DNA of 64,000 nucleotides. Origin: a virus. The position numbers were made by a program, and so were the translations under genes. The stretch lies in the UHGV virus genome UHGV-1430915; one strand, written 5' to 3'. This document shows positions 1-64,000 of the stretch, one piece after another; within the stretch, counting starts at the first letter, position 1, and every line of letters begins with the position of its first letter. Below the pieces are notes generated by a model. It saw only the letters and a list, made by a program, of their open reading frames with translations, was not told the origin of the DNA and made no database searches.

Positions 1-571
1 GGTTTTCTGCAGTGTTCCCAGAGAAAGCCATAGAGTATTGTAAAGTCTGGTTTCCAAAACCAACAACCCTACCTTTTGGCAAGTTCATATCCTTCAGCAG
101 GTCATTAAGCACAGAGTTCAGAGGTGTACCTTTCTGATAAGATCTTGTGCTTTGGCACTTAATGATGTTCTCAGTACCATCCCCAAAGATGAACTTAGTT
201 TTTCTGGTCGGACCTTCCCATCTGTCCTCAACAAACTCTACAGTTCCGGAGAATATCAACTGGTTCTCATTATCATAGCCAGCCTCAAACATAACTGCAA
301 GAGCATCAGCTTGATGCATATCTAGATAGTTAACTGTATCGTCAGACAGGTTGTAAACTGTCACATAGCCTTTGTTTGGCTCTTTGGTATTATCCTTTTG
401 TATGTCAAACTCTATATTGGCAGCACCAGTGTCCGAGCTAATCTCATAAACTCCGGAATCACTCTCTCCTTTCTTTTCAACAGATTTTGGGATGTTGGTT
501 TTTGATTTACCGCCATGCTCTACAGGACGACCAAATAACAATCGCCATGTTCTACGTCTGTATTCTGCCAT
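1..571 (-). CDS. putative baseplate/tail protein, partial (3-prime end lies beyond window start)
   Basis: Open frame on minus strand from ATG at 569-571 (TAATG overlap with upstream stop) to window edge with no stop; sits after tape measure and two tail genes; no motif recognised. Confidence 0.4.
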   Translation of the reverse strand, partial: MAEYRRRTWRLLFGRPVEHGGKSKTNIPKSVEKKGESDSGVYEISSDTGAANIEFDIQKDNTKEPNKGYVTVYNLSDDTVNYLDMHQADALAVMFEAGYDNENQLIFSGTVEFVEDRWEGPTRKTKFIFGDGTENIIKCQSTRSYQKGTPLNSVLNDLLKDMNLPKGRVVGFGNQTLQYSMAFSGNTAEN

Positions 572-951
572 TATTCTAACCCTTGCTGTTCCTTGTAAAG
601 ATCAACTGGGGTGCCGTATACAAGTTGTAGCTCAGATCTTGCTCCAAGGTTGTATCTTCCAACCCTGCCCCAATATTGATCATCTTTAAACGACAGCGCC
701 ATCAATCTACCTTTCGGTAAATCGTCTCTGTAATGCAGTCCGTCTAAGATATCTTGACAAGCTGTTACTTTTCTTGTTACTAAAGGGCTGTCACCTACCG
801 GACCAAGGGATAACCACCAAGACTCATCCCTCTCATTCCATTGCATACGCATTTCATACGTTTCATTGTCTAAAACAACACGCATGGTTTGATCAGGAAA
901 GCCGTCAATGTCCCACACAAAGGTGATTATGCACCAATCTTTAAGCTCCAT
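571..951 (-). CDS. hypothetical tail/baseplate protein
   Basis: 126-aa ORF in tail operon downstream of tape measure; function by position only. Confidence 0.4.
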   Translation of the reverse strand: MELKDWCIITFVWDIDGFPDQTMRVVLDNETYEMRMQWNERDESWWLSLGPVGDSPLVTRKVTACQDILDGLHYRDDLPKGRLMALSFKDDQYWGRVGRYNLGARSELQLVYGTPVDLYKEQQGLE

Positions 952-962
952 TGCACGCCCCC

Positions 963-1874
963 TTATTTTCCGTTAACTTTGTTGTAGTTTCCCTGCTCAG
1001 ATGGAACTATGGTAGAAGGTCTTCCATATTCCTGATAGTACCAATCCGCAGCAGATTGGGTGACACCGTTTTCATCTGTCCACATCATAGATTTGTATGG
1101 CTGCCACTCTTCTGCGGCATTTGTGGATGCAGTGTCTGCAAATGCTCCTGTGTCCCTTTTGTTACCCACGTTACTGCCATTCTTACAATCGTTGACAGCG
1201 CCTTTTTGCTGTGTCTTGCCTACTTTCTTAGGATTGCTGTATACAGTTGCATTAACAACCTTATTCAAGTAGAATGTGCGGAACTCTGTAAGCTCTACAT
1301 CAAACACCATTGCAGCGCCTTCACCAACAGACTTGTTGGCAGAAAGACTGGTTATGATGTAGTTCTCAAGAAGTCTCTCCTCGGTAACCAAAGAAACCAA
1401 CTGGCGCTTATTAATGATCTCAGTCAAAGCCTCCAGTGCAGCGCCTGGTCGCATAGATGCTGCAGGGTTTTTAGAGTCAGTATTCCTGTCAATGTAGTTT
1501 TGCTCATAAATTATATGTGGAGATGTATTTACCCTACCAGTAAAAGAAAATACACCATCTTTAATTACAGCGTGGTCTGACAGGGTAGATTTATCTTCTA
1601 CCGCAAACCCGGTCTTATCAACAGAATGTTTGAAAGAGTAGTTCTCAACCTGATCGAAGATAATGGCAAGATCGTTAGTAAAGTTTTTACCCTTCATCTC
1701 CGTATTGCGACCACCATAGTTAAGACCACTGACAAACATAGTGTACTTTACATCGCTTTCAGTTTGCTGCTCTGCCTTTTCAGCCTTTGGAGATTTAACC
1801 TCTTGAGGCTTGTACAGGTCTTTTTCATCAACTATATTGCTTGGCATAACCTCTCCAGGACACTCCGATACCAT
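963..1874 (-). CDS. putative tail/baseplate protein
   Basis: 303-aa ORF immediately downstream of tape measure gene; position only. Confidence 0.4.
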   Translation of the reverse strand: MVSECPGEVMPSNIVDEKDLYKPQEVKSPKAEKAEQQTESDVKYTMFVSGLNYGGRNTEMKGKNFTNDLAIIFDQVENYSFKHSVDKTGFAVEDKSTLSDHAVIKDGVFSFTGRVNTSPHIIYEQNYIDRNTDSKNPAASMRPGAALEALTEIINKRQLVSLVTEERLLENYIITSLSANKSVGEGAAMVFDVELTEFRTFYLNKVVNATVYSNPKKVGKTQQKGAVNDCKNGSNVGNKRDTGAFADTASTNAAEEWQPYKSMMWTDENGVTQSAADWYYQEYGRPSTIVPSEQGNYNKVNGK

Positions 1875-1910
1875 CTAGATATTGTATCATAAAATAGCCG
1901 TTTTTACAAC

Positions 1911-1940
1911 ACCGATAAAATAAAGGGGGCCGGAGCCCCC
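1911..1940 (-). terminator. candidate intrinsic terminator (minus strand)
   Basis: GGGGGC-cgga-GCCCCC hairpin followed on minus strand by a U-rich run, just after the tape measure stop. Confidence 0.4.
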
Positions 1941-1953
1941 TATGTGCCGTTTA

Positions 1954-4287
1954 TTACCAAAGATCTGTTGACATAAAGTTAATATCTTTGTTGTTCTCCC
2001 ACTCAAGTTTTGCATCAATTATTTTGTTAAACTCGCCCTCATTTATTGAAATAGTGATTTTCCCATCACTGATCTCTAAAGGTAGCATTTCCATAGTTCT
2101 TAATTGAGAAGCAAAACCAGGGCCACCTGGCAACGGAAGAGTACCGCCCGGTAAGGTGTCCAAAGGATCAACAAACCCGTTACCTCCAGATATAATATCT
2201 TTGCGAATCATATCGCTGATAGTATCCAGTTGCTGATTTCTTTCACTCAGCGGGTTGAAACGGTCATTAAATAACTCTCCGGCACTCAATATTGTGCCGA
2301 TAATGCCCAGCTTGCCAAGTATGCCAATTTTACCACCAGGTGTCTTGAGGCCACCTCCACCTTTTCCTGCCGCGCCGCCACCAGATCCTTCTGCAGTGGC
2401 TGCACCTGCTGCTCCAGCTGCACCTCTTAGAGAACTAAGGAATTTAAAGGTTTTTACAAGCATGGATGCCATGACAAAACCTTTTGTCAGGGCGTTGACG
2501 ACCAGCATGATGGCAGCAGCAAACCCTGCCCATTTAGCATAGCTAAAGGTGTCATGAAGCTCTTCAGAATATTCCTTCGTCTTAGCTGTTATGAATCCCC
2601 ATTTAATCCCCCATTCAAGGAAAAACATGCGGATCTTGACTATAGTGTTGTTCAGTTCACCAACTACCCAGTTAAGACCTCTCACAAACCCGCTAACAAA
2701 ATCACCAGAGGCATCCCACACAAATTGCAAAGTCTCACCAGTGCGGATCAGTGTATAATAGAACTCTGTTAGTTCGTCAGCCCAACGGGTGAACAGTTTC
2801 TGACGGGACAGTTCGATGAAGGTTTTCAGCCTGTTTTCTGCCAGCACGTTAGACTTCTGCATTCTCTCATAACCAGCTGCAGATGCCTCGTTCATGTACT
2901 TAGCCACATACTTCATGATCTTGGCTGTTTTAACCTCGCCTTTCTTCATCATGTCCATGAACTGATCCATGGAGAGCTCAGAAAGACCAAAAGCCTCTTT
3001 GGTGGCCTTGATAAAAGGTTCATATGCCCCAGGTAACGCTTCAGCAAGCTGTTGCTTAAGTTCTTCAGACATTACCTGTCCTTTACCAAGCATTTGCTGG
3101 ATTGCCATAATACCGCGCTGGTATTTTACCTCATCGGCACCATAAGCAGCAGCATACTGTGAGTATGCAGAGAATAGCTCATGGACCTCTTGGTTTGTCA
3201 TCTGATTTTTGGCGTTCACCGCCATCTGAGAATAACCCTGAAGACCAGATTTGAGATCAAAACCAAGACGCATAGCCTCCTGCTGGACAAACGCAACTTC
3301 ACTGTTGGCTTTGTTTGGATCTCCAGTAACAGCAGTAAGAGCAGCACTTGCCCCCTCCATCATGTGACCGGATCTGTTCACCGCAGCAAATCCAGAAAAA
3401 GCTGTATACGCAGCTGTTGCATTAATAACAGATCTACGTAAGTCTCTCAGGGCATCGCCTAGTGTAAGCGTTTGGCTGGTGGCGCTTTTAAACCCAGACT
3501 GCAGAGCTGACAGGTGGGCGTTAAAGGTTGACTTTTTCATCTCTCCGCGAGCAAACCTGGACTCTAACTCTGAGTATCCTGGCAAGCTTCCACGGAATCC
3601 AGCCCCATACTTGGCAGAAAGTCTTATCGCAGAGTTGTAGAGGTGGGTTCTTCTTGCCTCACGATCCGACATAAGCCTATTATCCATACCAGCTTTACTG
3701 TCCCTTCTTAGCTGCCTATGGTAACGGTTCATAGCCGCTGTCTGAGCTTTCACAAGATTAGGGTCGGAAGCCACACCACCCATGTTAGGGTTACCGGGGA
3801 TATATTTGAAAGATTTGGCATTAGCCAAAACTCTTGCCTTAGGTGCCTTATACCCGCCGTAAGACACTGGTGCAGATTTGGCAGCCTTTTTGGCCTCTTT
3901 AGCTTGCTGCTGGTAGAACTTACGCATCCTAGCCATTTCTGGATTTTTAGCGGTAAGATTACCCACAGCTTGTTTACGTCTCGCGTTCTCCCTACGTTCT
4001 ATTGCAGCCCTTACTGCAGCCTCTTTCTTGGCTTGTGTTACGCTCTCCCTGTGCAGTTTAGCATTTGCCTGAGATTGCTGCCTGGCAACCCGCTGCATTG
4101 TTTGCTGGGTTTTAACAGCCACTGCCTGCCATCTACTCATTGGGTTGGCTGAGTTAAAATCCTCGCCCAGTTTCCTGAACTCCCTCCCAATACTGCGAAT
4201 TTTCTCTACAGCTTTTTTGTAGGAGGAGTTCTCTATCTCAAAGCCAATCTTGTTGACTGTTGTGGCAACTATTTTGTTTGTAGCCAT
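1954..4287 (-). CDS. tail tape measure protein
   Basis: 777 aa, alpha-helical/coiled-coil composition, Gly-rich hydrophobic segment near C-terminus, located directly after chaperone pair. Confidence 0.7.
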   Translation of the reverse strand: MATNKIVATTVNKIGFEIENSSYKKAVEKIRSIGREFRKLGEDFNSANPMSRWQAVAVKTQQTMQRVARQQSQANAKLHRESVTQAKKEAAVRAAIERRENARRKQAVGNLTAKNPEMARMRKFYQQQAKEAKKAAKSAPVSYGGYKAPKARVLANAKSFKYIPGNPNMGGVASDPNLVKAQTAAMNRYHRQLRRDSKAGMDNRLMSDREARRTHLYNSAIRLSAKYGAGFRGSLPGYSELESRFARGEMKKSTFNAHLSALQSGFKSATSQTLTLGDALRDLRRSVINATAAYTAFSGFAAVNRSGHMMEGASAALTAVTGDPNKANSEVAFVQQEAMRLGFDLKSGLQGYSQMAVNAKNQMTNQEVHELFSAYSQYAAAYGADEVKYQRGIMAIQQMLGKGQVMSEELKQQLAEALPGAYEPFIKATKEAFGLSELSMDQFMDMMKKGEVKTAKIMKYVAKYMNEASAAGYERMQKSNVLAENRLKTFIELSRQKLFTRWADELTEFYYTLIRTGETLQFVWDASGDFVSGFVRGLNWVVGELNNTIVKIRMFFLEWGIKWGFITAKTKEYSEELHDTFSYAKWAGFAAAIMLVVNALTKGFVMASMLVKTFKFLSSLRGAAGAAGAATAEGSGGGAAGKGGGGLKTPGGKIGILGKLGIIGTILSAGELFNDRFNPLSERNQQLDTISDMIRKDIISGGNGFVDPLDTLPGGTLPLPGGPGFASQLRTMEMLPLEISDGKITISINEGEFNKIIDAKLEWENNKDINFMSTDLW

Positions 4288-4341
4288 GCTTTCCTCATAA
4301 TAAAAAGGGCCAGATCCCAGAAAAGGAATCCGGCCCTTAGA

Positions 4342-4716
4342 TTATCCTCTCCTGCGCTTAGCTTTCGCAGCAGCTGCGGCAGCCTTCTGCTCCCGCTCCA
4401 TTTCCCTGTTTTGGACGGTATCTAGGAATTCTTCGATATCAAGATACTCACAGAGTTTCAGGAAATACGCCATATCTGCAAGATTTAGCGATTCAAAATT
4501 TTCCCCTTTGAAATTCTTGAGCACCCTGCACCAAAGAAAGTCGAACCAGTTAAGTGAACTGTTCTTGGCTGCCCACTCACTGGCCCTCACAACAACCTTG
4601 CTTATTCCTGCTCTTCCGGAGCCTGATCCAGATTGTTCACCTGCTGGATCATACCCATCTGCTGTAACATCTCCAGAAGGCTTCCTAAACCGTCTTGTGT
4701 GAAAAAACAGCCGTAG
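4342..4716 (-). CDS. tail assembly chaperone -1 frameshift extension (G-T-like product)
   Basis: Frame open from 4716 to 4342 in the -1 frame relative to chaperone; overlaps chaperone 3-prime region containing slippery heptamer. Confidence 0.45.
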   Translation of the reverse strand, partial: LRLFFHTRRFRKPSGDVTADGYDPAGEQSGSGSGRAGISKVVVRASEWAAKNSSLNWFDFLWCRVLKNFKGENFESLNLADMAYFLKLCEYLDIEEFLDTVQNREMEREQKAAAAAAKAKRRRG

Positions 4717-5075
4717 TTAACCTCCAGAACCTTACCTGCCAGCTTAATCATCTCCAGCAGATGCCCTGCAAACACAACATCAGGGTTAAGCTTATCCACA
4801 CCATCCACGGTAATATCTTCGAACAAGATTTTAAATAACTCTTCAATAGAGTTATCATCAAGTTCTTGAAACAGGTAAGCCAGGGCTGTAGGAAGGACCT
4901 CTGCCATATTCTGACCACCTGAGAGAATAGATCCGCCGACAGCTCCTAGCGGGACAGCTACAATCTTACCGATTTTAGGCATGTTTTTCATTGCTTTCAT
5001 CGGTCCCCAGTGGGTGATCACAAAGTTGTGCCCTGCTAAATCAATCTCTGTTGTAGGTCTAAAGTTTATAGCCAT
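4602..5075 (-). CDS. tail assembly chaperone
   Basis: 157-aa acidic ORF between tube and tape measure genes; contains C-F-F codons TGT TTT TTC forming slippery site. Confidence 0.5.
   Translation of the reverse strand: MAINFRPTTEIDLAGHNFVITHWGPMKAMKNMPKIGKIVAVPLGAVGGSILSGGQNMAEVLPTALAYLFQELDDNSIEELFKILFEDITVDGVDKLNPDVVFAGHLLEMIKLAGKVLEVNYGCFFTQDGLGSLLEMLQQMGMIQQVNNLDQAPEEQE
4701..4707 (-). promoter_or_regulatory. candidate -1 programmed ribosomal frameshift slippery site T-TTT-TTC
   Basis: Minus-strand heptamer TTTTTTC in zero frame TGT-TTT-TTC of chaperone; -1 shift enters the ORF ending at 4342. Confidence 0.45.
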
Positions 5076-5194
5076 TTTATAGCATCCTTATTAGTCATGT
5101 TGTGCACCATATTTGTGTATTTTACCATGATTATGGTGCATTGTCAATTTAACCTTTCAAGCAATCCAAAAGAGTTTGTCAAAACCATAAAAGC

Positions 5195-5221
5195 AAAAAG
5201 CCCCACCCGAAGGTGAGGCTT
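5195..5221 (-). terminator. candidate intrinsic terminator/attenuator (minus strand) after tube gene
   Basis: GC stem-loop (gcctcacc-ttcg-ggtggggc) followed by UUUUU on minus strand. Confidence 0.4.
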
Positions 5222-5237
5222 ATACTAAAGTGTGCCC

Positions 5238-5711
5238 TTAGATAATACCTGCAAGACCTGCGAGGCCAGTGAGAGCACCAGTGATGTTGTCACGGTTGAG
5301 CCATGCATCCAGAATACCGATATCCCAGTCCAGCTGACCTACTTCGGTTCCGTAAGTGAGGTCAGGCTGTTTTTGGATCCAACCGATTGTAGCAATACCA
5401 GGACCCTGGCTACCTTCCAGCAGAACCGGGAAGAATACCAGACCAGTAATAGATGCCTGTTTCTGCCAGTCAGAAAGGTAAGCGTTCCATACAGAAGTGT
5501 TCTGCAAAGACACAGTCATAACACCAGATTGGTTACGAGACAGGGCTGCAGACATTTCGCCATCCACACCAACGTGAGGGTAGATGTTGTCTTCGTTTCT
5601 TGAAACAACGATCTTGGTGTCAGCAGCGAAGCCAGTGACACGCTGCTGCATCAGGTACAGTTTGACCTTTTTAGGGTCATAAGCATAAGGAGTTAAAATT
5701 TGAGTTTCCAT
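5238..5711 (-). CDS. tail tube protein
   Basis: 157-aa ORF immediately downstream of sheath gene, upstream of chaperone; canonical myovirus order. Confidence 0.55.
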   Translation of the reverse strand: METQILTPYAYDPKKVKLYLMQQRVTGFAADTKIVVSRNEDNIYPHVGVDGEMSAALSRNQSGVMTVSLQNTSVWNAYLSDWQKQASITGLVFFPVLLEGSQGPGIATIGWIQKQPDLTYGTEVGQLDWDIGILDAWLNRDNITGALTGLAGLAGII

Positions 5712-5721
5712 CTAGTCTTCC

Positions 5722-7098
5722 TTATTCAGTCATTGCAACAGCATTGGTGGATTTAGAACCAACTTTGTCCAGAAGGACGTTGATCCGGATACGAACGAAG
5801 TGCAGGGCGTTGTTATACACCAGTTCTACTTTCACACCTTCCAGAACACGAGCAGCCAACTGATTGGTTGGGATCTCTGCACGTTTAGGAACTGTGATGA
5901 TCGGGTCGTAGAACACATTGTTGTCTTCGTCAAAACCTGTCAGGATCGCGCCATTCTTAATGCCAGTATTGATCGGGTTGTTCATCAGAACAGATTTGAT
6001 AACCGGAAGATCATCATCAGACATCTTCATGCTTAAACCCATGTTGGAGCGGCGATGCATGTACCCAAACATGGATTCTTCAGATCTGAACTTGATCCAG
6101 TGTGCAAAACGAATAGCGTCTGCATACTGACCTGAAGCACACTTACCTTCCCAGAAAGCGCCAACACCGTTAATCATTCTGTAGAAGTTAACGTGGTTTT
6201 CCCAAATCGCCATACGCTGAGTTAAAGTCAGAGATGGTGCAATCACACCCGGCATCTGTTTTAAGTGCAAGCTGTCACCGTAGGACGGATCGTTGGATGC
6301 CATAGCACCTATGATACCACCCTCCGGGAAGTCCTTATCTGCACGAGGATCGTACATGCCAACACTGTCATATTGTGCAGCTTTCAGTTTGGTAGCGATG
6401 TTACTATCTTTGCCAGTCACATCTTCTGCAGTAGAGTAGACATGGAGCTTGTAGTTAGCCTGAGCCCACTTAGCACATGCTTCAATGTCGGTGTGGTCTT
6501 CATGGCACAGGAAGTACCAATTGTCACGCTCAGCATTGATCTTATCAACTACTGTAGAAGGTTTTTCAGTATTGGCGATATTTTTGATTGTATAGTTACC
6601 AGTATGATAACCAACAGTACAGTCACCAGTGATGGTGATAACACCTTCAGAAGCCTCCACAGTGATATCTTCCAAGTTATCATCTGCTTCGATTTTAGTC
6701 TTCATTGATTCTGCAATCTGAGTTGCAGCTGTTCCACCAGAGATAGGAACTATCAAAGAGGTATTGTAGCCACCTTTTGCAATAGTCATTACGACATCGG
6801 TATCGGCTGCGGCAGCAATACCCTTAAAGTCTACAGTGGTTTTTTCTTTGGCCTGTCTGCCGATCATAACATATTGTGGAGGGAATACACCACCAAAAGC
6901 TTTTGCTGCAAACTCATACGCTGCAGAGCCTTGTGCGAAACCATCTTCCACCATCTGATCCAGCTCCGCATATACGCGAGCTCGCTCAGTAAAGTTGTTG
7001 TGGATAGCGATGAACAGGGGAGTTTCGAAACCTACAGTGTCAATAGGTTGGGTTCCGAGGTTAACTGTAACATCTACCACTTTATCTAAATATGGCAT
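5722..7098 (-). CDS. tail sheath protein
   Basis: 458-aa ORF preceding tube gene in sheath-tube-chaperone-tape measure order. Confidence 0.6.
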   Translation of the reverse strand: MPYLDKVVDVTVNLGTQPIDTVGFETPLFIAIHNNFTERARVYAELDQMVEDGFAQGSAAYEFAAKAFGGVFPPQYVMIGRQAKEKTTVDFKGIAAAADTDVVMTIAKGGYNTSLIVPISGGTAATQIAESMKTKIEADDNLEDITVEASEGVITITGDCTVGYHTGNYTIKNIANTEKPSTVVDKINAERDNWYFLCHEDHTDIEACAKWAQANYKLHVYSTAEDVTGKDSNIATKLKAAQYDSVGMYDPRADKDFPEGGIIGAMASNDPSYGDSLHLKQMPGVIAPSLTLTQRMAIWENHVNFYRMINGVGAFWEGKCASGQYADAIRFAHWIKFRSEESMFGYMHRRSNMGLSMKMSDDDLPVIKSVLMNNPINTGIKNGAILTGFDEDNNVFYDPIITVPKRAEIPTNQLAARVLEGVKVELVYNNALHFVRIRINVLLDKVGSKSTNAVAMTE

Positions 7099-7170
7099 TT
7101 GTTTCCTCTTAATATCTGTGCACGGATATCAAACACGCAGTGTAATCATTACACTACACAATTATAACGA

Positions 7171-7722
7171 TTACTGACCACTGTCTGTAACCGCTTTACC
7201 AGAATTGGGTGAAGGGAAATGTGTGGTTATTTCAGCCTTAATTCCCTGAAGATCCTCAAAAGCCCCAATGTCTGTCTCAACAAACCTTACGTTAAATGTC
7301 AGCATTACGGTAGCTCTATTTTCATACGTCTGCTTATTCAACGGCACCCTTTGAGGTGAAATTGTTGAATTGTTAGAGTAGGCAAAGCACGATCCCAGAG
7401 GGAAATACTTGTCATAAAACATTGGAAGGTTTATTGCTTGCAATACTCTGCTAAGTGCAGCATATGCCCTGCCGCGATAAGCTGTTAACAGATAAGTAAC
7501 AGTATAACTGTGGGTGACGTAAGCATTACCCTCCGCATCTTGAAACTCATTATCTTCCCAAGTGGTGGGATTGATCGCCAGGGTTTGCAAAAGTACAAAC
7601 TCACCTTCCGGCTTCGGTATGGTAGAGCTTTCTGCCAGAACTACAGTTCTTCCTGTGGCAACCTTGACAAGCTTAGCGATGGTTGTTTCAAGATCAGAAA
7701 AAACTTTTTCGAAAGCTTCCAT
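7171..7722 (-). CDS. hypothetical neck/tail completion protein
   Basis: Position between head and sheath genes; ATGA overlap with upstream gene. Confidence 0.4.
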   Translation of the reverse strand: MEAFEKVFSDLETTIAKLVKVATGRTVVLAESSTIPKPEGEFVLLQTLAINPTTWEDNEFQDAEGNAYVTHSYTVTYLLTAYRGRAYAALSRVLQAINLPMFYDKYFPLGSCFAYSNNSTISPQRVPLNKQTYENRATVMLTFNVRFVETDIGAFEDLQGIKAEITTHFPSPNSGKAVTDSGQ

Positions 7723-8147
7723 CAGTTTTCTCCTTCAGGCTCTTCTACCACAAAAAATCTATATCTTCCACCACCAGACGTGACATAAGAATCGCATTTT
7801 AAAACGGTAAACCACTTCAGGTCACCACGGATGTCAGGCAGTTGAATTTGATCAGCCATTGCATATGTTCCTTCGTCTGGACTATACAACTTGGTTGAGG
7901 AGTAAACTGTAAAAGCCTCGTATTGTCTGTCACCTTCAGGATTTATCTGGGAGGAGTAATCTTTAGCTGCCCTTCCTGTCAACGGCTGCACAACACACTC
8001 TAAGACATCAAACTCTTCATACTCAAGTTCTAACCCCTCGTTAGCAAAAGGACCACCAACTGTTTTGTTATACACTCTGTGGCGACCTTTGAATGTTTTA
8101 CGAGGTATTAGCCTGTTCTTTCCTATCAGCTTATAACCTGCTGCCAC
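7722..8147 (-). CDS. hypothetical head-tail joining protein
   Basis: Position; translational coupling. Confidence 0.4.
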   Translation of the reverse strand: MAAGYKLIGKNRLIPRKTFKGRHRVYNKTVGGPFANEGLELEYEEFDVLECVVQPLTGRAAKDYSSQINPEGDRQYEAFTVYSSTKLYSPDEGTYAMADQIQLPDIRGDLKWFTVLKCDSYVTSGGGRYRFFVVEEPEGEN

Positions 8148-8163
8148 TCAACCCCCTTATTTT

Positions 8164-8622
8164 TTACTGTCCAATTTTAAAGGTTGCAGATTCAAGCAGC
8201 ACATCGTAATGCCGCATAGCCTCGTTGAAGCCCTTCTCTTGTGCCCACTGCTCACTAACAGTAGGGTTACTAAACTGACCAGCCTCAATAACAAACTGGA
8301 TAGCTTTGGCCCCTGTGTCCCCCATCTGCCTAAGAACAGCCTCTGCACTTGATCCTCTAGCCATAGCTCTCAACAATTTTTCTGTTAAGGTCTGCAGTTG
8401 CGTGCTGTGAAATGCAAAGGCCGTCTCCATGAAATTGCGAACAGGCAGCCCGTTCCAACCGAAGTTGTGAATAGCTGCCAATGTTGCCATATTTAAGCCT
8501 GACGGGTGAGGTTCATCATAAAAGCCGTAGGTTATTGTTTTGCTTTCAAGTTTCACAAGGTCTTTATAAAAGCGATCTAAACGCTTTAGGTTGAACCTTG
8601 TTTGACATTTAACCTTTAGCAT
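8164..8622 (-). CDS. hypothetical head-tail connector protein
   Basis: ORF with GAGGA RBS before ATG at 8620-8622; position. Confidence 0.4.
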   Translation of the reverse strand: MLKVKCQTRFNLKRLDRFYKDLVKLESKTITYGFYDEPHPSGLNMATLAAIHNFGWNGLPVRNFMETAFAFHSTQLQTLTEKLLRAMARGSSAEAVLRQMGDTGAKAIQFVIEAGQFSNPTVSEQWAQEKGFNEAMRHYDVLLESATFKIGQ

Positions 8623-8675
8623 TATATTCCTCACTAATGTATTTTACCACAAAGATACATCAAAAGCAACAATTT

Positions 8676-9296
8676 TTAAAAACTGCGTTTGCGTCTTGGG
8701 TGGCGAGGAGGTTGATTATTTAGACCACTAATAGGTGTAATCCCCTGAACATCGAACGGGCCGTTACTGTTTTCATTAAATTTAACCCGAATTCCTTCGT
8801 CTACACGAACACCGCCAATGATAATCATTCTGCTATAAGCATCTAGCTCAGAGTCTACATAATCTGGGTGTGCCAGCAGCCAATCAAGAAAATCTTTCCA
8901 CTGAGCGTAGGAAGATCCACCACGAATCTCTATGGTCTCATCACCTATTTTTTCCAGACGAGAAGTTATACTTGCATTACCGCTGGAAACTTCCTGCATC
9001 ATCAGCCACCGCACAAGCTGCACAAGCACATTGTACTTAAGCAGGGGTAGCTTATCAGGGTCTGCCGGATAATTTAGTTTCAGCTTCTCCATGTCAAGGA
9101 ATGTTTTAATTACCTCATCAGGGAGTGTTTCCTCATCAACATTGCCAAGCAATAACCTCATAATATCGATAAGAGGTTGGTCTGGATCAGGTTCCGGAGG
9201 CACAGGATCTTCTTTTGGTGGTTCTTCTGGGGTATCGACTACACCATCATGGTTAGGCGGTGACGGGATAATCTCTTCATCTTCATACCATGCCAT
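8676..9296 (-). CDS. hypothetical head/neck protein
   Basis: Start chosen at Met preceded by GAGGT RBS; very acidic N-terminus. Confidence 0.4.
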   Translation of the reverse strand: MAWYEDEEIIPSPPNHDGVVDTPEEPPKEDPVPPEPDPDQPLIDIMRLLLGNVDEETLPDEVIKTFLDMEKLKLNYPADPDKLPLLKYNVLVQLVRWLMMQEVSSGNASITSRLEKIGDETIEIRGGSSYAQWKDFLDWLLAHPDYVDSELDAYSRMIIIGGVRVDEGIRVKFNENSNGPFDVQGITPISGLNNQPPRHPRRKRSF

Positions 9297-9355
9297 TTGA
9301 AAATACCTCGTAAAAATAAAGCCCCATTCCTGATTTGGAAGGGGCCTTAACAAAA

Positions 9356-10210
9356 TTATGCCAGTGCAGCCTCAAAATCTTTCATCATATTTTGGAAAGT
9401 TTTTGCCTTACTTAAGGTAACACCGTGCTCTTTAGCGAAGGTTTGGAGTGCATCTTTCGAACCACTCTTGTCATCTTCGTTGTTAAGAGCTGCGGCTTGC
9501 TGCAGTATGGCATCAACATCGCCGTGAGAAGATCTTGATTCTTGTGCCTGTTCAGGATCCTGCTCAGTACCTTCCGTACCCTCCGGTGCGGTCGGACCTG
9601 GTGATTCCTCACTGCCACCACCAGGTTCAGTAGGGCCTACAGGTGGCTCCGGCTCTGGTTCAGGTTCTGGGGCTACTGTAGAAGTCAGCCCAAGATTTAC
9701 AACCTGAGAACGTTTCTTAGGCCACTCAATGGTGAAAGTCTGGGTATCTTCTGCATAAGCAACATCGCATTGCTCATCGTTTATGGTCACTTTTTTAGGC
9801 ATCCCTTCAGGGTCCCACAGATGGCCCTCTGCCACTGAAACTTTGAAAGCGGCATCTACCTCTTTAAACACTGACGGGGTGAGTGTGATATTGACATCAC
9901 CGCTTTGCAGTGTTAAAGTGCTTTCATCAAGGTTCTCTGTGAAGAACAGAAGAATAACACCCATACGGATAGTTGAAATACCAGTATCAATTGGCAGACC
10001 TGTGTGTTTTGCAATCTTCTCGAAGAAGTCTACAATCGTTCTGCATGGATAGTGAACACTGCCAATAACGAACTCTGTTGGTGGCAGCAGGGCTGATAAA
10101 CCAACATTGATTTCTGGATTGTATTGTGCTAAAAATTGATAAAAACTTAACTGATTGTTGAAAACTCTTAATAGAGGATCATACTCGACTGGATATACGG
10201 CTCTCTTCAC
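9356..10210 (-). CDS. hypothetical structural protein with PEPEPEPEP linker
   Basis: 284-aa ORF directly after major capsid gene; internal Pro/Glu-rich repeat linker. Confidence 0.4.
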   Translation of the reverse strand: MKRAVYPVEYDPLLRVFNNQLSFYQFLAQYNPEINVGLSALLPPTEFVIGSVHYPCRTIVDFFEKIAKHTGLPIDTGISTIRMGVILLFFTENLDESTLTLQSGDVNITLTPSVFKEVDAAFKVSVAEGHLWDPEGMPKKVTINDEQCDVAYAEDTQTFTIEWPKKRSQVVNLGLTSTVAPEPEPEPEPPVGPTEPGGGSEESPGPTAPEGTEGTEQDPEQAQESRSSHGDVDAILQQAAALNNEDDKSGSKDALQTFAKEHGVTLSKAKTFQNMMKDFEAALA

Positions 10211-10291
10211 GGGACACTCCTGTTAAACCCTAATAAATAAAAAGGGGAGGGGGAGAACCCCCTCCCCATATGGGATGAATCACCTTAGTGA

Positions 10292-11299
10292 TTAGTCACC
10301 TTTCAGAGTTGCTTTAACAACCAGCTCTGGGCGGGTGTTAACTGCCAGCATTGAAGTTTCAGATTCAATCTTCTCTTCACGCAGGTATGCAGAGTGTTTA
10401 TACCACATGTACAGTTCCTGTGCAGGGGTATTTGCTTCGTTAACATCATCTGCCGGAGCAAAGTGCAGCTGGAACATCTGATCAATACCCATCGGCAGGA
10501 TGCGAGCCTCTTTCTTAGGAATATTGCCAGAGATATCTTCGATAAAGGTGATACCTTTATGTTCAAACACACGGTATACGCTGTCTTGACCGCCAGCACC
10601 CAGACGGCGACGCAGAGGTTCCTGAGCAGAGCCGTAATAGGTGTATGCCAGTTCTACCAGTGGGTGATGGGTAATAGCACTGAAGAACTCCGGTGAGCAC
10701 AGAGCTACAATACGATAGCCAGCTGCGTTATCGCCAGCTTGCAGCGCGATGTGCAGACGAGCCTCTTCCAGAACCTCCATAGGATCCTGATCTGCTTTTG
10801 CAGGGTCAATCTCAACAGATTTCTGTTCAACACCCCACAGAGTGTAGTAGTCATACTGACAGGTGGTGTCACCAGGTGCATAGGATTTACCCAGAATAGC
10901 CTGGAACAGTGCTTTCTCACGCAGTGCTTCATGAGAAACACGGATACGGCGAACAACGCGGGTTACTACGTCCTGAACAGTTTTCGGAGCATCCGGGGTG
11001 AAGTAACGACGGAAGTTCTGAACATCTGCGGCAGTGATGCCTTTGTCCAGAGGGAAGAACGGGATGTTCAGGTTTTTAACCTGGGCACGTTCACTACCAA
11101 CGTAGTTACGCTCACCGCCACGACGGCGTGCCGGAATGTCGGTTACAACTTCATCAACACGCTCGATCTGAGCAATTGTTGAGGTGCCGAGACGGGTTTC
11201 GAACAGATCCATACCAGTAATCAGTCGGAATTGGCGCGGAACAAGTTCCAGAGTAGCACCTAAATCAACAATGCCAAATTCATCTTTACGAGTAATCAT
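10292..11299 (-). CDS. major capsid protein (lambda gpE-like)
   Basis: 335 aa, follows scaffold and decoration-like genes in lambda-like B-Nu3-D-E order; size and sequence character resemble lambda E family. Confidence 0.65.
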   Translation of the reverse strand: MITRKDEFGIVDLGATLELVPRQFRLITGMDLFETRLGTSTIAQIERVDEVVTDIPARRRGGERNYVGSERAQVKNLNIPFFPLDKGITAADVQNFRRYFTPDAPKTVQDVVTRVVRRIRVSHEALREKALFQAILGKSYAPGDTTCQYDYYTLWGVEQKSVEIDPAKADQDPMEVLEEARLHIALQAGDNAAGYRIVALCSPEFFSAITHHPLVELAYTYYGSAQEPLRRRLGAGGQDSVYRVFEHKGITFIEDISGNIPKKEARILPMGIDQMFQLHFAPADDVNEANTPAQELYMWYKHSAYLREEKIESETSMLAVNTRPELVVKATLKGD

Positions 11300-11346
11300 T
11301 TATTTCTCCAAAGTAAAACTTAAATATTTCCCGAACAATTTAGGGC

Positions 11347-11736
11347 TTACTCATCACCAAGGGTCTGGACTTGAACCTTGTTACCCAGAGCCTCAAGCTT
11401 GTCTAACACAGCCTGTGCTGCTTTAGCGCCACCAGTTGCCAGCAATTTATCCTTGGCAAAAGTAACACCACGCACAGCAACAACCAGTTTATATTTCTTT
11501 GTGCCAAGAGGTTCAGCGATATGCACTTTACCAGCGGAGTCTGGAATTAAAGCACGATCCACCAGAACGCCGTAAGCGTCTGAACCGTCCTGATTGGCAA
11601 TGCTACCATCTTTGGTCACAACCGTGCCAGCGTGGTGATGCTCTGTCAGTGTAATTTCCATCTCTTTAAAATTGTAGCCAGCATCGCTAGAATCAACTTT
11701 GCCGAGCACGATATCAGAATATTGAGTGGTAATCAT
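11347..11736 (-). CDS. putative head decoration protein
   Basis: 129-aa ORF between scaffold and capsid genes (lambda D position). Confidence 0.4.
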   Translation of the reverse strand: MITTQYSDIVLGKVDSSDAGYNFKEMEITLTEHHHAGTVVTKDGSIANQDGSDAYGVLVDRALIPDSAGKVHIAEPLGTKKYKLVVAVRGVTFAKDKLLATGGAKAAQAVLDKLEALGNKVQVQTLGDE

Positions 11737-11756
11737 TTATTTCCCCCGTTAATGTC

Positions 11757-12734
11757 TTATTTGGCAGATTCTGCACGTGCACGAGCAAGTGCTTTTGCAA
11801 CGTTTTCAGCAAGAACTTCTTCTGCGGATTTTGCAATATCATCCACAACAGGTTCGCCATCATTACCATGTTCAGTGGTGGCAAACTCTTCTTTGGTTTT
11901 ATGCACCTCTGCTTCCAGCTCTTTAATTTTGGCTTGAGCTTTCTCCAGCATAGCTACGATAGGTTCGTTAGCTTTTTCCAGCATGAAGTCAACCAGGGTT
12001 GCATGATCTTCTTCACCAACAAAGCTTAAAGCTTGAGCTTTAGCCAGCATTTTAGCTTTTTCAACTTCAACCTGGGCCTTGATGATTTCTTCAGCTTTAC
12101 TCTGGGTTGCTTTCAGCTCTTCTACTTGCTTCAGCAGATCCAGATACTCTTTAGTTTTGGTTACGTCCACCGGATTCTCCTCGGTATTTGCGGATTTTGC
12201 AACATCATCCACCTCGGTAGTTTTATCCACCTCAGCAGGTTCCTGTACCGCCTTGATCAGGTTCCCTTCTTTATCGAAGAGATCAGCGGTTACTTGTTCA
12301 AAAATCTGTTGTGTTTTTAACAGACTGTACTGATCTACCACGCTAAGCTGCTTGCCTTCTTTTGCAGCTTTATGAATGGTCACGTTATCACAACGCTCTT
12401 CCAGCCATGCAATGCAAGACTCTGCGTCAGCTTGCGCCCATTCCCAATCAGGATGCTCTTTAGCCCAAGCTTCCTCTTCAATCTCAAAACCAAGCATGTG
12501 TGCGAGTGCTTTGGCATCGTCATACCACATATCGAAGAAACGACGCAGGTATTCTTCAAAACTCAGCTCCACAGTAACTTGGCGAAGTGCCTTAACAATA
12601 TCGTCTGTTAACTGCTCAGGCTGGAGATCACTCTTCATCAAAAGAGATACAGGTCTGTTGTTAGCGCTATAGCCTTGCGCCTTATGGCACAGGGCAATCC
12701 CCTTCTCTTTAATAGTGATTGTTTTTTCAGACAT
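11757..12734 (-). CDS. scaffolding protein
   Basis: 325 aa, highly charged E/K/A-rich coiled-coil sequence between portal-side genes and capsid. Confidence 0.6.
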   Translation of the reverse strand: MSEKTITIKEKGIALCHKAQGYSANNRPVSLLMKSDLQPEQLTDDIVKALRQVTVELSFEEYLRRFFDMWYDDAKALAHMLGFEIEEEAWAKEHPDWEWAQADAESCIAWLEERCDNVTIHKAAKEGKQLSVVDQYSLLKTQQIFEQVTADLFDKEGNLIKAVQEPAEVDKTTEVDDVAKSANTEENPVDVTKTKEYLDLLKQVEELKATQSKAEEIIKAQVEVEKAKMLAKAQALSFVGEEDHATLVDFMLEKANEPIVAMLEKAQAKIKELEAEVHKTKEEFATTEHGNDGEPVVDDIAKSAEEVLAENVAKALARARAESAK

Positions 12735-13138
12735 TATTCATTGCCCTCTTCTACAACACTGATCCCGAAATTTACGTTGGTAATTTCGCCCGTCTCTTCA
12801 TCAACATTACCTGTTGCCTGAATGCTTAGGCCACCAACAATGCCAGCCTTCTTAGCTTCCCATAATTCAGGATTATTGTATTTAACTTTAGCAACCCAAG
12901 AGCCAGCCTTGATGACCTGCTCAGTACCAATTACTACAACATCAAACTCTTCTTGAATCCACGTCTTTTCAATGGTGAAAGCATCTGTGGAGGTCAAGTG
13001 GAAAAGGTTTTCAGAAACTAGGCCTGCGGCGTATGCTGCGTCCCAATTATCTTTAGCCTTTTTGATGGTGTCTTTACTCATCCACTCACCGTGAGCATCT
13101 TTAGTGTCAGGTTCGTAGATGATTTCGTAGGAAATCAT
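12734..13138 (-). CDS. hypothetical head morphogenesis protein
   Basis: ORF after portal; start placed at Met with AGGAAG RBS downstream of portal stop; no protease motif recognised. Confidence 0.35.
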   Translation of the reverse strand: MISYEIIYEPDTKDAHGEWMSKDTIKKAKDNWDAAYAAGLVSENLFHLTSTDAFTIEKTWIQEEFDVVVIGTEQVIKAGSWVAKVKYNNPELWEAKKAGIVGGLSIQATGNVDEETGEITNVNFGISVVEEGNE

Positions 13139-13220
13139 TTCTTCCTGTGGCATCTTATTCCCCATGTGGATTATTTTATCACGCCAAAGGAGGTTTTGCA
13201 ACCCCCTGTGTTGATAATTT

Positions 13221-14777
13221 TTAATTTTCCATGTTAGATATGGAATTATCTCTGGTCGATGACATCTTAGAAGTGCCGTTGCCAGTGGATCCTGCAGCCA
13301 TACCATCACCAGCCCTGCTGATGTCCTGGCCCAAGAGCTTCATCAGCTCTTCCTGATCCATGTCTTCGTCAAATCTTTCATCAAACCCGCCTACCTCAAG
13401 AATCTTATTAATTACTGCAGGAGTTTTTGGCAAGTAACCTACAGCACCGATCCTCTGGACAAACTTGGAGAAGCTCTCCATGTCCACTTCTTCAATCAGA
13501 CCAGGTTTCAGTTTAGGCATATCATCATCTTCAAGGATGATACCATTCAATGCCAGAAGCTGTGGAATAAGATCTTTATTGAAGGCCTCAGTGATAATAT
13601 CTATATCACGCTGAACAAAATGACCATGAATGGACTGTTTTGACTCAGACAGAGAGAAGGATCCGACGTTATCGTTACCGAGGTTAATAAATCCAGCACC
13701 GAAACGGTCAAGAATCGCCTTCTTACGGGCATCAATCAAATCTTTAGTAGAATACTGCTTACCCATACCATCAACCCCCTTCAGGGTCATGGAGTAAAGC
13801 TCTTTACCAGACTTATCTCTATCAGACGGAAGTATAAAGAAACTTTGCTCCCCACTATGGGCGTTTGCTGCGTCCAACATAAGATCTGCAACCATTCTCC
13901 CTTCCATCGAATTCGGGTCAATGCTGGCCTTGTTCAAAATATTGGAAGGAATTTTCAGCTCAAGCACACCACCAAGGTCTTTGGAGCAGCCAACAACCTC
14001 AAGGTTTTCAATCAAAACTTTCTCACGGAAAGATCTGTAGCAACCTATCATCGGTGACACACCTGCAGGATTAGATTCTGTTCCTGACAGAGTCATGAGC
14101 ATAAGCTTTTTAGCAGGGATGAAAATTTCAGGCTCATTAAAGCCTTTTGAAGGCATTGCAGCGAGAGGTCCAGCCCAGCGTGCATTCTGAGTGTTTAGAA
14201 ATGCATTAGGTGACTGATAAATACCTGTCAGTGTTCTGCTATTCTTGTCAAAGACAAACGGCTCTGATCTGGACAAACTGGCCTGTGGTCGGAATGCAAT
14301 TTTATCAATAAGAAGCATCCCGGCATATTTACCTTCTTTCTCTCTGCGGTATACTTTCTCAAACAGTGAAAAACCATACTCGTTAAAGGTAGCTGCGCTT
14401 CTTGCAATATCTCGAAGAGTTTGTTGGTTTGCCAAATTACGCAAAGAATACTCTATAAGCTCGGCGGCTTTCTTAGAGTCTTCACTTTTAACATTATAAA
14501 GGATCTTAAAATCATTGAATGCTTTCGTGATGAAAACATATTTTGTATCTAAGGCAGTAGCAACTGTGGAATCACATTTCATAGTCTCCACTGTGGCAAT
14601 CAGCTGAGGCCAACGCAATTCCTCAACCATCATAGATTGTGATTCTGCCATAATTTGGGAAAGTGCGCCAGAACCGATCTCACTCATACGAACATTATGA
14701 GTTGGTGCGCCTGCGTTCCCAGATTTATTCACAGTTTTGGCTGTGGCGTTGTGTTTCCTGCGGTTCTTTTTGGACAC
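13221..14777 (-). CDS. portal protein
   Basis: 518-aa ORF immediately downstream of terminase large subunit. Confidence 0.7.
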   Translation of the reverse strand: MSKKNRRKHNATAKTVNKSGNAGAPTHNVRMSEIGSGALSQIMAESQSMMVEELRWPQLIATVETMKCDSTVATALDTKYVFITKAFNDFKILYNVKSEDSKKAAELIEYSLRNLANQQTLRDIARSAATFNEYGFSLFEKVYRREKEGKYAGMLLIDKIAFRPQASLSRSEPFVFDKNSRTLTGIYQSPNAFLNTQNARWAGPLAAMPSKGFNEPEIFIPAKKLMLMTLSGTESNPAGVSPMIGCYRSFREKVLIENLEVVGCSKDLGGVLELKIPSNILNKASIDPNSMEGRMVADLMLDAANAHSGEQSFFILPSDRDKSGKELYSMTLKGVDGMGKQYSTKDLIDARKKAILDRFGAGFINLGNDNVGSFSLSESKQSIHGHFVQRDIDIITEAFNKDLIPQLLALNGIILEDDDMPKLKPGLIEEVDMESFSKFVQRIGAVGYLPKTPAVINKILEVGGFDERFDEDMDQEELMKLLGQDISRAGDGMAAGSTGNGTSKMSSTRDNSISNMEN

Positions 14778-14879
14778 AAGCTTTACCCCTCAAAACAGTA
14801 TAACAAAATAGCCCTCGTGTCAGAGGGCTAGTATCTCCGATTACTCTATTCTACCACATCTAATTAAGATTGGCAACAC

Positions 14880-16427
14880 TTAGATAAAACGCTTGAACAT
14901 AGAAGGTGATGAGATTGATGGAATCACACAAGGCAGCGCTACCTCCTCTTTCTCCAGGAAATTAATCGCAGAAGCTACACAGTCGGCCCAGTCGTCTTTT
15001 CTGTTAAATGTTGATCTTTCCCCGTTGAACTTTTCAAGTTCAGTCAGAAATGCTTCCAGAGTGTCAGGATGGAAACTGGATTTTACAATCCTCACCATTC
15101 CTTGTTGGGCAAGATTGGCAAAAGGTGAGAACCTTGTCAGTTTAGATTTGTTGGAAGGCATTGGATCTTCTTCAACCCTGAACCCTTCGGCGAGCAAGGA
15201 TCTGGACGAGGTTAAGAATTCACTCTTACCTGCCTGACCGGGGTCCACAGAAAATACGATTATGCAATCATCTCCATCAAACTGCGCCTGTTTCCTGATG
15301 ATCACATCTCGTTCCCCAGCCTTTTTACAGAACTTGCCTTCCAGACCTGTGGAATACCTACCGTCATCCACGTTCTCAGGACAATAATCCCCGGACAGGT
15401 AATAAAAGCCGTCGCTATCTTTACTTACCTTAACACTGGCGGTAAAGTCAGGAAATTTATTACCGGAAGTTCTCTCGGTTCCTGCCTTATCCCATGCCCT
15501 GCAAGATACTGATCCAAGAGGTACTCTATCGGCATCCCGAAGGAAAGATCTTTGGAAATAGTTTGCACCTTCAGGTTTGGCAAACCAGTTGCCATGAAGA
15601 AGCTGGGCTTTTTCAAGCTCGGGCAGACCTTCAAGGAAAGCAAGGTATTCTGGGTTGTCTCTCAAGCAGACAGGATTATCGAAAATTGTTGCGCCTATAA
15701 ACGAGAATGACAACGGTCTTGGCTTGATCTCCACACCCAGTCCGTTAACCGTGGTGTATTTCTCTATTAACTCCTCTTTAGAGTCTCCCCAGATAAACTC
15801 ACCGTCGCGTCGGATAAAATATCTTTTCTTACCACATTTCTCCGGGTCTGGATACCCTTCATCGTCCAACCACCACCTAACCAGTTTGGCAAGCATGTGT
15901 TCTGAGTCTGGGTTACAGCTGATAACCATTCTTGATGGATACTTTGACTGAGATCGCAGACGAGACATCAAATAGTCTATCTGCTCCCATTCGAATTGCG
16001 TGCCTTCATCGAAGCAAACCATGGTGTACTCAAGGCCTTGATGGTTAAGCTTATCTTGGACATACTCCATGTGGCAGTATTTTACAACGGCCCCTTTTTT
16101 GCTCCTGTCCCACTTGCCAGTGCTCGGATCAAACCGTGGAAAAATAAACTTATGATCCTTCTCTCTGAACTTTGGTTTAATGTTTTCAGGCAGATCACTG
16201 TAAATAGCTACTGCTTTAGGCCATAGACCACCCTCACCTTCCAACTGTGGAGTTGTTCTTCGGAACATAACCACAGAGCTGTGCGGGTCATCAATAATTT
16301 TAAGCGGCATTAGCTGCAAGAGGAACGACTTGCCAGACCCAGCTGCACCTCCGATCACCAAAATATCTGCATCGTTCTCTAGGATCATCTTCTGCTTTTC
16401 AGAACACGGTCCGTAAATCTTAGACAT
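14880..16427 (-). CDS. terminase large subunit
   Basis: Walker A motif VIGGAAGSGKSF near N-terminus, 515 aa, precedes portal. Confidence 0.85.
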   Translation of the reverse strand: MSKIYGPCSEKQKMILENDADILVIGGAAGSGKSFLLQLMPLKIIDDPHSSVVMFRRTTPQLEGEGGLWPKAVAIYSDLPENIKPKFREKDHKFIFPRFDPSTGKWDRSKKGAVVKYCHMEYVQDKLNHQGLEYTMVCFDEGTQFEWEQIDYLMSRLRSQSKYPSRMVISCNPDSEHMLAKLVRWWLDDEGYPDPEKCGKKRYFIRRDGEFIWGDSKEELIEKYTTVNGLGVEIKPRPLSFSFIGATIFDNPVCLRDNPEYLAFLEGLPELEKAQLLHGNWFAKPEGANYFQRSFLRDADRVPLGSVSCRAWDKAGTERTSGNKFPDFTASVKVSKDSDGFYYLSGDYCPENVDDGRYSTGLEGKFCKKAGERDVIIRKQAQFDGDDCIIVFSVDPGQAGKSEFLTSSRSLLAEGFRVEEDPMPSNKSKLTRFSPFANLAQQGMVRIVKSSFHPDTLEAFLTELEKFNGERSTFNRKDDWADCVASAINFLEKEEVALPCVIPSISSPSMFKRFI

Positions 16428-16714
16428 TAACCTCTCTCCTTTGGAAACAGTGTTCTTATATAGTCTTGCAAAATGATCAATTTAGCTCTATCATTACTAC
16501 AAGACAGGTTATTATCCCTCATAATGCCAGAATTCACCGCATCTGGCGCACCTTTCTTCAAAGGGATAGCTTTAGCAGGTGGTTTCATAGCACCCTCGGG
16601 AGGTTTAACAATCAACCTTCCTACATCCGGAGGGTCAATCTTGTATTCTCTCTCAACGCTGGTTGCACACCCACACAATAACAAGCACAAAACAACCAGT
16701 GCAGTAACTCTCAT
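16427..16714 (-). CDS. o-spanin (Rz1-like outer membrane lipoprotein)
   Basis: Signal peptide with lipobox-like LLLCGC, proline-rich mature region, overlaps i-spanin by 4 nt. Confidence 0.6.
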   Translation of the reverse strand: MRVTALVVLCLLLCGCATSVEREYKIDPPDVGRLIVKPPEGAMKPPAKAIPLKKGAPDAVNSGIMRDNNLSCSNDRAKLIILQDYIRTLFPKERG

Positions 16715-17109
16715 CGAACCTCCTGATTGATACTCTCATTATAAATATCTATTAGCTGATCAGGAAGTGTTGACTTCTTACCTTCAGGAGATTGGAGGTA
16801 GATAATCTGCTTTTCTTTACCTGCCTTCTCAGCCATATTTAATTTATCCTGTAGATCAGAAAGAGATTTTTCAAGGTTTTTAACCTCCTCTGCGTGGCCC
16901 ATTTTAATTTTGTCGGCCTGCTTTTGTTGTTGGTCAAGGATCCGTTCCCACTTTAACTCTGTTGCTGACACACCTTCTTGATAAGCATCATTGAGCTTAG
17001 AGTTAAACCAATACACGGCCCCAAGATAAGCCATGCCTATAGCCGCTGCAAAAACTAAACCTTTTATGATCCCTCTGTGTTTACTCATCAATGTTAAAAC
17101 TGAAATCAT
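16711..17109 (-). CDS. i-spanin (Rz-like)
   Basis: N-terminal transmembrane helix followed by charged coiled-coil; adjacent to lipoprotein partner. Confidence 0.6.
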   Translation of the reverse strand: MISVLTLMSKHRGIIKGLVFAAAIGMAYLGAVYWFNSKLNDAYQEGVSATELKWERILDQQQKQADKIKMGHAEEVKNLEKSLSDLQDKLNMAEKAGKEKQIIYLQSPEGKKSTLPDQLIDIYNESINQEVR

Positions 17110-17123
17110 TTTTAAGGCTCCAG

Positions 17124-17160
17124 AAACGAAAAAACCCCGCAGCTATACAGCTAACGGGGC
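17124..17160 (-). terminator. candidate intrinsic terminator (minus strand)
   Basis: CCCCG stem with palindromic loop followed by UUUUUU on minus strand. Confidence 0.45.
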
Positions 17161-17215
17161 GGGTTAAAATTGAGTAACCTAAATAGATCGAAACTAACTA
17201 AAAGGAGACTAATAC

Positions 17216-17485
17216 TTATCGAGGCACTCGGTGGATGATTCTGACAGTAACCGCATTCTCATTCATCAAGTAAGCATCCACATCTCTGTAAATATAAAAC
17301 TTCTGCTCGCTATCAACAACACAAGCTACTGCCCCTTCAGAGTTGTCTTCAAAGAAGACCACAACTGCATCGCAGCTTAGTTCATGATACGACTCTCGAA
17401 GATTTACAGCAAGAGGGTTAAAATCGTCACGAAGATCTAAAGTATGGGTTGGATTTACACGTTCTACAATTTTAAGTGTATACAT
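17216..17485 (-). CDS. hypothetical protein
   Basis: 89-aa ORF downstream of tRNA cluster. Confidence 0.4.
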   Translation of the reverse strand: MYTLKIVERVNPTHTLDLRDDFNPLAVNLRESYHELSCDAVVVFFEDNSEGAVACVVDSEQKFYIYRDVDAYLMNENAVTVRIIHRVPR

Positions 17486-17531
17486 TTTAAAGGTTCCTTT
17501 TGTGTGTATATATTTAAAGTATAACTAAAGG

Positions 17532-17608
17532 TGGTCTCCACGGAGTGATTCGAACACTCGACCTCCTGATCCCAAATCAGGCGCTCTACCAAGCTGAGCT
17601 ACGCGGAG
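17532..17608 (-). tRNA. tRNA-Pro (anticodon TGG)
   Basis: Cloverleaf by hand: acceptor stem paired, D-arm GCTC/GAGC, anticodon loop TTTGGGA, T-loop GTTCGAATC, encoded CCA. Confidence 0.8.
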
Positions 17609-17619
17609 TATTTATTATT

Positions 17620-17694
17620 TGGTGGCCCTGGGTGGAATTGAACCACCGTCTGGCGATTATGAGTCGCTTGCTTGAACCTTCCAGCTACAGGGCC
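17620..17694 (-). tRNA. tRNA-Met (anticodon CAT)
   Basis: Acceptor GGCCCTG/CAGGGCC, anticodon loop CTCATAA, T-loop GGTTCAATTCC, CCA encoded. Confidence 0.8.
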
Positions 17695-17695
17695 A

Positions 17696-17771
17696 TGGTG
17701 CTGATGGCAGGACTTGAACCTGCAACCTATTGATTACAAATCAATTGCACTGCCAATTGTGCTACATCAGC
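17696..17771 (-). tRNA. tRNA-Thr (anticodon TGT)
   Basis: Acceptor GCTGATG/CATCAGC, anticodon loop TTTGTAA, T-loop GGTTCAAGTCC, CCA encoded. Confidence 0.8.
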
Positions 17772-17775
17772 AAAA

Positions 17776-17878
17776 GGTGCTAGGTGATGGAATCGAACCA
17801 CCTATGTATTCAACGACTACCTCGTCTATTTTCAGGATTAAAAATCCTCGCCCTTGCCAAAGGGCTTACCTAGCGCAA
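17776..17878 (-). ncRNA. tRNA-like element (perfect acceptor and T-arm; Lys-TTT-like anticodon loop; about 30 extra nt before T-arm; no encoded CCA)
   Basis: Acceptor GCTAGGT pairs with ACCTAGC, T-loop GGTTCGATTCC present, but region between anticodon and T arms far exceeds any normal variable arm. Confidence 0.4.
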
Positions 17879-17880
17879 TA

Positions 17881-17972
17881 TGTTGACCATGTGGCTAGTC
17901 GGCGATGACGACTGTAACATTTGATAATCCGGTTCTGCTTCCGGCTTTCGCTTAATTACAAGGTCAACAATG
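17881..17972 (-). ncRNA. candidate small structured RNA within tRNA cluster
   Basis: 8-bp closing stem TGTTGACC/GGTCAACA enclosing two hairpins (AGTCG..CGACT and CCGG..CCGG); lacks T-loop signature. Confidence 0.3.
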
Positions 17973-18063
17973 TGGCGGAGAGTAATGGAATCGAACCATC
18001 ATCGAGTCATCCTCAACGGGACGGTTTTCAAGACCGCTTGAGCACCATTGCTCCCTACCCTCC
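17973..18063 (-). tRNA. tRNA-Ser (anticodon TGA)
   Basis: Anticodon loop CTTGAAA, long variable arm, T-loop GGTTCGATTCC, acceptor GGAGGGT/ACTCTCC, CCA encoded. Confidence 0.8.
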
Positions 18064-18177
18064 TTTATAAATTACACTGATAATGACACTGATTTTCGAG
18101 CAGTTAGTGACTAGTATAAACGACGATAAATATCAATGTCATTATCTGTATGATTTATGCATTTAAAAATATAAATT

Positions 18178-18264
18178 TGGTGGGGAGTGGTGGAGTCGAA
18201 CCACCCGAGTCGCAATGACAATAGATTTACAGTCTACACCGCTACCTCTACGGGATAACTCCCC
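18178..18264 (-). tRNA. tRNA-Tyr (anticodon GTA)
   Basis: Anticodon loop CTGTAAA, long variable arm, acceptor GGGGAGT/ACTCCCC, CCA encoded. Confidence 0.8.
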
Positions 18265-18268
18265 AATT

Positions 18269-18343
18269 TGGCACCCCGTACTGGACTCGAACCAGTGTCA
18301 ACGGCTTAGAAGGCCGCTGCTTTATCCACTAAGCTAACAGGGC
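18269..18343 (-). tRNA. tRNA-Arg (anticodon TCT)
   Basis: Anticodon loop CTTCTAA, D-arm GCTT/AAGC, acceptor with G-U pairs, CCA encoded. Confidence 0.75.
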
Positions 18344-18401
18344 ACTGGGTGGCTTTCTTTTACACCTGAGCCGCCAGAAAAGGTGGGAGACCATGTTTAT
18401 A

Positions 18402-18430
18402 ATATTACACTGTTAGGCAAAGTTTGTCAA
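18402..18430 (-). promoter_or_regulatory. sigma70-like promoter for tRNA cluster (minus strand)
   Basis: TTGACA-N17-TAATAT on minus strand about 50 nt upstream of tRNA-Arg. Confidence 0.45.
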
Positions 18431-18439
18431 GAAAATATT

Positions 18440-18778
18440 TTAACTATTGCCAACAGGCTGTATTTCTGTGGTAAATGGCATAAAAGGTGCTGGTTTTTCA
18501 GCCTCTTCTACTACCACCTCTTCCTCTTCACCAAACATCTCATCATATTCTTCCTGCATTCGGTCTGCCTTATCAAGAACATACTCTGCAATGCTTTGAC
18601 GAATATTTTGTTTGGTTTTCGGGTCCAACATCAGCTCTCTTAAAACTTTGTGAGCTTCTGGAACCATCGCTATAAAAGATTCCTTCATATCAAGAATGTT
18701 CTTCTCTAGCTGAATGGCGTTGGACTCCTCTTTCAGAGGTCTGCCTCTACGGCGACGCTTTTTAGTTGTATCCGCCAT
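18440..18778 (-). CDS. small DNA-binding-like protein (basic AT-hook-like N-terminus KKRRRRGRP, acidic C-terminus)
   Basis: ORF from ATG at 18776-18778 with GGAGGAAAC RBS; own promoter and operator palindrome upstream. Confidence 0.5.
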   Translation of the reverse strand: MADTTKKRRRRGRPLKEESNAIQLEKNILDMKESFIAMVPEAHKVLRELMLDPKTKQNIRQSIAEYVLDKADRMQEEYDEMFGEEEEVVVEEAEKPAPFMPFTTEIQPVGNS

Positions 18779-18789
18779 GTTTCCTCCAT

Positions 18790-18801
18790 TATCACGTGAT
18801 A
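18790..18801. promoter_or_regulatory. operator-like perfect palindrome TATCACGTGATA
   Basis: 12-bp perfect palindrome between -10 and RBS of gene 18440-18778; second half-site TATCACGG at 18811-18818. Confidence 0.45.
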
Positions 18802-18806
18802 GGTGG

Positions 18807-18835
18807 ATTTTATCACGGCAAATACTGATTGTCAA
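18807..18835 (-). promoter_or_regulatory. sigma70-like promoter (minus strand) TTGACA-N17-TAAAAT
   Basis: Consensus -35 and near-consensus -10 with 17-nt spacer upstream of 18440-18778. Confidence 0.5.
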
Positions 18836-19030
18836 GTTCGCCGCAGGGTGGTATTCCCTGCGACTTGCCCAGCGTCCTGGACCAGCAAGACCCAACAAGT
18901 GGGTTACCAGATACCCATTACCGCGCTCTGGCTCGACCTTATTACAGGTTGGCTGGGGTCACATCGTCATGTGCTGGCTGCCCCTACCATTTTAAGTGTG
19001 GTGCACTATCAAGCCCTCTAAGGGGAACTC
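18836..19030. repeat. GC-rich noncoding element, copy A
   Basis: GC-rich island in AT-rich genome; shares colinear blocks with copy B (ttgtcaagtt, gcgctctggctcgacc, gtgtggtgcactat..gccc); contains 7-bp perfect stem CGCAGGG-tggtatt-CCCTGCG. Confidence 0.4.
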
Positions 19031-19123
19031 AGACTTCTCCGAACCCTGTTTCAAAGCATCCGGAGATAAAGCCATCAAACTCATCTTTAAATTGGATATT
19101 CATCATGATACACGAAAACAACC

Positions 19124-19366
19124 TCATTGTAAAGCACAAATAAATAAAACATACTTAATTTGTTTGTTATCGGGCTCAGGGTAGAAGTAGAAGATCTTGC
19201 TATCACCAATCTGAACACCACCATCCCAACAACATAAACCATAACCAGTATTCATACAAGCTAAGTCGTTGGCAAAATCTATTGCATCATCTAGTGCACG
19301 AAATTCACCTTCATCTTCTAAATAATCCTCATTCATGGAACGGAAAACGAGCTTAACCTTAAACAT
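19124..19366 (-). CDS. hypothetical protein
   Basis: 80-aa ORF. Confidence 0.35.
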   Translation of the reverse strand: MFKVKLVFRSMNEDYLEDEGEFRALDDAIDFANDLACMNTGYGLCCWDGGVQIGDSKIFYFYPEPDNKQIKYVLFICALQ

Positions 19367-19442
19367 AGCATTACCTGTAGACCTCGTAAGTTAAAATTGT
19401 ATCACATCATATTGCAGATCTTATCAGGTAACATTATTTTTG

Positions 19443-19631
19443 TCAACAGATTCCGGCCTTATCCTTCCTGTCTGCGTATTCTTTAATCGCAACCTCACCT
19501 GCATTGGTAACCAGATCTTCAAAGTAATTCTCAAGCTCCTCGTCAATGTCCGGTGACCAGCTCTTTTTCCTGTCAGTGTGAATTGCAGACTTGTTGAACT
19601 TATTACAATTCTTTGCTACCGGATTGTTCAT
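19443..19631 (-). CDS. hypothetical protein
   Basis: 62-aa ORF. Confidence 0.3.
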   Translation of the reverse strand: MNNPVAKNCNKFNKSAIHTDRKKSWSPDIDEELENYFEDLVTNAGEVAIKEYADRKDKAGIC

Positions 19632-19641
19632 TAAGCTCTCC

Positions 19642-20220
19642 TCAACGTTCGTAGTAAATCTTATTCAACATTACCTCATCGTTTGCAGAAAGGATATCAA
19701 GATATGCATCACCAAATCTGCCTGCAACAACCTCTGCATGATACATCACTTCGTTAACATCGTCAAGAGTGATAACAGGATGACCATATCTTTCTGAATA
19801 TTGTCTCAGTGTGCGATGCAACGAGTCGTCATCATATGCAGACTTTTTAATATCACAAACACGACGAATGGCCTTGATGTCGAAAAAACCTGTGCGATAC
19901 CACCCAAGAAAAAAGTTCCGTGTAGTGTCAACATCTACATCAATACCATTAAGAACCTTATCTACAAGATAGCTGTCATCCTTTGGACTAGCGTCCTTAG
20001 TGCGAATGTAGTTGCCATCTTTTCCAGGTGATAGCTCCTTCTCATCACCAACCTGCATGCCATCATTTGGCGGTGTTAGCCACTTATCAGGATGCTTACG
20101 ATCACGAGCGTTAGAATGATTACGCTGGAAACCTGGCTTCCACTTGAAAGTTTTCTCCATCTGTTCTTCATTCTGATAACGTTTTGCAATCTTTTCGCTG
20201 GCATCTTTGCGTGAACTCAT
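19642..20220 (-). CDS. hypothetical protein
   Basis: 192-aa ORF with AGGAGG RBS. Confidence 0.5.
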   Translation of the reverse strand: MSSRKDASEKIAKRYQNEEQMEKTFKWKPGFQRNHSNARDRKHPDKWLTPPNDGMQVGDEKELSPGKDGNYIRTKDASPKDDSYLVDKVLNGIDVDVDTTRNFFLGWYRTGFFDIKAIRRVCDIKKSAYDDDSLHRTLRQYSERYGHPVITLDDVNEVMYHAEVVAGRFGDAYLDILSANDEVMLNKIYYER

Positions 20221-20344
20221 AGCAGCCTCCTCTTCAAGTTATAGAAAAACTCACTGTATCGCTTTGTAACGAGCTTTTCTATCAAACTGGTGCGATTGCC
20301 TTACTTGGTATAGTTTATATAGCTGTGGAGCGATTTAGGGGCCT

Positions 20345-20590
20345 TCTTGTCAGTTTCCACACATAACTTTATCCGAACTCGCGCGGGAGGCTCTCAACCG
20401 ACTCCTTCCGGCGCTGGCAAGCTTTCGTCGGTGGTCCACATTAGTGCTCGGCCTTTGGCCTGCGCTATCGCTTCGCTCCCACACATGTTAACAGTCCTGC
20501 ATGTATGCACTTCTGTTATTGTGTGCACTATGGAGGCCCGGCATCTCGCCCCCCCGTAGGCGAGTGCCAATGAAGGGCCGACACTACCCA
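20345..20590. repeat. GC-rich noncoding element, copy B
   Basis: Diverged duplicate of element A in same orientation; ORFs through it look spurious. Confidence 0.4.
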
Positions 20591-20723
20591 TAATAAGTAA
20601 TAAATTTAAAACATGGTACTTAGGATCTAGTATATTCTACATAAGTTAAGTATATGTACTTTAGTACCATAAGTACTAGATCTTTTATTTTTATTATTTA
20701 GTTATTTTAGTTATATTCTTTAT

Positions 20724-20806
20724 GTGTCCGTATCACGGACAGTTAGTGTCCGTATTACGGGCAGATGTGTCCGCGTGACGGACAGTAGTGTCCGTATCAC
20801 GGACAG
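20724..20806. repeat. iteron/operator array: four tandem palindromic units GTGTCCGT-ATC-ACGGACAG (period 21-22 bp)
   Basis: Four copies starting at 20724, 20746, 20767, 20788; units 1 and 4 identical; each has 7-bp inverted arms; adjacent AT-rich block with nested inverted repeats at about 20600-20700. Confidence 0.6.
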
Positions 20807-20880
20807 TTACTAACCTCTGTTCCAGAGTGAACATAAAACATACAAATCCTTATAGTACAGATGTTTAAGTTTTTACTGGT

Positions 20881-21231
20881 CTAACCAGTTGTTGACATTC
20901 GAATAACTTCTTCTGGTGGCAAAACTTTGGAAAATGTGCATCTTTTACCTCTCCCTTGTGTGGATATTTCAACCACTCCTGCACATTCTAAAGTTTTAAC
21001 GCACGCTGCTGCTTTTGTTTTCTTTATCCCAACATCTGCTGCAATTTTCCTTGTGCTTGGTGTGAAGCGTGAATTTTCTCCAAGCTTATACCAGTTGTGC
21101 AGGTAGCAGTATACGATCTTGTCATATAAGTCAAGAACAACAACCTCCCCAGTTGTGTCATTCAAAACTTTTGACATAGACAGTATTTCAAGGGGGACTT
21201 TAAGATATAGCAGCTTATCCCCATCTTTCAT
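20881..21231 (-). CDS. putative HTH DNA-binding protein
   Basis: 116-aa ORF ending just before iteron array; helix-turn-helix-like segment TRKIAADVGIKKTKAAACVKTLECAG. Confidence 0.4.
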   Translation of the reverse strand: MKDGDKLLYLKVPLEILSMSKVLNDTTGEVVVLDLYDKIVYCYLHNWYKLGENSRFTPSTRKIAADVGIKKTKAAACVKTLECAGVVEISTQGRGKRCTFSKVLPPEEVIRMSTTG

Positions 21232-21278
21232 ATCTCCTGATTCTCCTTGTGTGGCAATTTTCTTTAAAATAGCAGGGA

Positions 21279-21833
21279 TTACTCCCCGCTGTCAATAGCA
21301 AGACTCATTGCAATACGGTATGCCTCTTCTAATGGTAAGAGTCTCCCCCACACATCCCAACCGACATCAAACTGCCTGCCAAACAACTGCTGTGTGGTTC
21401 CGTGAGCATGACCGAACAGTTGGACTGATCCGTGAGGCTTTCTGTTCCACTTTGCAAACTGGTAATGGCTCATACAGATCAAATTCTTGTTGTGGCGAAG
21501 CTCGTAATAATCTACAACCTCATGACCGAACTCTTTCATAATTCTGACAGTCGTCCTTGTGTCATGGTTACCACGAACAAGAATAATATGTCCGTTCAAC
21601 ATATTTAGAACATCTGGAAGCAATTTGTTGATATTCTTATCATTAGTGCACGCAATATCCCCCAAGTGAAACACAGTGTCTGCAGGTGACACAACAGAGT
21701 TCCACTTGGTGATGATTCCCGCATTCATACTGTCAAGATTGTGATCATACTGAGATCTGTGTTTTTGACATGAGTCGAACTCCATTACCCGCTGGTGGAG
21801 AAAGTGTGTGTCGCTTGTTACAAAGTATTTCAT
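21279..21833 (-). CDS. calcineurin-like metallophosphoesterase (putative RNA 3-prime phosphatase / phosphoesterase)
   Basis: Motifs SDTHF, GDIA, GNHD, GHAH typical of binuclear metallophosphatases; start set at MKYFVTSDTHF. Confidence 0.65.
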   Translation of the reverse strand: MKYFVTSDTHFLHQRVMEFDSCQKHRSQYDHNLDSMNAGIITKWNSVVSPADTVFHLGDIACTNDKNINKLLPDVLNMLNGHIILVRGNHDTRTTVRIMKEFGHEVVDYYELRHNKNLICMSHYQFAKWNRKPHGSVQLFGHAHGTTQQLFGRQFDVGWDVWGRLLPLEEAYRIAMSLAIDSGE

Positions 21834-21840
21834 ACATTCC

Positions 21841-22251
21841 TCATTTAAGTTTAATGCAGTTTTTAAGCTGGCGTTCCATACGATCCACAACCCTGTCTGG
21901 AACATCATGAATGCTTTTATTACCATGGCGGTTTTCAACCACGATCACGGTATAACTATATCCATGACTGATCGCCATGTCAATATATTCTTGCACATAT
22001 TTTTCTTTTGTAAACGTATTACTTACCACGATACGGTCGTAGCCCATACGCATCATATCTTCTACGTTATCTTTGCACCATTTTGCTGCAAGTGTTACTT
22101 TACTTGCATCCCAATTGTAATTGCCGTCATCGTCGTACCAGAACATATCGTTCTCAAAATGTGGATACAGACCTTCTAAAGATAGCGCATTTGCCAGTGT
22201 TGATTTGCCAGACCCTGGTAGACCACGCACGATATATAGCATTTTAGACAT
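21841..22251 (-). CDS. polynucleotide 5-prime kinase (Pnk-like P-loop kinase)
   Basis: Walker A GLPGSGKST; C-terminal region resembles T4 Pnkp kinase domain (HG..SIHDVP..V..RM); start at MSKML with RBS. Confidence 0.65.
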   Translation of the reverse strand: MSKMLYIVRGLPGSGKSTLANALSLEGLYPHFENDMFWYDDDGNYNWDASKVTLAAKWCKDNVEDMMRMGYDRIVVSNTFTKEKYVQEYIDMAISHGYSYTVIVVENRHGNKSIHDVPDRVVDRMERQLKNCIKLK

Positions 22252-22279
22252 AGTAACTCTCCGTTTTAATTTTAATGAT

Positions 22280-22308
22280 AGTATACCTAACTGTTTTGTT
22301 AATTTCAA
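22280..22308 (-). promoter_or_regulatory. sigma70-like promoter (minus strand) TTGAAA-N17-TATACT
   Basis: Upstream of kinase-phosphatase operon, back to back with plus-strand TTGACA at 22312-22317. Confidence 0.45.
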
Positions 22309-22351
22309 GTGTTGACACCAAGTTATTTGTGTGGCAGGATAAAGGGACAAA

Positions 22352-23287
22352 ATGACAAATGAGGAATGTATAATGAAGTATTTTAATGCAGACGACCTAG
22401 TTGACAAAGGTCTTGTAACCAGCAGATATTACCCGGATCTTGGGTTAAAGATCTATAAATATGCCAGAAAAGTATTCTACAACAATTTATGGCATTTGTC
22501 TCCTCGTTTGCTGGAGTGCCGAGGCATTGTTGTCGGTAATGAAGGAAATGTTGTGGCATGGCCCTTCACAAAAGTGTTTAACTTGGGAGAAAATTCCACC
22601 AACCTGCCTGACAATAAACTTGTGACGGCGGTAGAGAAAAAGAACGGATTCCTTGGTGTGGTATCATCTCATAAAGGTGAACTATTGTTCTCAACAACCG
22701 GGTCTCTTGATTCTCCATATTGTAACCTTGCAAAGGAAACAATCCAGGAGCAATGTGGTAATTTAGATCTTATCAAGAGGGTTATGGGCCATGAAAACAT
22801 GACATTCATGTTTGAAATTTGTCACCCTTCAGATCCGCATATTGTTCAGGAAGATCATGGCGCATATTTGATAGGTTGCAGATATAATGATTCTGGAATA
22901 ATGCTACCAGAAGCAGCTTTAGATGGGATTGCCAAATACCTTGGTGCAAAACGTCCTCACACTGTGCGTGAAATTCCGTTCAGCTATGCAAAAGAATTAG
23001 CTGCAGAAACAAGAGGTGAAGGGTATATGATTCGTAAGCCTTACTACCCTTATGATCTGCAGCTGAAGATCAAGTCTCCATACTATTTGGCACGGAAGGC
23101 CGTAATGAGGGGTAAAGCTTGGAAGATTTGGGATGATGATATCTTTAAACGTGTTGACGAAGAGTTTTATGGCATGGTAAACTTCATTCGTAGCAATTAC
23201 ACAGAAGATGTGTGGAACTGCCTCCTGGAGCAAGAACGTCGTGAGATACTTGACTGCTATTTCCACAACGAGGACTATATGCAATGA
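22352..23287 (+). CDS. RNA ligase, Rnl1 (T4 RnlA) family
   Basis: Blocks LECRGI, KVFNLGEN, KKNGFLG, STTGSL align with T4 Rnl1 LECRGI, KFFNLNEN, KEDGSL, KSKGSI; motif I has Asn in place of Asp. Confidence 0.65.
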   Translation: MTNEECIMKYFNADDLVDKGLVTSRYYPDLGLKIYKYARKVFYNNLWHLSPRLLECRGIVVGNEGNVVAWPFTKVFNLGENSTNLPDNKLVTAVEKKNGFLGVVSSHKGELLFSTTGSLDSPYCNLAKETIQEQCGNLDLIKRVMGHENMTFMFEICHPSDPHIVQEDHGAYLIGCRYNDSGIMLPEAALDGIAKYLGAKRPHTVREIPFSYAKELAAETRGEGYMIRKPYYPYDLQLKIKSPYYLARKAVMRGKAWKIWDDDIFKRVDEEFYGMVNFIRSNYTEDVWNCLLEQERREILDCYFHNEDYMQ

Positions 23288-23634
23288 AGAAGTTGATTGT
23301 GTGGCTGGATGACTTGAGAGATCCGTCAAATTATGGGCTCCCAGATGCTCTTTGGCTAAAGAATTCCTCTGAGTTTATGGATTTTATTAACGATAAGGGA
23401 AAGCTCTACAGGCGCGTTTCTGAGTGGCACATGGACAACGATCTTGGAGAGGTATTTGAAGGGTACGATTGCCTATCTATGTTGGAGGAAAAATTTGTAT
23501 TTGGTAAGCCTCCTGTAGTTGACAACGTGAAGATTTTCGTGCATACTTCTAACCCATCAGCGGCTCGTAAATTCATGATTGCTGCTGACTCGTTTAAAAA
23601 GTTTGGAATAGAGATTAAACAAAACATCTACTGA
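23284..23634 (+). CDS. hypothetical protein, translationally coupled to RNA ligase (possible receiver-like fold)
   Basis: ATGA overlap with RNA ligase stop; N-terminal LIVWLDD acidic pair; no confident family assignment. Confidence 0.5.
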   Translation: MKKLIVWLDDLRDPSNYGLPDALWLKNSSEFMDFINDKGKLYRRVSEWHMDNDLGEVFEGYDCLSMLEEKFVFGKPPVVDNVKIFVHTSNPSAARKFMIAADSFKKFGIEIKQNIY

Positions 23635-23642
23635 GGACACTT

Positions 23643-24404
23643 ATGCGACGACTGATCATTATCTCCGGTGCTGGTTTGAGCGCTGAATCTGGTATCCCCA
23701 CTTTCCGATCTGGTGGCACTGCAATGTGGGAGAATTTCAGCATCGATGAGGTGTGTAACATCCACACCTTTGCCAAGAACTACTATAAGGTGCATGACTT
23801 TTACAATGCACGGCGTGTAGCTCTGGGCAGTGTTGATCCTAACCTTGCACATCTCCGGATCGCTGAGTGGTATTCACGCTGGTCTGGTCGTGTGATCAAC
23901 CTGACAACCAATGTAGATGATTTGCTGGAGCGTGCTGGTGTAAAACATGAAGATATTTTACATGTCCACGGATATTTGCCAGAAATAGTCTACGAGGATG
24001 ATGAAGGGAGTAACGTCATTAAAGACATTGGATACTCTGAGGTAGACGCAAGCAAGTATACTTGGGTTAAGCCTAATGTAGTGTTTTTCGGAGAAGTAGC
24101 TCCAAAGTATACAGACATGTATGACCTGTTGACTTCTCTGACGAGCAATGATATGGTTATCCTTGTAGGGTGCTCCAACACAGTTATCAATTTTAACTGG
24201 GAGCTATTCCCTGCCTGTAATAAGGGAACCAAACTGCTGATCGTTAACAAATACGACTCACAGCATTTAGGGGAGAATGGCATTTCACGTAGTGACATTT
24301 ACCAGTATGAGGATCGCGGCATCCCAGTTTGGTTTAACGGGGCGGTTGACGCTTTCTCTGATAAAACATTTATTGACATCGTAGAAAACTTTATGGAACT
24401 GTAA
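23643..24404 (+). CDS. Sir2-family NAD-dependent protein (sirtuin-like)
   Basis: Canonical sirtuin motifs GAGLSAESGIPTFRS, TTNVDDLLE, catalytic-His block LHVHG, VKPNVVFFGE, ILVGCSNTV; no zinc-ribbon Cys pairs. Confidence 0.8.
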   Translation: MRRLIIISGAGLSAESGIPTFRSGGTAMWENFSIDEVCNIHTFAKNYYKVHDFYNARRVALGSVDPNLAHLRIAEWYSRWSGRVINLTTNVDDLLERAGVKHEDILHVHGYLPEIVYEDDEGSNVIKDIGYSEVDASKYTWVKPNVVFFGEVAPKYTDMYDLLTSLTSNDMVILVGCSNTVINFNWELFPACNKGTKLLIVNKYDSQHLGENGISRSDIYQYEDRGIPVWFNGAVDAFSDKTFIDIVENFMEL

Positions 24405-24418
24405 GCGGAGGCCTTTTA

Positions 24419-25132
24419 ATGCTGAATACTAAACTGATCGACAACCTGGAAAAACTGTCTCAGCCTGAAAACTACCTTTGGTCTGCCAACTGGGTGGAAA
24501 ATTGGAACCGTGTAGCAGCTAAAGTGAAAAAATCATACACACCATTCGAACTTCAGCTGAGTTTCATTGAGGAAGAGTTCAATGAAGTTTTGGAAGAGTT
24601 GGAGAAAGGTGATGGTGGGGATCATCTCCTAAAAGAGGCCTGCGATCTTCACGTTGTCACAAGTTATGCCGCTTATCTTGTTAACGATAACCATGAAAAG
24701 TGGTCAAACCTGTTTGATAATCCGCGAGGTCTTAAGTTTAAGATCGGTGAATTTTATGATACACTGATCGCTGCGAAAAATACCTCTAAGCAAAGAGCGT
24801 CCGCTTACCGCTTAGCAGAGCTGTCAACGGCTTTACTGTTCCAGCTTCGCGGTGATGTGTGCGGGATGATGCGGAAGGTTCTAAAATCTAATGACAGCAA
24901 GTTTGCACGTGTCAACCATCTGCGGCATTCACACGGTGCCAGTGCAGATATGCCTGCTGAACAACTCATCGAGTTGGAGATTAAAGATCTTGAGCGACGC
25001 TTTGATGGTCGCTATGAAGGTTTTGTTGCTAAAGAAGAATTCTACAACGGAAATAAAGTTATCATATTCCTCGACAGTAAAGGTAAGATTATGAAGCCTT
25101 CAAGCTTCAAGGATGTAACAGAATATATTTAA
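24419..25132 (+). CDS. possible MazG-like nucleotide pyrophosphohydrolase
   Basis: Acidic helix IEEEFNEVLEELEKGD and EACDLHVV reminiscent of MazG/HisE all-alpha NTP pyrophosphatases; weak. Confidence 0.4.
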   Translation: MLNTKLIDNLEKLSQPENYLWSANWVENWNRVAAKVKKSYTPFELQLSFIEEEFNEVLEELEKGDGGDHLLKEACDLHVVTSYAAYLVNDNHEKWSNLFDNPRGLKFKIGEFYDTLIAAKNTSKQRASAYRLAELSTALLFQLRGDVCGMMRKVLKSNDSKFARVNHLRHSHGASADMPAEQLIELEIKDLERRFDGRYEGFVAKEEFYNGNKVIIFLDSKGKIMKPSSFKDVTEYI

Positions 25133-25196
25133 TAACATAGCCGGGGCGATCCCGGCTTTACTTGTTTCGGAAAGTATGCAAGTGAGGTAGAAAGTT

Positions 25197-25505
25197 ATGT
25201 ACAAGCACTCCAGAGATCTTGAAAACGATGATGTGTTTGGGGATCAGATGAAAGAATTGGTTAAACTTATAGGTAGGATAGAGGATAAGTTTGACACTAA
25301 GATCTACATCGACAGCAAAGTATTCAACCACAAAATATGGACAAATCTGTGTGTTGGACTGCATGGAGATAAAGATGTGGTAAATTTAGTTGTAATTAAG
25401 TTCATAGTGTGGCAGAATAAAACTATAAATTATTACGATCCACACCTACTTGTTTACCCGATAAAAGACCTATTAGAGAAGGAGGACTGCAATGCCGTTA
25501 TTTAA
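25197..25505 (+). CDS. hypothetical protein
   Basis: 102-aa ORF. Confidence 0.4.
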   Translation: MYKHSRDLENDDVFGDQMKELVKLIGRIEDKFDTKIYIDSKVFNHKIWTNLCVGLHGDKDVVNLVVIKFIVWQNKTINYYDPHLLVYPIKDLLEKEDCNAVI

Positions 25506-25761
25506 TCTTGCTAGACCTGTAGAAGCACACCAGTTTGACGGAAGCTCTTCATCAGTATCTGATCTGCAACGGTGGATTGATACAGGTGTGTTTACACCGT
25601 CACCTGTTCGGACCAGAGATATTCTTCGCATGTGTGAGCTTGTCGAGCCGTTTGGTAACCTGGTCTTGTACCAAGGGGATTGGTTAGTTGACTTTATGGG
25701 AGACTGGTTGGTAATGAGCAAAGAAGAGATGTTTAAAATTTTTAAGGAAGAGGCTGAGTAA
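25492..25761 (+). CDS. hypothetical protein
   Basis: 89-aa ORF, overlaps neighbours by a few nt. Confidence 0.4.
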   Translation: MPLFNLARPVEAHQFDGSSSSVSDLQRWIDTGVFTPSPVRTRDILRMCELVEPFGNLVLYQGDWLVDFMGDWLVMSKEEMFKIFKEEAE

Positions 25762-27044
25762 TGCATCAGATCAAAACAACACTGTACGCACTGAACAAAG
25801 ATGGCAGCTACCAACAGTGGAAAGTATTCACGGATGGTGATAAGGTTATCGTAGAGTTTGGCAAGCTTGATGGTAAACTGCAATACAAAGAGACGATCTG
25901 CACACCTAAGAACGTGGGTCGTGCCAATGAAACTACAGCTGAGCAACAGGCTGAGCTGGAAGCGATCAGTAAGTGGGAAAAACAAGTCCGTCTGGGGTAT
26001 GTTGAAAATATGGAAGATTGCGAGCAGGGTGTTGACCTTTTACCCATGTTGGTGCATGACTACCTGAAGCGTGGAAAGGCACTTAAATTACCTTGCTGGA
26101 TTTTGCGTAAGTTAGATGGCCTTCGTCTACTGGTTGTTTTCCAAAACGGTGAGCCTAAATTTATTTCCCGTGGTAATAAGTCCTACCCTATTCAAGGAAA
26201 GCTTCTGGAGCAACTTCGTTCTTTCCACTTCACCACCGGGATTAAACAGCTCGACGGAGAGATCTATATTCATGGTCTGCCTCTGCAGAAAATAGTGTCT
26301 CTTGCTAAACGTTGGCGCACACAGGAAGAGATTCAGGCCGAGATCGATAAAGACTACGAGGCAGATAAAAAACGCCGTCATGCCGCAATTAAGGCAGGCT
26401 TATCAACATACAAAAACTTCAATAAGGTAGATATTCCTGTTGATGTTGAGCCTGTTCGTGATGATTTGCGTTACGGAGGGTACTGTAGCTATGACTTAGA
26501 GTATCATATTTTCGACATCCCTAGTGACAAGGTATGGTGGGATCCAGAAACAGAATCTGGACGATGCAAGGATCTTATGGATGCAGAAGATACCATTACC
26601 ACCCTGATGCTTGACCATATCAAGGTTGTTGACGCAGAGCTTGCGTACACAGTTGATCATTGCGAAGAATCTGTTGGTGTATTCATGTCCGAAGGATATG
26701 AAGGTACTATCATGCGTAACTTCTGCGGTAAATATGAATATGGTCAGCGAACATCTGAAGCATTGAAATGGAAAAAGTTCAACGATGCTGAGGTGAAAGT
26801 TATTGACGTTGAGAAAGATAAGAATGATGAAGGTGTTCTTATCTGCGTTGACAAGGAAGGTATCGTTGTTAAAATGAAGATGAAAGGCACGCACGAGGAG
26901 CGTAGCTATGACAGGATGCAGGAAATGATCGGCAAGTTTGTCACCTTCAAATATCAAGCAAGGACAGAAGACAACAACTACCAATTCCCTGTCGGCATCT
27001 GCGTCCGAAATGTTAACCCTGACACTTGGGAGGTTCTGGAATGA
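25761..27044 (+). CDS. ATP-dependent DNA ligase
   Basis: Nucleotidyltransferase motif I KLDGLR, motif III-like EGYEGTIMRN, motif V LKWKKF; 427 aa. Confidence 0.7.
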   Translation: MHQIKTTLYALNKDGSYQQWKVFTDGDKVIVEFGKLDGKLQYKETICTPKNVGRANETTAEQQAELEAISKWEKQVRLGYVENMEDCEQGVDLLPMLVHDYLKRGKALKLPCWILRKLDGLRLLVVFQNGEPKFISRGNKSYPIQGKLLEQLRSFHFTTGIKQLDGEIYIHGLPLQKIVSLAKRWRTQEEIQAEIDKDYEADKKRRHAAIKAGLSTYKNFNKVDIPVDVEPVRDDLRYGGYCSYDLEYHIFDIPSDKVWWDPETESGRCKDLMDAEDTITTLMLDHIKVVDAELAYTVDHCEESVGVFMSEGYEGTIMRNFCGKYEYGQRTSEALKWKKFNDAEVKVIDVEKDKNDEGVLICVDKEGIVVKMKMKGTHEERSYDRMQEMIGKFVTFKYQARTEDNNYQFPVGICVRNVNPDTWEVLE

Positions 27045-27168
27045 TGTAGGAAGGTTTAGTAGGTAACGGTAGCCAATTGAATGATGGTTTTTCAATTGGC
27101 ACCTACATAACCACATTATGCAGTGTTGTTGATCGGGTTAGTTATGAGTAAATTGGAGAGTATGAAAA

Positions 27169-27639
27169 ATGAAACTTGATAAAAATGTTCAACGAAAAGC
27201 TTTCTTGGATATGATCGCATATTCAGAAGGTACAGATAATGGTAGACAACCTACCAAGGATCGGGGCTATGATGTCATAGTCGGTGGCAAGCTGTTTAGC
27301 GATTACAGTAAGCATCCAGGTGTGTACGTTAAGCTAAATGCTAAACTTACCTCCTCTGCTGCGGGGCGCTACCAAGTTTTGGAGAAGTTTGCTAAACACT
27401 ATATGAAACAGTTAGGATTACCAGATTTTGGCCCTGCCAGTCAGGATAAGATCGCACTACAATTGATCCGTGAGTGCAAGGCGCTCGATGATATTGATGA
27501 AGGTCGTATTCATCAGGCCATCCATCTTTGCAGATCCCGATGGGCAAGCCTTCCTGGTGCAGGGTATGGTCAGCACGAACAGAAGATCGAAAAGTTGATC
27601 GAGGTGTTTAAAAAGTCAGGCGGTGTTGTCCTAGATTAA
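27169..27639 (+). CDS. endolysin, lambda R-like lytic transglycosylase
   Basis: Near-colinear identity to lambda R across the protein (QRKAFLDM, SEGTDNGRQ, GYDVIVGG, AGRYQ, KQLGL, WASLPGAGYGQ). Confidence 0.85.
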   Translation: MKLDKNVQRKAFLDMIAYSEGTDNGRQPTKDRGYDVIVGGKLFSDYSKHPGVYVKLNAKLTSSAAGRYQVLEKFAKHYMKQLGLPDFGPASQDKIALQLIRECKALDDIDEGRIHQAIHLCRSRWASLPGAGYGQHEQKIEKLIEVFKKSGGVVLD

Positions 27640-27642
27640 TCA

Positions 27643-27671
27643 TTGACATGACCACACGGATGTGGTATTGT
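27643..27671 (+). promoter_or_regulatory. sigma70-like promoter TTGACA-N17-TATTGT with spacer hairpin CCACA-cgga-TGTGG
   Basis: Consensus -35, 17-nt spacer. Confidence 0.45.
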
Positions 27672-27702
27672 TACCCAGTAAAATGTTAAGGAGAGTTTAA
27701 CC

Positions 27703-27909
27703 ATGAAAGATTTTCTGTTGGCAATTTTATTCATGGCAGCATGCTTTGCCTGTGGTGTCGTGTTTGCAGGTGAAACAGCGTATCTTGTAGATGTATATCG
27801 GGACAATGGTAAACGTATTTGCCTTTATGAAACAAGCCAAGGTGAGCTCTACGAGCTTGTGAAACAAGGCGAGGCTGGATCTTGTCCTCGGACTCACTTC
27901 TTCGAATAA
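27703..27909 (+). CDS. small secreted/lipoprotein-like protein
   Basis: N-terminal hydrophobic segment with Cys (MAACFAC) then soluble domain; 68 aa. Confidence 0.4.
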   Translation: MKDFLLAILFMAACFACGVVFAGETAYLVDVYRDNGKRICLYETSQGELYELVKQGEAGSCPRTHFFE

Positions 27910-27919
27910 TGGTGGTAAT

Positions 27920-28138
27920 ATGGCTTTAGAAGGCACTGATTATATTCACGATTATCGTGGGAGTGCAGTGTATGTGGGAGATACTGTTGCAGTATACTAC
28001 GGTTATGGTTCCCTAGAAACAGCGAAGGTCATACAGATCAAGAATGACCGTGCTAAGCTTGAAGTTTATTACTCTAATGGCGAAAGATCGATTTCTAAGT
28101 GGAAAGATGGTCATTGTATGGTCAAATTGGAGGGCTGA
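27920..28138 (+). CDS. hypothetical protein
   Basis: 72-aa ORF. Confidence 0.4.
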   Translation: MALEGTDYIHDYRGSAVYVGDTVAVYYGYGSLETAKVIQIKNDRAKLEVYYSNGERSISKWKDGHCMVKLEG

Positions 28139-28602
28139 TGGAAGACGGACGTTTAATGAAGTCTGAACGCAGGCTTATTGTGCAACTGATCCCGGAAACA
28201 GCTTGGTATAATAACCTCAGAAACGCTGTGAAGAAGAGTGAGTGGGATAAGATCCGTAAGAAGTGCTACAGAGAAGCCAACTACACTTGTGAGGTGTGCG
28301 GTGGTAAAGGCAGCAAACATCCGGTGGAGTGTCATGAACTTTACACTTTCGAAGAGGGAGTGATCCGGCTTGTCGGACTGATAGCGTTGTGCCCAGATTG
28401 TCACACATCGGTGCATCCTGGTTTAGCAAATATCCGTGGAAAGTATGCTCAGGCAGTTAATCAGTTGGCTAAGGTGAATAAGATCACCAAGGGTATGGCA
28501 GAGGCGTATTACCGAGACTGCTTTGCAGAGTGGCGTGAGCTTAGTAAAGTTCCAGAATGGAAGACTGACTTTTCGTGGATAGAGGGTTACCTTGATGGCT
28601 AA
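28138..28602 (+). CDS. HNH-type endonuclease-like zinc-finger protein
   Basis: CEVCGG ... VECHEL ... LCPDCH arrangement typical of HNH nucleases; start at ATG overlapping upstream stop (TGATG). Confidence 0.5.
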   Translation: MEDGRLMKSERRLIVQLIPETAWYNNLRNAVKKSEWDKIRKKCYREANYTCEVCGGKGSKHPVECHELYTFEEGVIRLVGLIALCPDCHTSVHPGLANIRGKYAQAVNQLAKVNKITKGMAEAYYRDCFAEWRELSKVPEWKTDFSWIEGYLDG

Positions 28603-28885
28603 GAAACCTGTAAAAGAGAAATTCGATAAGACAGCTTTTGTATTTGATACGCCTCTGGACGACATTATCAGAGGTATGCAAGCACTGTATCGAAAGGCTG
28701 AATCTGAGCAGTTGTCTGAATCAGAACTTTACTGGCTTGGTTGGTGGGAGTTAAACCTGCCTAAAGCTGAAAGTTCTTGTCTGAGAACTGTTAAAACGTG
28801 CGCCCAAGAAAACGCCGCACTTGGAATCTACCACAAAAGGAAAAGACCAACAAAAAGCTCTCCAAGAAAGACTAAAAAGTCTTGA
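28592..28885 (+). CDS. hypothetical protein
   Basis: 97-aa ORF with basic C-terminus. Confidence 0.4.
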   Translation: MMAKKPVKEKFDKTAFVFDTPLDDIIRGMQALYRKAESEQLSESELYWLGWWELNLPKAESSCLRTVKTCAQENAALGIYHKRKRPTKSSPRKTKKS

Positions 28886-28911
28886 CAAAAGTGCTATTAA
28901 TCTGATATTAT
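28882..28911 (+). promoter_or_regulatory. sigma70-like promoter TTGACA-N18-TATTAT
   Basis: Consensus hexamers upstream of 28945 ORF. Confidence 0.45.
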
Positions 28912-28944
28912 CAGTCAGATATTTATAAACTAGGAGAACTAGAC

Positions 28945-29253
28945 ATGCTTAAAATTTTTATTGTTGAAGATAAAGATATTGTCCAGTTGTATGCAAACGA
29001 GAATCATAAAGGTATGATCCTGAAGAAGGCAAGCAACCTTCATGAAAACACCATTCAACCTGGCGATGTAATTAAGATCTGTGGCTATCTGATACCAGAC
29101 TCCTTGATGAAAATAACCCACCACTGGGGGTCTAATCCGTTCCTTTTTGAAAAATATTGGGATGTTGAGTCACTTATTGCAGAGAGTGATGATGCATTCC
29201 ATTACAGCATCCAACCATCTTGCAGAATAACTAACAGGAGGGTCTTTGAGTAG
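28945..29253 (+). CDS. hypothetical protein
   Basis: 102-aa ORF with AGGAGA RBS. Confidence 0.45.
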   Translation: MLKIFIVEDKDIVQLYANENHKGMILKKASNLHENTIQPGDVIKICGYLIPDSLMKITHHWGSNPFLFEKYWDVESLIAESDDAFHYSIQPSCRITNRRVFE

Positions 29254-30385
29254 AGAATATCCGCTTATTGAGTCCATAGATTGTCTAGCTGATCTTCTTG
29301 AACCTGACGCTATAGTTTATTATGACTTCGATCAGGTTGCATATCAAGCTGCAGCAAGTTGTGAAAAAAGGACAATTGAGGTAACACATAAAGCCTCAGG
29401 ACGTAAGAAGGTGTTTAAAACACGAACAGAGTTTTGGGGGAGACAGAAGAACGCAGTTGGTGGTTGGTTAAAGGCTGAGAACACCAACCGTGAAGCTGCA
29501 TGTAAAAAAGCTGGTAAGGAGTTTATTCCGTGGACACGAGAAGATTTCGATGTCTTGGATATCCAAACCCCTGATCCTGTAGAGAACTGCTTGCACACAA
29601 TTAAGTGTAAAGCTAATGCAGTCCTTAACTATCTCGGTATTCCTGAAGATCGGTGCGTAGGAGTGCTTGGGGGTACTGGTAATTTCAGACTAGATCTTCC
29701 CATGCCGGAACGATATAAAGCCAACCGTAACAATACTCTTCGACCACTGTTGCTTGAAGATGCAAGACAGTATCTCCAAAAGCAATATAACGCTCAAGTG
29801 ATCAACGGTATTGAAGCTGACGACTGGTTAGCTATCCAGCAATTTGAAGGTTGGAACCACTACCAGAAAACAGGCAAGTTCAACAAGTTTATTATCTCTA
29901 TAGATAAGGACCAGCGAACACTTCCTGGGCTTGTATTCGATCCGATGAGGAACGATAAAGGTGATTTTGTAAGAGAGACACCTATGCTCATTGATAACGG
30001 TATGGGTAACATATTCATGAAACCAAACGGCGATGTTGGTGGGTATGGAATGTTGTTCTTCGGTTATCAAATGCTATGTGGTGACTCAGCTGACAATATT
30101 AAGCCTTACCAAGGTCTTATTGGTAAAGGGAAGTTTGGAGATGCATCTGCATTCTCCTTGCTGTCCCAGTGCAGCACACCGAAAGAGATGTGGTTAACAA
30201 TCATTGATCAGTATAAAAAATGGTTTCCGAAAGGTGCTGTTAAGTATACCGATTTCAATGGTATCGACCGTAGGATTTCCGTAGGTCAGTGGATGAGTAT
30301 AATTTTTGACTGTTTGTATATGAAGCGAACATTCAATGATCAAACAAAACTTGTTAACGTTCTTAGAAATGTTGGAGCAATTTGA
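29246..30385 (+). CDS. 5-prime-3-prime exonuclease / flap endonuclease (FEN, RNase H-like)
   Basis: Motifs GIEADDWLA and LCGDSADNI characteristic of the Pol I 5-prime nuclease / T5 D15 family. Confidence 0.7.
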   Translation: MSREYPLIESIDCLADLLEPDAIVYYDFDQVAYQAAASCEKRTIEVTHKASGRKKVFKTRTEFWGRQKNAVGGWLKAENTNREAACKKAGKEFIPWTREDFDVLDIQTPDPVENCLHTIKCKANAVLNYLGIPEDRCVGVLGGTGNFRLDLPMPERYKANRNNTLRPLLLEDARQYLQKQYNAQVINGIEADDWLAIQQFEGWNHYQKTGKFNKFIISIDKDQRTLPGLVFDPMRNDKGDFVRETPMLIDNGMGNIFMKPNGDVGGYGMLFFGYQMLCGDSADNIKPYQGLIGKGKFGDASAFSLLSQCSTPKEMWLTIIDQYKKWFPKGAVKYTDFNGIDRRISVGQWMSIIFDCLYMKRTFNDQTKLVNVLRNVGAI

Positions 30386-30708
30386 TGACTAAAAATTCTG
30401 TAGATAATGCAATTATGGAAGCTGTTTTTGAGGATGATCATACAACAGGGAACCTTAAAACAAAAAATACATTTATTGTTGCTACAGGTATGTGGCGGTT
30501 GTATGAAGATGACACTATTGCATACATCTTGTATACTGATGATTACGCAGATGATCGTGTATGGTCTGCTGTTTTAAAAGAAGATTGTGAGCTGATTGAG
30601 GGCGAGCGGTTATGCATGTTTACCAGCGTGGAAACAGACGTTAAGCTTTGCTCTCTTGTGCTATTCAAAGACAAAGCTTATTCCCCAGATGAAGAGGAAA
30701 CAGCATGA
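30382..30708 (+). CDS. hypothetical protein
   Basis: 108-aa acidic ORF. Confidence 0.4.
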   Translation: MMTKNSVDNAIMEAVFEDDHTTGNLKTKNTFIVATGMWRLYEDDTIAYILYTDDYADDRVWSAVLKEDCELIEGERLCMFTSVETDVKLCSLVLFKDKAYSPDEEETA

Positions 30709-31334
30709 GAGAAAGACTGCTGTCTATAGACCAGTCTCTTACCCACACAGCCTGTGTTGTATGGGACGATGGTAGGCCTGTTCATAAGGTTGTGTTACGC
30801 ACCCAAAGCTCATCTGCAAAAGAGAAGAAACCAGGGACGGTTTCTTTTGCAACAGCGGCTGAGCGTATTGACTGGATCTGCAAACAGGTTAGATATTATA
30901 TCCACACGCACGGCGTTGACACCGTGGTTATGGAAGGGCTCTCCTTCGGATCGCGAGGAGATGCCACACGTGAACTGGCTGGGTTGTTTTACGGTCTTGA
31001 AGTTATGCTTTGGGATGCTTTAGCAGATTGTGAAAATGACGGCCTGTTTAAGGTTCACACAGTGACACCAACAACTGCCAAAAAGTTTGCTCGTAGTCAT
31101 CTTCCTGAAGAACTTGCTTTTGAGGAGAAGAAAAAGCTTGACAAAAGGACAGGTAAAGAGCATACTGTGAAGAAACCTGTTACGATGGATAAAAAGTTGA
31201 TGGTTAAGGCCTGCGAAGTATCTGAACCCGGGTTCCTGGATGGGATCAACTTGGTACAAGGTAAGGCCGATCTCGCAGATGCTTATTGGATAGGTAGGGC
31301 GCATCTGGAGGGATTATCGCAAAGCGTAAAATAA
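30705..31334 (+). CDS. RuvC-like Holliday junction resolvase
   Basis: N-terminal LSIDQS..ACVVWDD strand with Asp, VVMEGLSFG Glu block, C-terminal DAYWIGRAH resembling RuvC catalytic residues. Confidence 0.45.
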   Translation: MRERLLSIDQSLTHTACVVWDDGRPVHKVVLRTQSSSAKEKKPGTVSFATAAERIDWICKQVRYYIHTHGVDTVVMEGLSFGSRGDATRELAGLFYGLEVMLWDALADCENDGLFKVHTVTPTTAKKFARSHLPEELAFEEKKKLDKRTGKEHTVKKPVTMDKKLMVKACEVSEPGFLDGINLVQGKADLADAYWIGRAHLEGLSQSVK

Positions 31335-31411
31335 GAAAGAAAGCTGTCAAAGCCCCCGTCCATAGCGGGTGGCTAAAAGATTCTAAGGACATAGCCGACT
31401 TTCGGAAAGAA

Positions 31412-31891
31412 TTGTCAGAAGAGCAGGATGGTCTTGATCCAATCTTGTGCGAACCACTTCGTAAGCCTTGTTTAGATCATGATCATCTGACTGGTCGTTG
31501 CAGGGGTGTTTTGTCCCAATGCACTAATACCTTTGAGGGGTATGTGCTTAAATACTGGATGAAATACTGTAACGAGTATACAGATTGCAGTTTATCAGAG
31601 GCGTTACGCAGGATGGCTGACTATCTGGAGAAAGACTACAGCGACTTCCCGCTCCACAAAAACTACAGAGATGATATGACAAAGTTCTTGAGGAGATGCT
31701 CTAAAGCTACGATTATTGCACGTGCAGAATCAGATCTCGGTCTTGTCATTAATTCAGAGTATACCAAGCATGAGGCTATTGAGTCCTACATGCAGGAGTT
31801 TATAAAGAAAACTGAGGAGAGAGATTTCTATGGGGACGAAAAAGGTATTCAATCCTTGCGATTCAGTTCTGATCAGGATGAAATACCGTAA
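31412..31891 (+). CDS. endonuclease VII-like (T4 gp49 family) junction-resolving nuclease
   Basis: Signature C-x3-C-LDHDH-x-TG-x-C-RG-x-L-x-x-C-N matches EndoVII zinc/HNH core. Confidence 0.7.
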   Translation: MSEEQDGLDPILCEPLRKPCLDHDHLTGRCRGVLSQCTNTFEGYVLKYWMKYCNEYTDCSLSEALRRMADYLEKDYSDFPLHKNYRDDMTKFLRRCSKATIIARAESDLGLVINSEYTKHEAIESYMQEFIKKTEERDFYGDEKGIQSLRFSSDQDEIP

Positions 31892-32063
31892 CTGGAAAGG
31901 TGTTGTTGCAGATCGCTGCGTTACTGAGCCTAATTTATGGTTTGGCTCTACAGAGTATCATAAAGAAGAGCAGTGGTTGATGCATGCATTTGACGTAGAT
32001 AAGGGCGAATACCGTGACTTCGCTTTAAAAGACATTCTTCAGTTTTACTAAGGAATCTTAACG

Positions 32064-33047
32064 ATGATGACAAAGTTAACTCTTGAGCAAATTTTAACAC
32101 TAAAGCAACAGGGATACACTAATAGACAAATTGCTCGTGAATTTTTAGGGCGTGAGTCGCGTGAAAGCTGGATCCGACTACAGCTTAAACGTGCACAAGA
32201 GAATATGTCAGAGATTGTAGGAGAGGCAACGGAGCGCTTCCTTGAAGAACATAAAGGTGCTAAAGTTTGGGTGTATGACACAGAGACATCTCCAACAAAC
32301 GGCTGGTTCTTTGGGCATTATAAGACCAACATTCAAACCTGCGGTATTGAAATTATGCCCTATATGCTGACTTTCGCAGGTAAGTGGTTAGATAGCCCTA
32401 GCGTGGTTGACTGTGGTCTTCCTGATTACAAAATGTGGGACGAGGATATCCACAACGATCTTGAACTGATTCAAGATTTGTGGTATTATCTGGATAAATG
32501 TGATGTAGCAGTAGCGCACAACTCCGGTTTTGACTGTGGGTGGGCCAACCAACGATTTGCATTTCACGGTTTGCCGCCAACAAGTCCATACAAAGAGGTT
32601 GACACCCTCAAGATGATTAAAAAGGCATTCCGTTTGAATGCAAACACGTTAGAGTATGCATGTAAATACTTCCAACTGGCCCGACAGAAGCTGATTGACC
32701 ACACATTTGAAATGTGGATCAAGTGTGTTCATGGTGATCTTGAGGCGTTTAAACAGATGCGGGAGTATAATGTTGGGGACATCTTGTCTCTGGAAGGCCT
32801 GTATTTGCTGGCGCGTCCGTTTGCTAAGCAGCACCCCAACATGTCATTGTACTACCAAGATGAGGAGTCAAAAGTTCGTTGCCCACGTTGTGGTGGAGAA
32901 CACCTTCACGAGGAAGAAGCTTTGGCGTATACTCAGCTGAGTGCATTTAAAACATACCGCTGCGAAGGTTGTGGATCTGTTGTTCGTGATCGTAACAACA
33001 TCCGTACTAGGGAAGAGATGAAAAACACCCTTATTCAGATAATCTAA
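32064..33047 (+). CDS. DEDD-family 3-prime-5-prime exonuclease with N-terminal HTH and C-terminal zinc ribbon
   Basis: Exo I VWVYDTETS, Exo II HNSGFDCGW, Exo III YNVGD; HTH-like TNRQIAREF; CPRCG...CEGCG. Confidence 0.6.
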   Translation: MMTKLTLEQILTLKQQGYTNRQIAREFLGRESRESWIRLQLKRAQENMSEIVGEATERFLEEHKGAKVWVYDTETSPTNGWFFGHYKTNIQTCGIEIMPYMLTFAGKWLDSPSVVDCGLPDYKMWDEDIHNDLELIQDLWYYLDKCDVAVAHNSGFDCGWANQRFAFHGLPPTSPYKEVDTLKMIKKAFRLNANTLEYACKYFQLARQKLIDHTFEMWIKCVHGDLEAFKQMREYNVGDILSLEGLYLLARPFAKQHPNMSLYYQDEESKVRCPRCGGEHLHEEEALAYTQLSAFKTYRCEGCGSVVRDRNNIRTREEMKNTLIQII

Positions 33048-33062
33048 CAAATAGAGGGAGGC

Positions 33063-33899
33063 TTGCGCCTCCCTTTTCCTTTTGGAGGCACTTTGAGCAA
33101 GAAAGAGTCCAACGACAAATATTACACAGACCCCGAGTATGCAGAATATCTTGTTGGTAAAGTAAAAGGTAAGTATGGGAATTGTGCATACGTTGAGCCT
33201 TCTGCTGGAAAGGGTTCTTTTTCAAAACTATTTTCAGAGATACTGTCGTATGATTTGGTACCAGACCCTGAATTTGAAGGCCCAACCCCGTGTATTAAGG
33301 CAAACTTCTTAGAGGTGTATCCCAAGGCCGATGTATTCATAGGTAATCCTCCATTCGGCAAAAATTCGTCTTTAGCTTGCAAGTTCTTTAACCACTGTGC
33401 ATCATTGCTAGAGCCTGGTGGAGCTATAGCCTTCATCTTGCCACGGACTTTTGAAAAAATATTTTTTGCAAACAAACTGGACATGTCGATGCACCTTATT
33501 TACAGTGAAAGGTGCCCCAAGAACTCGTTTTTACTTAACGGCAAACCTTATGACGTGCCATGTGTTTTCCAAATTTGGGAGAAAAAGGTGTGCAGTAGGG
33601 ATCCTGTAGAGATCGGGGAGAATAAGTTATTTTCTTTTGGCACACCGAATGATTATGACTTCTGTATAAGACGTGTTGGGTATAATGCTGGGAAAGTATT
33701 GGGAGATGATGACCCAAAATCTGAAGAATCAACATATTTCATAAAATCTTTAGTTGATGGTATTGACAGAGTGTTTGTTGAGTGCTATTCTTCTTTTCAA
33801 GAAGAAGCAGGTAAGACTGCTGGAATGAAGAGTATAGGCAAGAAAGAACTACAATACATTTTGGAGACCAGGTATGATCAAAAGCATAGACTTGACTAA
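33063..33899 (+). CDS. N6-adenine DNA methyltransferase (NPPF motif)
   Basis: SAM-binding VEPSAGKGSF and catalytic IGNPPF motifs. Confidence 0.55.
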   Translation: MRLPFPFGGTLSKKESNDKYYTDPEYAEYLVGKVKGKYGNCAYVEPSAGKGSFSKLFSEILSYDLVPDPEFEGPTPCIKANFLEVYPKADVFIGNPPFGKNSSLACKFFNHCASLLEPGGAIAFILPRTFEKIFFANKLDMSMHLIYSERCPKNSFLLNGKPYDVPCVFQIWEKKVCSRDPVEIGENKLFSFGTPNDYDFCIRRVGYNAGKVLGDDDPKSEESTYFIKSLVDGIDRVFVECYSSFQEEAGKTAGMKSIGKKELQYILETRYDQKHRLD

Positions 33900-34332
33900 A
33901 GAGCTTTCCGATGCAAAAGCTTTTGGTGAGACAGCCGTGCAAAGGGGGCAGGCTATGGGGCTGGCACTACCTTTTGTCTTAAAAGAGCATTTTACAGATT
34001 TTCAGCTTATCCGGGGTGAAAAGGGTATGCTTATTCTGGAACATAAGCTGAGTAAGAAACGTTATAAAGTTGTTTTTAATTCTAAAGCTCCAACAAAACT
34101 TGGATTCAGAACTTACAATCTCAACCCTTCTTATACTAAGGGTGTTGGAAGAGTGGAGCAGCAGCATTTCAGTGCTAGAGCTTCTTTAGCACCTTTGATG
34201 GTAAATTTCTCAGGTGTGGCTTTAGGATACCTAGATAAGAAAAGAGTTCTTCATGTTCGTTTTACAGACTTTATAACGCTTTTAGCTAACAACGAAGTAG
34301 ATGAAAAGGGACGTGTAAAAACAAACTTCTAA
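33874..34332 (+). CDS. hypothetical protein
   Basis: 152-aa ORF overlapping end of methyltransferase gene. Confidence 0.4.
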   Translation: MIKSIDLTKELSDAKAFGETAVQRGQAMGLALPFVLKEHFTDFQLIRGEKGMLILEHKLSKKRYKVVFNSKAPTKLGFRTYNLNPSYTKGVGRVEQQHFSARASLAPLMVNFSGVALGYLDKKRVLHVRFTDFITLLANNEVDEKGRVKTNF

Positions 34333-34347
34333 TAACGTGCAGTATGA

Positions 34348-34551
34348 TTGGAGACCGCAATGACACCAGAGTTAACAATTCCAGACAGCTTTTCAGAAAG
34401 ATTTATCCCAGAAATGATGAAGAAGATGCGATCACTGCTTGATCAGATTGAGGAGGCTGTTTGGGAAGACGATGCTGTAGTAGCTAACGAGCTGGTAGAT
34501 AAGTGTAAAAGTATTATTGATGCAGTTGAAGAATACCACGGAGGTTTTTAA
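34348..34551 (+). CDS. hypothetical protein
   Basis: 67-aa acidic ORF. Confidence 0.35.
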   Translation: METAMTPELTIPDSFSERFIPEMMKKMRSLLDQIEEAVWEDDAVVANELVDKCKSIIDAVEEYHGGF

Positions 34552-35153
34552 TGGATATTATTGTTCTTAATGCTCCACCAAGTTCTGGAAAAGACCATAT
34601 CGCAGATCTTTTGTTGGAAGCCATTCCAAACTCGCATCACCGAGAGGTAAAGGAAATGCTATTCAGTGTGGCAATTAAGGCAGCTGGTATTTCACCGCAG
34701 TTGTGGAATGCACTCTATGATCGCCGCTACAAAGAAGAACCGTGCCCGTTCTTAATGATAGACGGCAAGCATGTTTCTCCGCGAGAATGGATGATCCATT
34801 GTAGTGAAAATCTGATTAAACCTATCTTTGGTGAAGACGCTTTCGGTAAGGCCGCAGTCGCATCCTTGAAGAAAGATTTCCCTGAAGGTAAAGGGGTTGT
34901 TGTTTACTCCGATGGTGGCTTCAAAGAGGAGCTGGCATGCCTTGGCGAGTACGCATACAGCACAGGTGGCGATCTTCTACTGTTCCGTATCCACCGTGCA
35001 GGATATGATTGGGGAAATGATTCCAGAACTTACCTTAGCCTAGAGAAGAACGGGATAAAAGGTATCGAGTTTGATGTTGTTAACCCTGAGGGGTCTCCTT
35101 GGGAGTGCGCATCTGAGATTGTGTGCAAGTATATTGATGCTAAAGAGGTCTGA
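34551..35153 (+). CDS. deoxynucleoside monophosphate kinase-like P-loop protein
   Basis: N-terminal P-loop LNAPPSSGKD resembling T4 gp1 dNMP kinase start. Confidence 0.5.
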   Translation: MDIIVLNAPPSSGKDHIADLLLEAIPNSHHREVKEMLFSVAIKAAGISPQLWNALYDRRYKEEPCPFLMIDGKHVSPREWMIHCSENLIKPIFGEDAFGKAAVASLKKDFPEGKGVVVYSDGGFKEELACLGEYAYSTGGDLLLFRIHRAGYDWGNDSRTYLSLEKNGIKGIEFDVVNPEGSPWECASEIVCKYIDAKEV

Positions 35154-35158
35154 GAACA

Positions 35159-35752
35159 ATGCTGATCGGAATTGATGTAGATTTAACACTGGTAGACTCA
35201 GGAACAGCATGGTGGGAGTGGCTAGAGCGTTTATATGGTCCAGCCAGCAAGACAGTCGCTAAACCTTCTAACGGACTGATGTATTACGATCTGTCAAAGT
35301 ATTGGCCTGATCGCCCCAAAGAAAACATCATAGGGCCTTTTGATTTCTGGAGTGACCCGTTCCTCTACGACTTTCTTAAGCCTGAAGAGGGGGCTATTGA
35401 GGTTATGAAAGATTTGGTGGCTCGTGGTCACAAGCTTGCATTTATCTCTGTATGCAAGAAAGGTCACCTTGCATCTAAATCAAGGTTCTTAAAGCGTTGG
35501 ACCAGCGATTTTATGGATCTTGACGATCACACCCAGGGCCACGGCTTCTATGCCACACATTTCAAAGGTAATGTGGCTGTAGATGTTATAATTGACGACA
35601 GGCATGAATACCTGAACCAATTCGCTTCACGCCCTGAAGTTATTAAAATCTTAAAAGACACTCCTTATGAGCAATTCGAGGAGTTGAAGGTCAGTGTTGA
35701 CTATACCACCAATAGTTGGTATAAAATAGGAAAGTTTTTAGAAGGTATTTGA
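35159..35752 (+). CDS. HAD-superfamily phosphatase (putative 5-prime deoxyribonucleotidase)
   Basis: HAD motif I IGIDVDLTL (DxDxT) at N-terminus. Confidence 0.5.
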   Translation: MLIGIDVDLTLVDSGTAWWEWLERLYGPASKTVAKPSNGLMYYDLSKYWPDRPKENIIGPFDFWSDPFLYDFLKPEEGAIEVMKDLVARGHKLAFISVCKKGHLASKSRFLKRWTSDFMDLDDHTQGHGFYATHFKGNVAVDVIIDDRHEYLNQFASRPEVIKILKDTPYEQFEELKVSVDYTTNSWYKIGKFLEGI

Positions 35753-35753
35753 A

Positions 35754-35954
35754 ATGGGCAGATGTTCTAAAGGTGGCGATCCTGTAGTCAGATACGGTGA
35801 CTGGCTAGAGGTATATGATCTTGGAGGTAAGCTAGTGTATGCCTCTAGGATCACCCAAGACATGTGCTCTGATATGTTTAACAGATACCTTGCATTTAAG
35901 GCCAACATAAACCCAGACGAAATTTCCAAAATTAAAACAAGGAGAGCTAAATAA
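35754..35954 (+). CDS. hypothetical protein
   Basis: 66-aa ORF. Confidence 0.35.
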   Translation: MGRCSKGGDPVVRYGDWLEVYDLGGKLVYASRITQDMCSDMFNRYLAFKANINPDEISKIKTRRAK

Positions 35955-36937
35955 TGCTAAAACTGTGCACTGCAAAGATTATTGCCGACAGTATTTCCGA
36001 GAAAGGTAAGCGTATCACCACTTTTGAGCTAGAGTATCCTCGAATTATTCACTCAGAGCTTATGACACATCGAGTGTTCAGCCGAAACGCCATGTCTTCT
36101 CGTGCAGTTCCTGTCGGTAAGATGCTGCAGCAGATCGTGGAGAATCCGGCAATGCCAGTTCGCTTCGGTGTAAATAAGCGAGGGATGGAAGATGGTGGGG
36201 AACACGATCAAAAGATCCGTGTAGAGTATACCGACATGGAGTTAACTCCTGAAGAGTTTTGGAAAGAAGCTGCAAAAAACGCCGCGTGGCATGCAGAGAA
36301 GTTCGCCCTTGCTGGTTACCATAAGCAGGTATGTAATCGCTTAGTGGAGCCGTTTCAGCGCATGAAAACAGTTGTAACAAGCACCGAGTGGAATAATTTT
36401 TTCCACCTGCGTTGCTGGCACGATGCTGATCCTACGATTCAGATGCTGGCTAATTGTATGTGGGATGCTCTTATGAATAGCACTCCTGAAACCCTTAAAC
36501 CGGGTCAATGGCACACCCCATATGTAGAGCACGTTTATTTGGACGGTGAGTTTAACTACGCTGTACGTGACACAGAAGGGAAGCTATGCATTCTCGATAC
36601 TAAAGAAGCCCTATCTATTAGTGCTAGTTGCTGTGCACAAGTATCTTATCGAAATATTGACAGCACGTTTGAAAAGGCAGACAGTGTGGCTAAAAAATTG
36701 ATTGGCGGGGATCGTATTCATGCAAGCCCTTACGAGCACCAGGCAACACCTATGGATCACGATAACGCAATGGAACGTTTAAACTACTACCTGTCTTCAT
36801 GTGAAATCACACAGGACAGCTGTGTTTGGCAGGAAGGTGTAACCCATCAAGACCGTGATGGTAAATTCTGGTCTGCCAACTTTTGTGGGTGGGTTCAGCA
36901 CAGACAGCTGCTTAATAACCACTTCATGAAAGGTTAA
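35954..36937 (+). CDS. thyX: flavin-dependent thymidylate synthase
   Basis: ThyX signature RHR-x7-S present as THRVFSRNAMSSR. Confidence 0.7.
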   Translation: MLKLCTAKIIADSISEKGKRITTFELEYPRIIHSELMTHRVFSRNAMSSRAVPVGKMLQQIVENPAMPVRFGVNKRGMEDGGEHDQKIRVEYTDMELTPEEFWKEAAKNAAWHAEKFALAGYHKQVCNRLVEPFQRMKTVVTSTEWNNFFHLRCWHDADPTIQMLANCMWDALMNSTPETLKPGQWHTPYVEHVYLDGEFNYAVRDTEGKLCILDTKEALSISASCCAQVSYRNIDSTFEKADSVAKKLIGGDRIHASPYEHQATPMDHDNAMERLNYYLSSCEITQDSCVWQEGVTHQDRDGKFWSANFCGWVQHRQLLNNHFMKG

Positions 36938-36966
36938 TCCTATCACAGCGATAGGTAACTTTTGTG

Positions 36967-36995
36967 TTGACTAATAGTATTAGATAATCTATAAT
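36967..36995 (+). promoter_or_regulatory. sigma70 consensus promoter TTGACT-N17-TATAAT
   Basis: Near-perfect consensus immediately upstream of 36997 ORF. Confidence 0.55.
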
Positions 36996-36996
36996 A

Positions 36997-37497
36997 ATGG
37001 CTCACTTTGTTGGTGAGCCAGAAATGGAGACAGGTATGAGTAATGTTATGATTCCTAAAAAGACATTTATTTCAGTTACTTTAGATTTCCTATCTACTGT
37101 TCCCGGATTTAACGTTCGCACACGAAACGGTCTCCGAGCTGCACTCTTTGCTGTAGGGTTTGATTTAAAAAATATTGATGTTCTTCGTGGAAAAAACGTT
37201 CGATGCAAAAATAAGCCAACACATTATAGAAAGGCAGATGTATTTGCTGGTGTCATGCGTGCAGACTTTAGATACCCGCAAATGTATAACGGTGTAGATA
37301 TTTTAGATGTAGATAAAGCACCCGATGAGGCAATGCTTGTTCAAGATCTTCCCTATGATATCCCTGTAGAAGATCGTGTTAATGTAAGAAAGTATACAAA
37401 ACAATCTGAAAAGGCTGAAGATATTCATATTGTTGATGAACCTTTCAATTTTGAAGATCTGCATCGCCTGGAAAAATTATTCGGTATTGAAAGCTAA
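36997..37497 (+). CDS. hypothetical protein
   Basis: 166-aa ORF. Confidence 0.4.
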   Translation: MAHFVGEPEMETGMSNVMIPKKTFISVTLDFLSTVPGFNVRTRNGLRAALFAVGFDLKNIDVLRGKNVRCKNKPTHYRKADVFAGVMRADFRYPQMYNGVDILDVDKAPDEAMLVQDLPYDIPVEDRVNVRKYTKQSEKAEDIHIVDEPFNFEDLHRLEKLFGIES

Positions 37498-37507
37498 GGT
37501 GGTGAAG

Positions 37508-37738
37508 ATGAGTCATAACTCCAAGTGGAAGGATCTTGGTTTTGCAAGTCGGGCAGAATATGTTGGTTGGCTTTGGTTCAACGGTCTGACAAACGATATT
37601 AAAATGTATGATGATGTTTACTATGACGAGTATACAGGTAAAATTATAAATATCTCTGTAGAAGAGGATACCTTTGTCCAGCAAGATACTGATACCTGCC
37701 TTGATAAATACGTTGATGAAGTGGAGGAAGCAAATTGA
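37508..37738 (+). CDS. hypothetical protein
   Basis: Start at MSHNSKW with GGTGG RBS; overlaps nrdA start. Confidence 0.35.
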   Translation: MSHNSKWKDLGFASRAEYVGWLWFNGLTNDIKMYDDVYYDEYTGKIINISVEEDTFVQQDTDTCLDKYVDEVEEAN

Positions 37739-40050
37739 TCACCAAGGTAATTAAAAGCAACGGATGTGAAGTGGCATTCGATCCAGAACGTTTAAATAAG
37801 GCGGCTATTTTCGGTGACGACGGTAACGGCAATTGGTCACATATTGCACTGGATGCATACAAGCGGCTGTATGATGGATGTACAACCAAAGAAGTTAACC
37901 AAGCTATTATAGACTCTTGTGTTAGCCGTAAAGACGAAGCACATTCCCGTATGGCTGGTCGTGTTCTTATTGGTCAGATTTATAAAGAGGCTTTTGGAGG
38001 GTTTACAAAGATCCCTTCCTTACCATCATTTTACAATACCATGGTTGAGAAAGGGTATTGGGAGGATATGGGTTATAGCTTTACCGAGCTAAACACTTTA
38101 GACGCTGTTATTGACCACAGTAAAGATCTCGGTTATGGCTATGCAGTCCTTAAACAGTTTCGAGACAAATACGGGATCAAGGATACTCTTAAAGACACCC
38201 TGTTCGAATCTCCACAGATGATGTTTATGGGGATAGCGATGGCTGTCATGAAAAATATGCCGAAAGAACGCCGTATTGACGATGTTGTAAAATTATACAC
38301 TTATCTGTCAGACTTAAAGATCAATGCCCCGACACCGTACTTAAACGGGCTGCGCACAGGCAAGACAGGGTATGCATCTTGTTGTGTAATAAAAGCTGAC
38401 GATACAGCAAAATCTATTGGTGTGGCACGTGAAGTTGCATACACAATGACGGTTAACCAAGCAGGTATTGGCTACTATTTATCATCAAGATCTGCAGGTG
38501 ATGGTGTTCGTGGTAACACTATTAAACATATGGGCAAGATTCCATATTATCGAGGTATTGATGCTGGGGTTAAGGAGAACAGACAACAATCACGTGGCGG
38601 TTCTGCAACAGTATCATTCCTTGCACTGGACCCGCAGATTGATGAGCTAATCCGTTTGAGAAACCCTATGACTGTTGCTTCAAAAAGAATCAACACCATG
38701 GACTACTCTATAGGTATTAATAGGTCGTTTATCAACCGTGTGGCTAAAAATTTAGATTGGATGCTTGTTTCTTATAAGCACGCGCCTCAACTGCATGAAG
38801 GTATCTTCACCATGTCTATGGAGGAGTTTGATGCCGAGGTTGATCGTATCGCTAAAGATGACAGTATTCCTAAAACATGGATCCGAGCTAGAGATCTTGC
38901 TGTTGAGCTGATCACGCAGCGCACCGAGGTTGGAAGGTTGTACGTATACTGGACAGATGAGATGAATAGACATACACCTTTTAAAGATGTGATCTATTCA
39001 AGTAACCTGTGTGCAGAAATAGCCCTCCCGACAAAAGGCTATTCAGATATGCGTAATATCTTCAAGTACGATGTTGATGATGGCGAAGTTGCATTGTGCT
39101 TCCTGTCATCTCTTGTAGCTGGAAGGGTTACCCCAGAGGAGTATGAGGATGTTGCATACTACACGGTGCTTATGATTGACAATGTTATGGAAATCATGAC
39201 ATATCCGTATGAAAATATGGAGAGCACTGTTAAAAAACGCAGATCCATCGGGGTTGGCCTTACCAATGTTGCACATTTTATTGCCAGCCACAAGGTTGCT
39301 TACGGGTCTCCTGAAAGTAAACAGCTTGTTCACGATCTTGCAGAGCTCCACAGCTACAGCTTGCATAAGGCAAGTTTACGATTGGCAAAAGAGCGGGGTG
39401 TCTGTGAGTGGATGCATAAAACAAAATACCCGGAGGGTTGGTTACCAATCGACACTTATAACAAAGAGGTCGATAGTGTGGTGAAAGATCCTTCTCTTAA
39501 GCAGGATTGGGAAGGGTTACGTAAAGAAATCATTGAAAATGGTGGGCTACGTAATAGCGTTCTTGAAGCATATATGCCTAATGAAAGCTCTTCGCTGGCA
39601 ACAAACACCACTAACGGGGTTTATCCTGTCCGTGAGCACATTATCTTTAAAAAGTCGCCACAAGGGCAGGTGCTGTTTATCGTTCCTGAATATGATGAAC
39701 TGAAAGAGTATTATACCTCTGCCTGGGACGTTGATACTAACGACATGATTGATATGTATGCTGTGATTCAAAAATTCACAGGACAGGCAATTAGTGCTGA
39801 CCTATATATTGATTACACCAAGTTGAAAGATGGTAAAATTTCAATGAAGGAGCAGCTGGGGTATCTTATCCGTGCTACTAAATTCGGGATGAAGACATGG
39901 TATTACTTAAACTCTCGGGTTGGTGCTGGTGACTCTTTGACAGAGGAGCTTCACGCGAAGAAACAGGCTGAAGATGAAACCAGAAAGAACTATCCTTTGA
40001 TTGCAGATAGTTCAGTTGAAGATCCATATTGCGAAAGTTGTGCACTGTAA
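37735..40050 (+). CDS. nrdA: ribonucleotide reductase class Ia large subunit
   Basis: 771 aa, N-terminal ATP-cone-like segment, followed by nrdB; typical phage nrd operon. Confidence 0.85.
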   Translation: MITKVIKSNGCEVAFDPERLNKAAIFGDDGNGNWSHIALDAYKRLYDGCTTKEVNQAIIDSCVSRKDEAHSRMAGRVLIGQIYKEAFGGFTKIPSLPSFYNTMVEKGYWEDMGYSFTELNTLDAVIDHSKDLGYGYAVLKQFRDKYGIKDTLKDTLFESPQMMFMGIAMAVMKNMPKERRIDDVVKLYTYLSDLKINAPTPYLNGLRTGKTGYASCCVIKADDTAKSIGVAREVAYTMTVNQAGIGYYLSSRSAGDGVRGNTIKHMGKIPYYRGIDAGVKENRQQSRGGSATVSFLALDPQIDELIRLRNPMTVASKRINTMDYSIGINRSFINRVAKNLDWMLVSYKHAPQLHEGIFTMSMEEFDAEVDRIAKDDSIPKTWIRARDLAVELITQRTEVGRLYVYWTDEMNRHTPFKDVIYSSNLCAEIALPTKGYSDMRNIFKYDVDDGEVALCFLSSLVAGRVTPEEYEDVAYYTVLMIDNVMEIMTYPYENMESTVKKRRSIGVGLTNVAHFIASHKVAYGSPESKQLVHDLAELHSYSLHKASLRLAKERGVCEWMHKTKYPEGWLPIDTYNKEVDSVVKDPSLKQDWEGLRKEIIENGGLRNSVLEAYMPNESSSLATNTTNGVYPVREHIIFKKSPQGQVLFIVPEYDELKEYYTSAWDVDTNDMIDMYAVIQKFTGQAISADLYIDYTKLKDGKISMKEQLGYLIRATKFGMKTWYYLNSRVGAGDSLTEELHAKKQAEDETRKNYPLIADSSVEDPYCESCAL

Positions 40051-40054
40051 TTTA

Positions 40055-40078
40055 AAAAGGGGCTTCGGCCCCATTTTA
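40055..40078 (+). terminator. candidate intrinsic terminator/attenuator
   Basis: GGGGC-ttcg-GCCCC hairpin followed by ATTTT between nrdA and nrdB. Confidence 0.45.
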
Positions 40079-40089
40079 GAGGTAGAATA

Positions 40090-41178
40090 ATGGCTGTATT
40101 TAATACTGAGAACACTGCTCATAAAACTGGTGATTATCCGCTGTTTTTAGGACAGCAGATGGGGATGTACGACTCTATTAACAAAAAGTACCCACAGCTG
40201 TTTGAACTATACAAAAAACAAAAAGAACAAGATTGGGCAGAGGACGAAGTAGATTTGTCACAGTCTATTTCGGATTTCGTAACATGCTCAAAGTCAACTT
40301 ACGATGTGATGGTGCAGACACTTATGTGGCAATGGGAGGCAGACAGTGTTGCAGCAAGATCTATCATTTGTCTGTTTTCACCATTTATCACCAATAGTGA
40401 ACTTTTCACCTTGTTGATGAAGCAGTCTGAGATTGAGGTTCTTCATGCATTAACTTACTCAGAGATTGTTAGACAATGCCTTCCTAATGCTCGTGAGATT
40501 ATAGAAGAGATTCAGGAAAACCAGAACGTGCTGAGCAGATCTGGAGTTATTGTCAAATATATGCAAGAGCTTGAGGTTATTGGTGCAAAATACCGACTGG
40601 ATCCTTCCAGTGTTGAAGAGGATGTTGTACGGAAATGTATCCTTAGAGCACTTTTTGCACTTTTAGCTCTAGAAAGTATTGAGTTTATTGCAAGTTTTGC
40701 ATGTACGTTCGCAGTAGCTGAGCAAGGTATTTTTGTTCAAGTTGCACAACTCGTTCAAAAAATTATGCTTGATGAAATGCTGCATTCGAAAGGCGATTTT
40801 GCTATCATCGATATCCTGCTTGATGATCCTGCATGGGAGCAAAGCTTTCTTGAGATTAAGGGTGAGTTAAAAGAAATTCTTGACGAAGTGCGAATCAAGG
40901 AGTACGGTTGGAGTGACTATATTTTCAGCGAAGGAAGAGCAATTATAGGTCTTAACTCACCATTACTTAAAGAATGGGTTGACTATAACTGCTCACCGAT
41001 TTATGATTACTACAACATCGACAAAGACTTTGTGCCGCCAACAAAGGACCCGTTACCGTTTATGCAGGTGTGGATGAAACCTTCACTGCAACAGACGGCT
41101 AACCAGGAAATGTCTAACACCGACTACCGCGTCAACACAACTGTTAATGACGCTGAAGAAGAAATTTGGGAGTTTTAA
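40090..41178 (+). CDS. nrdB: ribonucleotide reductase class Ia small subunit
   Basis: 362 aa, position after nrdA, helical protein with conserved acidic/His-containing helices. Confidence 0.75.
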   Translation: MAVFNTENTAHKTGDYPLFLGQQMGMYDSINKKYPQLFELYKKQKEQDWAEDEVDLSQSISDFVTCSKSTYDVMVQTLMWQWEADSVAARSIICLFSPFITNSELFTLLMKQSEIEVLHALTYSEIVRQCLPNAREIIEEIQENQNVLSRSGVIVKYMQELEVIGAKYRLDPSSVEEDVVRKCILRALFALLALESIEFIASFACTFAVAEQGIFVQVAQLVQKIMLDEMLHSKGDFAIIDILLDDPAWEQSFLEIKGELKEILDEVRIKEYGWSDYIFSEGRAIIGLNSPLLKEWVDYNCSPIYDYYNIDKDFVPPTKDPLPFMQVWMKPSLQQTANQEMSNTDYRVNTTVNDAEEEIWEF

Positions 41179-41181
41179 TAT

Positions 41182-41460
41182 ATGAGTTGTGAAAAATCTT
41201 TTTTCATTATCATCTACGGTAAGGATAACTGCCCACATTGTGTAAGAGCAAAAGAATTTGCAGTAAGCAAAGGTATACCTTTCGTATACAAGACGCTCGG
41301 TGAAGGATACACAAAAGAAGAGCTTATTGAGAAGTGTAGTCCATTTGTTCCCAGAACGTTGCCTCAGATCTTCTTGGAAAGCAACCTTGATAGTGTCCAC
41401 ATAGGTGGTGCTGACGATTTCATCTCTTTTGTTAAGAATGGTCTTGGAGAGAAAAAGTGA
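41182..41460 (+). CDS. glutaredoxin/thioredoxin-fold redoxin
   Basis: Active site CPHC at N-terminus of 92-aa protein in nrd operon. Confidence 0.7.
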   Translation: MSCEKSFFIIIYGKDNCPHCVRAKEFAVSKGIPFVYKTLGEGYTKEELIEKCSPFVPRTLPQIFLESNLDSVHIGGADDFISFVKNGLGEKK

Positions 41461-43580
41461 AAGTTGTAAAACGGGACGGCAGAGAAGAGGTCTATAACGG
41501 AGTTAAGGTAATCAAGGCGGCAGAGTCCGCCTTACTTGAGTCTGGGCATACTGAAGAAGAAGCTTACCGGATCGCTTGTGCGGTTAATGAAGTTGTTGCC
41601 AACAATCTACCAACCGACCAGTGCACGATCTCTGTAAAAAATATCCATATCCTTGTTGAAGATGCTCTTATGGATATGGGTTTAAAATGTGCAGCCAGAG
41701 AATATATCCAGTATAGACAGACAAGAGATAATAACAGAGAGGCAGGTGGAAAACTGCTTGCAGATATTAGTGGCTTCTTGGATCGAACTTGTGATGAATT
41801 TACAAAAGAAAACGCAAATAAGCCCACTAATCATGTACATACTCATCGTGACCTGCTTGCAGGTATCCTTAGCAAACACCTTGCATCAACACAGATACTG
41901 CCAGATCGTGTCTCCGAAGAGCACAACAAGGGATTCATCCATGTGCATGATCTTGACTATCTGATCAGTCCGTTAACAAACTGCTGTTTGGTGAATTATC
42001 CGGATATGCTGGAAAACGGATTCAACATTGGCAACGCCCATGTCAGTAAGCCGAAGTCAATAGGGGTTGCAACAACAATCCTCAGCCAAATCTCTAGTGC
42101 AGTAGCTAGTGCTCAATATGGTGGTCAGACCATGAGCCATATTGATCATTATCTGGCGCAGTATGCTGAAGCAACCTATGAGAAGAATCTTAAATTTTGT
42201 CAGGAACATTGGTTGCCGGATGCTGAGACTGTTGCAATGCAAATGACGGATAAAGACGTGTTTGATAGTATGCAAACTTTGCTATACCAAATCAATACGT
42301 TAACTTCTGTCAACGGGCAAACTCCATTCATCACATTAAGTTTAGGACTGGATACCTCAATCTTTGGTAGAATGATTACCAAAAACTACCTGAAAGTCCA
42401 CAAAATGGGTCTTGGTGAAGAACGTATCACACCTGTGTTCCCTAAGGTGTTGTTCTTCCTGGAGGAGGGTATCAACATGAACCCCGAGGATCCTAACTAT
42501 GATTTGAAACGATTAGCTCTGGAATGCTCTGCAGAGCGGATTTATCCTGACTTCGTATCTGTACCACTAAATAGAAAAGTGACAGGTTCAACAGAAGGTA
42601 ATGTCACAAGCATGGGTTGCCGGAGTTTTCTTAGCAAATACAATGACTTGGAAACAGGAGAGGAGAAATACCTTGGCAGATTTAACTTAGGTGTTGTTAG
42701 CCTTAACCTACCAATGATTGCAGCCAAAGCTAAAACGGAAGGTGTTGATTTCTTTGCAGTTCTTGACGAGTACTTGGATCTGGCCTACGAGGCTCACCTT
42801 GTAAGGGTTAACCGTCTAAAAGGAACAAAGGCAGGGCAGAACCCCATCATGTGGTGTGAAGGAGCCCTTGCTCGCCTGGATCCTGAAGAGAGTATTGATA
42901 AACTCTTCTATGACGGGTATGCTTCCATAAGTATTGGATATATTGGTGTGTATGAAACCTGCCAGATTTTAGGCAGAGAGGGAGACAAGTCCTTAGCTCT
43001 TGGGATCCTTCAGCACATGAAAGACGCTTGTGATCGGTACAAAAAAGAAAGTGGTCTGGCATTCAGCTTGTACGGCACTCCTTCAGAGAGCTTGTGCTAT
43101 AAGGCTGCAACATGTCTAGATCGTGAATATCCTGAAGTGTTGAAGCACGAGCACGAATACCTTACCAACAGTTTCCACCAGCCCGTGTGGATCAATAGTT
43201 CACCTTTTGACAAGTGGAAGTATGAGGAAGGTTTTGCTATGATCTCTTCTGGCGGCAACATTGGATACATAGAAACACCTAACCTGAAAAACAACCTGGA
43301 TGCTTTGGAAGCCCTTGTCGATTTCGGGTATAAACACATTATGTATTTTGGTATTAACCAACCTGTGGATAAATGCCTTAAGTGTGGATTCTCTGGTGAG
43401 TTCAGTGCAACAGCTAAAGGCTTTGTATGCCCAGAGTGTGGAAACCATGAAGAAGGAACGATCAGCGTGATTAGACGTGTATCTGGGTATTTGTCTAGTC
43501 CAAACTCCCGTCCTTACAACAAAGGTAAGCAAGCGGAAGTTATAGAACGGGTTAAGCACTACGGAAGTTGTGGTTGCTGA
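41457..43580 (+). CDS. nrdD: anaerobic ribonucleotide reductase class III
   Basis: 707 aa, C-terminal glycyl-radical motif RRVSGYL preceded by Cys zinc site CLKCG...CPECG; followed by nrdG. Confidence 0.85.
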   Translation: MKVVKRDGREEVYNGVKVIKAAESALLESGHTEEEAYRIACAVNEVVANNLPTDQCTISVKNIHILVEDALMDMGLKCAAREYIQYRQTRDNNREAGGKLLADISGFLDRTCDEFTKENANKPTNHVHTHRDLLAGILSKHLASTQILPDRVSEEHNKGFIHVHDLDYLISPLTNCCLVNYPDMLENGFNIGNAHVSKPKSIGVATTILSQISSAVASAQYGGQTMSHIDHYLAQYAEATYEKNLKFCQEHWLPDAETVAMQMTDKDVFDSMQTLLYQINTLTSVNGQTPFITLSLGLDTSIFGRMITKNYLKVHKMGLGEERITPVFPKVLFFLEEGINMNPEDPNYDLKRLALECSAERIYPDFVSVPLNRKVTGSTEGNVTSMGCRSFLSKYNDLETGEEKYLGRFNLGVVSLNLPMIAAKAKTEGVDFFAVLDEYLDLAYEAHLVRVNRLKGTKAGQNPIMWCEGALARLDPEESIDKLFYDGYASISIGYIGVYETCQILGREGDKSLALGILQHMKDACDRYKKESGLAFSLYGTPSESLCYKAATCLDREYPEVLKHEHEYLTNSFHQPVWINSSPFDKWKYEEGFAMISSGGNIGYIETPNLKNNLDALEALVDFGYKHIMYFGINQPVDKCLKCGFSGEFSATAKGFVCPECGNHEEGTISVIRRVSGYLSSPNSRPYNKGKQAEVIERVKHYGSCGC

Positions 43581-43583
43581 TAC

Positions 43584-43613
43584 TTGACAAAAGCCACAAG
43601 GATGTGGCATATT
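43584..43613 (+). promoter_or_regulatory. weak sigma70-like promoter with hairpin CCACA-agga-TGTGG
   Basis: TTGACA followed by hairpin and TATTGT-like element; weaker -10 spacing. Confidence 0.35.
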
Positions 43614-43643
43614 GTTATCACACAGTAAACTAGGAGGTGCAGT

Positions 43644-43760
43644 ATGTCTACAGGTATTTATAAAATTTGCAAGTGCGGTTGTCATTGCAATCTTCGTTGG
43701 TGTAAGGCACTGGACGATTTTATTTGGCATTGTCCTAAATGCGATGCGGAGTACTTATGA
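43644..43760 (+). CDS. small Cys-rich zinc-ribbon protein (38 aa)
   Basis: ATG after AGGAGG RBS; sequence MSTGIYKICKCGCHCNLRWC...HCPKCDAEYL; stop overlaps nrdG start (ATGA). Confidence 0.4.
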   Translation: MSTGIYKICKCGCHCNLRWCKALDDFIWHCPKCDAEYL

Positions 43761-44230
43761 ATATTGTCGGATACACAGAAATATCCTACACCGAAGGGCC
43801 GGGTCTCAGGACGGCCTTGTGGGTATCTGGGTGCCCACACGCTTGTCCTGGTTGCTTTAATCAAGCATTTTGGTCAAAAGATAAGGGAAGAGAATTCACC
43901 GAAGAAGATTTGCAGAGAATTTTGTCAGATTTAGACAATGAATCTATATGCGGTATTTCTTTGCTTGGTGGAGAACCTTTGGCTACGTATAATGAGCCCG
44001 GTATTATTAAACTTATGAGGAGAATTAAGGAAAAGTTTGGTGACAAGAAAACTATTCTTGTGTATACTGGGTTCACATTTGAGCATATCTCTAGTGATGT
44101 TCTTGAGCTGGCTGATATCATCATTGATGGCAAGTATGTAAAAGATTTACCAACAAAGAAACCATTCCGAGGCAGCGATAACCAAAGAATGTTTAAAAAG
44201 GTAGCAGGCGGTTGGGTTCAGGTTGACTAG
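43757..44230 (+). CDS. nrdG: anaerobic ribonucleotide reductase activating enzyme (radical SAM)
   Basis: N-terminal Cys cluster GCPHACPGC typical of NrdG; follows nrdD. Confidence 0.75.
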   Translation: MNIVGYTEISYTEGPGLRTALWVSGCPHACPGCFNQAFWSKDKGREFTEEDLQRILSDLDNESICGISLLGGEPLATYNEPGIIKLMRRIKEKFGDKKTILVYTGFTFEHISSDVLELADIIIDGKYVKDLPTKKPFRGSDNQRMFKKVAGGWVQVD

Positions 44231-44233
44231 TCG

Positions 44234-44263
44234 TTGACAAAGCTTTGGTAAGTTGGTTATAAT
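44234..44263 (+). promoter_or_regulatory. sigma70 consensus promoter TTGACA-N18-TATAAT
   Basis: Consensus hexamers downstream of nrdG. Confidence 0.5.
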
Positions 44264-44292
44264 TATCGTAATGAAAGCAGAGGAGGTGCCAA

Positions 44293-44406
44293 ATGGCTAA
44301 AAAAGCCTTGAAGAAGGCGTACAAGAAAGAGATTGCGCTTGAGCTTAAGAAAAAACACAAGCGTGAAAAGAAATGTCATGAAGATGAAGAGGGGGTGCAA
44401 CAGTGA
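44293..44406 (+). CDS. small highly basic peptide (37 aa)
   Basis: GGAGGT RBS, MAKKALKKAYKKEIALELKKKHKREKK...; stop overlaps GTG start of next ORF. Confidence 0.35.
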   Translation: MAKKALKKAYKKEIALELKKKHKREKKCHEDEEGVQQ

Positions 44407-44753
44407 CACAAGAGCGTATTGATTTAGCCAGTAAGTTTGTAGATCTCATTTTGCCACGGTTGGTTACTCAACATGCAGACGCTATTTCTACCAATCTTGA
44501 TGGCTTACGCCTAATGCTGAACCGAACAGATGATCCACGTATTCGGGCCGATTTAGAGGCCTCTGCCAACAAACTGGAAAAGTTCTTGCAAGTAGATACG
44601 CAAGAAGCCTTGCACAAGATTATGGTGGAAGGTTTCTCTAAAGAATTCACCGTTAAAGAGCTTAAGGAGCTGATCCGCCAAGAAGAGATGAATATCCGAG
44701 TTCAGGCTGTTGCAAGCAGCATGGAAGCGGCTATTGAAAAACTGTTGCAGTAG
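44403..44753 (+). CDS. hypothetical protein
   Basis: 116-aa helical ORF. Confidence 0.45.
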   Translation: MTQERIDLASKFVDLILPRLVTQHADAISTNLDGLRLMLNRTDDPRIRADLEASANKLEKFLQVDTQEALHKIMVEGFSKEFTVKELKELIRQEEMNIRVQAVASSMEAAIEKLLQ

Positions 44754-44791
44754 AAGTTCTTGACACATCTCAATCTGAAAGGAGTCCCAAC

Positions 44792-45580
44792 ATGGGTCGA
44801 GCTAAAGAAACAAAACGCATGCGTGATGAAGCCAAAGAGGCTCGCAAATCTGATCGTCTGCGTAAGGCTGCTGAGAAATTTGCTGACGAACGAGAGCACA
44901 CAGCTCCAGCTCTCAGACCAATGAACAAAAAGCAGCAAAAGTATCTTGATTATCTAGGATCGCGTAAGATTATTATTGTAAACGGTGTGTTTGGATCCGG
45001 TAAGACATTCATGGCATCCGCATATGCAGGTGATCTTTTGCGTAAGAACGAGATTGATAAGATCATTGTTGCACGCCCTTACGTTCAGACAGGAAAGACT
45101 TCAGGGTTTAAACCTGGAAACGCAATGCAGAAACTGTGGCCCTATCTCCGAAGCATGATGGACACGATTTGTCGTCGTGTTGGCAAAGGTGCTTTTGCCG
45201 CAATGCTGGGGGATGGTCAGAACAGTCGTATCGAGATCTGTGAAGTTGAAAGCATTCGTGGTCGTAGTTTCGATGAGCGGTGCTTTGTCCTAATTGACGA
45301 GGCACAGCAAACTAACCCTGAAGAAATGTTATCAATTATCACAAGGATCTCTGATCAGGCCACACTTGTAATCATGGGTGATAATAGCCAACGTGACATC
45401 CCTGGTAAGTCTGGGCTTGCATGGGTAACGGATTTCTTTACTCGTCATCCAGATCCTGAGGTTGGGATGATTAGCTTTGATAGTCCAGACGATGTCGTTC
45501 GTTCTGGGTTGGGTCGTCAGATCGCACTCAATCTTATTGAGGATCGTGCAAATCATATTTGGACCCCTGTTTCCGAGTAA
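44792..45580 (+). CDS. phoH: PhoH-like ATPase
   Basis: Walker A VNGVFGSGKTFMA and overall PhoH-family architecture, 262 aa. Confidence 0.8.
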   Translation: MGRAKETKRMRDEAKEARKSDRLRKAAEKFADEREHTAPALRPMNKKQQKYLDYLGSRKIIIVNGVFGSGKTFMASAYAGDLLRKNEIDKIIVARPYVQTGKTSGFKPGNAMQKLWPYLRSMMDTICRRVGKGAFAAMLGDGQNSRIEICEVESIRGRSFDERCFVLIDEAQQTNPEEMLSIITRISDQATLVIMGDNSQRDIPGKSGLAWVTDFFTRHPDPEVGMISFDSPDDVVRSGLGRQIALNLIEDRANHIWTPVSE

Positions 45581-45624
45581 TACAGAAGGGTGGTTATTCC
45601 ACCCTTAAATATCTAAAACAGTTG

Positions 45625-45653
45625 TTGACAAATAGGTAAGCTTTAGATATTAT
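45625..45653 (+). promoter_or_regulatory. sigma70-like promoter TTGACA-N17-TATTAT
   Basis: Consensus hexamers upstream of 45682 ORF. Confidence 0.5.
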
Positions 45654-45681
45654 TATCGGACAAAACAGAGAGAAGGACAGT

Positions 45682-45993
45682 ATGGCTACAATACAAGAGA
45701 AACTGAATAAAATATACTGCCTGTTTGTCTATAACGGCGAGACAATTTTGGCAAATAAGGGATCCAAGAATGTGTGGACCAAGGCCAGCGGTGGTAATAT
45801 AATTAACTTAGCGTTGCTACGTGAGCGCCGACACAGATTCTTTATCGAGTCTCGAATTATTGAAAGCAGCACTTGCTACAGAACAGGCGATAAAGTAATT
45901 GTTGACAATGATACGTGGTATGTGGTAGACTGGCAATCATTGAGCTGTGATGCTTCTGACAATCGTAAGTATTCCATAGTGATTGCTAAATAA
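45682..45993 (+). CDS. hypothetical protein
   Basis: 103-aa ORF. Confidence 0.45.
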   Translation: MATIQEKLNKIYCLFVYNGETILANKGSKNVWTKASGGNIINLALLRERRHRFFIESRIIESSTCYRTGDKVIVDNDTWYVVDWQSLSCDASDNRKYSIVIAK

Positions 45994-46053
45994 AGGTAAA
46001 TGTGAATCAGGTTTAAATAAATAGCTTTCAACTTCCAATATTAAGGATTTCTC

Positions 46054-47103
46054 ATGAATTTAACACCTCGCAGAACCATGGTACACGGCATGAAAGAAAA
46101 ACAGAACGGTTTCGAACCTATGAGTAATAAAATGTTTGGTATGCCGGGCGGTATCATGGAAACATACAGCTACCCAACACCTGTTGTTGACCACGTTCTT
46201 TATATCGACGATTTGGAAGACTTACAAGACCATATGTCTCGTCTGCAGACGATCCGTATGGCTCAGCCGGAAGAAAGCATTCGGGTGATCATCAATAGCC
46301 CTGGGGGTTGCGTGCACATTGCAATGGCTTATCTGCAGGCATTCCGAGAGTCTCAGGCAAGCGTTGTCGTACACGCTGAAGGGATGTGCTGCTCAGCAGG
46401 AACAATCTTATGGCTGGGTTGCAAAGAACGCACTGTGGCTCCGGACACAGAATTTATGTTCCACTACTATCAAGGTGGCACTTATGGTAACGGTGTGAAC
46501 ATGAATACTCAGGTCAGCTACTGGAAAAAACGTTTTGAACGCCTGATTGAAAAATACTACGGTGGGGTGCTGACAGAAGATGAGATCGCATCCATCACAG
46601 CTGGCGGTGAAGTGTGGTTGGATGGAGAAGAGCTGGCATCTAGAACTGGTGCTATCATCTTGGACGATGAAAACATTCAGCGCATTCAGAATGGACAGAA
46701 ACCGAAAAAGCTTTTGGCAAAAAGAGATGAAGAAGGTGTGTTAGGTGAGGCAGGCCTTCCAGAGATTCACCAATGCACATCTTTGGACGAGCTGGTTCAT
46801 GCTGTTGAGTCTGCAAAAGAAAATGGTATGAAAGGTGATGTTCACACTGTGTTCCTGAATCTACAGATGGAGAGTGGTGAGACCGTTAAGATTGCACTAG
46901 GTGAGATTACCTCGGAAGATCTGCAGCGATTCTCTGTGGTAGAGCTTCAGGACATTTTGTCCCAATTGAAAACTACCCTGAACGGAGGTGAAGAAGTTCA
47001 GGTGAAAGATAAGACTCGCAAGCGTCTGGTGGACAATATTATTAAAACAGCAAAAGAGCTTAATGAAAAAATCCTGGGCGCAGGAATTGTCGAAGAAGCT
47101 TAA
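46054..47103 (+). CDS. ClpP-family serine protease-like protein with C-terminal extension
   Basis: ClpP signature INSPGGCV, Ser block GMCCSAG, His block FMFHYY; true start may be an internal Met. Confidence 0.65.
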   Translation: MNLTPRRTMVHGMKEKQNGFEPMSNKMFGMPGGIMETYSYPTPVVDHVLYIDDLEDLQDHMSRLQTIRMAQPEESIRVIINSPGGCVHIAMAYLQAFRESQASVVVHAEGMCCSAGTILWLGCKERTVAPDTEFMFHYYQGGTYGNGVNMNTQVSYWKKRFERLIEKYYGGVLTEDEIASITAGGEVWLDGEELASRTGAIILDDENIQRIQNGQKPKKLLAKRDEEGVLGEAGLPEIHQCTSLDELVHAVESAKENGMKGDVHTVFLNLQMESGETVKIALGEITSEDLQRFSVVELQDILSQLKTTLNGGEEVQVKDKTRKRLVDNIIKTAKELNEKILGAGIVEEA

Positions 47104-47115
47104 ACATTAATTCTA

Positions 47116-47140
47116 AAGCCCTCTTCGGAGGGCTTTTATG
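47116..47140 (+). terminator. intrinsic terminator
   Basis: AGCCCTC-ttcg-GAGGGCT hairpin followed by TTTTAT. Confidence 0.55.
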
Positions 47141-47154
47141 ATCTGGAGATTTGC

Positions 47155-47688
47155 ATGACTTGTGCTAGAAAACCTGACGAACAACGTAACGCCTATGATG
47201 AATATGTGACACCAGAGTGGTGTGCAGAAGGGTTGTATGACCTCATTCCGTTCCCAGAAGATTGGACCTATTTGGAGCCTTGCAGGAATAGCGCCTCAGG
47301 TGTGTTCTACTCCCGTATGCCGTTAGGATCTGCATGGGGAGAAATCCAAGAAGGTGTTGACTATCTGAATACAGAATACAACCATGTTGACTGTATTATC
47401 ACCAACCCGCCGTACAGCCTGGCTCGTGAGTTTGTGGACAAGGCGTTGAAAGATGCCGACGTAGTTATTATGCTTTTGCGTCTTAATTTTCTGGAAAGCA
47501 AGGCCAGATTTGAATGGTGGCTTGATAATGCCCCTACCACTGTGATCACAATATCTAAGCGTCCATCATTCCAATCGAATGGCAGAACTGACGGGCAAGC
47601 ATATGCATATTTTGTGTGGGACAAGAAGAACCGTTTAGACCTACCGCCATTTATGTGGTTGGCACCTCCGGAGGCAGACTTGAAATGA
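47155..47688 (+). CDS. Dam-like N6-adenine DNA methyltransferase (NPPY)
   Basis: YVTPEW N-terminal block and IITNPPYS catalytic motif, 177 aa. Confidence 0.6.
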   Translation: MTCARKPDEQRNAYDEYVTPEWCAEGLYDLIPFPEDWTYLEPCRNSASGVFYSRMPLGSAWGEIQEGVDYLNTEYNHVDCIITNPPYSLAREFVDKALKDADVVIMLLRLNFLESKARFEWWLDNAPTTVITISKRPSFQSNGRTDGQAYAYFVWDKKNRLDLPPFMWLAPPEADLK

Positions 47689-47969
47689 AAATGAGTGCTA
47701 AGGACAAGTTGCACCAGTTAGCGCTAAAACGTCCTGTAACTCTCCCTGACGAGCTTAACTCCATTTATGATGCGATTGTAGGGGAGATACAAAATAAGGC
47801 GTTAGCAGGCTTTCTGGGATGCGGATTTTCGATAAATCTTCCATCACACCTCTCAGACTACTTACCACACATCGTTGGGGATTTGAGGGCAGGAGGTCTG
47901 CAGGTGGATGTTGTTGGCATCTCCCCGGAGAAAAATAACACAGTTGCCTACTTGACAGTGACCTGGTAG
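47685..47969 (+). CDS. hypothetical protein
   Basis: ATGA overlap with methyltransferase stop. Confidence 0.4.
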   Translation: MKMSAKDKLHQLALKRPVTLPDELNSIYDAIVGEIQNKALAGFLGCGFSINLPSHLSDYLPHIVGDLRAGGLQVDVVGISPEKNNTVAYLTVTW

Positions 47970-48004
47970 TAGTGTATTTTGTTTTCAACAAGAGGGGGTC
48001 ATCT

Positions 48005-48244
48005 ATGTATAAGTCATTTTCAATCTACTCAAGACAGACAAAACACTACACAGAGATTCTGATCACTCAGAAAAAATCTGTGGAAGGTGAGTGGGAATAT
48101 CATCATAAAATGTTGCGTCCAGACTGGGTTTTTGATAGGCTTATTGCTATGATCCCTCTTGGAGAAGTATACCCTCTGACAGGTCATAGGGATGCTTGGG
48201 ATTTAATTGACTATATAGATTCATTTAAGGAGCCTAGATTATGA
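48005..48244 (+). CDS. hypothetical protein
   Basis: GAGGGGG RBS before ATG. Confidence 0.4.
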   Translation: MYKSFSIYSRQTKHYTEILITQKKSVEGEWEYHHKMLRPDWVFDRLIAMIPLGEVYPLTGHRDAWDLIDYIDSFKEPRL

Positions 48245-48639
48245 AGATTGAGATTACTGAAGAAGGTAAGAAAGTCTCTGGTAACTATGCAACAGTTATC
48301 CGTGATGTAATGTTCGAAGTCACTAAGATTGGCACATCCAAGGTTGGTCAAACGGTGAGTGTGCAAGGTAATATCACCTCAGGAGAGAAGATATTCATCG
48401 TAATAAAAGGCCAGGACCCTGTAGAAGGGACAGTTGGACGTGGCGGATACCTGTGTATCTCTGAAGAGCCTCGCATGCTAGTTGCTGATAACTCTACAGG
48501 TAAAAAGCGGGTATGTAACACGGACGAGGTGATGATTATCTATCCAGTCAACCCGGATGATCCGGCAACATGGATTGTGGGAAATGAAATCTTCTCTTTA
48601 GAAGAGTTATCCTTCCCAGCTCCGCGATCTGTTCAGTAA
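48241..48639 (+). CDS. hypothetical protein
   Basis: 132-aa ORF, MKIEIT start. Confidence 0.45.
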   Translation: MKIEITEEGKKVSGNYATVIRDVMFEVTKIGTSKVGQTVSVQGNITSGEKIFIVIKGQDPVEGTVGRGGYLCISEEPRMLVADNSTGKKRVCNTDEVMIIYPVNPDDPATWIVGNEIFSLEELSFPAPRSVQ

Positions 48640-48678
48640 TAATTTATCTTACCAGGGACGGTAAAAGTAGGAGGTAGC

Positions 48679-48912
48679 ATGAAAGTTAAATTTCTTACAG
48701 ATTTAGGGTACCCTTCCTTGGTTGACTGTGTTGGTAAAATTGTGGAAGCAAAACGGCTATCTGCAAACGATAATGTTGTCATGGTTAAGGGAAAAGATTT
48801 ACTAGCTGCAGGTGCAGAGTCTGGCAGGATCTCTCCTGACTATACGTATTACCTGTCTTTAAGTAATCTACCAGAACGAGGCGGCAAAGGCCTTGAAGTT
48901 GTGGAGGAGTGA
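48679..48912 (+). CDS. small protein, MKVK paralog family
   Basis: Shares MKVK..D..Y.G....GK.....KG.DL.AAGA pattern with ORFs at 52236, 52453, 54590. Confidence 0.5.
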   Translation: MKVKFLTDLGYPSLVDCVGKIVEAKRLSANDNVVMVKGKDLLAAGAESGRISPDYTYYLSLSNLPERGGKGLEVVEE

Positions 48913-49454
48913 CAGGTATGCTTCTGATTAACTGGGAAGACCTCTATGGGGACAAAGACCCTGTTGCGTTTGTTGATCGTAGGTGGAGGTACACTGAAGA
49001 ACAACTGGCTGCAAAAAATTTAACTGCAAAACGCAGAAAGATCATCCAGTGCAAGTACAAATACGCACAGTTTGCTGCAAAAGTGTCTCCACAAATCGAG
49101 AGTTTTGTACTTAAATTGTATGACGAGTACCTCAAATTCAAATTGGATTTTGTACAGGTATACCGTGCACAGGTACGTCCAGATACCAACATCTGTAGAT
49201 GGAAGGTTGTTTGTGATGGTAAAGATTTGCCGCTCAGTTTGACAATTGAGTGGCGTTGGGGGTATCATGAGTGCGGTTTGTATGATATTTGGGATGTCAT
49301 TGTAGATCCTGCTAAGTACCTGAACACAGAGGAGCTGGAATATATCAATAAGGTTATTCTAGATATGTTTTTCAGCTACACCCATGAAAACTCTGAGAAA
49401 GAACGGGATAATTTTCTTGACACCCTCGGCAACCACCTGCAGTGTACAATTTAA
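48909..49454 (+). CDS. hypothetical protein
   Basis: 181-aa ORF. Confidence 0.45.
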   Translation: MTGMLLINWEDLYGDKDPVAFVDRRWRYTEEQLAAKNLTAKRRKIIQCKYKYAQFAAKVSPQIESFVLKLYDEYLKFKLDFVQVYRAQVRPDTNICRWKVVCDGKDLPLSLTIEWRWGYHECGLYDIWDVIVDPAKYLNTEELEYINKVILDMFFSYTHENSEKERDNFLDTLGNHLQCTI

Positions 49455-49472
49455 CCTACAAAGGAGGAGCCA

Positions 49473-49709
49473 ATGAGTATAGATGCTGTGCTGATAGGTT
49501 ACCTGGTAGTAGCTGTTATAACAGCAGTAATCTTGGCAGGTATATGCATCGTGTCTACCCGAAGGGTGAAGTTTGATGATTTTATCACCATCATCACTGC
49601 TGCGCCCTTTTGGCCTGTTGTTATCTTCATCGTAATAATGTGCCTAGTTGATTACCACAAGAATATCCGTAAGGAGAAAAAGGAGAGTAGGGATGGATAC
49701 CGCACCTAA
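49473..49709 (+). CDS. small two-transmembrane protein (holin-like)
   Basis: Two hydrophobic helices and charged C-terminal tail KNIRKEKKESRDGYRT; 78 aa. Confidence 0.35.
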   Translation: MSIDAVLIGYLVVAVITAVILAGICIVSTRRVKFDDFITIITAAPFWPVVIFIVIMCLVDYHKNIRKEKKESRDGYRT

Positions 49710-49928
49710 AACTGTTTATACTGTTCTTAAAGAGATTGCATTCTACGCAGATCTTAGCCGGGCACCTTTATGGGAAAAGAATATGTATTTAAAATGGTGC
49801 GTGAAATTAGGGGGGCCTTCTAATGTTTCAAGCCATGTTTATTGAAATGCTCTCTGGGGTATTACTGCTGGTAGCCATTTTAGGTGGCGCGGCGCTGATG
49901 TATAATTATCTTGAAAAAGGGGACAGTA

Positions 49929-50114
49929 ATGACAAAAAATAAATCCTTAGAACAGGCTGAAAACCTTCTCCACGAGCTGGTAAAGGAGTGGAAAGTTGAA
50001 TACTCAGATTTTAATGCAAGAGAGGGGGAAGATTATTGGCCTACGGAGCGCTCAGAGGGAGAGTGGTATCAAGATTTCATAGAATGGCTATATCAGACGT
50101 GCGATGAGGGGTGA
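49929..50114 (+). CDS. hypothetical protein
   Basis: Start at ATG MTKNK; acidic. Confidence 0.35.
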   Translation: MTKNKSLEQAENLLHELVKEWKVEYSDFNAREGEDYWPTERSEGEWYQDFIEWLYQTCDEG

Positions 50115-50572
50115 CGATGTTTGTTAAATATGTAAAAACGTGCCTCAACAACCTTGGTAGAGAGCATTGGTACACACTGCTTGAAAAAGGAGAAATTTTA
50201 ACAAAATCTGGAAAGATAACTTTGATACCTTTGGACGATAAAGACCCGTCACTACTTGTCATAGATGATTACGTTACAGGTGTGTCGTACGAGGTATCTG
50301 TGGAGAGGTTAATACGCAGATCTGGAGGTCCTTATGACCGAAGAGAGTATGTTTTCGATTCCGTTACAGAGAAGGAAGATCCGTCTCTAATGTTTAGGAT
50401 GGTAATCAGGGATATGAAATCATCTATAAATAGGATCGTAAAGGACATTAAGGAGCCTTTTAGGGTAAAAGTTAAGAAGTTTTTTGATTCTAAGATCAAC
50501 ATACTTGCAGTTGTGCTAGGCGTAATTCAACTTCTGTTAATTTTGCACTATTTTGAACTGTTGTTTAAGTAA
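50111..50572 (+). CDS. hypothetical protein with C-terminal hydrophobic helix
   Basis: 153-aa ORF. Confidence 0.4.
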   Translation: MTMFVKYVKTCLNNLGREHWYTLLEKGEILTKSGKITLIPLDDKDPSLLVIDDYVTGVSYEVSVERLIRRSGGPYDRREYVFDSVTEKEDPSLMFRMVIRDMKSSINRIVKDIKEPFRVKVKKFFDSKINILAVVLGVIQLLLILHYFELLFK

Positions 50573-50632
50573 TGTGCATTATGGCACAAAGGATGTGCCA
50601 TAACTAAATAAACTAAGAAAGAGGTAGAGAGA

Positions 50633-50980
50633 ATGTCAAAGATTAAATCGATATTAATGTGGGTGGCTGTTGTAGCTTTTGTAGGATACTGGACTTGGGA
50701 AACTGAATTAAAAGATATTGGGTATACCAGTCTTGAGAGTAAGGCGTGCATTGGCATAACCGATGCATTCAGGCAGAATGCTATGGATCACGAATGTGTC
50801 GATGCAGATATAGATGAGAAACTGTCTAAGGACAAAGATTTTTACCATGGTCATGCCTTGCTTGATAGTGGTGATACTGTAGAATTCTGGTCGTGGTTCC
50901 GTGAAGATGGGACAATAAAGACAGCAGTAAAGATTTCCAACAAAGAGTTGATGCTGTTGCAGCAGAAGGAGGTGCAATGA
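50633..50980 (+). CDS. hypothetical membrane-anchored protein
   Basis: N-terminal TM helix; RBS AAGAAAGAGG. Confidence 0.45.
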   Translation: MSKIKSILMWVAVVAFVGYWTWETELKDIGYTSLESKACIGITDAFRQNAMDHECVDADIDEKLSKDKDFYHGHALLDSGDTVEFWSWFREDGTIKTAVKISNKELMLLQQKEVQ

Positions 50981-51264
50981 TCTGGATATCCTACGCTGAT
51001 GGCACTATGCTGTATACTGCAGGTACTAGATATGAAGTTAAGGAGGACGATAAAAAATTTATCGTAAAAACATTTGACAAGGACGACAACCTTTTGCTAG
51101 AATTGACTTACAAGGTTGGGGATGTATCTAGCATCCAATTGGATTGCGGTCATAAAGATAACCCGCTCAAGAAACCTGGGGTAGGTAAAGCTTCAGAAGA
51201 ACGCCTGTCTCGTATTGCAGAAAGCGTTTCTGCACAAAAATCTAAAAAGGGGACTAGAAAATGA
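50977..51264 (+). CDS. hypothetical protein
   Basis: 95-aa ORF, overlapping start/stop. Confidence 0.4.
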   Translation: MIWISYADGTMLYTAGTRYEVKEDDKKFIVKTFDKDDNLLLELTYKVGDVSSIQLDCGHKDNPLKKPGVGKASEERLSRIAESVSAQKSKKGTRK

Positions 51265-51455
51265 AAAACTTACATTTTAACACTTATTACTACAACACTT
51301 TGAATGATTTGTATTATATTGTTCGAAGTAAAAATCCTGAAACAGTCCTATTCTGCCGCGAACCTTTCAAAGGAGAGGAAGTGGAGTCTGAGATGAATGT
51401 TAGCCAGATTACCTCTTTGTTGCTCTCAGGTGCAATGGAAGAAGCAATATTCTAA
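51261..51455 (+). CDS. hypothetical protein
   Basis: 64-aa ORF. Confidence 0.35.
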   Translation: MKNLHFNTYYYNTLNDLYYIVRSKNPETVLFCREPFKGEEVESEMNVSQITSLLLSGAMEEAIF

Positions 51456-51473
51456 ACCAGGCGGGAGGGTTTT

Positions 51474-51662
51474 ATGAAGCACTATTGTCTGTCTGGTAGG
51501 ATGGGGGTGGATTGTGATTGGGTTTTCTTAAAACTTGTCAGCGTTCGAGAGTCCATCCCAGAGGAAGAGCAAGAAAGCGAGCTGATGTCATGGATCAACC
51601 ATTACGGTAACACTTTTCGGCATGTTAAGGTAGAAGAGTTGCCAAGCGAGGCTGAATTATGA
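51474..51662 (+). CDS. hypothetical protein
   Basis: 62-aa ORF. Confidence 0.35.
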   Translation: MKHYCLSGRMGVDCDWVFLKLVSVRESIPEEEQESELMSWINHYGNTFRHVKVEELPSEAEL

Positions 51663-51955
51663 AACTTTTTGAGTGGTTTAAAAAGTTTAAATATAAAGCT
51701 GTAGCCATCGTGCCGTGGTCCATTCAGTGGGTTGATGAAGGTGGTCTACCGATACCTGGTGACAAAGATACTGGGTACTGGATTATGATGGAGAACGGGT
51801 TTGGAAAGCGAAAGTATACGTGCACAAACTCTACTCGATCTGCACTTAATAGAGTGCCTGGTTACAAACTTATGGTTGTGTGGAAAATGTCAGGCGTGCC
51901 TCCAGCCAATGCTCAATTTCTTACTGACAATCCGACCACGGTAGAGGGAGATTGA
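51659..51955 (+). CDS. hypothetical protein
   Basis: 98-aa ORF. Confidence 0.4.
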   Translation: MKLFEWFKKFKYKAVAIVPWSIQWVDEGGLPIPGDKDTGYWIMMENGFGKRKYTCTNSTRSALNRVPGYKLMVVWKMSGVPPANAQFLTDNPTTVEGD

Positions 51956-52239
51956 TAATGAAAAAGATTAACAGTAGTGAAGTAGAGTTTAAACTTGTCG
52001 GAAAAGGCACTTACTGGGAAGTTCGTCAAAAGGTATATTTGTTCGGTCTTATTCCCTACTGGTCTAAATTCTACTGGGGAGCTAACGAGTTGGGAAGATA
52101 CGCCACCAAATCAATGGCACTTATTGGTATAGCAGAGTACATTGCAGCCCGAGACAGGGTTGGAACCACTTATTACTACACTGCTGACGATATTCGTAAC
52201 AGTGTTTACGTCCCACAACCACCTGATGGAGACCGTTGA
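51952..52239 (+). CDS. hypothetical protein
   Basis: 95-aa ORF. Confidence 0.4.
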   Translation: MIMKKINSSEVEFKLVGKGTYWEVRQKVYLFGLIPYWSKFYWGANELGRYATKSMALIGIAEYIAARDRVGTTYYYTADDIRNSVYVPQPPDGDR

Positions 52240-52463
52240 TGAAAGTTAAAGTTTTAGATTCAAGCTTCTATATTGGTCAGGAGCCTTTAGTAGGAAAAGT
52301 GTTTACTGCTGTCCCTAACGAAGATTACCCTGACCTTTTAAAAATAAAAGGAGCAGATCTTATTGCCGCTGGTGCATCTCAGGAATGCTTTGACAGTCAG
52401 TGGACCTATAACTTTGCCCTAGGTGAGGATGTAGAGGTAGTGGAGGACGATCATGAAGGTTAA
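52236..52463 (+). CDS. small protein, MKVK paralog family
   Basis: Paralog of 48679, 52453, 54590. Confidence 0.5.
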   Translation: MMKVKVLDSSFYIGQEPLVGKVFTAVPNEDYPDLLKIKGADLIAAGASQECFDSQWTYNFALGEDVEVVEDDHEG

Positions 52464-52707
52464 AATTCTTGATTCTAACGTCTACTTGGGACAATCCTTC
52501 CTGAATGGAAAGGTCGTTCCTGCGGTATACTTTGAAGGGTTGCCGTGGGATGATCCTGTGCGGCAACATCACAGTTATGTAGGCCACAACGTGGTGTTTA
52601 TCTTGGGATCAGACCTGATCACCGCTGGTGCACCTGAATATTATTTCGGGGAAGAGTCCTACTATGCCTTTGGGGTAGGGTCAGATGCAGATATTGTAGA
52701 GCTGTGA
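52453..52707 (+). CDS. small protein, MKVK paralog family
   Basis: Paralog of 52236. Confidence 0.5.
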   Translation: MKVKILDSNVYLGQSFLNGKVVPAVYFEGLPWDDPVRQHHSYVGHNVVFILGSDLITAGAPEYYFGEESYYAFGVGSDADIVEL

Positions 52708-52719
52708 TGGGTAACCGTT

Positions 52720-53109
52720 GTGAAAAATAAACTGTTTAAAGTTACAATGAAAATTCGCGGAGCTTGGAGCGTAAAGCAAGGGCGCATCCCAGAGTTTGAG
52801 AAAGACTTCTACGTAGTCTCCACCTCTGAAGAGGCTGCATGCTGGCAGGCTGGATATGCCTATGCAAGAACCTGGTACGAAGGATACCAGACTGGAGGCT
52901 ATGACGGAGAAATTGTCAGCAAGGGTGTGGAAGAAATTAATGTGTTGACAAGTGAAAAAGTTTTTGTTATAGTGCATCCTGATTCTAGAGTGAAGCATTA
53001 CTGGAATGCCAGAACAAAAACCTGGACACCGTTTGCAGATTCTGCTACACCGCTTTTAAACCAGAAAGCTCTTGACTCTGCCCCAAGCTATGTGTTGAAG
53101 AAAAGATAA
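52720..53109 (+). CDS. hypothetical protein, paralog of 54922-55317
   Basis: Shares VHPDSRVKHYWNARTKTWTP versus MRHPHSNIAYYWDVLNNEWTP and other blocks with 54922 ORF. Confidence 0.5.
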   Translation: MKNKLFKVTMKIRGAWSVKQGRIPEFEKDFYVVSTSEEAACWQAGYAYARTWYEGYQTGGYDGEIVSKGVEEINVLTSEKVFVIVHPDSRVKHYWNARTKTWTPFADSATPLLNQKALDSAPSYVLKKR

Positions 53110-53193
53110 GCTGAAATAGTGGGGTACTTACATGATGGATTTAGTTTTGGACACTGATAACACCGAATCGTTTAAAAAGATGGTGTAATAAGC

Positions 53194-53421
53194 ATGGACC
53201 AACCCTGCCATGCCAAGATTGACTCAAAATGGACCTACAAGTTTGACGGTGAGATCTTCGCAAATGATGAGAAGGTCGTGGATGCTGTAGCCATTTTAAA
53301 CGCTTTAGGGTATGACCCTGTGAACTCATTGATCAAGGATCCTGTTGAGTTTGCAGAGTATGTTCGTAAAATGGCAGATCTTGCAGTAGATATTTTAAAA
53401 ACTATCGACGACAAGCTGTAA
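53194..53421 (+). CDS. hypothetical protein
   Basis: 75-aa ORF. Confidence 0.4.
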   Translation: MDQPCHAKIDSKWTYKFDGEIFANDEKVVDAVAILNALGYDPVNSLIKDPVEFAEYVRKMADLAVDILKTIDDKL

Positions 53422-53427
53422 AAACTG

Positions 53428-53456
53428 TTGACACAACACTTGATCTTTAGTATCAT
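53428..53456 (+). promoter_or_regulatory. sigma70-like promoter TTGACA-N17-TATCAT
   Basis: Upstream of HPF-like gene; followed by 5-prime UTR hairpin at 53465-53485. Confidence 0.5.
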
Positions 53457-53503
53457 TATTTTCAAAGAGGGTTTGGTTCCCTCTTCTTTAAAAGGAGCAC
53501 GTT

Positions 53504-53821
53504 ATGCAGATTGAAATCACTGGCAACGTAGATATCACTGAAGGTATGGTGTCTTTCATTTCCCACAAAATGTCCAAACTGGAGCGTTTGCACCCATCTG
53601 CCAACTATGCACGTGTGAGTGTAAAAGTTGAAAATGATCACCAGGAAGTTATGGCTTTTATTTTTGACAATTCTGGGAAAGAAGTTATCGCCAAAGCTAA
53701 AGGTAGCGATGCTTACGAGGCAACTGACCGTATGGTGGATGTTGCAGCACGCCAGTTGGCTAAATGCGGTGGAAAGAAAGGTAAGGGAAAAGGTAAAGTA
53801 AAGATTGACTTTTTAGATTAA
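53504..53821 (+). CDS. ribosome hibernation promoting factor / RaiA (YfiA) family homolog
   Basis: Colinear match to E. coli HPF: MQIEITGNVDITEGM...KLERL...VSVKVE...GKEVIAKAKGSDAYEATDRMVDVAARQLAK versus MQLNITGNNVEITEAL...KLEQY...VVLKVE...GGEIHASAEGQDMYAAIDGLIDKLARQLTK. Confidence 0.75.
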   Translation: MQIEITGNVDITEGMVSFISHKMSKLERLHPSANYARVSVKVENDHQEVMAFIFDNSGKEVIAKAKGSDAYEATDRMVDVAARQLAKCGGKKGKGKGKVKIDFLD

Positions 53822-53959
53822 GGTGCTACAATGGGCATGATTAAGAAATTAGTCCCAAATGTAGAGATTGCATGCTTTGAAATTATGTTTGCAATCGCAG
53901 TTGTAGTTAATGTGTTAGGTTACGGCTATTAATTATCAAATAATTGAGGAGACCTCTAA

Positions 53960-54229
53960 ATGAAAATTAAATTATTCAAAACTGAGCTGGCAGACAAAAA
54001 CTGCGGACTGGTTGAAGGCATGATCGTTGAAGCACAACCAGTTGACTACATGAAGGTGGTTCGTGATGCCCTGGGTGAAGGTTTTGATCTGATGGAGCCA
54101 GCTCTGCGAGAAGATGTCATCGAGATGGCTAAAAAGCACACACCGGAAGGTTTGGTAGTGTTTGTTGCACCAGGTAACGGGGAAGAGTTGATTGTAACTC
54201 CGGATGTGTATGAGGTTGTAGAAGAGTAA
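53960..54229 (+). CDS. hypothetical small acidic protein
   Basis: 89-aa ORF. Confidence 0.45.
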   Translation: MKIKLFKTELADKNCGLVEGMIVEAQPVDYMKVVRDALGEGFDLMEPALREDVIEMAKKHTPEGLVVFVAPGNGEELIVTPDVYEVVEE

Positions 54230-54321
54230 TCCTGCTTGGGTTGGAATACTTTCCTCGACAAGAAAGGTTTATAATTATTTGTGGGAAAGGAATCCCCATC
54301 TCTTACCAGAGGTGATACTAT

Positions 54322-54585
54322 ATGATTGTTTATTTTAAAACTTCAGGTGGATACCCTGATTCTCAAAGCTTGATTGGAAAAACGTGCACAGCATACTCCC
54401 CTCTTGATGAGGAGGTAAGTGGTATCCTACGAGATATGTATCGGATTGATCCACAAGAAGCTTTTGATCAAAACCTTGTATTTGTCAAGGGATCAGACAT
54501 AAAGTCTTTGGGGGCATTCCCTGAAGCAGATGATGATGCTGTTTATTCGTTTATGACACCTTTTGAAGCTATGGTTGTGGGGTAA
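54322..54585 (+). CDS. small protein, related to MKVK family
   Basis: VFVKGSDIKSLGAF resembles family core. Confidence 0.45.
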   Translation: MIVYFKTSGGYPDSQSLIGKTCTAYSPLDEEVSGILRDMYRIDPQEAFDQNLVFVKGSDIKSLGAFPEADDDAVYSFMTPFEAMVVG

Positions 54586-54589
54586 GAAT

Positions 54590-54922
54590 ATGAAAGTACG
54601 CTTTATTGGTGAAACAATTCCTGTGCATCTCCGGTCTCCTGAAGACTCTGCAGATCTTGCATCTCAAAAGGCGAGAGGGTATGATAAGAAAGTGATCTCA
54701 AGCAATGTAGAGCTTGAGGCCACCAGTCTGCCTGACCCAGCTGCATTCTTCAATCATTATGGCTACTATTTTAGCAATCTGATGAATATTGGTGAGCTTG
54801 TGTTTATTAGTGGTGGAGAGATAGTTAGCAAGCTTGGTGGAGATCCGGATATCTTTCATGAAACCTGTCCTTTTGCATTTGTGGTGGGTTCAGATGTGGA
54901 AGTTATTGAGGAGGTTCGGTAA
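54590..54922 (+). CDS. small protein, MKVK paralog family
   Basis: Start at MKVRFIG. Confidence 0.45.
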   Translation: MKVRFIGETIPVHLRSPEDSADLASQKARGYDKKVISSNVELEATSLPDPAAFFNHYGYYFSNLMNIGELVFISGGEIVSKLGGDPDIFHETCPFAFVVGSDVEVIEEVR

Positions 54923-55317
54923 TGGTAAGTCTATACCGTGTTGAGTATAGCTCGGATACTGTATACAACGTAAGAAGCAAAGATCGCAGTGATAGAGTGC
55001 AAGAAATGTATGTTCTTGCAGATAGTCCGTTATCTGCAGCGTTCAAGGCAGGAGCTCTTGCATCTCGTTGGAAATTTGAGGGTGGATCTTTCTATGAAGA
55101 AACCCTCGAAGATTCTGTTGTTATTTCTTCTGTAGAGGTTTCAACCGACTACGAAGGGAAAAAGTTCGTAATGCGGCACCCACACAGCAACATTGCGTAC
55201 TACTGGGATGTTCTGAACAATGAGTGGACCCCTGATCTTCAGAAGGCCACTGTTCTAACCCCATTCCTGGCAGATAAGTTCCCACCAGAAGGTAATTTAT
55301 CTGCACTGTTTCAGTAA
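54922..55317 (+). CDS. hypothetical protein, paralog of 52720-53109
   Basis: See 52720 entry. Confidence 0.5.
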   Translation: MVSLYRVEYSSDTVYNVRSKDRSDRVQEMYVLADSPLSAAFKAGALASRWKFEGGSFYEETLEDSVVISSVEVSTDYEGKKFVMRHPHSNIAYYWDVLNNEWTPDLQKATVLTPFLADKFPPEGNLSALFQ

Positions 55318-55335
55318 TTTTATGCCACACAGGTG

Positions 55336-55364
55336 TTGACAACACCAACCCTGTGTGCAATAAT
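55336..55364 (+). promoter_or_regulatory. sigma70-like promoter with flanking inverted repeat CACACAGG / CCTGTGTG
   Basis: TTGACA at 55336-55341; 8-bp perfect inverted repeat 55326-55333 and 55350-55357 brackets the -35. Confidence 0.4.
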
Positions 55365-55396
55365 ACCTTCATCTTAACAAGATAGGAGACCGATTG

Positions 55397-55654
55397 ATGA
55401 AGATTAAATTGAAAAACCTTGAAACGGCAGAGATTCAGGAAGGTGTTGATTTCCGTTCTAAAGATGGAGACATCCTAGAGGCGAATGTCCCGACATATAA
55501 GTTGATTAAAGGTTTTGGCAACGTTCCGGAGGAGGATATTACAGACATTCTTATGATGTTGATCCTTGACGGGACTGTGTTTGTAGGTGAAGGTGAGAAC
55601 GCTATTGCAATCCCGAGCCATTTTTATGAAGTAGTTGACGAAGAGGTGCTGTAA
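55397..55654 (+). CDS. hypothetical small acidic protein
   Basis: AGGAGA RBS; MKIKLKN start. Confidence 0.45.
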   Translation: MKIKLKNLETAEIQEGVDFRSKDGDILEANVPTYKLIKGFGNVPEEDITDILMMLILDGTVFVGEGENAIAIPSHFYEVVDEEVL

Positions 55655-56005
55655 ATGAAAGTAGAGATCACAGGTTTTGATATGAATGCGGTTCCGGAAG
55701 ATATTTTAGCTAAACTCCCGGAAGGTTTTGGTAACGGTGTTGTGGTTGATGCTGTTCCTCCTACCAAAGACATCCTGCTGCAGTATGGTGTGGCAGAGGA
55801 AGATGTTGATAAAGTTCTTACAATGATGGCAATCGACCGTGTTGTCGTTGTTAAAGGTCTTGAAGGTTTTGATAACGATCCTCTGATTATTCGTGGTGAT
55901 GACTATCGTATCATCGACAACGAAGGTCAGGGGTTCTACGAACCTTCTGCTGAAGATGTTCTTAACTTACTACTGGAAGCAGGTACCGTAGAGGAGGCAG
56001 AATAA
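55655..56005 (+). CDS. hypothetical small acidic protein
   Basis: 116-aa ORF. Confidence 0.45.
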   Translation: MKVEITGFDMNAVPEDILAKLPEGFGNGVVVDAVPPTKDILLQYGVAEEDVDKVLTMMAIDRVVVVKGLEGFDNDPLIIRGDDYRIIDNEGQGFYEPSAEDVLNLLLEAGTVEEAE

Positions 56006-56334
56006 TGAAAATTGATCCGTTACTGAAGGCTCGTGCAGAAAAAGCATACACTATTAAGCTGACCTCTCTGGTTCCTACTTGTCATCCAGATGTAGGTTGG
56101 CCTGAAGGTCTGGTAGAGGGGACTGTAACAGCCGCATATCTCCCTAACATCAAATACCTCATGGAGATCTTGGAGATGGATGAGGAAACGGCAGAACAGT
56201 TCCAGTTAGACATGAAGCAAAGTGGGACTCTGGTTATTCACGGGTGGTATAATACTAAAGATGCAGAAGATCCCCTGGTAACTTCTAATCTGGCATATGA
56301 GATCTTAGGGCCTTTGAACTTGGGGGAAGACTAA
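56005..56334 (+). CDS. hypothetical protein
   Basis: 109-aa ORF. Confidence 0.45.
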   Translation: MKIDPLLKARAEKAYTIKLTSLVPTCHPDVGWPEGLVEGTVTAAYLPNIKYLMEILEMDEETAEQFQLDMKQSGTLVIHGWYNTKDAEDPLVTSNLAYEILGPLNLGED

Positions 56335-56621
56335 TGAAAGATTTGGTTAAGATCAAGATTAAAGACACCAATGGAGAACTCAGCCATTTTGGAATTAACG
56401 ATGGTGACGAGCTGATCGCCCACCTGCCTACCAAGGAAGTTGTAAGCAAAGCGGTTGCCGGAGAAGAAGATGCAATGCAGGCTGCAGGTGTGGATGAAAA
56501 CTATGTAGCAATGTGTATGTGCCGAGATCAGGTTGTTCTGTATAAAGCGTATCGACCAAATGGAGCACCTGAGTGGCTTGTTTTCCGACCCGAAGGATAT
56601 GAAATTTTAGAGACGCTATGA
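56334..56621 (+). CDS. hypothetical protein
   Basis: 95-aa ORF. Confidence 0.45.
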   Translation: MKDLVKIKIKDTNGELSHFGINDGDELIAHLPTKEVVSKAVAGEEDAMQAAGVDENYVAMCMCRDQVVLYKAYRPNGAPEWLVFRPEGYEILETL

Positions 56622-56710
56622 TAAATCTTGCCAAGGTTGCAACGGCACTGTTAATTATTTGCTGGATAGTGACCTTGGCACTATGTCTTGTATTTCATTA
56701 AGGGGGCTGT

Positions 56711-56974
56711 ATGAACATCTTGGTGTGGGTTGTAGCAGTAGCGTTTGTTGCGTGCCTCTCTTGTTGGGTTGCTGTGAGGATTTCTATAGCCACTCTTCGG
56801 AAATTAGGGTTCTCAGAGTGGGATATTAATATCCTTTCTTTTCGCAATGAGACAATCTCAGCCGCCCTGCTGTGTAAGAAGTTTAAGTGGGAACCTTGTG
56901 AGGTCATGAACTATCTAAGAACAGGAGATATTCCTGAGAGATTTAAAAAAGTTCTTGACGGCAAAGACAAATGA
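56711..56974 (+). CDS. hypothetical membrane-anchored protein
   Basis: N-terminal hydrophobic helix. Confidence 0.4.
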   Translation: MNILVWVVAVAFVACLSCWVAVRISIATLRKLGFSEWDINILSFRNETISAALLCKKFKWEPCEVMNYLRTGDIPERFKKVLDGKDK

Positions 56975-57129
56975 TAGTATAGTGACTAACAAGAGGTGAG
57001 GAATGACTGATTTTACTGAAGCTTTAATGATGGCCTTATCTGTTTTAGCGCTATCGGTGTGTTTTGGGGCGTTATTCACATCTCTGGTTAAAGTTTTACA
57101 TACCATATTCTCACCCAAGGAGCACAGTA

Positions 57130-57381
57130 ATGACGAAGATTGACTTAAATGCTGGCGACCATGTTGTTGTCAAATGCATCGGGGATTATCTTGGATTCAC
57201 AATCGGCAATACTTACGAGGCAGTGGTGGCGAAGGTTTATCATGATAAAGTCCTTAGCCTTGTATTTGACTGTGATGATGACGGAGATGACCGCTACGTC
57301 TGTGAGGTGCTGGCACGTGACGATAGTGAAGACCAGAAATTCCTGGTTATCGAACTGAACGGTATTTTTGTAGAACGTTAA
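57130..57381 (+). CDS. hypothetical small acidic protein
   Basis: Start at MTKIDLN. Confidence 0.4.
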   Translation: MTKIDLNAGDHVVVKCIGDYLGFTIGNTYEAVVAKVYHDKVLSLVFDCDDDGDDRYVCEVLARDDSEDQKFLVIELNGIFVER

Positions 57382-57409
57382 TTTAAAACAATATAAGGAG
57401 ACTCTTACT

Positions 57410-57715
57410 ATGGCTAAATCTAAAGTTGAACTGTTCACCTCTCTGCCTTCTGACACTGCAGAGCGTGATCGCCTCCGTAAAACAATTGAAGAGCTGGTGG
57501 AACTTCAGCTTCAGATTAAAGATCTGAAAGACGCTATCAAGGATATTATTCTTGTAGAGAAACAGGATCACCTATATTCTCCTAAGTTTATCAAGTCATT
57601 GGTGGCTACCGAATTCGATATCCGCTATGAAGCTGAAAAACGTCGAGCTAAAATCGAAGAAGAGGTTGAGCACATGTCTGAAGCAGACATTCTGTTCAAA
57701 CGCTCTGCAGAATAA
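57410..57715 (+). CDS. hypothetical coiled-coil protein
   Basis: 101-aa ORF followed by terminator. Confidence 0.45.
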   Translation: MAKSKVELFTSLPSDTAERDRLRKTIEELVELQLQIKDLKDAIKDIILVEKQDHLYSPKFIKSLVATEFDIRYEAEKRRAKIEEEVEHMSEADILFKRSAE

Positions 57716-57720
57716 CAACG

Positions 57721-57746
57721 AAGAGGGGTCTTGGCCCCTCTTTTTT
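57721..57746 (+). terminator. intrinsic terminator
   Basis: AAGAGGGG-tcttgg-CCCCTCTT stem followed by TTTTAC. Confidence 0.55.
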
Positions 57747-57769
57747 ACTATCTATGAAGGAGATTAGAG

Positions 57770-58096
57770 ATGCTAATGCCGATTACTGTAAAAGAACTAA
57801 ATGAACGTGATGCAGGAGGCCTGTGGCCTGCACGGAAAATACGCTGCGTTTATATGAAAGAGAATCTTGAACACCTTGATCAACAGATTGCGGTTGGCGA
57901 TATTTTCGAAGTTCTCTATTCTAATCGTCGCAACTGGGAAACCATTCAACCTTCCGGTTTTGTTCTTGCCAGACTTGATACCGGAGAAGTGATTATCCCT
58001 GGGCTGGATATTGTCTTCGAAATTATCCAGGAGTGGGATCCTGATAAGATTAAATATGAAGAGTTATTCGGTGAAGGTATTATCAAGCCTGTATGA
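57770..58096 (+). CDS. hypothetical protein
   Basis: GGAG RBS, 108 aa. Confidence 0.45.
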   Translation: MLMPITVKELNERDAGGLWPARKIRCVYMKENLEHLDQQIAVGDIFEVLYSNRRNWETIQPSGFVLARLDTGEVIIPGLDIVFEIIQEWDPDKIKYEELFGEGIIKPV

Positions 58097-58404
58097 GGTG
58101 GATTATGTCTACAACGACAGCTAAATACTCCTATATGCCAGCAACCTCGGCAGAAATAGACTTCAGTTTTGATGTGTTTCCATTGTTTGAGGTGGTTCTG
58201 GCATACCCAACAATACTATCTACTCCTGAATCCCTTGTACCTGTTAAGTTGCAGAACGCTATGCATTCCATGCATTACAACAATAAATGTAGGCACAGAT
58301 GGTGTCAAGACGAGGAAAAAGATCTGGAGAGTTTGAAAGATTTTGACAGTCACCTTTTGACACCTTTTAGTTACTCAAACCTAGACAAGCCTTCATGGGT
58401 ATAG
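58093..58404 (+). CDS. hypothetical protein
   Basis: 103-aa ORF. Confidence 0.4.
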   Translation: MRWIMSTTTAKYSYMPATSAEIDFSFDVFPLFEVVLAYPTILSTPESLVPVKLQNAMHSMHYNNKCRHRWCQDEEKDLESLKDFDSHLLTPFSYSNLDKPSWV

Positions 58405-58429
58405 CAAAATATCAAATTTAAGGCACATA

Positions 58430-58455
58430 GGACGCTATGTGGCGTCCTTTTCTTT
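58430..58455 (+). terminator. intrinsic terminator
   Basis: GGACGC-tatgtg-GCGTCC stem followed by TTTTCTTT. Confidence 0.55.
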
Positions 58456-58563
58456 ATCTGGTGCACGATTCCATACCTTAAGCAGTTAATCTCATTACAG
58501 AGCGTTTAAAGGCGGCTTACAAGCAACTCTCTATTTCGAGCGTAGCGAGAACGCACGTCCGTT

Positions 58564-58977
58564 TTGACCCAAATCACCATACGCTCGGATTTTAACCAAA
58601 CCCTCGCGGCGTTTCTGTTGACACATTACCGCTCCAGTGATAATATCCACACATCATTTGGAGAATATGGGATACACAATGAAAACATTGTCAGAGGTTT
58701 TGGTGGTGATCCTGATGATCATTACGTCCATAGTGGCTGTTGCCGGAATACTCACGGGTGGAACATGATAAACACACATGCATCTGAAGAGACATCCAAA
58801 GGAGTGACTATATGTCCCTTGGCTGAGCCAGTGAAAGAGGAAAACTTAGATTCTGAAGATTCTCCATCTTCGCTCCAGGTAGATCCTGAGGCTGATGACC
58901 TAACGTGGGAAGACATCGTAGACATCTGGTTCTCCATTATGCCTGAGCACGAAGAGTTCAGAGGTGGCAGACTATGA
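58564..58977 (+). CDS. hypothetical protein
   Basis: 137-aa ORF. Confidence 0.35.
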   Translation: MTQITIRSDFNQTLAAFLLTHYRSSDNIHTSFGEYGIHNENIVRGFGGDPDDHYVHSGCCRNTHGWNMINTHASEETSKGVTICPLAEPVKEENLDSEDSPSSLQVDPEADDLTWEDIVDIWFSIMPEHEEFRGGRL

Positions 58978-59098
58978 AGCACCGAGCCCACACAGGTTCC
59001 TCATGCTAAAGCATGGCCTGAAGAGGCAAACGTGCATAATTCCTGTGCATTGGAACGTATAAAACCCTGTTCACACTCTCATTTCTAGAGGAGATTTC

Positions 59099-59314
59099 AT
59101 GAAGATAGAAATATTTGGTGGAGCTGACAACACTTGTGGCCTGATTTACCTCGAATTCGATGAATCGTACCTGCCAGAAGTGTTAAACATGGATTCTGTT
59201 GCTGAGGCTTTGGGAGTAAGTCCTAAAGATCTCTACTCTGGTGCTGAGATTGATGGTTGGGAGGAGACCATGAACATCGATTTCAGTGAAGTAGGTGATG
59301 AACCGCTGGACTGA
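59099..59314 (+). CDS. hypothetical small acidic protein
   Basis: 71-aa ORF with GGAGA RBS. Confidence 0.45.
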   Translation: MKIEIFGGADNTCGLIYLEFDESYLPEVLNMDSVAEALGVSPKDLYSGAEIDGWEETMNIDFSEVGDEPLD

Positions 59315-59439
59315 CACACAATTAGTTGCCCGGCTAAAGTGCTGGAAGCACCCATAACATCTTCCAACTAAATTTCCTACCAACACAGTTACTTACCCAC
59401 CACACATGACTGTTTGCTTGTTTAGTGAGCAGTCATCCC

Positions 59440-59467
59440 TTGACATTCTTGCCTATCTTGATAAAAT
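59440..59467 (+). promoter_or_regulatory. sigma70-like promoter TTGACA-N16-TAAAAT reading into ORF-free region
   Basis: Consensus -35; no ORF of 60 aa or more on either strand between 59314 and 60089. Confidence 0.4.
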
Positions 59468-59469
59468 TA

Positions 59470-61810
59470 AGTTCTTCTCTTTTCTTTTACCGAGTAATTC
59501 GGGTTTTCTGTTCTCTTCGGTTTGAAGGGGTATGGAGATACACCTGAGTGAACAGGGTGAACAACCGAACCTTTAGCTATGGCATTAGCATGGCGAAGCG
59601 GACGGGTGACGAAAGAGGGGCCGGAGGACACCAGTCACTGCCATATAGTATATGGGTGATAACCTGAAGAGTCTGAATAAGTGTTTAAGTACCAGTCAGA
59701 GGAAAAGGTGAATGGTAGCCGAAGGGGGAGGGGGGTTTCTTATATCTTTAATTTGTATACTTTATATACACTTGTAAACCAATTCAATTAGGATCTGTTT
59801 ACCACACAAAGTGGATGGAGACAAATATCACCTATTAAACTTGAATTATTTATAGAAAATACCACAACACTACTTAAGTCTTTGATTTTACACACAAATC
59901 CTACAGATATTCACCCTCCATATTTAACATACTTGTAACATATCCCATACTCTACCTGTCTGATCAATTTACCCAACTACATCCCCATATTTTTCCTGTC
60001 TGTACTACCCCTGCCCCGCCGGGAGTCTCGTCATATCTGGCTTCCCAGCAAATATCACACCCACAAATATCATTGCCTGAAGAGGGTTTCATCCCATAAT
60101 ACATGCCTTACCTGAAGAGGGTTTCATACACCACGTAAATTTTTTAATTGACCTCCCCTGCCCCGCCGGAGAGGTTGGCTTTTCCCACACAGACCTGAAG
60201 AGTCGGCCAGAAATATCTGAATAGGTCCAGTTCTGCCCTGTCATGAGCGGTAGCGACTGGAGTGCTGCCAGGCGGACGGAATGGGAATACTTCTCATTTT
60301 TATAATAATTCTCAAATATCGAGGCAGTGAGGCAAATTAATAGGTCAGGCCGTTCACACAGTGGCACAACATTTGCAATCTATCTTGTGGGAGTGAATGA
60401 GAATACCTATCATTGTGAGAATGGTTATCATTACGGGCAATTTAACATAATACCCATTATGCGCACCACTGGCGATACATACAGGGATTGATAACATGGG
60501 TTACTGTTTACGCACATAACAATTATATTTCTTACTATTTGTGCGGGATATAGTTAGCAACCAATAGATTAGATATTGACCTGCGGACTTCTGACCGTCC
60601 AGACGTCTAAACGCCCACACAATAAGGGTTATACATACATTCCTGAATGTAAACAGGGCCGCAAAAATGCTACCATACCAGTTTGTAAATTTTTCATGCA
60701 GCACTTGACAAAGAGGAGAAAAACTTGTCTGACACTTTTGCCACTTTTGACACAATATGACACAATAACGGCTGTTACTATTCCATATCTCACTGTTTAC
60801 GCATAGACTGTTTACGCCTGAATAGTTTACGCCCAAACTGTTTACACAGAGATGATAAGCCATGCCATTCGTTTGCATGAAAACAATTAACAAGATAACA
60901 ATTAACAAGTTAATAATCTTTCGCTGGCTATGCCAGGTGACTAGGTCACCCCTTCGGGCGTTTATATGACATAATATAAAAGCAGGGCAACTATTAGAAG
61001 ATCTATAGTTGCCTTACTTGTTATGTCATGATTAACTAAATACAAGGCAACTATGATCTGAGTAATAGATTGCAGAAAAACTATCACGGGGGTGATGGTT
61101 ACTGCTTTTATATTATGTCGCGACTCCGTCGCGCCATGCCATTCGTTTGCATAGTTGCCTTATTGTTACAGGTAAAATAATTACATTATTAATTATTTCT
61201 TATCTTTCTCTTAGTCATCTAATGATTCCAGTCAGTATAGTAATGTACAGTAAACATTAGACGACTAAAGATTTCTCTGTTTATGATAACTCATCGTGAT
61301 AATTTCGGGCTGTTTACGAAAAATGTTGACACCTGAGCTGATTTATGTTATGCAGTTTACACGAATAATTATTTTATGCAGGTATTAACTATTCCGTTAT
61401 TCTGTGGTTGGAATAAATACTTTGCAGGCTATAGAATGGCGTGCGTACGTGAATTCTGAGATCTGGCGGCTATAGTTATACTCGATTTTTCGCGTAGAAC
61501 ACGCTTTAGATGCTGTGTAAGTGTATGACTTATAAAGATTTTTAGTTGTTGACAAGATATTGGAGATGTGCATCAGGTTAAAATTTGTGCAATAGCGGCA
61601 TTACGTGCACTTTTGGGAGAGAAAACGGGTAAAAATGGACTTGCTACCACACAATGAAAAATTATGCAATAGTTATTTTCCATGTATATTTGTACAGTAT
61701 GTGGGATTGATGGCTAGTCAATTATTCCACTTGCCAGGTAGGGCCGTTTATGGTAGGAGAAGAGCAGACAAAAAGAAAGGGGCCTAAGCCCCTTGATAAT
61801 TCAGTTAAAA
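59470..61810. repeat. repeat-rich region without convincing ORFs (candidate origin / packaging / regulatory / sRNA locus)
   Basis: Multiple direct and inverted repeat families (see findings); sits between convergent gene blocks. Confidence 0.5.
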
Positions 61811-61812
61811 AA

Positions 61813-62232
61813 TTATAATGATTCGTATATTTCAAAAATCCGATTTGCCAGGTCGTTACGGTAGCTGAATTTTTCCTCACGTTTGATCATAAGATCTTTA
61901 TAGCCGTACTCTTTAAGCACTTCATTAACTTTATGGCGGCATACTTTCATATTATCCTGCGCGTCACCAATAAATCTGTTGCTATGGTGCATGGCTTTAA
62001 TTTCTTCTTCCAGGACCAGGGCAACTATGCGGACCGGATCAAGCTGATAGGCGGTAACATCCATGCGGCATTGTAAACGGCTTTTTACGTCTGCCACCGG
62101 ATATACTGCAACCTCTTCCCCGTCAACATTGACAATAATTAGTTTACCATCGATTTCGAATCCTTTCGCCGCCGGACCGTGACAAAAAGCGTTATCAAAG
62201 CTATATGCCGGATTATTAGATTTAATGTTCAT
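61813..62232 (-). CDS. hypothetical protein
   Basis: 139-aa ORF, last gene of leftward operon. Confidence 0.45.
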   Translation of the reverse strand: MNIKSNNPAYSFDNAFCHGPAAKGFEIDGKLIIVNVDGEEVAVYPVADVKSRLQCRMDVTAYQLDPVRIVALVLEEEIKAMHHSNRFIGDAQDNMKVCRHKVNEVLKEYGYKDLMIKREEKFSYRNDLANRIFEIYESL

Positions 62233-62376
62233 GGTGTTTTTACCTCTTAGTTAATTTTCTTACAACTTCCCTTCAAAAAAGAATATAGCAAAACTGCCGA
62301 TCCCTGTCAACCAGGGATAGCATAATTTTTATGTGATCAAGGGGCTTTATTGCCCCTGACCATGTAACTTGTTGTA

Positions 62377-62640
62377 TTATTTGTTGCTCATCCAGTTTTC
62401 CCAAGCTGCCTGATAATCTGCCTCACTACGGCGGATCTCTTCTTGCTCTTCAAGGCGGATCTCTTCTTCCAGGTACCCCAAGATGTCAGCCTTTTTAGTC
62501 TGGCGTAGCATCCAGTCATCTTTTTTGCGAGTGAAGATCTTATAAGCTTTCTCGCAAACCTCTTTTTTGCTACCTTTCTGGACTTCAAGAACACGATAAG
62601 CCATATATTGAACTAATTTGAGCTGATCAAGACGTTTCAT
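62377..62640 (-). CDS. hypothetical protein
   Basis: 87-aa charged ORF. Confidence 0.4.
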   Translation of the reverse strand: MKRLDQLKLVQYMAYRVLEVQKGSKKEVCEKAYKIFTRKKDDWMLRQTKKADILGYLEEEIRLEEQEEIRRSEADYQAAWENWMSNK

Positions 62641-62700
62641 GATGTTTACCTCTTTGTGCGGTTCTGATTAGTGGGCCTTTTGGCCCGTGTCATTATCTTA

Positions 62701-62973
62701 TTACTTATGGCGGCAGAATTCAAGCGTTTTTAATTGATAATCTTCCTCAGCTTGGAGTACGACCGCCTCGATCATTTCGTTGGCATTGTTAAAGCCATAA
62801 CCTTTAGCGAACTCATCCGCGCCACCTTCGTGATCATGTTCTGCGTTCATCGCTTCCACAAAATGGAATTCCAAATTGTTGAGGTAGGGGCTTGATGTTC
62901 CGTCCTCTTTTTCGATGAGATCCCAAATAGCATTAAAACGTGATTCGACTTCTTGATTAATCCAGCTTGACAT
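62701..62973 (-). CDS. hypothetical acidic protein
   Basis: 90-aa ORF. Confidence 0.4.
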   Translation of the reverse strand: MSSWINQEVESRFNAIWDLIEKEDGTSSPYLNNLEFHFVEAMNAEHDHEGGADEFAKGYGFNNANEMIEAVVLQAEEDYQLKTLEFCRHK

Positions 62974-63190
62974 AGTGTTTTCCTCTCTCCTGGTTGTTGT
63001 GTGGGCACTTTTGCCCCTTCAAGATAAATGTTACCTCACCCCATGGCAGATGTCAACGGTTTTTATAGTTCTTATATGACAGGCAGGCCCGGTGATTGTC
63101 TCCCCCTGTTCCCAAGTGCCGCCCGTTTAATAAGAATAGCAAAAGGGGCCGAACAAGTCAACCCCAAAATCAGTACCAAAACACTTTTAT

Positions 63191-63502
63191 TTATACGGTC
63201 CGATCATTGGCCTTTGTCCAGGACCTGGCGATCCGTTTCCCGGTCACCTGGAACGGAGGCTGCATTGTGTGTAATGAGTCCAGAGTAAGGGAGGACCGTT
63301 TACGGCGTATCTTCAGGATCGCTAACGTATTGTCCATCTCACGGCCAGGTCCTGGGCGGTATGGTGTGCCTCCAGCGTTAAGGTTGATGATCTCATGTAT
63401 TGAGATCCGGCGTTGTTTTGCTTCCGCATCTTTGAAGATAGCCAGCGGAGGCGCTATGCGTTGCCGATACCAATCTAAAACGGTTGGCGTAATAGCGATC
63501 AT
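63191..63502 (-). CDS. hypothetical protein
   Basis: 103-aa ORF, ATGA-coupled to upstream gene. Confidence 0.4.
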   Translation of the reverse strand: MIAITPTVLDWYRQRIAPPLAIFKDAEAKQRRISIHEIINLNAGGTPYRPGPGREMDNTLAILKIRRKRSSLTLDSLHTMQPPFQVTGKRIARSWTKANDRTV

Positions 63503-63690
63503 ATTTTACCCCCTATGTAGTCCGGTCGGTTTTTCTCTGTCATACGCTTAAGCAATTCTTGCATGTTGCTTATGGCTTGTAGTGTATCCTCTTCAAGGGA
63601 TGAATCAAGATAATCAGGATCATTCTTCACCTTGCAATGATTATGATAACGCAGCACCGCCAGTACTTTTTTAACTTCTTCCGCTGTCAT
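63499..63690 (-). CDS. hypothetical protein
   Basis: 63-aa ORF. Confidence 0.4.
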   Translation of the reverse strand: MTAEEVKKVLAVLRYHNHCKVKNDPDYLDSSLEEDTLQAISNMQELLKRMTEKNRPDYIGGKI

Positions 63691-63835
63691 TATCGCGCCT
63701 AAAACAATGAGTTAATATATAACACCAGATCGCTGACTACCAGGACAACATTAATCAGCACATACCTAACCATAAAGGGAAAGATCGCCAACATTGCCTC
63801 CACGATCCCCATGGTAATAATTATCTTTCTCATGG

Positions 63836-64000
63836 TTAACGGTTCACGTAAGTTTTCCCGTTTACGGTTATCGGCAGATCCTCCAGGTCTGGATCTTCTT
63901 TAAGGTCGTGAGCAAGTTCACCGCACCGAACGCCCTCGAATCCGTAGTACTCTGTCGTGCCATCCTGGAAAGTTTTAGCGGCAAGGCATAGGCGATAAGT
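63836..64000 (-). CDS. hypothetical protein, partial (start beyond window end)
   Basis: Open minus-strand frame ending in TAA at 63836-63838 and running to window edge. Confidence 0.3.
   Translation of the reverse strand, partial: TYRLCLAAKTFQDGTTEYYGFEGVRCGELAHDLKEDPDLEDLPITVNGKTYVNR

Follow-up and report, generated by a model that had tools for sequence, protein, structure and literature searches.

Features of the locus

We analysed a stretch of 64,000 nucleotides of the viral genome UHGV-1430915, referred to here as the window, within which the locus of interest spans positions 53428 to 53821. It comprises a short ORF of the HPF family and the leader that precedes it, with the following features.

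53428-53456, + strand: predicted sigma-70-type early promoter TTGACA-N17-TATCAT (-35 element at 53428-53433, -10 element at 53451-53456), matching the consensus at 11 of 12 positions
53465-53485, + strand: hairpin AAGAGGG-TTTGGTT-CCCTCTT (5' arm 53465-53471, 3' arm 53479-53485), -9.9 kcal/mol
53478-53503, + strand: 26-nt lineage-specific indel TCCCTCTTCTTTAAAAGGAGCACGTT, from a MAFFT alignment with four sister-lineage loci
53492-53497, + strand: Shine-Dalgarno (SD) sequence AAGGAG, 6 nt before the ATG of the HPF-family ORF
53504-53821, + strand: HPF-family ORF of 105 aa, starting with MQIEITG, containing DVAARQL and ending in KGKGKGKVKIDFLD
53504-53779, + strand: HPF (S30AE) domain, residues 1-92, from PF02482, TIGR00741, the AlphaFold model and Foldseek
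53780-53821, + strand: Lys/Gly-rich disordered C-terminal tail, residues 93-105 (GKGKGKVKIDFLD), with the stop codon, from pLDDT and charge

The protein encoded by the ORF 53504-53821 reads MQIEITGNVDITEG...DVAARQLAKCGGKKGKGKGKVKIDFLD. The initial annotation of this DNA had described the ORF, the promoter and the hairpin, and all of them were found at these positions.

Homology and predicted fold of the protein

The initial annotation had taken the product for an HPF/RaiA homolog and proposed a search with the S30AE/HPF family profile. When this search was run, PF02482 (Ribosomal_S30AE) matched residues 3-88 with 48.2 bits against a GA cut-off of 23.7 (E 1.8e-12), and TIGR00741 (HPF/YfiA family) gave 45.5 bits against a curated cut-off of 40.9. 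The short HPF equivalog (NCBIfam NF007780 / PRK10470) scored 54.9 bits, below its cut-off of 125, and the RaiA/YfiA equivalog (NCBIfam NF007654) scored 16.1 bits, below its cut-off of 158. By these scores the phage protein appears HPF-like yet too diverged for an HPF equivalog call. The best PDB sequence matches were to E. coli HPF (2RQL, 4V8H and 6H4N; E ~1e-11, 1.4e-11), colinear over residues 1-89, confirming over that span the colinear alignment with E. coli HPF noticed earlier, while RaiA in the PDB matched with an E value of 0.81. A tblastn search with E. coli HPF as query aligned with the ORF at 42% identity over 88 aa (E 5.6e-14), and one with an approximate E. coli YfiA query gave no match to the ORF at E values up to 10.

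An AlphaFold model built from the sequence alone was of low quality (pLDDT 65.7, with the tail mispredicted as a strand), and the MSA-based model was used instead. The latter had an overall pLDDT of 85.8, exceeding 90 over residues 1-80, with a tail that is disordered from residue 93 (~47-51), and showed a beta-alpha-beta-beta-beta-alpha topology (E2-7, H13-29, E33-42, E47-55, E60-67, H70-92). When the model was compared with the PDB by Foldseek, the best 37 matches were all HPF/YfiA/pY proteins, headed by V. cholerae HPF (TM 0.93, RMSD 1.0 A); E. coli HPF in the 100S ribosome matched with a TM of 0.90, an RMSD of 1.2 A and 40% identity. Far down the list stood T7 Gp1.2 (E 3.7e-3) and SPO1 Acb4 (E 2e-2), with TM values of 0.4-0.6.

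The protein is a genuine member of the HPF family, as profile, fold and conserved residues all bear out. It is of the short-HPF type rather than RaiA, since it scores higher with the HPF than with the RaiA equivalog, matches RaiA in the PDB only at the E value given above and finds no tblastn partner in YfiA. In the label HPF/RaiA the first half thus stands and the second does not. For the same reasons, namely the RaiA equivalog score, the PDB match and an unrelated tail, the RefSeq name 'RaiA' for the phage gene seems imprecise.

E. coli short HPF (YhbH; 2RQL, 6H4N, 6Y69) has the same fold at 40-42% identity and is likewise short, without a dimerisation domain. The phage protein shares with it, in E. 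coli numbering, K23, K26, D69, Y71, D75, R83, K87 and K91, but differs in having V for K80, F for T53 and L for Y30, and a longer, Lys/Gly-rich tail; moreover, the E. coli gene lies in the rpoN operon, whereas the phage gene lies in a putative early operon. E. coli YfiA/RaiA (protein Y) belongs to the same fold family, and both proteins have a C-terminal extension past the domain. Sequence similarity between them is nevertheless marginal and their tail sequences are unrelated: the tail of YfiA is not known to be basic or Lys/Gly-rich, whereas that of the phage protein is.

Known phage copies and evolution of the gene

Across the region, identity is 96-97% with Escherichia phages HMD-6 and FV3 and 93-95% with rV5 and many further genomes of Vequintavirus, and the window belongs to an rV5/FV3-like Vequintavirus. 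In a phage collection searched by tblastn the protein was found in 119 records, 118 of them rV5-like phages (at least 90% identity) and the other a Salmonella genome record (41%). Database labels for the gene include 'sigma 54 modulation factor', 'ribosome hibernation factor', 'hpf' and 'RaiA'. The product is encoded by the same gene as rV5 ORF144 (ABI79209) and FV3 gp136 (YP_007006307), named 'sigma 54 modulation factor / ribosome hibernation factor', with which it shares 98-99% protein identity, synteny, the promoter and membership of PHROG 12469 (E 7e-70). The differences are of strain level only: D10 in the window for E10, and a C-terminus FLD for FGE or FWD.

The gene has been annotated in rV5-like coliphages since 2006. 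The GenBank record of rV5 (DQ832317) already carries both the gene, as ORF144, and its promoter ('Sigma70-type promoter; P144'); Mizuno et al. 2019 (PMC6375957) included the proteins of rV5 and FV3 in a list of ribosomal proteins encoded by viruses, and Mathieu et al. 2020 (PMC6969025) noted hpf in five rV5-like gut isolates. Because of the rV5 record and the report of Mizuno et al., the gene, its homology and its promoter are already known. Literature searches yielded no subsequent functional work on a phage HPF, and nothing relevant on Vequintavirus transcriptomics or on links between hibernation and phage infection.

Over codons 1-88 in 10 Vequintavirus genomes, dN/dS was 0.00-0.14 with dS up to 0.59; purifying selection on the phage HPF is strong. 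A word-indexed protein search returned near-identical phage copies only, whereas an exhaustive HMMER search of 1.8 billion representatives reached cellular relatives and a more distant phage ortholog, with only 21 matches at E <=1e-3. The nearest relative in this search (P0005) has 103 aa and 64% identity, and beyond it no genuine relative exceeds 44% identity. A stronger match than these (P0006, 1160 aa, eight matched stretches) was considered as a tandem S30AE array and rejected as a spurious match to a repetitive PPC-domain protein.

The 64%-identical ortholog lies at the syntenic position in a diverged rV5-like sister lineage, represented by contigs of 124-137 kb from two NCBI and two Logan assemblies; known Vequintaviruses cover 17% of the sister-lineage locus at ~86% identity. 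This lineage was not found in the phage collection, in IMG/VR or among GTDB representatives. In the collections searched, phage HPF was found only in rV5-like (Vequintavirus) coliphages and this one unsampled sister lineage. Since an ortholog of 64% identity holds the syntenic position in a diverged lineage, the gene appears to be an old, stably inherited acquisition and not a recent one.

Promoter and probable time of expression

That the gene has its own sigma-70 promoter, as first proposed, was borne out, the element being conserved and near-consensus. The -35 hexamer is invariant in all 10 Vequintavirus relatives compared and the -10 hexamer in nine of them (TATTAT in DrSchubert), and the sister lineage retains TTGACA-17-AATTAT upstream of its ortholog. 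On these grounds the assignment as a putative sigma-70 promoter is well supported. The usual promoter spacing would place the transcription start at about 53463-53464.

The promoter also belongs to an enriched set. Sequences with at least 11 of 12 matches to TTGACA-N16-18-TATAAT occur 11 times on the + strand against 0.84 expected from Markov-1 simulations, an excess of ~13-fold, and every one of them falls within 26.8-59.5 kb. Small + strand ORFs fill 51.5-56 kb, the part of this promoter-rich stretch whose ORFs were examined; the stretch is probably the early region. A conserved near-consensus promoter within a 13-fold enriched set points to early expression of the HPF gene.

The leader hairpin

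The hairpin begins 1-2 nt past the predicted transcription start. It ranks within the top 2.2% of 32-nt windows, and ~20 other loci with perfect 7-bp hairpins occur in the 64 kb. The folding of the 63-nt stretch 53458-53520 (leader and first codons) is not more stable than that of shuffled sequence (z = -0.9), and an Rfam search with the hairpin leader gave no match at E up to 1. Among 10 relatives within the genus the 3' arm is invariant, whereas the 5' arm and loop vary, and hairpin energies in other relatives are -9.3, -6.5 and -5.3 kcal/mol; the last two belong to interrupted stems, as in four of the 10 relatives a G has changed to A, producing an uncompensated A-C mismatch.

In the MAFFT alignment with four sister-lineage loci the hairpin is missing from the sister lineage, which is without the 26-nt stretch 53478-53503. 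In the window this stretch provides both the 3' arm of the hairpin and the working SD, AAGGAG. In the same alignment CAAAGAGGGTTTGGT of the window aligns with CAATGAGGGACTGGT of the sister lineage, in which the ATG follows directly. The sister GAGGG, aligned to the 5' arm of the window and lying 6 nt before the ATG, acts as the SD there, and from this alignment we take the 5' arm of the hairpin to be the counterpart of the sister-lineage SD.

The initial annotation had read the hairpin as a sign of regulated expression. Such a gene-specific regulator might work as an attenuator or terminator for upstream read-through, or as an autoregulatory SD/anti-SD-like mimic bound by the protein itself. 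The stem AAGAGGG/CCCUCUU does resemble an SD:anti-SD duplex, CUUCUUU follows it, identical arms make up a genuine bidirectional terminator at 57720-57743, and some hairpin potential exists in all 10 relatives. Set against this are the missing Rfam match, the uncompensated mismatch in four of the relatives, the sister lineage without a 3' arm, the unexceptional folding of 53458-53520 and the presence of similar 5' hairpins after other promoters. An intrinsic terminator was rejected, as the terminator scan does not call the hairpin and its U-tract is poor (CUUCUUUAAAA), and so was a CsrA site in the loop, which by eye reads UUUGGUU or AUAGUUAU and holds no GGA. For a structured cis-regulatory element in the 5' UTR we found no known family, no covariation and no cross-lineage conservation. 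The suggestion of regulated expression was therefore not upheld, given the lack of an Rfam match, the variable 5' arm, the absence of the hairpin from the sister lineage and the commonness of 5' hairpins, and we regard a gene-specific regulator as highly improbable.

A more general role fits these observations better. A 5'-proximal hairpin of -7.6 kcal/mol or below is present in five of the 11 strong-promoter transcripts against 7.4% of background windows (P = 7e-4), and the enrichment persists without the focal case (P = 0.004). That 5'-terminal stem-loops stabilise mRNAs is established E. coli biology, for which the ompA leader, reportedly described by Emory, Bouvet and Belasco in 1992, is an example. 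As in the E. coli stem-loops, the phage hairpin lies within ~2 nt of the predicted 5' end, and this arrangement recurs at several of the strong promoters of the phage; unlike the ompA type, the phage stem is weaker in some relatives and missing in the sister lineage. From this comparison the hairpin is most likely a 5'-terminal mRNA-stabilising stem-loop common to several early transcripts, not a gene-specific riboswitch.

Ribosome-contact residues and the C-terminal tail

We compared the phage protein with its homologs in a 19-sequence alignment, using the list of ribosome contacts from a 2025 cryo-EM preprint. According to that preprint, E. coli HPF and YfiA share the basic residues K80, R83, K87 and K91, which touch 16S rRNA; R83 touches m4C1402, T53 and residue 62 touch m2G966, and K26, Q29, Y30 and D75 contribute further to ribosome contact. 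In the alignment D69 and Y71, which are invariant across the family, are present in the phage protein, and so are the nearly invariant G7, K22 (E. coli K23) and D75; K25 (E. coli K26), R83, K87 and K91 are retained as well. The substitutions are K80 to V, T53 to F and Y30 to L (then H), of which position 80 is variable in cellular homologs too. With R83, K87, K91, D75 and K25 kept but K80, T53 and Y30 replaced, the ribosome-binding face appears to be largely, though not entirely, retained. By eye, the two phage lineages agree at ~9 of 19 contact positions, against 64% overall identity, so this comparison does not separate a protein that still binds ribosomes from one whose fold has been put to another use.

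The charge of the protein is unevenly distributed. Residues 1-86 have a net charge of -3, making the domain mildly acidic, and residues 87-105 one of +5; the pI is 8.7 as compared to 6.5 for E. coli HPF. Compared with E. coli HPF the tail has 10 additional residues, and it forms a basic, disordered extension of 13-19 residues. The 64%-identical ortholog has a basic tail too, though without conservation of its sequence (KYSKSKGIDKRTAKWDY). The Murica, APCEc02 and YN3 records show a frameshift in the tail, with matches ending at residue 88, which may reflect homopolymer sequencing errors. Since its sequence is unconserved between the lineages and it is frameshifted in three records, the tail may be dispensable.

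Possible role in infection

Given the strong purifying selection and the strong early promoter, the phage HPF almost certainly does something useful for the phage. The experimental evidence on what it does comes from the rV5 protein (PMC6375957). When expressed in E. coli, this protein was present in the crude extract and absent from the 70S and 100S fractions, and its expression left 100S levels unchanged (PMC6375957), so that, unlike E. coli HPF, which turns the 90S dimers induced by RMF into 100S, it has no observed stimulation of 100S formation. The cells had been harvested at OD 1, in late exponential phase, and the ribosomes pelleted through 500 mM NH4Cl; the authors named growth phase and salt stripping as possible causes of the negative result and did not consider it decisive (PMC6375957). 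The initial annotation had named two findings that would count against its proposal. One of them, a spurious resemblance, is contradicted by the profile and the fold; the other, failure to bind ribosomes, is on record in this one published form, after the 500 mM NH4Cl wash, with the reservation of its authors.

The explanation we prefer, which we hold with a little less than even confidence as a whole, is that of a short HPF-type gene whose product binds reversibly in the decoding channel of idle ribosomes with a YfiA-like outcome. An ancestor of the rV5-like coliphages would have captured the gene from a gammaproteobacterium long ago, and it would since have been kept under strong purifying selection. 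Host RNA polymerase would transcribe it from the strong sigma-70 early promoter, with the gene at the head of a small early operon. Like HPF and YfiA, the folded domain would then occupy the decoding channel of the 30S subunit (A/P-site region) in idle host ribosomes, binding reversibly by means of the retained basic track of alpha-2 (R83, K87, K91) and the face of the beta-sheet, and the Lys/Gly tail may increase the affinity for rRNA non-specifically and extend in the direction of the mRNA channel and the RMF site. No RMF homolog was found within the window. As with YfiA, 70S ribosomes would be occupied instead of 100S being promoted, and in this way non-translating ribosomes might be parked and protected during infection, e.g. 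in slow-growing or stationary hosts. The YfiA-like outcome is suggested by the longer disordered tail with its charge of +5, by the absence of a 100S rise with the rV5 protein and by the finding that the flexible C-terminal tail of YfiA blocks the binding of RMF and RMF-dependent 100S formation (2025 cryo-EM preprint). Protection is a possible pay-off since cellular hibernation factors, according to PMC7913689, keep ribonucleases out of the ribosome.

Several points tell against reversible binding to idle ribosomes. An early general translation inhibitor would also harm phage protein synthesis, the rV5 protein was undetected in 70S and 100S though it was in the extract, contact residues are substituted, and the HPF equivalog cut-off was missed. 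The last three would also fit a protein that has lost ribosome binding and whose alpha/beta fold and basic tail serve some other early task, such as binding of RNA or host proteins, action as a decoy or anti-defence. The identity to E. coli HPF of only 40-42% and the weak fold likeness to T7 Gp1.2 and SPO1 Acb4 are in keeping with this, and the strong purifying selection shows some function, not which. Yet the residues invariant in the family remain, as do three of the four basic contacts shared by HPF and YfiA, the likeness to the phage inhibitors is poor (TM 0.4-0.6) as compared to 0.9 for HPFs, and even a genuine hibernation factor would probably be lost in the ribosome preparation used. 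We therefore judge such a repurposed fold to be unlikely.

An outcome opposite to hibernation was proposed by Mizuno et al. (PMC6375957), in whose view a viral HPF might compete with host factors and so prevent ribosome dimerisation. A competitor of this kind would bind weakly and displaceably at the HPF/YfiA site, and through its tail at the RMF site, and would keep the host from locking its ribosomes into 100S, or displace host factors, leaving ribosomes available for phage mRNAs, a possibility to which we give rather low credence. Retention of the binding-face residues with loss of K80, the extended basic tail, probable early expression from the sigma-70 promoter, and the published findings of no 100S increase and of a ribosome association that is salt-labile or absent are all consistent with it. 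No decrease of 100S was reported either, although late-exponential cells had little 100S to lose, and the proposal overlaps heavily with reversible occupancy of idle ribosomes, from which only its physiological outcome differs. Along related lines the protein could be, instead of a hibernation factor as cells use it, an early effector, its HPF fold and Lys/Gly tail transiently occupying the decoding channel and the RMF site and countering host hibernation or ribosome-directed nucleases and defences. This is an improbable reading; if true, the phage could infect slow-growing or stationary cells productively, and the reading would make the protein a dedicated viral 'anti-hibernation / ribosome-guard' factor, a class without a characterised member.

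Finally, an early protein that occupies the A and P sites of free ribosomes could shut off the host by blocking initiation on its mRNAs, considering that HPF and YfiA occlude mRNA and tRNA sites and that the promoter is of early type. However, nothing would confer selectivity between host and phage mRNAs, and expression in E. coli was without effect on 70S stability or the ribosome profile (PMC6375957), with no toxicity described; we consider host shut-off very unlikely. Viruses have few direct ways in which they could reprogram bacterial translation, and ribosome-associated proteins encoded by phages are one of them. With existence, homology and promoter on record and one binding attempt negative or inconclusive, the value that remains in this gene is experimental rather than one of discovery.

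Neighbouring ORFs

An 89-aa ORF at 53960-54229, two genes downstream of the HPF gene, is named 'sigma 54 modulation factor' in several records but matches nothing in Pfam; the name has been carried over to the wrong gene. In the window, the neighbouring ORF upstream of the HPF gene carries a frameshift.

A hairpin arm within a short indel

The four sister-lineage loci (L010-L013; NCBI assemblies GCA_012894635.1 and GCA_034560175.1, Logan assemblies ERR13959479 and ERR10101818) come from a diverged rV5-like lineage, represented by contigs of 124-137 kb, which carries an HPF ortholog of 64% identity at the syntenic site. Alignment of the window with these loci revealed a 26-nt indel between the two phage lineages, at 53478-53503 in the window as compared with the stretch 7935-8010 of L010-L013. 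In the sister lineage the Shine-Dalgarno sequence is GAGGG, which in the alignment falls opposite the 5' arm of the window's hpf leader hairpin, and the extra segment of the window lineage (53478-53503) comprises the complementary hairpin arm together with a new Shine-Dalgarno sequence. The L010-L013 lineage was not found in the INPHARED phage set, IMG/VR or the GTDB representatives, and probably represents a sister group of Vequintavirus that sampling has so far missed.

Stem-loops downstream of near-consensus promoters

Hairpins of -7.6 kcal/mol or lower were present within a few nt downstream of 5 of the 11 near-consensus sigma-70 promoters on the + strand at 26848-59467 in the window, an association with P of about 7e-4 against background. 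The association suggests 5'-terminal stem-loops as a general trait of the early transcripts of this phage. One such pair, and a further hairpin whose arms nearly match the AAGAGGG and CCCTCTT arms of the hpf leader hairpin, are as follows.

36967-36995, + strand, promoter, followed by a hairpin at 36999-37019
57720-57743, bidirectional terminator-like hairpin (GAAGAGGGGTCTTGGCCCCTCTTT, then a T-run)

Small ORFs around hpf

The hpf gene is surrounded by small ORFs, among which paralog pairs were detected at 52236-52707, 52720-53109, 53960-54229, 54922-55317 and 55394-55654.

52236-52707, small-ORF region
52720-53109, small ORF
53131-53421, homolog of rV5 ORF143, upstream of hpf, 96 aa in relatives
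53831-53932, + strand, 33-aa hydrophobic ORF (MGMIKKLVPNVEIACFEIMFAIAVVVNVLGYGY)
53960-54229, + strand, 89-aa ORF, two genes downstream of hpf
54922-55317, small ORF
55394-55654, small ORF

The 75-aa and 84-aa products share 40% identity (E 4e-16) and the 129-aa and 131-aa products 26% (E 4e-9); the match between the 89-aa and 86-aa products is weak (E 0.006). None of the paralogous small ORFs that were tested matched Pfam. The homolog of rV5 ORF143 is frameshifted in the window, where an A-run at about 53172-53177 has 5 A as against 6 A in HMD-6 and FV3, thereby leaving a residual ORF of only 75 aa, from 53194. This frameshift could be a true mutation or a homopolymer sequencing error. The start of the 33-aa ORF lies 10 nt beyond the stop codon of hpf. 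Most Vequintavirus records annotate this ORF, which the sister lineage lacks. A promoter-like sequence, TTGACT-16-TACAAT (53805-53832), overlaps the 3' end of hpf.

Labels in database records

Several GenBank records (HMD-6, A6-1, APCEc02) give the name 'sigma 54 modulation factor' to the 89-aa ORF, which is without a Pfam match; the name seems to have been displaced from the true hpf, which lies two genes upstream. Other records call hpf itself 'ATP-dependent protease La type I'. Host labels look doubtful as well for the MG0656xx phage-collection records named 'Campylobacter phage': all 18 show at least 93% identity to E. coli rV5-like phages over the hpf region, and 16 of them list Campylobacter jejuni as host.

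Other features of the window

Two further features lie elsewhere in the window.

17532-18343, - strand, cluster of seven tRNA genes (Pro, Met, Thr, Ser, Tyr, Arg)
20725-20805, densely clustered 7-bp inverted repeats (TGTCCGT / ACGGACA)

One member of the tRNA cluster (17776-17874) is a 99-nt tRNA-like gene for which ARAGORN calls a 4-base anticodon. The inverted repeats form four overlapping short hairpins, and could serve as an array of protein-binding sites or as an origin-like element.

Follow-up and report, generated by a model that had tools for sequence, protein, structure and literature searches.

What a gene-free stretch of about 2.5 kb (59315-61812), rich in short repeats and placed between convergent gene blocks, does for its phage is the question raised by this locus of the window, the 64,000-nt stretch of viral DNA that was analysed. 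The initial annotation had noticed the position of the region between convergent gene blocks, and the gene map agrees, with the last plus-strand gene at 59099-59314 and the first minus-strand gene at 61813-62232. The right edge of the non-coding region is formed by the intrinsic terminator of the 139-aa gene, AAGGGGCTTAGGCCCCTT with a T-run, on the minus strand at 61777-61794. The phage of the window is a Vequintavirus, an rV5-like myovirus of E. coli, and 122 Vequintavirus records match the region at 92-96%; the repeat architecture was found again in more than 120 relatives and in two more distant clades. The proteins flanking the region have no match in Pfam, and in PHROGs they match families of unknown function alone. 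The 139-aa flanking protein is restricted to Vequintavirus and Phapecoctavirus and gave no lead to further genera. The rV5 paper (Kropinski et al. 2013, PMC3606486) shows the same stretch as a "non-coding" box.

The terminal repeat and the probable chromosome ends

The first 459 bases of the record of phage HdK5 are 100% identical to its last 459 bases, and this repeat maps to 60271-60729 of the window with about 96% identity and collinear flanks. Six GenBank records from several laboratories (HdK5, ECP2309, EdH4, YN3, bov10K2, and bov22_2) start exactly at the equivalent of 60271, and four of these carry the second copy of the repeat. Terminal repeats of 458 bp have been described for HdK5 and EdH4 (Korf et al. 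2019, PMC6563267) and of 459 bp for Gotham (Dias et al. 2020, PMC7471380). The locus, the length of 458-459 bp, and the boundaries of these repeats are the same as in the window. Among the functions that had been considered plausible for the region from its sequence, two are borne out. One is a terminal repeat, given that the 459-bp Vequintavirus repeat maps to the middle of the region; the other, an sRNA locus, has support that is incomplete. The comparison with related genomes, which the initial annotation had proposed as a check, places the physical ends of six records within the region and finds no conserved ORF there. Outside the genus, Phapecoctavirus Mt1B1_P17 has a 328-bp direct terminal repeat at the equivalent position, as judged by synteny, downstream of the gene for the same 139-aa protein. 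For KPP-1, a member of the subfamily, sharp termini and a two-fold step in coverage led to a call of T7-type packaging (PMC9862379). Against this, the rV5 genome is described as circularly permuted in the rV5 paper (PMC3606486), and one Vequintavirus paper from 2026 inferred headful packaging from PhageTerm.

With the ends taken from relatives whose repeat is 93-98% identical, the segment 60271-60729 is, by homology, the 459-bp direct terminal repeat (DTR) that stands at both ends of the virion DNA. By the same homology, the chromosome has its non-coding right end in 59315-60270 and its non-coding left end in 60730-61812. The DTR lies in the centre of the region, which therefore points to a function in the packaging or cutting of the junction. 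Overall, a probability of roughly 85% is given to the reading that the region is the terminus, or concatemer junction, and that the phage packages linear DNA whose direct terminal repeats are short and exact.

Repeat modules around the junction

On the side of the right end, a spacer that is A+T-rich and C-skewed (59746-60000, about 34% G+C, nucleotide diversity 0.052) carries TTTACCACACAAA-type and CCCATAyTyTwCCTGTCTG repeats and one CTGTTTAC (59795). It is followed by the repeat block that adjoins the right genome end (60001-60270, plus strand, diversity 0.066). This block contains CCCCTGCCCCGCCGG twice (60008 and 60155) and CCTGAAGAG three times (60076, 60111, and 60194), and the left cut site, ...GGAGTGCTGCCA/GGCGGACG (slash at the cut), forms its end. 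Its element CACAAATATCA-N-GCCTGAAGAG is also found in clade 2, and the version in W70 is GCCTAAAGAG. A further CCTGAAGAG of the region lies at 59663, and two of the four copies are extended to CCTGAAGAGGGTTTCAT. Within the DTR, CTGTTTAC occurs at 60504 on the plus strand and at 60649 on the minus strand. All the repeats listed in the initial annotation are present, with the coordinates of two CCTGAAGAG copies off by one base.

The abundance of these motifs was evaluated against the whole window. CCTGAAGAG occurs eight times in the window, against 0.66 expected. It was considered as a genome-wide signal and rejected, since three of the four copies outside the region, all in or near plus-strand genes, read as Pro-Glu-Glu codons, and the remaining one (59017) precedes the last plus-strand gene by a short distance. 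For CTGTTYAC, 9 of the 13 copies in the window fall within 2.25 kb (binomial P ~5e-11). Chance would not be expected to repeat perfect 18-20-mers within a span of 2.6 kb. TGTTTACRC and GGCAACTAT, each searched with one mismatch, are not enriched window-wide, and for these it is the local clustering alone that is notable.

On the left end, TGACAY(AAT) units recur about every 10 bp over 60730-60767 of the plus strand, beginning with the first base beyond the right DTR boundary (...AAAAACTTGTC/TGACAC). Between two and five copies were found in every relative examined. The TGACAY core is found again at 60967 and at 61110-61119, in the arms of an inverted repeat, and on the minus strand at 61022-61031. 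The units are followed on the plus strand by an array of four 15-bp units with the core CTGTTTACRC (60792-60848, TRF score 64). In all 12 genomes compared, TGACAY units and then a 15-16-bp array are found just inside the left end. At the right end of the chromosome in the window, the repeats are dispersed only. The CTGTTTACRC array is hypervariable, with 1 to about 10 units of 15-16 bp each in these 12 genomes (only one in phage navn), and the distance from the end of the DTR to the first 20-bp direct repeat of the next module varies from 106 to 219 bp. Clade 2 has ACTGTTTCCACA units at the place of this array. The position of the 15-bp array about 60 bp inside the repeat boundary, directly behind the TGACAY units that abut it, had not been noticed in the initial annotation, and neither had the division of the repeats into conserved and hypervariable modules.

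The next module, block B (60859-61152), has a direct-repeat/inverted-repeat/direct-repeat architecture. Two identical 20-bp direct repeats (60859-60878 and 61133-61152) enclose an 18-bp perfect inverted repeat (60968-60985 / 61102-61119). Within the module there are also a AACAATTAACAAG tandem (60882-60917), a G+C hairpin (61079-61100), and a mini-palindrome GCGACTCCGTCGC (61120-61132). The palindrome GGCAACTAT-N10-ATAGTTGCC occupies 60986-61013 and has copies at 61046 and 61151 as well. A 44-bp mini-element with two hairpins is inserted on the plus strand at 60918-60961, and its presence varies among relatives. Over 60961-61170 the nucleotide diversity is 0.027. The architecture is kept in L005, with arms GACATAATAACGCTGAG and direct repeats GCCATGTTATCGTTGCAT, and in W70, with arms GACACTATAAAACGAG and direct repeats CCATACTCTGGCAAT. 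The complementarity of the arms in the three clades is 18/18, 17/17, and 16/16, with arm sequences that co-vary and an inter-arm distance that varies among genomes. This suggests that block B is a signal at the level of the DNA, with arm complementarity under selection, and that it may act as a hairpin or cruciform or as a paired protein-binding site in end processing or initiation. Behind it, an A+T-rich spacer at 61171-61776 (35-38% G+C), in which weak sites resembling promoters and a single CTGTTTAC (61310) occur, is the least constrained part of the region (diversity 0.08-0.095), and its segment 61466-61575 can still be aligned to clade 2.

The following sequence of events is proposed for the junction. 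Replication would give head-to-tail concatemers with one copy of the repeat at each junction, and the terminase would recognise cis sites around it. Two kinds of unit are the best candidates for these sites. One is CTGTTYAC(R)C, scattered over the right-end side, present twice inside the repeat, and arrayed in tandem just inside the left end; the other is TGACAYAAT. Linking either of them to the terminase is guesswork, and a role for a replication initiator or for a transcription factor would be as good a fit. The terminase would then cut at CCA/GGCGG and CTTGTC/TGACA, and the repeat would be duplicated by DNA synthesis, as in packaging of the T7 type.

The junction of T7 reportedly comprises a 160-bp terminal repeat, the short-repeat arrays SRL and SRR, and the promoters phiOR and phiOL near the ends. 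Models for its hairpin intermediate and for the duplication of the repeat are summarised in PMC4281155. T7 and the region have in common a short exact DTR, a short imperfect repeat array just inside the repeat, an inverted repeat near the junction, and a promoter that reads toward the right copy of the repeat from a few hundred bp away on its upstream side. They share no sequence similarity, and the promoter in the region is of the host sigma-70 type, whereas that of T7 is for the phage RNA polymerase. Furthermore, transcription of the genes on either side is here directed at the ends and does not lead away from the left one, and the units measure 10 and 15-16 bp, with those on the right-end side dispersed instead of tandem.

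Block A and its promoter

Upstream of the right-end repeats, the initial annotation had proposed a promoter, TTGACA-N16-TAAAAT, reading into the region. It is present on the plus strand at 59440-59467 as a sigma-70 consensus promoter with an extended -10 (TTGACA-N16-TGaTAAAAT, 11/12 matches, TG before the -10) that reads toward the terminal repeat. The promoter is identical in the aligned Vequintavirus relatives, and clade 2 has TTGCAA-N17-TGcTATAAT at the same position. Behind it lies block A (59470-59740, plus strand), a stretch of about 270 nt that is a candidate for a structured non-coding RNA. Its landmarks are a hairpin (59490-59502), a tandem GUGAACA motif (within 59544-59569), CCUGAAGAG (59663), a helix of UCUGA (59672-59676) with UCAGA (59696-59700) around the conserved loop GUUUAAGUACCAG (59683-59695), and a 3' G-run GGGGGAGGGGGG (59724-59735) that is predicted to pair with the 5' pyrimidine run.

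The nucleotide diversity of block A is 0.017-0.027, compared with 0.13-0.14 at third codon positions, and its constraint equals that of second codon positions. A homologue is found behind the conserved promoter in clade 2. Between the clades, RNAalifold, run on a crude alignment, reports double changes at 11 pairs and a low ratio of structure conservation, and the hairpin at 59490-59502 has two compensatory pairs. Within clade 2, an 8-bp helix is 100% paired, with two double-change pairs and G-U intermediates, and its covariation score was reached by none of 500 shuffles. One whole hairpin of block A is cleanly missing in six of the nine members of clade 2. This evidence for an RNA comes from two clades and few independent lineages, and part of the co-variation can be explained by an alternative local hairpin. 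No clear terminator was found at the 3' end of block A. In W70 and in Phapecoctavirus block A is not recognisable, and motif scans of IMG/VR and metagenomes for distant homologues returned the same two clades only.

In Rfam 15, only tRNAs pass the gathering thresholds in the window. Searches with the region, with block A alone, and with the clade-2 homologue, run to an E value of 10, gave no match even at E = 1, and the best scores in the region and in the clade-2 homologue are 10-20 bits, with thresholds of at least 41 bits. A hammerhead-like reading of the CUGAAGA strings was dropped, as Rfam gave no ribozyme match. Block A resembles structured RNAs of Rfam (phage-associated large RNAs, 6S RNA, and self-cleaving ribozymes) in its size of about 270 nt, its own promoter, its 5' and 3' termini that are predicted to pair, and its conserved loops between variable helices, and it matches none of the families. 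Because it is constrained like second codon positions, has compensatory changes, and belongs to no Rfam family, block A looks like a candidate new RNA, apparently undescribed. An sRNA locus had also been among the early suggestions for the region, and for block A this gains a conserved promoter, very low diversity, and compensatory pairs, which give it real though incomplete support.

The same conservation could have its origin in the DNA. In that case block A would be a recognition region only, for example a platform for the terminase or a regulator with two inverted CTGTTCAC sites, no functional RNA would be made, and the co-variation would be chance among few lineages. Indeed, the most conserved stretch of block A, GAGTGAACAGGGTGAACA, consists of two inverted copies of the motif whose array lies on the far side of the repeat, the folding z-scores are modest (-1.2 to -2.0 on the plus strand and -0.2 on the minus strand), and the centre of the block allows no structural alignment between the clades. 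However, both clades retain a consensus extended -10 promoter at an unchanged distance, though its sequence differs between them, and the helices pair through double changes and G-U intermediates, which would be A-C mismatches on the other strand. In addition, gain or loss affects one hairpin in its entirety, and 300 bp at a diversity of 0.017 is far above what two 8-bp sites need. An explanation by DNA recognition alone is regarded as somewhat unlikely.

For the candidate RNA, the host-type promoter at 59440 would produce a structured transcript of about 270 nt reading toward the repeat. This may serve as an early regulatory RNA, or it may have a role in packaging or replication at the end, as the right-end promoter of T7 has. 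The tandem GUGAACA of its conserved loop is complementary to the CTGTTYAC units that are arrayed just inside the other end, and the 3' G-run precedes A+T-rich DNA. From these two observations, the RNA could act in cis or in trans as a link between transcription and the recognition of the ends, the duplication of the repeat, or the priming of replication. The full proposal, in which block A is a new family of phage structured RNAs that two or more clades of Vequintavirinae express from a consensus host promoter at the very right end of the chromosome and that is a component of terminus processing, is a speculative one that we consider improbable as a whole.

Replication, coding status, and significance

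The region may also, or instead, be an origin of replication, a reading that is compatible with that of a terminus. In one version, an initiator would find its binding sites in A+T-rich tracts and in CTGTTYAC arrays that resemble iterons; in the other, the transcript of block A would prime through an R-loop, as in ColE1 and in the promoter-dependent origins of T7 and T4. Tandem and dispersed short repeats do adjoin tracts of 34-35% G+C, as in the iteron and DnaA-box origins of P1 (oriR) and lambda (ori), where tandem short direct repeats stand beside A+T-rich DNA. Those origins differ from the region in its lack of an adjacent initiator gene (the flanking proteins are of no known family), in its lack of a DnaA-box cluster, and in its unit period of 15-16 bp, which is not the one or two helical turns typical of iterons. 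The DTR equivalent of clade 2 contains three perfect DnaA boxes (TTATCCACA), and the units of its array (TGTTTCCACA) fit a relaxed DnaA box at 8 of 9 positions, whereas the DnaA box (TTWTNCACA) is absent from the DTR of the window and the region has one relaxed match (59886). The copy number of the array goes down to one in phage navn.

For priming by a transcript, the strong promoter and the end of the transcript in GGGGGAGGGGGG, directly upstream of an A+T-rich stretch, are favourable. This arrangement may resemble that of R-loop origins such as ColE1 RNA II and the mitochondrial LSP-CSBII G-run. Origins of replisomes with a T7-like primase-helicase and a family-A polymerase are known to be promoter-dependent. 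Such a pair of enzymes is encoded by rV5 (PMC3606486). The change of GC skew at this locus is uninformative, because it coincides with the switch of gene orientation (see also PMC3606486). In the literature on rV5-like phages, no description of an origin, a transcriptome, or a non-coding RNA was found. An origin function in the region is put forward tentatively, and is judged possible but not probable.

The absence of a convincing ORF, reported in the initial annotation, holds in evolutionary terms, as no ORF in 59315-61812 is conserved or gene-like. No ORF of at least 60 aa lies wholly between 59387 and 60088. Of the 21 ORFs of at least 35 aa that were tested in the region, 19 are interrupted by a stop or a frameshift in one or more of 10 close relatives, and 59548-59667 and 61147-61260 are uninterrupted in all of them. 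None of the 21 has an excess of substitutions at the third position, whereas the flanking control gene gave 7/3/26. That the region is decayed or unrecognised coding DNA, with remnants of small genes and repeats that are meaningless debris, deserves hardly any credence: annotators have called genes here (A51.2 'putative membrane protein', FFH2 ORF150, and several CDS in JLBYU08) and CCTGAAGAG encodes Pro-Glu-Glu elsewhere in the window, but most of the ORFs are disrupted and all have a flat codon-position pattern, the annotated 'genes' lie inside the terminal repeat or cross its boundary, purifying selection on blocks A and B is stronger than on synonymous sites (several-fold more conserved), and the architecture is kept in clades that have diverged past BLAST detection.

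The terminal repeat was already known, and the candidate RNA and the flanking elements are modestly novel, with functions that we infer. For the Vequintavirus papers, the passages searched give only the length of the repeat or the non-coding gap, and the flanking arrays, block A, and block B are not described there. Four features seem to be undescribed, namely the boundary arrays, the clustering of CTGTTYAC, block B, and block A. The reading of the region as a terminus explains the "non-coding" box of rV5, which annotators have filled with spurious small genes, as physical chromosome ends and cis-acting DNA. For Vequintavirus phages used in therapy and biocontrol, it offers a principled start of the genome (the equivalent of 60271) and marks as artefacts the CDS that have been annotated inside the repeat. 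The same reading supplies a comparative map of the sequences that are constrained, turned over, or co-varying around a short-DTR junction, and makes end recognition and repeat duplication of the T7 type, which are poorly understood, testable in a myovirus. The RNA of block A, if real, would be a new family of phage RNA with a defined promoter and testable helices.

A gene-free stretch between convergent gene blocks

The sequence at 59000-62400 was read, its ORFs were listed and repeat finders were run. The last plus-strand gene ends at 59314 and the first minus-strand gene, encoding a protein of 139 aa, occupies 61813-62232, so that 59315-61812 sits between convergent blocks. Every repeat listed in the initial annotation was recovered within one base of its position, namely four copies of CCTGAAGAG, two of CCCCTGCCCCGCCGG, a four-unit array of 15-bp period (60792-60848), identical copies of a 20-bp direct repeat (60859 and 61133), a perfect 18-bp inverted repeat (60968/61102), and the GGCAACTAT palindrome with additional copies. 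The consensus promoter reported there, at 59440-59467, scores 11/12 and carries a TG extension. The only other strong match in 58800-62400 is on the minus strand (62310-62282) and drives the 139-aa gene, at the end of which lies a clean terminator (61794-61777). The 139-aa protein is phrog_12277 and is about 88% identical in Phapecoctavirus, of another subfamily, where its gene is also the one nearest to the left terminal repeat on the inner side; deletion of the gene in HdK5 and nomo shows it to be dispensable.

The absence of a convincing ORF, already suspected, was confirmed by aligning ten Vequintavirus versions of the locus. Each of the region's ORFs, two excepted, carries an interrupting stop or frameshift in one relative or more, and none has the kind of third-position bias seen in the flanking 71-aa gene, where substitutions at codon positions 1, 2 and 3 number 7, 3 and 26. 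At 92-96% identity the region has matches in 122 phage records, of which 98 cover at least 80% of it; virtually all belong to Vequintavirus, the rV5-like myoviruses of E. coli. Annotators have mostly left it empty, a few placing short hypothetical genes there, and the rV5 genome paper depicts it as a grey "non-coding" box, states that it "contained no ORFs", notes a skew change and proposes no function (PMC3606486). About 20 GenBank records (MG0656xx) titled 'Campylobacter phage', with C. jejuni as host, are 93-95% identical to 59300-61900 and are probably mislabelled or contaminant genomes.

Probable chromosome ends, located by homology

A more sensitive BLAST search returned several records that open inside the region, four of them at one shared base. 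In the HdK5 record the first 459 bases are 100% identical to the last 459 and map to 60271-60729. When this interval alone was searched, the records of ECP2309, HdK5, EdH4, YN3, bov10K2 and bov22_2 all started exactly at the base equivalent to 60271, and the first four carry the second copy of this direct terminal repeat (DTR). By homology, its boundaries fall between GGAGTGCTGCCA and GGCGGACG and between AAAAACTTGTC and TGACA. For close relatives, the literature already reports a DTR of 459 bp at this locus: published Vequintavirus terminal repeats measure 458 bp (PMC6563267) and 459 bp (PMC7471380), and for the subfamily member KPP-1 a 514-bp DTR with T7-type packaging by PhageTerm is given (PMC9862379). 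Phapecoctavirus Mt1B1_P17, from a different subfamily, carries a DTR of 328 bp in syntenic position, again downstream of the 139-aa gene, although its non-coding DNA is not alignable with the window region. The DTR in relatives and its syntenic counterpart identify the 2.5-kb "gap" as the two non-coding ends of the chromosome, linked by the repeat, the ends of the window phage being assigned by homology. Among the functions offered in the initial annotation, the terminal-repeat option is correct. Counter-reports exist, rV5 being described in its genome paper as circularly permuted (PMC3606486) and another paper giving a headful packaging call.

The region may also be a replication origin, though this is less likely than not. 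It contains arrays and A+T-rich tracts, its candidate RNA block (59470-59740) ends in a G-run followed by A+T-rich DNA, and the DTR equivalent of a divergent metagenomic clade (clade 2) holds three perfect DnaA boxes; however, the window's own terminal repeat has none, no initiator gene lies nearby and the skew in the region is uninformative. The clade-2 boxes, TTATCCACA, share one orientation within 45 bp (L005, reverse complement, 4534-4573; L029, 11959-11998; L040, reverse complement, 9457-9496), which suggests that clade-2 phages recruit host DnaA to the genome end.

Constraint and motifs around the junction

Among the ten Vequintavirus genomes, nucleotide diversity at third codon positions stands at 0.13-0.14 in the flanking genes. 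It falls to 0.027 in the promoter and first hairpin (59440-59520) and to 0.017, the same value as second codon positions, in the remainder of the candidate RNA (59521-59745). The spacer and right-end repeat block (59746-60270) reach 0.05-0.07, the DTR (60271-60729) 0.068, the core of the repeat module at 60859-61152, block B, 0.027 (60961-61170), and the A+T-rich right spacer (61171-61812) 0.08-0.095. The 230 bp directly past the right boundary of the DTR are wholly unalignable because copy numbers differ. In all 12 genomes examined, two to five TGACAY(AAT) units of about 10-bp period begin at the first base outside the DTR and are followed by one to about ten units of 15-16 bp with the core CTGTTTACRC; the interval to the first 20-bp direct repeat spans 106 to 219 bp. 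Clade 2 has ACTGTTTCCACA units at the position of the CTGTTTACRC array. Nine of the 13 copies of CTGTTYAC in the window lie within 59067-61317 (binomial P ~5e-11), dispersed copies outside the array are kept among relatives, and two inverted copies form the most conserved stretch of the candidate RNA. We infer that CTGTTYAC may be bound by a phage protein with a role at the junction, for which the terminase small subunit would be a first guess and a replication initiator a second. Copies of the terminus-region motifs GGCCTGAAGAGG (59017-59025, just beyond the stop of the ORF at 58564-58977 and upstream of the last plus-strand gene) and CTGTTCAC (59067-59074, in the gap preceding that gene) indicate that the field of cis-elements may reach some 300 bp past the edge of the non-coding region; both motifs also occur near the equivalent gene in clade 2.

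Block B was compared in the window's genus, clade 2 (L005, L029, L040 and others) and phage W70. All three are laid out alike: two direct repeats bracket several internal palindromes and a long perfect inverted repeat, and between the right arm of the latter and the second direct repeat stands a GCxxC-N-GTCGC mini-palindrome. The sequences differ between clades but co-vary within each. The arms are GACATAATATAAAAGCAG in the window (18/18 complementary; direct repeat GCCATGCCATTCGTTTGCAT), GACATAATAACGCTGAG in L005 (17/17; GCCATGTTATCGTTGCAT) and GACACTATAAAACGAG in W70 (16/16; CCATACTCTGGCAAT). The arms form Watson-Crick pairs throughout, and their spacing differs from genome to genome, which favours an element acting at the DNA level (a hairpin/cruciform or paired protein sites) over a folded RNA. 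The analogy with the hairpin intermediate of T7-type repeat-duplication models, as outlined in a summary (PMC4281155), is suggestive. Inside the module, a 44-bp double-hairpin element (60918-60961; CTTTCGCTGGCTATGCCAGGTGAC-TAGGTCACCCCTTCGGGCG) is present in four of ten aligned Vequintavirus genomes, including the window, at a different site in another genome, and in three to four copies in a divergent relative, the sites recorded outside the window being L029 10057, 11540 and 12492 and L006 9326; in its distribution it resembles a small mobile palindromic element.

A candidate structured RNA at the right end

The block at 59470-59740 (plus strand) has a clade-2 homologue of about 75% identity in the alignable 5' part, with a promoter of other sequence, TTGCAA-N17-TGcTATAAT, at the same position. 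Conserved islands (CUGAGUGAACAGnGUGAACAnCCGAA, CCUGAAGAG and GUUUAAGUACCAG) alternate with diverged segments, and the hairpin at 59490-59502 changes from CCGAG/UUCGG to CCAGAA/UUCUGG in clade 2, giving two compensatory pairs. Applied to both clades, RNAalifold gave 49 pairs, of which 11 show double changes. Among its helices, a closing one joins a 5' pyrimidine run to the 3' G-run, and independent single-sequence folds also recovered it in three of four sequences. With extra clade-2 members from a metagenome scan, every cell (100%) of an 8-bp helix around the GUUUAAGUACCAG loop is paired in that clade; in two of its pairs both partners have changed, from G-C to A-U, some states are G-U or U-G and would mismatch on the opposite strand, and its covariation score was reached by none of 500 shuffles and by no slid register. 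The window closes this loop with another helix, UCUGA/UCAGA. The complete CCUGAAGAG hairpin, present in three clade-2 members and cleanly absent in six, also speaks for RNA structure. Against it, folding z-scores are modest, the centre is not structurally alignable between clades, and an alternative hairpin explains one co-varying pair. The comparison rests on few independent lineages, the 3' end lacks definition, W70 has no such block and the region matches no Rfam family. On these comparisons, the odds that the block is a real structured RNA are roughly even. A minus-strand gene similar to HNH homing endonucleases is inserted between the block and the terminal repeat in clade 2 (L005, reverse complement, about 2900-3640; L029, about 10600-11010) and is absent from the window. 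Elsewhere, a cluster of seven tRNA genes (17532-18343) includes one of 99 nt (17776-17874, minus strand), called 'tRNA-???' by ARAGORN with a four-base anticodon (atcc) and scoring just 35.5 bits with the Rfam tRNA model; it could be intron-containing, frameshift-suppressor-like or a degenerate copy.

No description of the CTGTTYAC motif system, of the candidate RNA or of the junction's surroundings as a map of constrained, co-varying and hypervariable modules turned up in the literature searched. The right-end promoter of T7 serves end processing or replication; the candidate RNA could likewise be a transcript with such a function, or an early regulatory RNA.
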